A DNA stretch of 11,617 nucleotides, from the NCBI GenBank assembly GCA_016931785.1, contig JAFGED010000009.1:1-11617 (forward strand), given 5' to 3'. The notes under the pieces are model-generated. The model was given only the letters and a program-made list of their open reading frames with translations, had not been told where the DNA came from and made no database searches. This document shows positions 1 through 11,617 of the stretch, piece by piece. Each line of letters begins with the position of its first letter. The stretch's first letter is position 1. This DNA comes from Anaerolineae bacterium. Its GTDB lineage: Bacteria > Chloroflexota > Anaerolineae > B4-G1. Position numbers and translations under genes: made by a program.

Positions 1-5384: not shown

Positions 5385-7406
5385 ATGAACAGCCCAACGA
5401 ATCCTTACATCGCCGGTAACCCCATCACGGGCTCGGAGATGTTCTTTGGCCGCCAGGACGTGTTCTGCTTCGTGCGGGAGACGCTGGTGGGGCGCTACCA
5501 GGATAACGCCATCGTTCTCTACGGCGGACGGCGAACGGGCAAAACCTCGGTTCTCTACCAGATGGGCCGCCACCTCGATCCCAAGTACGTGCCTGTCTTC
5601 GTGGATCTGCAGGCAGTCTCCTTGGGCGGGTTGGGGGAGATGCTGTGGGGGATCGCGCGCCAGGCCGTGCGGGTGTTGCGCCAGCAGAAGGGGATCAAGT
5701 TGAGCATCCCCTCGCGTGAGGAATTCGCCAGGGACCCGGAGGGTTGCTTCTACGAGCGCTTTCTCGATCCCGCCCTGGAAGCCCTTGGCGACGGGCATCT
5801 CCTGTTGATGCTGGACGAGGCCGCGCGGCTCTACGAGCAGGTACACGCCGGGCGGCTGGAGCCCCGCGCCTTTGACTTTCTTCGCAGTTTGATCCAGTAT
5901 CACTCTCGCCTGAACTTTATCTTTTCCATCGGCAGCGGCCTGGAGGAGATGCGGCGCGAGTATGCTCTCCTGTTCAATCTGTGCCAATATCGCAAGATCA
6001 GCTTCCTCGACCGGGACGCAGCCGTGGCGCTCATCACCAAGCCAGTCGAGGAGCATTATCGATACGCGCCCGGCGCGGTGGATCGAATTCTGGACGAGAC
6101 CTGCGGGCACCCCTACTACACTCAACTGGTGTGCAACCGTCTCTTTGCCCGCTGGGCCCGCCACGACGGCGACGAGGTGACCCCTGCCGACGTTGAGGCT
6201 GTTCTGGGCGAAGCGGTCGAGCAGGGCATGGCCAGCCTCCAGTACACCTGGGAGGAGGCCTCCGACGCCGCCAAGGTCGTTTTGGCGGCGCTGACCGAGC
6301 TTATGAAGGACAGTAACGGGTCCGTCAGCTTGAGCGATTTGGAAGACGTCCTTGCTGCCGAAGAGATCGCGCTCTCGCGCCGTGCGGTCGGCCGGGCGCT
6401 GCAAGAGCTGGTAGTGAGAGAGGTGTTGTATTCCACCCGTGAGGGCTATGCGTTCACCCTGGACCTTATGCGGCTGTGGGTCAAGCAGTATCAACATTTG
6501 GAGTGGGTCAAGGGCCAGGTCGCTCTCCCTGTGGAGGTGAGTGCACCTGCCAAGCGAGATTGGGTCCGCGTGACCCTCGCCGGTGTATCGGCCGGGTTGT
6601 TGTTTCTGATGGTCGGCCTTTCCATCATCGTCTGGCGCAGCATAGAGCGAGACAGGACCGAGAGGCAGGCTTCTGCGACGGCGATGTACGGCACCATCGA
6701 GGCTCTGAGGACCCGTGTCGCGCAGGTGCCCAGCGGGGCTCTTGAGCAGGCAGAGCTCAGCACAGAGATAGCGCTAAAAGAGACCGAGGTCGTGGGTGTG
6801 GCGACGGCGCTTCCCACGCAAGAACCTCCTATTACGCCAACTGCCGTCCCACTGCCTACTTATACCTCTACCCCCATTCCCACTCCCACGCCCAGCCCTA
6901 CGCCGGAGTGTTTGCCAGGGGATGGCCCATTCGTCGATATTTGGGAAGCCGATCAAGGCGCATTGGGATGTGCAAGGGACGTATCCCAGGCAGTCGAGGG
7001 AGCGAAGCAGGCGTTTGAAGGGGGGATGATGATCTGGCGGGGGGAAACCGATCAGATCATCGTCCTGTATAGCAATTCTGAATGGGCTTTGTACGACGGC
7101 ACCTGGAAGGAAGGTGATCCTTACATACATCCAGACTGCGAGTCGATGATACCGCCGACGACCAGCCTCTACCTACCTGTCCGCAGCTTTGGCAAACTCT
7201 GGTGTACCAATGAACCAGCACGCGAGAGGCTGGATTGGGCCACTGAGAAGGAGCGGGAGTGGGCCGGTATGGTACAGGAGTTTCAGGGCGGGCTGACCAT
7301 GATGCTCGCTTATGACGACACCGTGGAAGCATTCATATTCTATTGTGAGGACAAGACGTGTACCGGTGGAAAGTGGCGGCCACCGTCGATGCAGATACAG
7401 CGGTAG
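5385..7406 (+). CDS. Membrane-anchored STAND/AAA_35-like P-loop NTPase with an extracytoplasmic Pro/Thr linker and a Cys-containing LGFP-like C-terminal domain.
   Basis: Start moved to ATG 5385 (GGGAGGAG upstream). This aligns 'MNSPTNPYIAGNPITGSEMFFGR' with the paralog's N-terminus. Walker A 'GGRRTGKTS' near 5521-5550. Walker B 'LLLMLDEAA' near 5806-5820. wHTH-like segment. TM helix 'VTLAGVSAGLLFLMVGLSIIVW' near 6571-6633. PT linker 'PTQEPPITPTAVPLPTYTSTPIPTPTPSPTPE'. Six Cys after it, with LGFP-like 'LGCARDVSQAVEGAKQAFEGGMMIW' and 'LDWATEKEREWAGMVQEFQGGLTMM'. Confidence 0.85.
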   Translation: MNSPTNPYIAGNPITGSEMFFGRQDVFCFVRETLVGRYQDNAIVLYGGRRTGKTSVLYQMGRHLDPKYVPVFVDLQAVSLGGLGEMLWGIARQAVRVLRQQKGIKLSIPSREEFARDPEGCFYERFLDPALEALGDGHLLLMLDEAARLYEQVHAGRLEPRAFDFLRSLIQYHSRLNFIFSIGSGLEEMRREYALLFNLCQYRKISFLDRDAAVALITKPVEEHYRYAPGAVDRILDETCGHPYYTQLVCNRLFARWARHDGDEVTPADVEAVLGEAVEQGMASLQYTWEEASDAAKVVLAALTELMKDSNGSVSLSDLEDVLAAEEIALSRRAVGRALQELVVREVLYSTREGYAFTLDLMRLWVKQYQHLEWVKGQVALPVEVSAPAKRDWVRVTLAGVSAGLLFLMVGLSIIVWRSIERDRTERQASATAMYGTIEALRTRVAQVPSGALEQAELSTEIALKETEVVGVATALPTQEPPITPTAVPLPTYTSTPIPTPTPSPTPECLPGDGPFVDIWEADQGALGCARDVSQAVEGAKQAFEGGMMIWRGETDQIIVLYSNSEWALYDGTWKEGDPYIHPDCESMIPPTTSLYLPVRSFGKLWCTNEPARERLDWATEKEREWAGMVQEFQGGLTMMLAYDDTVEAFIFYCEDKTCTGGKWRPPSMQIQR

Positions 7407-7447
7407 TAGCTGGTTGCCTCGGATGATTTCGCTACAAGGGAGCACAT

Positions 7448-8749
7448 ATGCCGACTAATCCTTTTACCTATGGCAATCCCATCTCCGCCCCGGAGCGCTT
7501 TTTTGGGCGCAAGGCCGAGGTGGAACAGGTCTACACGCGCCTGCTCAACGCCGAGTTCGAAAGCAGTTCCATCGTCGGCGAGCGGCGGATGGGCAAGACG
7601 TCGTTGCTCAATTACATCGCGCACCCCTCCACCGCCGAGGCCCACGGTTTGACCCCAGGCCGCTATCTCTTTGTCTACGTCGATCTGCAGATGGTGGATC
7701 AAAAGACGACGCCGACGCGCTTCTGGTCTCGACTTTTGCGCCGCGCTGCCCGCGAGCTGAACGACGAAGGACTCAAGGCCGAATTCGAGCAGGCCGCCGG
7801 TCAAGAGGAAATCGATAACTATACCTTGGACGATCTTTTCTCCCTCGTTGACGAGCAAGACCTTCACTTTGTTTTGCTGTTGGACGAGTTCGAGAACGTC
7901 ACCGAGAACGCCAATTTTGACACCGACTTTTTCTACGGGCTGCGAGCCCTGGCGATCCATCACAATCTGGCCTTGATCACCGCCAGTCGGCAGGAGCTGA
8001 TCACGCTATGCCACTCCGACGCCGTGCGCGCCTCTCCTTTTTTCAACATCTTTGCCAACGTCAACCTGCCCGCCTTCGGTGAGGAAGAAGCCCGCGCGCT
8101 TGTCGAGCGGTCCCTGGCAGAGACCTGCGTGCAGTTTGCGCCAGCGGAACTGGCGCTGATATCGAATATCGCTGGCTCTCATCCCTATTTTCTCCAAATC
8201 GCCGCCCATTTTCTCTTCGCCGCCTACTGCAAAGGAGGCGCCGCACAGGAGAGAGAGCGGTATCTACTGCGGGAATTCGAGGAAGAGGCGACGCCCAGCC
8301 TGGCCGACTATTGGCATCACTCGGACGATGGCGAAAAGATCGTGCTCTCCGCACTGGCGTTGCTGGCGAGACAGGGGAAGGCAGGAAAGCGGCGTTTCTC
8401 GCTGGGCAAGTTGAAAGAGCTCTACCATCGTTCTGAGCTTACCCTCTCCTGGTTGGAGAAGCGCGCCTTGATCACCGCTGATGGGGAGGGATACACGCTG
8501 TTCTCCAGCGTGTTCGGCGATTGGATCGTCGCTGAGCTAACGGGCGTGATGGCCGACGCGCAGTCGTATGAGGAATGGCTGGCGGCCAATCAGAGTGCTT
8601 TACAACGTTTCTCCCGCTCGACCCGCGACGAAATCAGCGAGATACTGCCTCAGATCAAGGCCGGATATCGCCAGTTCGTCGTGGATTGGCTTTCCAATCC
8701 CCAGACGCTGGTCAGCGCGGCCTCGTTGCTCCGGAGTGTGTTTAGTTGA
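7448..8749 (+). CDS. Soluble paralogous STAND/AAA_35-like P-loop NTPase.
   Basis: N-terminus 'MPTNPFTYGNPISAPERFFGRKAEVE'. Walker A 'GERRMGKTS' near 7575-7603. Walker B 'VLLLDEFEN' near 7871-7900. C-terminal wHTH-like region. Lies 41 nt after the paralog. Confidence 0.85.
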   Translation: MPTNPFTYGNPISAPERFFGRKAEVEQVYTRLLNAEFESSSIVGERRMGKTSLLNYIAHPSTAEAHGLTPGRYLFVYVDLQMVDQKTTPTRFWSRLLRRAARELNDEGLKAEFEQAAGQEEIDNYTLDDLFSLVDEQDLHFVLLLDEFENVTENANFDTDFFYGLRALAIHHNLALITASRQELITLCHSDAVRASPFFNIFANVNLPAFGEEEARALVERSLAETCVQFAPAELALISNIAGSHPYFLQIAAHFLFAAYCKGGAAQERERYLLREFEEEATPSLADYWHHSDDGEKIVLSALALLARQGKAGKRRFSLGKLKELYHRSELTLSWLEKRALITADGEGYTLFSSVFGDWIVAELTGVMADAQSYEEWLAANQSALQRFSRSTRDEISEILPQIKAGYRQFVVDWLSNPQTLVSAASLLRSVFS

Positions 8750-9666
8750 CGGCCCAGGTAACGCGCCCTGTCTGTGATTATGAAGGTTCCGCTTACCGCA
8801 CCGAGTTCTGGGGACGCGGGCGGGAGTACGAGGACGGGGCCGAGCGGGCGGCGCTGCGCCACCTGCTGCCGCCTACCGGTCGCCGCCTGATCGACATCGG
8901 CGGGGGGTACGGGCGGATCTTTCCCCTCTACGGCGGCTACGACGAGGTGGTGCTGTTCGACTACGCGCGCTCGCAGCTGCAGCAGGGGCGGGAGTTGTGG
9001 GGGGATGCCGGCCCCGGCGGCAAGCCGCGCTACACGTACGTCGCAGGTGACTTTTATAAATTCCCCTTCGTCCCGGGCCTCTTTGATGCGGTGGTGATGG
9101 TGCGCACGCTCCATCACGCCGCCGACGCGCCGGCGGTGCTGCGCGGCGTGGCGCAGATGCTTGCCCCGGGGGGCGCGTTCGTGTTGGAATTCGCCAACAA
9201 GCGCAACCTCAAAGCCATCCTGCGCCGCCTGCTGCAGCGACAGGATTGGTCGCCCTTCGACCGGGAGCCGGTAGAGTTTGCCAAGCTGAACTTTGACTTC
9301 CACCCGGCTTGGATGCGTGAGCGCCTGAACGAGGCCGGGCTGCGCGTGCGGGAAACGCGCGCCGTCTCCCACTTTCGGATCGGCCTGCTCAAGCGCGTGG
9401 CGCCCACGGGGCTTTTGGTGGCGCTCGACCGGCTGGTACAACCGACGGGGGCGCTGTGCCAGCTTTCGCCCAGCGTTTTCGTGCGCTGCCAGGGTGGCGG
9501 CAAAACCGCCGCGCCCGCGGGCGCTTTTTTCCGTTGCACTATTTGTGGTTCGACGATGCTTGTAGAGAAAGGGGAGATCCTATCCTGCGCCAACTGCGGC
9601 GCGCGTTTCGCGATGCGTGATGGGGTCTATGATTTCAAGGCCCCGCTGGAGGGAGGTAGAGGATGA
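8746..9666 (+). CDS. Class I SAM-dependent methyltransferase with a C-terminal Trm112-like C4 zinc ribbon.
   Basis: TTG start overlaps the upstream TGA (TTGA, 8746-8749), with GGAG 9 nt upstream. Motif I 'LIDIGGGYGRI' near 8884-8913. 'VAGDFYKFPF...FDAVVMVRTLHH' and 'LAPGGAFVLEF' follow. C-terminus 'FRCTICGSTMLVEKGEILSCANCGARFAMRDGVYDF' near 9527-9640. No DPPY or PC DNA-MTase motifs. Confidence 0.8.
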   Translation: MTAQVTRPVCDYEGSAYRTEFWGRGREYEDGAERAALRHLLPPTGRRLIDIGGGYGRIFPLYGGYDEVVLFDYARSQLQQGRELWGDAGPGGKPRYTYVAGDFYKFPFVPGLFDAVVMVRTLHHAADAPAVLRGVAQMLAPGGAFVLEFANKRNLKAILRRLLQRQDWSPFDREPVEFAKLNFDFHPAWMRERLNEAGLRVRETRAVSHFRIGLLKRVAPTGLLVALDRLVQPTGALCQLSPSVFVRCQGGGKTAAPAGAFFRCTICGSTMLVEKGEILSCANCGARFAMRDGVYDFKAPLEGGRG

Positions 9667-10094
9667 GCGGCGCGCGGAAGGCGCTGTTTGGCGATCTGGT
9701 CTTTAACGAAGCAGGTGAGCCGGTCAGGGTGGTCGATATCGGCAACGCGCCTCACTATGCCGTGCCGGACGGGGATTTTCTGCGCCACGTCGAGGCGGCG
9801 TACGTGGACCGCCAGATTCTGGACCAGATCAAGGAGCGCATCCTGCCGATGAAGGACGCGATCATCGAGGGGATGATCCAGATGATCGGCCAGGAGAATC
9901 TGTTCACGCGCCCTGCCATCGAGAGTGCCATCGAGAACATGGATCGCATCCTCGAGACGGATGACGTCGACGTGGACGAATTGCGCACCGCGTTGTGGAT
10001 GACGGGCTTTCGCGCCACGGTGGACGTGCACGGCGAGGTGGTGGAGCTGGAGATGCCGGGGGTGGAAGCGCCGGATTGGGATGGTGACGAGTGA
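9663..10094 (+). CDS. Hypothetical small acidic protein (143 aa).
   Basis: ATG overlaps the MTase stop (ATGA, 9663-9666) and is preceded by GGAGGGAGG. High GC3. Asp/Glu-rich tail 'DWDGDE'. No family recognised. Confidence 0.7.
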   Translation: MSGARKALFGDLVFNEAGEPVRVVDIGNAPHYAVPDGDFLRHVEAAYVDRQILDQIKERILPMKDAIIEGMIQMIGQENLFTRPAIESAIENMDRILETDDVDVDELRTALWMTGFRATVDVHGEVVELEMPGVEAPDWDGDE

Positions 10095-10121
10095 AATTTT
10101 GGAAGAGCGCCAAAATTTCAC
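10091..10121 (+). other. AT-rich perfect hairpin overlapping the stop codon of the acidic-protein gene.
   Basis: GTGAAATTTTGG-aagagcg-CCAAAATTTCAC with 12-bp perfect arms. The stop TGA at 10092-10094 lies inside the left arm. Confidence 0.55.
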
Positions 10122-10127
10122 TTGAGC

Positions 10128-10160
10128 AAAAGCCGCCCAGACGAAGGCGGCTTTTGTTTG
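10128..10160 (+). terminator. Rho-independent terminator ending the plus-strand gene cluster.
   Basis: AAAAGCCGCC-cagacgaa-GGCGGCTTTT followed by GTTTG. GC stem flanked by A and T tracts. Confidence 0.7.
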
Positions 10161-10202
10161 TAAGTATTTGTAAGCATTACGGGCGAGCGTAAGGGCTTGT
10201 AC

Positions 10203-10231
10203 TTGTGCGGCTTACCAAGTTGGTGTATACT
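10203..10231 (+). promoter_or_regulatory. Candidate dnaN promoter.
   Basis: TTGTGC at 10203-10208, a 17-nt spacer, then TATACT at 10226-10231 with TG immediately upstream. SD GAGGAGG at 10254-10260 lies 9 nt before the ATG. Confidence 0.3.
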
Positions 10232-10269
10232 GTTGCAATATCGCCTAATTCACGAGGAGGACCGCAGCG

Positions 10270-11403
10270 ATGAAGATCTCCTGCCTGCAAGAAAACCTCG
10301 CCAAGGGTTTGGGAATCGTTGGACGCGCAGTTTCGCCGCGCTCCACGCTGCCCGTGCTCGGCAACATTCTCCTGGCTGCCGACAATGGAAGGCTCAAGCT
10401 CTCTGCCACCAATCTGGAGGTGGGCATCAACTGTTGGATCGGGGCCAAGGTGGAGGAGGAGGGGGCGACCACCGTCCCGGCCCGCACGTTCATCGACCTG
10501 GTCAACTCCCTGCCCCCGGAGCGGGTGGATATGGAACTGGTCACGCGCACGCAGACGCTCAATCTGCACGCCGGTCGCAGCGAGGCGAACATCAAGGGCA
10601 TCGACGCGCAGGAATTCCCGCTCGTGCCGGTGCCGGAGGGCGAGGGGGGGATCTCCATCGAAGCCGAGGCCCTGCGCACGGCGATTGGGCAGGTCGCTTT
10701 CGCCGCTGCCACCGACGAGAGCCGTCCCATCCTGACCGGGGTGTTGGCCAAGTTTGAGGACGCGCAACTCACGCTGGCCGCCGCCGACGGGTTCCGTCTC
10801 TCGGTGCGCACCGTCGAATTGTCCCAGGTTGTTCCCGATCCCTTCAGCGTCATCATTCCCTCCCGGGCGCTGACCGAGTTAGGGCGCATCAGCGGCGAGC
10901 AGGAAGCCCCGGTTTCAATCACCGTCACTCCCACCCGCAACCAGGTCATCTTTCAACTGACCGACATCGTCCTGGTGTCGCAACTGATCGACGGCAATTT
11001 TCCCGACTACCGGCAGATCATTCCCAAGGACCGCACGGCGCACACGGTGGTGGATACGGCCGTGTTCCTCAAGGCGTGCAAGACGGCGCTCATTTTCGCC
11101 CGCGATGCGGCCCACATCGCCCGGTTGCACATCAAGCCCGGCTCCGAGCTGGCTCCGGGCAGCATGATCGTCTCCGCTACCTCCGCCGAAACCGGCGACG
11201 ACGTGAGCGAGTTGGATGCCAGCATCGAAGGTGACGAGATTGAGGTCGCCTTCAACGTCCGATACTTGATCGACGTGCTATCGGTGATCGGCACGCCGCA
11301 GGTGGGCTTGGATACGACCACCTCCTCCAGCCCGGGCGTTCTCCGGCCCGTAGGCGAGGAGGATTTTACCCACGTGATCATGCCGATGCATTTGGGGCGG
11401 TAG
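10270..11403 (+). CDS. dnaN: DNA polymerase III beta subunit (sliding clamp).
   Basis: 377 aa. 'MKISCLQENLAKGLGIVGRAVSPRSTLPVLGNILLAADNGRLKLSATNLEVGI' is the canonical DnaN N-terminus. Three-domain length and a strong SD. Confidence 0.95.
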   Translation: MKISCLQENLAKGLGIVGRAVSPRSTLPVLGNILLAADNGRLKLSATNLEVGINCWIGAKVEEEGATTVPARTFIDLVNSLPPERVDMELVTRTQTLNLHAGRSEANIKGIDAQEFPLVPVPEGEGGISIEAEALRTAIGQVAFAAATDESRPILTGVLAKFEDAQLTLAAADGFRLSVRTVELSQVVPDPFSVIIPSRALTELGRISGEQEAPVSITVTPTRNQVIFQLTDIVLVSQLIDGNFPDYRQIIPKDRTAHTVVDTAVFLKACKTALIFARDAAHIARLHIKPGSELAPGSMIVSATSAETGDDVSELDASIEGDEIEVAFNVRYLIDVLSVIGTPQVGLDTTTSSSPGVLRPVGEEDFTHVIMPMHLGR

Positions 11404-11422
11404 CGCAGCCTCTCGAAACACC

Positions 11423-11450
11423 GGACGCCCTCAGGAGACTGAGGGCGTCC
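11423..11450 (+). terminator. Perfect 12-bp hairpin with a GAGA tetraloop downstream of dnaN. Candidate terminator with a weak U-tract.
   Basis: GGACGCCCTCAG-GAGA-CTGAGGGCGTCC followed by GATATTG. Confidence 0.4.
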
Positions 11451-11552
11451 GATATTGGGGGCATTTGCCCCCTGGGGCGGCGGGCAATCGGCTTCCAGCG
11501 AAATAGGCACAACACGCGCTTTAGCATTCGTCGAGCAAGGGCAAATGCACCT

Positions 11553-11582
11553 GCGCAGTTTGGGCGCAAGCCCGAACTGCGC
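11553..11582 (+). other. 13-bp hairpin with a GCAA tetraloop and one T-G wobble, with a T5 run 14 nt downstream.
   Basis: GCGCAGTTTGGGC-GCAA-GCCCGAACTGCGC. TTTTT at 11597-11601. Possible terminator or structured RNA element. Confidence 0.3.
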
Positions 11583-11617
11583 GCTTGCGAATCTCGTTTT
11601 TGTGCAGCGAGCTTGGA

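Follow-up and report, generated by a model that had tools for sequence, protein, structure and literature searches.

Two STAND-type NTPases form an optional cassette within a methyltransferase operon of an Anaerolineae bacterium

Four tightly packed genes located between positions 5385 and 10094 of the DNA stretch analyzed here (11,617 nt, hereafter called the window) constitute two separate units and not one co-conserved system. The sequence-only reading had regarded them as a single coupled system; in most relatives, the genes encoding a methyltransferase and a small acidic protein were kept without the two NTPase genes, and the NTPase pair, as a unit of its own, recurs elsewhere in Chloroflexota without these partners. 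It appears rather probable that the stretch is a methyltransferase operon carrying an optional NTPase cassette, for which we lean to a role as an outside-in switch sensing the envelope or glycans.

Coordinates refer to positions in the window, and all genes listed are located on the + strand. The four open reading frames were confirmed at 5385-7406 (NTPase 1, STAND-like and membrane-anchored, 673 amino acids, ATG at 5385), 7448-8749 (NTPase 2, a soluble paralog of 433 amino acids), 8746-9666 (a class-I SAM methyltransferase of 306 amino acids with a TTG start codon), and 9663-10094 (an acidic protein of 143 amino acids), all on the + strand. The conserved cluster starts with the gene (4637-5284) of a 215-amino-acid membrane protein, p215; dnaN, encoding the DNA polymerase III beta clamp with matches to all three DNA_pol3_beta domains, is located downstream at 10270-11403. 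An NgoMIV-type R-M pair was found at 68-2075, with a true N6_N4 methylase at 660-2075. Three conserved genes lie between this R-M pair and the cluster.

The distribution of these genes was analyzed by tblastn across 36 loci including 22 genome loci. In 16 of the 22 Anaerolineae genome loci, p215, the methyltransferase, the acidic protein, and usually dnaN were present and the NTPases were absent; L001 and L007 contain p215, the methyltransferase, the acidic protein, and dnaN without NTPases. Within the 36-locus table the NTPase pair occurred only in the window, L004/5, L013/14, L015/16, L024, L025, and, in degraded form, L030. It is located between p215 and the methyltransferase, only in three separate sub-clades. 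A quick neighbor-joining tree derived from the methyltransferase, the acidic protein, and DnaN (870 columns, no support values) placed the NTPase-bearing loci in three separate clades. Quartets across unrelated genomes, the recurrence expected of a single system, were not found: within one order-level group, only three sub-clades contain the quartet, and its syntenic position is identical in all of them. Several loci, from metagenomes and from genomes, retain the arrangement at 76-92% identity. Because the quartet occurs in one lineage at one syntenic site, its recurrence reflects descent and not independent co-selection.

At the dnaN locus the NTPase pair is patchily distributed. L030 carries a decayed NTPase copy (a fusion), an AbiE cassette (AbiEi/AbiEii) is located between NTPase 2 and the methyltransferase in L030 and L024, and both AbiEi/AbiEii and R-M cassettes were inserted at the same locus in relatives. 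Furthermore, the NTPase pair, which has more than 1000 homologs in Chloroflexota, was found in other contexts. The gene of the soluble NTPase precedes that of the long one in L010, L011/12, L038, and a 183-kb JGI contig, opposite to the order in the window; neither the methyltransferase nor the acidic protein nor dnaN was found beside the pair at these four sites. The neighbors there are housekeeping genes, and a setting in defense islands was not observed. In L037, a fifth other context, the NTPase pair is disrupted by insertion sequences. At DnaN identities of 82-93%, the NTPase cores show 76-91% identity; their GC content is that of the host, and no flanking repeats or mobility genes were seen around the pair in the window. 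Judged by sequence divergence, this pattern would fit vertical descent with losses.

The cluster had been assumed to possess its own promoter. A promoter scan of the spacer between p215 and NTPase 1 (5285-5384, + strand), which comprises 40-100 bp in related loci, revealed no promoter-like site; a TTGACA within this region lacks a -10 partner and is not retained in related loci, and a promoter was thus not demonstrable. As p215 is part of this conserved cluster, transcription most likely begins upstream of its gene, i.e., upstream of 4637. The strong terminator suggested downstream of the cluster was readily identified: an intrinsic terminator on the + strand (10090-10167) consists of two tandem hairpins and a U-run. 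Hairpin 1 (10090-10122) has a 13-bp stem and overlaps the stop codon of the acidic protein, and in hairpin 2 (10124-10159) a G+C-rich stem of 14 bp precedes UUUUGUUUG. The tandem hairpins (10090-10159) reached a folding energy of -37.6 kcal/mol (z -6.9), and 0 of 200 shuffled sequences folded as well.

NTPase 1 and NTPase 2 are paralogs sharing 28% identity over 348 amino acids (E 5e-22) and, as noticed before, the motifs NP(Y/F)xxGNPI...FFGR, GxxxxGKTS, and hhhhDE. The general features of STAND proteins were found, namely a P-loop NTPase, a helical domain, a winged helix, Walker A and B motifs, a T-S-R-type sensor 1, and a G-x-P-like motif. NTPase 2 shows a STAND/ATPase_2-like fold, comprising P-loop, helical domain, winged helix, and a conserved helical C-terminal tail of about 70 amino acids; it matched the Pfam family nSTAND2 with 70.6 bits (cut-off 24) and also AAA_35 and nSTAND1. 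NTPase 1 matched AAA_22 with 28 bits (cut-off 27) and, below threshold, AAA_14 and ATPase_2; the Pfam search gave no match to the nSTAND2 model. Neither protein falls into a well-characterized housekeeping family. Walker A and Walker B were intact in essentially all homologs analyzed, 120 for each paralog. Among those of NTPase 1, Walker A reads GQRRTGKT in 96 of 120 and GGRRTGKT, the form present in the window, in 15 of 120; all but eight contain a Walker B of the type LM(L/M/I)DE(A/V). The sensor-1 position is occupied by T-S-R in NTPase 2, whereas a conserved G-S-G is found in NTPase 1. Domain searches detected no effector domain (such as HEPN, GT4, TIR, or a nuclease) in either NTPase or any constant neighbor.

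Residues 1 to about 390 of NTPase 1 form a predicted cytoplasmic STAND-like NTPase with winged helix, and a single hydrophobic membrane helix follows (residues 394-420, nt ~6564-6644). Beyond a juxtamembrane helix and a Pro/Thr linker, the Cys-rich C-terminal domain (residues ~505-673, nt ~6897-7403) contains two LGFP-like repeats. The gene contains an internal DNA repeat at 7004-7030 and 7271-7297. A membrane helix follows the NTPase module in 102 of 114 long NTPase 1 homologs; no such helix was found in NTPase 2, in line with its description as the soluble partner. Membrane insertion of NTPase 1 is thereby supported; the extracellular position proposed for its C-terminal domain would follow from the topology, and the LGFP match of this domain is weak (E 0.003, below threshold). 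Domain swapping of the membrane partner between lineages was observed: across homologs the outside domain is LGFP-like, FGE-sulfatase, Reg_prop, Laminin_G_3, 3-keto-disaccharide hydrolase, N_BRCA1_IG, or Septum_form, and it is exchanged even at one syntenic locus.

The protein p215 matches no Pfam family; a membrane helix is located near its N-terminus (residues ~13-45), and its C-terminal part is acidic, rich in proline, and repeat-like. In most related loci it is 44-71% identical and its gene immediately precedes that of the methyltransferase; in loci lacking the NTPases its stop codon overlaps or abuts the methyltransferase start, several of these loci showing a TGATG overlap. The methyltransferase (59-80% identical across related loci, with or without NTPases) matched Methyltransf_11 (7e-13, 49.4 bits, threshold 21.2) and Methyltransf_25 (1e-11, 45.8 bits, threshold 27). 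No DNA methylase family, as would be expected for a member of an R-M system, was among the model matches of the 8746-9666 product, and sequence matches in the PDB identified small-molecule-type methyltransferases as the nearest solved structures; the assignment as a non-DNA class-I enzyme therefore holds. Domain searches on the four products upheld the earlier assignments apart from Trm112p. A C-terminal Cys4 zinc ribbon (CxxC...CxxC, residues 263-291, nt ~9532-9618) is present; it matched only generic models below threshold (FtrD-like, LysW, RPAB4, A2L), and the Trm112p model was absent from the 25 best matches, so that the Trm112 type was not retained.

The TTG start codon of the methyltransferase overlaps the stop codon of NTPase 2 (TTGA, 8746-8749), and the start codon of the acidic protein overlaps the methyltransferase stop codon (ATGA, 9663-9666); both overlaps had been described correctly. 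The methyltransferase has a pI of 9.4, as compared to 4.26 for the acidic protein with its net charge of about -19. The latter matched no family in Pfam, NCBIfam, or PADLOC, as the sequence-only reading had anticipated. Its predicted structure (moderate confidence, pLDDT 76) resembles the recombinase domain of large serine recombinases in two independent fold searches (TM ~0.47-0.49). Recombinase sequence similarity was not detected in Pfam or PDB even using a 34-sequence profile, and the protein contains no resolvase catalytic domain. The two genes are adjacent in nearly all loci, and dnaN follows in most related loci; this adjacency is lost in L017 (by an R-M insertion), L022, L023, and L034-L036.

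We propose a model in which p215, the basic methyltransferase, and the acidic protein would form an Anaerolineae-specific, translationally coupled operon usually located just upstream of dnaN. The two STAND-type NTPase genes are an optional cassette between its first and second genes, probably co-transcribed with the operon from upstream of 4637. NTPase 1 would display a swappable lectin-like or glycan-binding domain outside the cell; a ligand signal may travel via its one membrane helix and then the juxtamembrane helix into the cytoplasmic NTPase module, which would assemble with soluble NTPase 2 in an NTP-dependent manner. NTPase 2, having the T-S-R sensor 1, would be the likelier hydrolyzing subunit of this putative hetero-oligomer, NTPase 1 keeping Walker A and B with G-S-G instead, and the output may run through the conserved helical tail of NTPase 2. 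More speculatively, the basic methyltransferase and the acidic protein may associate in a complex, the latter serving as partner or substrate. In the three clades in which the pair occupies the same site with a stop/start overlap, it may be functionally tied to the methyltransferase. That the Chloroflexota pair represents a previously undescribed class of outside-in STAND receptors, with a swappable lectin-type domain and NTP-dependent assembly with a cytoplasmic paralog, is a doubtful proposition at present.

Outside-in sensing of envelope or glycans is favored; an anti-invader role is the main alternative. The NTPase pair would then be an nSTAND2-type anti-phage or conflict system, the methyltransferase and acidic protein being bystanders: the outside domain would detect an invader or the envelope damage it causes, and the hetero-oligomer would trigger a response via a putative effector. 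NTPase 2 scores well above the nSTAND2 cut-off, and under its published definition nSTAND2 is a mobile "counter-invader" operon in which two genes encode paired STAND NTPases (PMC8195603). Together with this family assignment, the patchy occurrence, the decayed or IS-disrupted copies, the sensor domain swapped at one locus, and the AbiEi/AbiEii and R-M insertions in relatives suit a conflict system at least as readily as a housekeeping sensor; an R-M pair is also located nearby in the window. Against this reading, both P-loops are intact, in contrast to the described nSTAND2 operon, and HEPN, GT4, TIR, or nuclease domains are missing from the pair and its constant neighbors. The NTPase cores are conserved about like adjacent housekeeping genes at native GC content, and in other genomes the pair lies beside housekeeping genes, not in defense islands. 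An outside-facing sensor would also be unusual among known antiviral STAND proteins, the ligands of which are phage proteins in the cytoplasm. Additionally, PADLOC-DB 2.0 gave no match at a meaningful level: none for NTPase 1, only E ~0.002 for NTPase 2 (mad8, PDC-S27), a match to mad2 over the generic Rossmann region only for the methyltransferase, and none for the acidic protein. Taken together, we regard the anti-invader role as possible but somewhat unlikely.

Two further readings concern the methyltransferase and the acidic protein. If all four (or five) genes were one system, the NTPases would control these two proteins, and the common strand, tight packing, TTGA and ATGA overlaps, single terminator, and conserved arrangement would be accounted for. 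Such a system is very improbable given the majority of genome loci lacking the NTPases, the pair occurring elsewhere in reversed gene order without the methyltransferase and acidic protein, the AbiE cassette splitting NTPase 2 from the methyltransferase, and the confinement of the quartet to one lineage and one site. Alternatively, DNA or replication may be the target of the two proteins, with the acidic protein as a DNA mimic or a DNA-site binder derived from a recombinase domain and the zinc-ribbon methyltransferase working at the dnaN/origin region. The usual position directly upstream of dnaN, the fold match to a DNA-binding domain, and the zinc ribbon are consistent with this, but the strongly acidic character makes direct DNA binding by the acidic protein unlikely, similarity to recombinases in sequence and a catalytic domain are missing, the methyltransferase matches small-molecule/protein-type families, and several loci have lost the adjacency to dnaN. 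We therefore consider an action on DNA or replication improbable.

STAND/NLR-type switches are known as cytoplasmic sensors, and a widespread two-protein version, one paralog being membrane-anchored and presenting a swappable lectin-like domain, would, if true, extend their logic outside the cell. The pair would then be a bacterial transmembrane counterpart of intracellular NLRs, of which none of the more than 1000 homologs has been studied; it would offer a defined, compact system for testing. The analysis also corrects an attractive four-gene system, as the methyltransferase and acidic protein belong to another, lineage-specific operon. Unexpectedly, the small protein of this operon, although strongly acidic, is predicted to fold like the recombinase domain by which serine integrases bind DNA. 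Both units are uncharacterized, and broad importance is unlikely before a phenotype is found.

Among known systems, the large serine recombinases (Bxb1, PhiC31, A118, SPbeta; Pfam Recombinase) resemble the acidic protein at the fold level only. Their recombinase domain binds DNA, whereas the acidic protein is strongly acidic and stands alone, without a resolvase catalytic or zinc-ribbon/coiled-coil domain in the chain. Methyltransferases with a small zinc-ribbon module include Trm112-dependent enzymes and the RlmA type with its N-terminal zinc ribbon. The methyltransferase shares with them the class-I Rossmann fold and a Cys4 ribbon, the end of which (RDG-hydrophobic-x-DF) resembles Trm112-type ribbons; in contrast, its ribbon is fused C-terminally, and those systems offer no counterpart of the acidic recombinase-domain-like partner to which its gene is coupled.

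The archaeal Walker-type ATPases PABY2304 (PDB 2qen) and SSO1545 (PDB 2fna) of Pfam ATPase_2, with an identity of only 15-16%, are single soluble proteins, not paired with a membrane-anchored paralog. Plant NB-ARC resistosomes, CED-4, and bacterial Avs proteins sense ligands in the cytoplasm by C-terminal repeats and carry N-terminal effectors; as compared to these NLR-like and antiviral STANDs, the pair has its putative sensor outside the membrane, is split over two paralogs, and has no effector. The sequence-only reading found no match to a described system, and the make-up is indeed different, but a predicted relative exists: the closest described relative of the NTPase pair is the nSTAND2 two-gene operon, known by prediction only (Kaur, Iyer, Burroughs & Aravind 2021, eLife, PMC8195603). 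[quoted passage not shown] Both systems consist of two adjacent STAND NTPase genes with winged helix, here 28% identical paralogs, with a variable C-terminal module on one partner and varied genomic contexts; NTPase 2, but not NTPase 1, matches Pfam nSTAND2, beside AAA_35 and nSTAND1. The Chloroflexota pair differs in that Walker A and B are intact in both partners, GT4 or HEPN fusions do not occur, the hosts are Chloroflexota as against the Proteobacteria of the entries covered, and the variable module, placed after a membrane helix, is sensor- or lectin-like.

On the plus strand, the window encodes p215 (215 aa, 4637-5284; matching no family), NTPase 1 (5385-7406), NTPase 2 (7448-8749), a class-I methyltransferase (8746-9666), an acidic protein of 143 aa (9663-10094) and DnaN (10270-11403). 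The sequence-only reading had taken the two NTPases, the methyltransferase and the acidic protein as one coupled four-gene system. Most of what was observed holds, yet the supposed four-gene system is composite: gene order in relatives and the occurrence of the NTPase pair alone elsewhere divide it into two units, the pair itself and a unit of p215, methyltransferase and acidic protein.

Loci of relatives carry L numbers here; the tblastn comparison with the window covered 36 loci. Genes for p215, methyltransferase and acidic protein were found together in nearly every locus, with dnaN usually next. On the 105-kb contig L001 and in L007, these three genes and dnaN follow in this order, NTPases are absent, and the methyltransferase start abuts the p215 stop. 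The pair is located between p215 and methyltransferase only in the window, L004/5, L013/14, L015/16, L024, L025 and the degraded locus L030. A genome scan with one genome per species yielded 22 loci, all from Anaerolineae, Anaerolineales, Thermoflexia or Chloroflexota MAGs, and the pair was absent from 16 of them. In a neighbour-joining tree built from the methyltransferase, acidic-protein and DnaN sequences, loci with NTPases formed three separate clades among loci without them; within these clades, NTPase cores are 76-91% identical and DnaN 82-93%. One old insertion of the pair with subsequent repeated loss would fit the sequence comparisons; alternatively, the pair may have been gained by recombination between relatives. 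A mobile-element origin of the pair in the window was considered; neither flanking direct or inverted repeats nor an integrase, a transposase or a GC deviation were found.

NTPase 2 has >1000 full-length homologs, and an identity gap separates the dnaN-linked clade (68% or more) from the others (59% or less). Four contexts were sampled outside this clade, namely L010, a 183-kb JGI contig, L011/L012 and L038. In each, the soluble NTPase is followed at once by the longer paralog, which is the reverse of the order in the window; the surrounding genes have housekeeping functions (e.g. penicillin-binding protein, methylmalonyl-CoA mutase, folate genes, glucokinase), and no methyltransferase, acidic-protein or dnaN gene was found near the pair. 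On the 1.76-Mb contig L037 (5605-11557), an NTPase 1 homolog lies amid transposase genes (Transposase_mut, rve, DUF772) with a 150-aa nSTAND2 fragment 3 kb downstream; therefore, this pair is broken by insertion sequences. Homologs of NTPase 1 bear the taxon names Anaerolineae, Chloroflexi/Chloroflexota and Dehalococcoidia.

The proposed start/stop overlaps, TTGA at 8746-8749 and ATGA at 9663-9666, are both present, and the NTPase 1 ATG at 5385 is preceded by GGAGG. The promoter which had been assigned to the cluster was not recovered: a promoter scan revealed no promoter-like site in the 100-bp spacer before NTPase 1, TTGACA is not conserved in relatives, and the spacers between p215 and NTPase 1 in relatives comprise only 40-100 bp. 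Nor does the unit start at 5385, as the conserved order in relatives places the upstream p215 gene within it. The predicted strong terminator was overlooked by the promoter/terminator scanner and then confirmed by folding, which gave two tandem hairpins downstream (-37.6 kcal/mol, z -6.9), with a U-run behind the second. At 10090-10122, a hairpin with a perfect A+T-rich stem of 13 bp (AGUGAAAUUUUGG...CCAAAAUUUCACU) extends over the stop codon of the gene for the acidic protein and immediately precedes the G+C-rich terminator hairpin.

The two NTPases are paralogous as supposed, with 28% identity over 348 residues (E 5e-22) and common motifs NP(Y/F)xxGNPI...FFGR, GxxxxGKTS and hhhhDE. The contrast between a membrane and a soluble paralog was also borne out: a single hydrophobic helix is present in NTPase 1 (aa 394-420) and absent from NTPase 2. 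This helix directly follows the NTPase module in 102 of 114 long NTPase 1 homologs, and only one NTPase 2 homolog has one. Walker A (GERRxGKT or GQRRTGKT) and Walker B (LLLDEF or LM(L/M/I)DE(A/V)) are intact in almost all pair members: both motifs in 119/120 NTPase 2 homologs, and Walker A in 120/120 and Walker B in 112/120 NTPase 1 homologs. NTPase 2 is conserved over its full length (67% mean column identity among 27 diverse members), including LITxSR (the STAND-type sensor 1), SPFFNIFAN, GxHPYFLQ and a C-terminal helical tail. Comparison of 5385-6554 with 7448-8749 at the protein level revealed a conserved F-S-x-G-S-G in the NTPase 1 family at the position of the NTPase 2 T-x-S-R. This difference is read as a hint that NTPase 1 might bind nucleotide yet hydrolyse it poorly.

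Behind the helix, NTPase 1 continues with a linker rich in Pro and Thr and ends in a Cys-rich domain, which from topology would lie outside the cell. In the window, this outside domain is LGFP-like (weak match, E 0.003). A direct repeat inside it (7004-7030 and 7271-7297, 67% identity) corresponds to two LGFP-like 'Q-x-F-x-G-G-hydrophobic' units; hence, the domain is internally duplicated. Elsewhere, FGE-sulfatase, Reg_prop, N_BRCA1_IG, Laminin_G_3, 3-keto-disaccharide hydrolase and Septum_form domains occupy this position. Even at one syntenic locus the domain is swapped: the window, L004 and L016 have the LGFP-like type, L013 and L025 have FGE-sulfatase, and L024 has a short beta domain; despite these swaps, the NTPase module, membrane helix, juxtamembrane helix and Pro/Thr linker remain constant.

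In relatives, the conserved locus formed by p215, methyltransferase, acidic protein and dnaN is a hot spot for insertions. Between NTPase 2 and methyltransferase, L030 contains a complete AbiEi/AbiEii toxin-antitoxin pair (4363-6068) and L024 an AbiEi remnant (8576-9085). An EcoO109I-type R-M pair is inserted between acidic protein and dnaN in L017 (2151-3889), and an alpha/beta hydrolase between methyltransferase and acidic protein in L022 (3494-4429). L030 also carries a 380-aa ORF (3220-4362) that fuses the N-terminal ~300 aa of NTPase 1 with the final ~87 aa of NTPase 2; membrane helix and outside domain seem to have been lost through a deletion between the paralogs.

We tentatively favour a role of the pair as an outside-in envelope or glycan-sensing switch over a role in defence, although neither can be called probable. 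In favour of a defence or conflict system, which appears rather unlikely, are the putative assignment to the nSTAND2 family, the patchy presence with decayed copies (L030, L037), the swapped sensor domains and the insertion of other defence cassettes at the same locus (L030, L024, L017). However, an effector domain was found nowhere, the sensor would face outward, and the neighbourhoods in other genomes are of the housekeeping type. Furthermore, the NTPase cores are about as conserved as neighbouring housekeeping genes and have native GC, unlike the R-M island of the window.

This island, on the minus strand, comprises by family match a short NgoMIV-type restriction enzyme (68-700) and an N6/N4 DNA methylase (660-2075), the genes of which overlap by 41 nt. 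The restriction enzyme has only 210 aa covering profile positions 1-167 of 275 and is probably truncated. The GC content of the R-M region is 0.44-0.51 as compared to 0.58-0.68 for the rest of the window, and therefore a recent acquisition is suggested. Family matches also identified a LysE transporter (2169-2777) and a 500-aa Band_7/MVP-shoulder protein (2931-4433), both on the minus strand. The latter contains a Band_7/SPFH domain and, below threshold, an MVP 'shoulder' match, besides a weak match to vault repeats. As a neighbour it is conserved (82% identity in L001/L002), and it might be a bacterial protein related to the shoulder region of the major vault protein. Long minus-strand ORFs (e.g. 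5328-6497, 7340-7963, 8650-9441) were discounted as a side effect of high GC, given that hundreds of homologs exist for the ORFs of the plus strand. Rfam families were not found in the window. In several relatives, ScmC-like and PqqD-like genes, which may form a peptide-modification cluster, are located 1-3 kb past dnaN (L001:12701-13775, L007:14929-15871, L008:7596-8673); they are absent from the window, which stops shortly after dnaN.

Within the second unit, p215 has a membrane helix at its N-terminus, and the remainder is proline-rich and repeat-like. The methyltransferase had been described as a non-DNA enzyme with a Trm112 ribbon. The first part stood, with a Methyltransf_11 match (7e-13), no match to a DNA methylase model and a CxxC...CxxC end; the Trm112 assignment was rejected, as Trm112p was not matched and only generic ribbon models, all below threshold, were obtained. 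The acidic protein belongs to no recognisable family, in agreement with the initial description: Pfam, NCBIfam and PADLOC gave no match, and two profiles searched against PDB sequences gave no meaningful one. In the protein database, it is annotated as 'MAG: hypothetical protein JW918_00460 [Anaerolineae bacterium]'. Its homologs gave 458 matches, the best 120 of 458 at 66% identity or more, and the family is small (122 clusters at 50% identity among 1.8 billion representatives).

Methyltransferase and acidic-protein genes are adjacent in nearly all loci, the exceptions being L022, where the hydrolase intervenes, and L036. In the latter (9881-10393), the acidic protein has its most distant homolog encoded in a genome (41% identity), without methyltransferase, p215 or dnaN alongside; on one side of this homolog is a divergently oriented 356-aa gene, followed further out by an enolase gene, and on the other a large membrane protein. 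The distant homologs that were looked up lie on contigs of ~1.5 kb only, and in one of these the preceding gene ends in a CxxC motif, which lends weak support to the linkage of the two genes. With a pI of 9.4 the methyltransferase is basic, as against 4.26 for the acidic protein, and their genes share the ATGA overlap. As a working proposal of low confidence, the two may form a complex in which the acidic protein would be partner or substrate. A weaker proposal, ranked below this complex, is a role related to replication or as a DNA mimic.

Both units are interesting leads rather than first-rank surprises. New is an uncharacterised operon, usually beside dnaN, encoding a small acidic protein with a putative recombinase-domain fold; as compared to a recombinase domain, this protein has no sequence-level match and no catalytic domain, and its charge is the opposite of that of a DNA binder. 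For the NTPase pair, PADLOC gave no meaningful match, and a literature search on transmembrane bacterial STAND receptors returned nothing relevant. The Pfam nSTAND2 family originates from Kaur, Iyer, Burroughs and Aravind (eLife 2021, PMC8195603). [quoted passage not shown] Compared with the operon as described there, the Chloroflexota pair has the two-paralog design in common and, for NTPase 2, a match to the family, although AAA_35 and nSTAND1 match this protein as well; but both P-loops are intact, a cytoplasmic effector is missing, and a membrane helix is added together with a sensor-type domain that would face outward. Because of the intact P-loops and the missing effector, the pair is classed as a variant of the nSTAND2-like paired-STAND design and not as a member, and represents a widespread, previously undescribed transmembrane form of this design.

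Follow-up and report, generated by a model that had tools for sequence, protein, structure and literature searches.

One gene in the 11,617-nucleotide stretch analysed here (the window, positions 1 to 11,617 of contig JAFGED010000009.1 of an Anaerolineae bacterium) encodes a bitopic membrane protein, N-in/C-out by predicted topology, in which a NOD-type ATPase module is followed by a single transmembrane (TM) helix, a helical stalk, a Pro/Thr-rich linker and an ectodomain of about 160 aa that is distantly related to LGFP repeats. The protein, here called TM-ATPase, is encoded next to a soluble nSTAND2 paralog. In related bacteria the outer domain at this locus is a different one, and the protein is therefore probably a modular outside-in sensor. 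The best explanation of the protein as a whole, a bitopic NOD ATPase with an LGFP-like outer sensor that clusters together with the nSTAND2 paralog, is held with slightly better than even confidence. A preliminary description had proposed the layout of STAND-like NTPase, winged helix-turn-helix, one TM helix, PT linker and LGFP-like outer domain. This layout was upheld in every test run, and the sequence features listed there are all present at the positions given. Beyond that description, the most informative features are the paired soluble paralog and the exchange of the ectodomain as a cassette.

In the ORF list, the reading frame spans 5361..7406 on the + strand. The likely start is the ATG at 5385, the same as the NCBI start, with GGAGG located 6 nt 5' of it. 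The product is a 100% match to the NCBI entry 'hypothetical protein JW918_00445' from an Anaerolineae bacterium MAG. Coordinates of the gene, its parts and its neighbors are given in Table 1.

Table 1. Positions in the window of the TM-ATPase gene, its domains and the adjacent genes.
Feature	Coordinates	Strand	Description
Upstream hypothetical protein	4637..5284	+	215 aa; first gene of a clade-specific five-gene block
TM-ATPase gene, whole	5385..7406	+	673 aa; NOD-type ATPase, membrane-anchored, LGFP-like ectodomain
Cytoplasmic NOD module	5385..6539	+	aa 1-385; P-loop NBD, helical domain, winged helix
Walker A	5523..5549	+	aa 47-55, GGRRTGKTS; located in sequence
Walker B	5799..5822	+	aa 139-146, LLLMLDEA; located in sequence
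Transmembrane helix	6570..6635	+	aa 396-417, single; VTLAGVSAGLLFLMVGLSIIVW, hydrophobic 22-mer
Helical stalk	6636..6806	+	aa 418-474, extracytoplasmic; TM helix continuation plus second helix
Pro/Thr-rich linker	6813..6908	+	aa 477-508; PTQEPPITPTAVPLPTYTSTPIPTPTPSPTPE, disordered, pLDDT ~30 in AF2 model
Exchangeable segment	6902..7445	+	Ectodomain-coding region plus intergenic spacer; no DNA homology to L008
Ectodomain	6906..7403	+	aa 508-673; two LGFP-type units, six Cys
LGFP-like unit 1	6918..7106	+	aa 512-574; one helix plus four strands; LGCA...QAFEGGMMIW
LGFP-like unit 2	7170..7382	+	aa 596-666; helices plus four strands; LDWA...VQEFQGGLTMM
Partner gene	7448..8749	+	433 aa; soluble nSTAND2/AAA_35 ATPase, paralog of TM-ATPase
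SAM methyltransferase	8746..9666	+	C-terminal zinc ribbon; Methyltransf_11 7.4e-13 plus zinc-ribbon matches
143-aa hypothetical protein	9663..10094	+	ORF coordinates

The ATPase module and its soluble partner

The cytoplasmic module begins with the conserved motif PTNPYIAGNPI...FFGR and contains the NBD, helical domain and winged helix of a NOD, and both its Walker motifs (A and B) are intact. Five Walker A positions (G47, R50, G52, K53 and T54) and two of Walker B (D144 and E145) do not vary among 97 homologs, and the protein is predicted from these motifs to be a catalytically intact NOD-type P-loop ATPase. TM-ATPase itself has no nSTAND1 or nSTAND2 match in Pfam at E<=1, while precomputed PF20703 matches are found for some homologs with 73-78% identity to it. 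ATPase_2 (PF01637) matches with 20.7 bits (E 4.1e-4), below the gathering score of 33.2 bits. Searches of PDB sequences with the NOD module, as a single sequence and as a 97-sequence profile, gave zero matches, and the module was classified by fold comparison only. The two best structural neighbors in this comparison are PF01637-type proteins. The PF01637 proteins PABY2304 (2QEN) and SSO1545 (2FNA) have 15-16% identity to the module and, unlike TM-ATPase, are soluble archaeal proteins without a TM helix or ectodomain. The fold of the module is that of PF01637 archaeal ATPases and STAND/NB-ARC proteins, and its paralog is an nSTAND2 protein. It is through the fold and this adjacent paralog, without an nSTAND match of its own, that the proposed STAND-like NTPase is upheld. 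The tripartite STAND layout of effector, NOD and cytoplasmic sensor is not seen: there is no N-terminal effector, with the NOD starting at residue 4, and the TM helix separates the NOD from the C-terminal variable domain.

The partner is matched by nSTAND2 (PF20702, 1.8e-19), AAA_35 (3.1e-12) and nSTAND1 (1.5e-10) in Pfam, and aligns with the NOD module in BLASTP (27% identity over 383 aa, E 3e-22). The N-terminal motif NP[YF]..GNPI...FFGR is common to both proteins, as are the G-x4-GK[TS] and hhhhDE motifs, and Walker A/B are intact in 7/7 partner orthologs. The two genes adjoin in all eight distinct contexts examined. They are neighbors in the window, in L001-L011 and in the P0064 locus, with the gene order reversed in distant members. 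The 215-aa upstream protein has no Pfam or PADLOC matches, and a protein of 210-215 aa is found at the same upstream position in L001-L003 and L006-L010. The methyltransferase and 143-aa genes each overlap the preceding gene by 4 nt; they are kept after the partner in L001, L003 and L006-L010, and are absent from distant loci.

Membrane topology and the LGFP relationship of the ectodomain

The hydrophobic helix of 22 aa described earlier was recovered as the only such segment in TM-ATPase: the Kyte-Doolittle 19-mer peak of VTLAGVSAGLLFLMVGLSIIVW is 2.43, and no other 19-mer exceeds 1.4. Exactly one hydrophobic segment, in the same place, is present in 114 of the 120 best homologs. In the AF2 model the TM helix belongs to a continuous helix (aa 391-447) that, together with a second helix (453-474), is modeled with pLDDT 83-91; the first part of the stalk is conserved in DNA sequence even in relatives with other ectodomains. 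The PT-rich linker PTQEPPITPTAVPLPTYTSTPIPTPTPSPTPE follows, also as previously described. NCBIfam matches to GltJ and SslE at aa 384-523, across the TM helix, stalk and PT linker, are far below cut-off and were rejected as low-complexity artefacts.

A C-out topology is indicated by a single TM helix after an ATP-dependent domain, a family-wide N-side excess of K and R, covarying Cys pairs, and the occurrence of the same ectodomain behind TM or signal segments in other proteins. Among 114 homologs, the mean K+R count is 3.6 in the N-side TM flank versus 2.0 in the C-side flank; the flanks of the window protein itself carry no K/R bias (3 vs 4). An odd number of hydrophobic segments precedes the ectodomain in 103/149 other proteins, and the ectodomain never precedes one. 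The K/R excess, the Cys pairs and the placement behind TM or signal segments all point to the outside-facing C-terminal domain that had been proposed.

There are exactly six cysteines, as claimed, all after the linker (aa 509, 529, 585, 607, 654 and 659). Pairing was judged by co-occurrence of presence and absence across homologs, in counts that ignore phylogeny: Cys509 and Cys529 are both present in 65, singly in 0 and 2, and both missing in 23, and the corresponding numbers for Cys585 and Cys607 are 57, 0 and 0, and 84. The Cys654/Cys659 pair is confined to the clade of the window, in which the last hairpin of unit 2 holds a clade-specific CEDKTC. The ectodomain is a small domain, predicted to be stapled by disulfides; a helical stalk followed by a flexible Pro/Thr tether displays it on the outer side of the membrane.

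The ectodomain was modeled with a pLDDT of 95.4 (AF2). In the numbering of this model, unit 1 consists of a helix (8-21) and strands 29-38, 41-46, 51-56 and 60-65, and unit 2 of a helix (94-110) and strands 118-127, 130-137, 140-148 and 155-159. The two segments said to resemble LGFP repeats were both found, as LGCARDVSQAVEGAKQAFEGGMMIW at nt 6963-7037 and LDWATEKEREWAGMVQEFQGGLTMM at nt 7230-7304, and the two halves that contain them align as homologs (hhalign probability 99.6%, E 3.2e-24). LGFP (PF08310) is the sole Pfam family that matches the C-terminal region (E 0.0033), with a score of 18.2 bits that lies below the gathering threshold of 22 bits and a match that covers model positions 13-34 only (22 residues, in unit 1). 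The link is found in homologs as well: LGFP is matched by 34/86 full-length homologs (best E 1e-22) and by 14/33 isolated domain segments (best E 8e-7), and no other Pfam family matches the domain. When a profile of the ectodomain family (A3) was compared with 177,635 PDB sequences, only PS1/MytA was recovered (6SWZ, E 5e-6; 6SX4, E 1.6e-4). The domain itself is conserved, with 60-72% identity in orthologs. A Foldseek search of the ectodomain against PDB returned nothing at E<=0.001, and its best matches, laminin G and galectin (TM ~0.2), were dismissed as noise.

The LGFP unit has been described as one helix plus four strands (PMC11299179), and the ectodomain shows the unit fold of ~54 aa, with an N-terminal helix and a 3-4-stranded antiparallel sheet, in tandem. 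The Leu-Gly-Phe-Pro tetrapeptide is missing: unit 1 has LGCA and unit 2 LDWA (LGWA in orthologs), with L and G alone retained across the ectodomain family. Given the sub-threshold score and these replacements, the ectodomain is a divergent LGFP relative and not a textbook repeat, and the LGFP assignment is supported, at the sequence level, as remote homology. The C-terminal domain of Corynebacterium glutamicum mycoloyltransferase A (MytA/PS1; 6SWZ, 6SX4) resembles the ectodomain in its units of ~55-60 aa with an N-terminal helix and a 4-stranded antiparallel sheet, in the common pattern LG-x-[AP]...E...Q-x-F-[EQ]-x-G-x-[ILM]-x-W, and in being tandemly duplicated and extracytoplasmic. However, MytA has five units that form a stalk, retains F-P of the motif, lacks disulfides and belongs to a secreted enzyme of Actinomycetota, whereas the ectodomain has two units plus a Pro-rich insert of ~25 aa in one compact domain, replaces F-P, has predicted disulfides and sits on a TM ATPase of Chloroflexota.

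It is highly improbable, and already disfavored, that the likeness to LGFP is a coincidence in an unrelated Cys-rich domain, or that the hydrophobic segment does not span the membrane and the protein is cytoplasmic. The low score over only 22 residues, the lack of Foldseek matches and the unconserved tetrapeptide would fit such a coincidence, but LGFP/MytA is the only answer given by four independent lines of evidence, and the internal duplication (E 3e-24) and the covariation of the Cys pairs also speak against it, as do the retention of the TM segment in 114/120 homologs and the placement of the ectodomain family after TM or signal segments in proteins of other architecture.

Exchange of the ectodomain at a syntenic locus

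In blastn comparisons with the close relative L008, the window is 77% identical over 4555-6901 and 85% identical over 7446-11448, with nothing aligned over 6902-7445. Where the window has the LGFP-like ectodomain, L008 has an FGE-sulfatase domain, and the break in homology (nt 6901) coincides with the end of the PT linker. With L006 and L009, DNA homology extends to nt 6707-6726. The GC3 of the exchangeable segment is 0.645, versus 0.73-0.84 in all neighboring genes. The same five-gene block carries three ectodomains (LGFP-like, FGE-sulfatase and NBR1-Ig), and Reg_prop is found in addition among the variable modules of TM-ATPase relatives. The chassis is 70-86% identical among the swap variants, and the ectodomain appears to be a swappable cassette on it, with the PT linker as the apparent recombination boundary.

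A comparable arrangement is found in the nSTAND2 operon of Kaur, Iyer, Burroughs and Aravind 2021 (PMC8195603), which likewise encodes a pair of neighboring nSTAND2-type NTPase paralogs; the C-terminal module of one of them varies from relative to relative. In that operon one partner has eroded NTP-binding motifs plus a variable effector, GT4 or HEPN. In contrast, both partners in the window retain Walker A/B, the variable module is an extracytoplasmic binding-type domain behind a TM helix and not a cytoplasmic GT4/HEPN effector, and the locus looks chromosomally syntenic rather than mobile. TM-ATPase and its partner would on this model be a membrane version of the two-gene operon, an immune or conflict system in which phage or competitor molecules are the target of the variable surface domain and the two ATPases trigger defence. 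Such a role is considered unlikely. It would account for the fusion of one of two adjacent nSTAND2-type paralogs to a variable module (the pattern of PMC8195603) and for the exchange of ectodomains between close relatives, which diversifying pressure predicts; on STAND proteins, FGE-sulfatase/C-type-lectin domains have been proposed to sense antigens (10.1101/2023.09.22.558884), and a restriction-modification (R-M) system lies 3 kb upstream. However, the R-M neighbor is not conserved in relatives, the locus is syntenic beside dnaN or mutL and not visibly mobile, the Walker motifs are intact in both ATPases where the published system has one eroded partner, and neither ATPase carries a recognisable effector domain (GT4, HEPN, TIR or protease). 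PADLOC also gives no assignment for TM-ATPase and nothing above noise for either ATPase; its mad8 match to the partner (E 0.002) and mad2, a generic methyltransferase-domain match, are not evidence of a defence system.

Proposed signal sensing across the membrane

STAND/NLR-type ATPases are understood as cytoplasmic sensors whose NOD module is autoinhibited through contact with the sensor domain. As one TM helix directly follows the NOD in 114/120 best members, the variable 'sensor' of the TM-ATPase family is placed on the other side of the membrane, at the end of a flexible tether. If the family signals, it must work by another logic, for example clustering or hetero-oligomerisation. In the favored reading of TM-ATPase as a putative transmembrane signal sensor, the ectodomain would bind an extracytoplasmic multivalent ligand, probably a glycan or derived from the cell wall. 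Binding would probably cluster or re-position the receptors, a step proposed because a disordered tether cannot transmit conformational change. Clustering would then lead to ATP-dependent oligomerisation of the NOD modules jointly with the adjacent soluble nSTAND2 paralog. In this clade, candidate contributors to the output are the methyltransferase/zinc-ribbon protein, which is translationally coupled, and the small proteins encoded in the block.

The ectodomain family, as collected by an exhaustive HMMER search, has at least 2,438 cluster representatives, in which it nearly always lies behind one TM or signal segment. The relatives nearest to the window's ectodomain (40-47% identity) sit on Hanks Ser/Thr kinases (P0130, P0142 and P0153), and the family is found together with zf-HC2 anti-sigma domains, LysM and SH3_3. 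In Chloroflexota, Ser/Thr kinases and anti-sigma factors thus use the same family as their outer domain, and the co-occurrence with LysM and SH3_3 makes binding of a cell-wall polymer a candidate function. PknB-type kinases, with their PASTA ectodomain, and zf-HC2 anti-sigma factors have the same layout as TM-ATPase, with a cytoplasmic signalling module, one TM helix, a linker and a wall- or ligand-binding ectodomain. The cytoplasmic module of TM-ATPase is however an NTPase switch, putatively oligomerising, and not a kinase or sigma-factor binder, with no phosphorylation or sigma output evident.

The ectodomain might alternatively serve as an anchor only, tethering or positioning the two ATPases at the cell wall, for instance at septa in these filamentous bacteria, with no signal crossing the membrane. 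The sole LGFP domain characterised, that of PS1/MytA, binds the cell wall and serves as an anchor (PMC11299179), the ectodomain co-occurs with the wall-binding LysM and SH3_3, and the 32-aa disordered linker is poor at transmitting conformational change. Anchoring alone nevertheless seems improbable. The TM helix already anchors the protein in the membrane, the closest relatives of the ectodomain are on signalling proteins (receptor kinases and anti-sigma factors), and replacement by the unrelated FGE-sulfatase or NBR1-Ig fits a changing ligand specificity better than a fixed anchor.

As a more general and quite tentative proposal, Chloroflexota may have a large NLR-like receptor family, in which sensor cassettes displayed on the outside are recombined at the Pro/Thr linker of a fixed locus and the receptor forms a hetero-oligomer with the soluble nSTAND2 paralog. 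If true, bacteria would have an equivalent of surface pattern-recognition receptors in which a NOD is the switch and takes the place of a kinase or TIR domain. A literature search yielded no description of nSTAND proteins that combine a TM anchor with an LGFP-like ectodomain; as its coverage was incomplete, this is weak evidence of novelty. With its natural ectodomain swaps on chassis of 70-86% identity, the locus is a ready-made test system for the signalling logic. The two-unit LGFP-like ectodomain defined here, with predicted disulfide bonds, is widespread in clusters that are mostly annotated 'hypothetical', and it extends LGFP-type wall-binding modules beyond Actinomycetota.

Architecture and membrane topology of the TM-ATPase

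The stretch 6571-7406, picked out in the preliminary description from sequence alone, is the 3' third of a single gene (ORF 5361..7406, forward strand). The probable start codon is ATG 5385, which has GGAGG upstream and is also NCBI's choice. The product, used for residue numbering throughout, has 673 aa and is 100% identical to its database record P0001 ('hypothetical protein JW918_00445, Anaerolineae bacterium'), whose contig of 11,617 bp the window covers in full. The 22-aa transmembrane (TM) helix, the Pro/Thr linker and the six-cysteine C-terminal domain described earlier are all present, the cysteines at exactly the positions tabulated. The ATPase gene has an antisense ORF of 389 aa (5328-6497, reverse strand) wholly within it. 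Long shadow ORFs of this kind are found opposite other genes of this ~60% GC contig as well, and all were treated as compositional artefacts.

Features of the 673-aa TM-ATPase
Feature	Residues (aa)	Position (nt)	Strand	Basis	Remark
Walker A, GGRRTGKTS	47-55				key residues invariant in 97 homologs
Walker B, LLLMLDEA	139-146				key residues invariant in 97 homologs
Hydrophobic helix, single, 22 aa	396-417	6570-6635	+	sequence	
Pro/Thr linker	477-508		+	sequence	
Six cysteines C-terminal to linker	509, 529, 585, 607, 654, 659			sequence	

The cytoplasmic module is a NOD-type unit, made up of a nucleotide-binding domain, a helical domain and a winged helix. Its Pfam matches are weak P-loop ones (AAA_22, 28 bits; ATPase_2, 20.7 bits, under the cut-off), and no match was found among PDB sequences. 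The gene directly downstream (7448..8749) encodes a soluble protein of 433 aa with Pfam matches to nSTAND2 (1.8e-19), AAA_35 and nSTAND1. This partner is 27% identical to the NOD module over 383 aa (E 3e-22), has the N-terminal motif NP[YF]..GNPI...FFGR in common with it, and carries intact Walker motifs; on sequence comparison, it is a paralog of the NOD module. The label 'STAND-like' given earlier is thus justified by paralogy with the nSTAND2 partner and by fold, though the TM-ATPase protein itself matches no nSTAND model in Pfam. Taken alone, the fold may be compatible with an ORC-like AAA+ affinity.

The protein has exactly one hydrophobic segment; 114 of the 120 best homologs likewise have a single one, in the same place immediately behind the NOD module. 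An N-terminal ATP-dependent domain without a signal peptide must be cytoplasmic, and with a single span the C-terminus is therefore outside. The 15-residue flanks of the 114 homologs hold 3.6 K+R on the N-side versus 2.0 on the C-side; the N-side has the larger count in 79 of them and the smaller in 10, with 25 ties. The window protein's own flanks (3 versus 4) are uninformative alone. In 149 other domain-bearing proteins the number of hydrophobic segments before the domain is odd in 103 and even in 3, with none in 43, a set that includes many fragments; the domain lies upstream of a hydrophobic segment in 0 of the 149. An extracytoplasmic C-terminus, as first proposed, is thus supported at the family level by the K/R flanks, by cysteine pairing and by domain position elsewhere, and this evidence stands against a cytoplasmic location. 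In the structural model, the TM helix extends without a break to aa 447 and a second helix spans aa 453-474, both with pLDDT 83-91; the linker (aa 478-507) is disordered.

The LGFP-like ectodomain

A word-index search with the 168-aa ectodomain gave zero matches, missing even the identical database protein, and negatives from this kind of search are unreliable for domains that are short and divergent; exhaustive HMMER against 1.84 billion cluster representatives gave 2,438 proteins at E<=1e-3 (661 at E<=1e-10). The homologs often carry 2-5 domain copies per protein. Conservation in orthologs, a check proposed at the outset, is found in P0002-P0005, with 60-72% identity and all six cysteines invariant.

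AlphaFold2 modelling on an alignment of 33 family sequences (A3; pLDDT 95.4, pTM 0.89) gives two units, each a helix then four strands. The profiles of the two halves align with each other (probability 99.6%, E 3.2e-24), and thus the ectodomain is an internal duplication. In raw counts over 141 aligned domains, with kinship ignored, Cys509 and Cys529 are both present in 65, single in 0 and 2, and both absent in 23; Cys585 and Cys607 are both present in 57, both absent in 84 and never single. The ectodomain cysteines behave as disulfide pairs in this comparison. The third pair, 654/659, belongs to the CEDKTC of the last hairpin and is restricted to the window's clade. Residue 626 (7260-7262) is Trp in the window (EREWAG) and Cys in all four orthologs (ER[AGE]CSG), where it would be a seventh, unpaired cysteine, an unusual free thiol in an ectodomain whose other cysteines pair.

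Both of the LGFP-resembling segments reported earlier were located. LGFP is the sole Pfam match of the window's ectodomain, although below threshold (18.2 bits versus a cut-off of 22), and its homologs extend the link. Of the full-length homologs, 34 of 86 match LGFP (best E 1e-22), as do 14 of 33 isolated domains (best E 8e-7), with no other family on the domain in either set, and the A3 profile matches only PS1/MytA in the whole PDB (6SWZ, E 5e-6; also 6SX4). These four lines of evidence converge on one family and argue against a resemblance by chance. The two-unit domain has no global structural match in Foldseek. The LGFP unit of ~54 aa consists of a helix and a 3-4-stranded sheet, and the repeats of MytA bind the peptidoglycan-arabinogalactan wall (PMC11299179). 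The window's ectodomain differs from canonical LGFP in having two units instead of five, LGCA and LDWA with the F-P of the motif replaced, a Pro-rich insert between units, and disulfides.

Pfam partners among 86 ectodomain homologs are LysM (18), zf-HC2 anti-sigma (13), Pkinase (10), Big_5 (10), PA14, SH3_3 and BNR/Sortilin. The nearest non-orthologous relatives are in bitopic Hanks-type Ser/Thr kinases (P0130, P0142, P0153; 40-47% identity, same four-Cys pattern). Organism names, where given, are Chloroflexi, Anaerolineae or Roseiflexaceae, and nearly every protein is labelled 'hypothetical protein'. Beyond the window's own cluster, 0 of the 149 best representatives with the domain carry the ATPase, and 0 of 115 other top ATPase homologs carry the ectodomain. 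Thus, the fusion is confined to a small clade.

Locus conservation and ectodomain exchange

Full-length searches find relatives with 70-86% identity to the query across its first 60-77%, after which they diverge and end in FGE-sulfatase, NBR1-type Ig, YbbR or small beta domains. Relatives at ~50% identity have ectodomains of the Reg_prop, WD40, Laminin_G_3, DUF1080, PsbP, TIG or TPR type. A five-gene block (215-aa hypothetical protein, TM-ATPase, nSTAND2 paralog, SAM methyltransferase with zinc ribbon, ~142-aa protein) is found with the LGFP-like ectodomain in related loci L001 and L003, with FGE-sulfatase in L006-L008, and with NBR1-Ig in L009 and L010; it is kept despite changed flanks, L009 having mutL in place of dnaN. 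In L002 and L004/L005, which have the LGFP-like ectodomain, the contigs stop after the partner gene, and L004/L005 lack the upstream 215-aa gene. Distant members (P0064 locus and L011:4646-8142, ~44-52% identity) have the ATPase pair only, in reversed order with the soluble nSTAND2 partner first and abutting stop and start, and without the methyltransferase and small genes. The conserved core thus consists of the ATPase pair.

The window and L008 are homologous in DNA over 4555-6901 (77%) and 7446-11448 (85%), with no DNA similarity over 6902-7445, a break running from the end of the PT linker to the start of the next gene. At the DNA level, this is a cassette replacement within a positionally orthologous gene. 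The ectodomain-coding segment (6906-7403) has a GC of 0.56 and a GC3 of 0.645, versus a GC3 of 0.73-0.84 in every neighbouring gene, which would fit its acquisition as a cassette.

Overlaps of 4 nt at 8746-8749 and 9663-9666 join the nSTAND2 partner, methyltransferase-zinc-ribbon and 143-aa genes and suggest translational coupling; the genes are spaced just as tightly in L001, L006 and L009. A single metagenome, JGI sample 3300017989, is the source of both L007 and L009. Their five-gene blocks differ in ectodomain (FGE-sulfatase and NBR1-Ig) and in flanks, and are either paralogous loci of one genome or from two organisms.

Proposed function and other genes of the contig

The protein is bitopic, with an intact NOD ATPase inside and a tethered, disulfide-bonded LGFP-type domain outside; the neighbouring soluble paralog, with intact Walker motifs, is obligate, and the ectodomain is exchangeable. 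As regards architecture, the preliminary interpretation is supported. As to function, we infer that the ectodomain binds an extracytoplasmic ligand, probably one that is glycan or wall-derived. As the disordered tether cannot carry a conformational change, ligand binding would most plausibly cluster or relocate receptors, which would in turn promote ATP-dependent (hetero-)oligomerisation of NOD modules. Candidate outputs in the window's clade are the translationally coupled methyltransferase and small proteins. One rival to such signalling is that the TM-ATPase serves purely for anchoring or localisation. Another is a counter-invader system akin to the two-gene nSTAND2 operon described in PMC8195603. 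However, unlike that operon, the window's pair has intact NTP-binding motifs in both partners, a TM helix and ectodomain, no effector domain and a syntenic chromosomal position, and there is no PADLOC support for a counter-invader role.

Precedents exist individually for LGFP repeats, for nSTAND2 pairs and for bitopic receptor layouts, and there is a passing mention of STAND proteins that have periplasmic lectin-type domains (10.1101/2023.09.22.558884). The literature covered, which is incomplete, describes neither a Chloroflexota family of TM-anchored NOD ATPases that combine cassette-like ectodomains with an obligate soluble paralog, nor a two-unit disulfide-bonded LGFP-like ectodomain.

At 68-2075 (reverse strand), an NgoMIV-type restriction endonuclease gene (Pfam 2.7e-48) overlaps an N6/N4 DNA methylase gene (4.9e-21). 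With a GC of 0.44-0.51 versus about 0.6 elsewhere, this region looks like an acquired R-M island; L008 has an NgoMIV-type enzyme and an EVE-domain protein in the same place. Between the LysE gene and the five-gene block, 2931-4433 (reverse strand) encodes an SPFH/Band 7 protein of 500 aa that also has a major-vault-protein 'shoulder' domain (Pfam 7.2e-8 and 3e-5). Window 2797-4554 has no DNA counterpart in L008, and is thus an insertion or deletion between close relatives.
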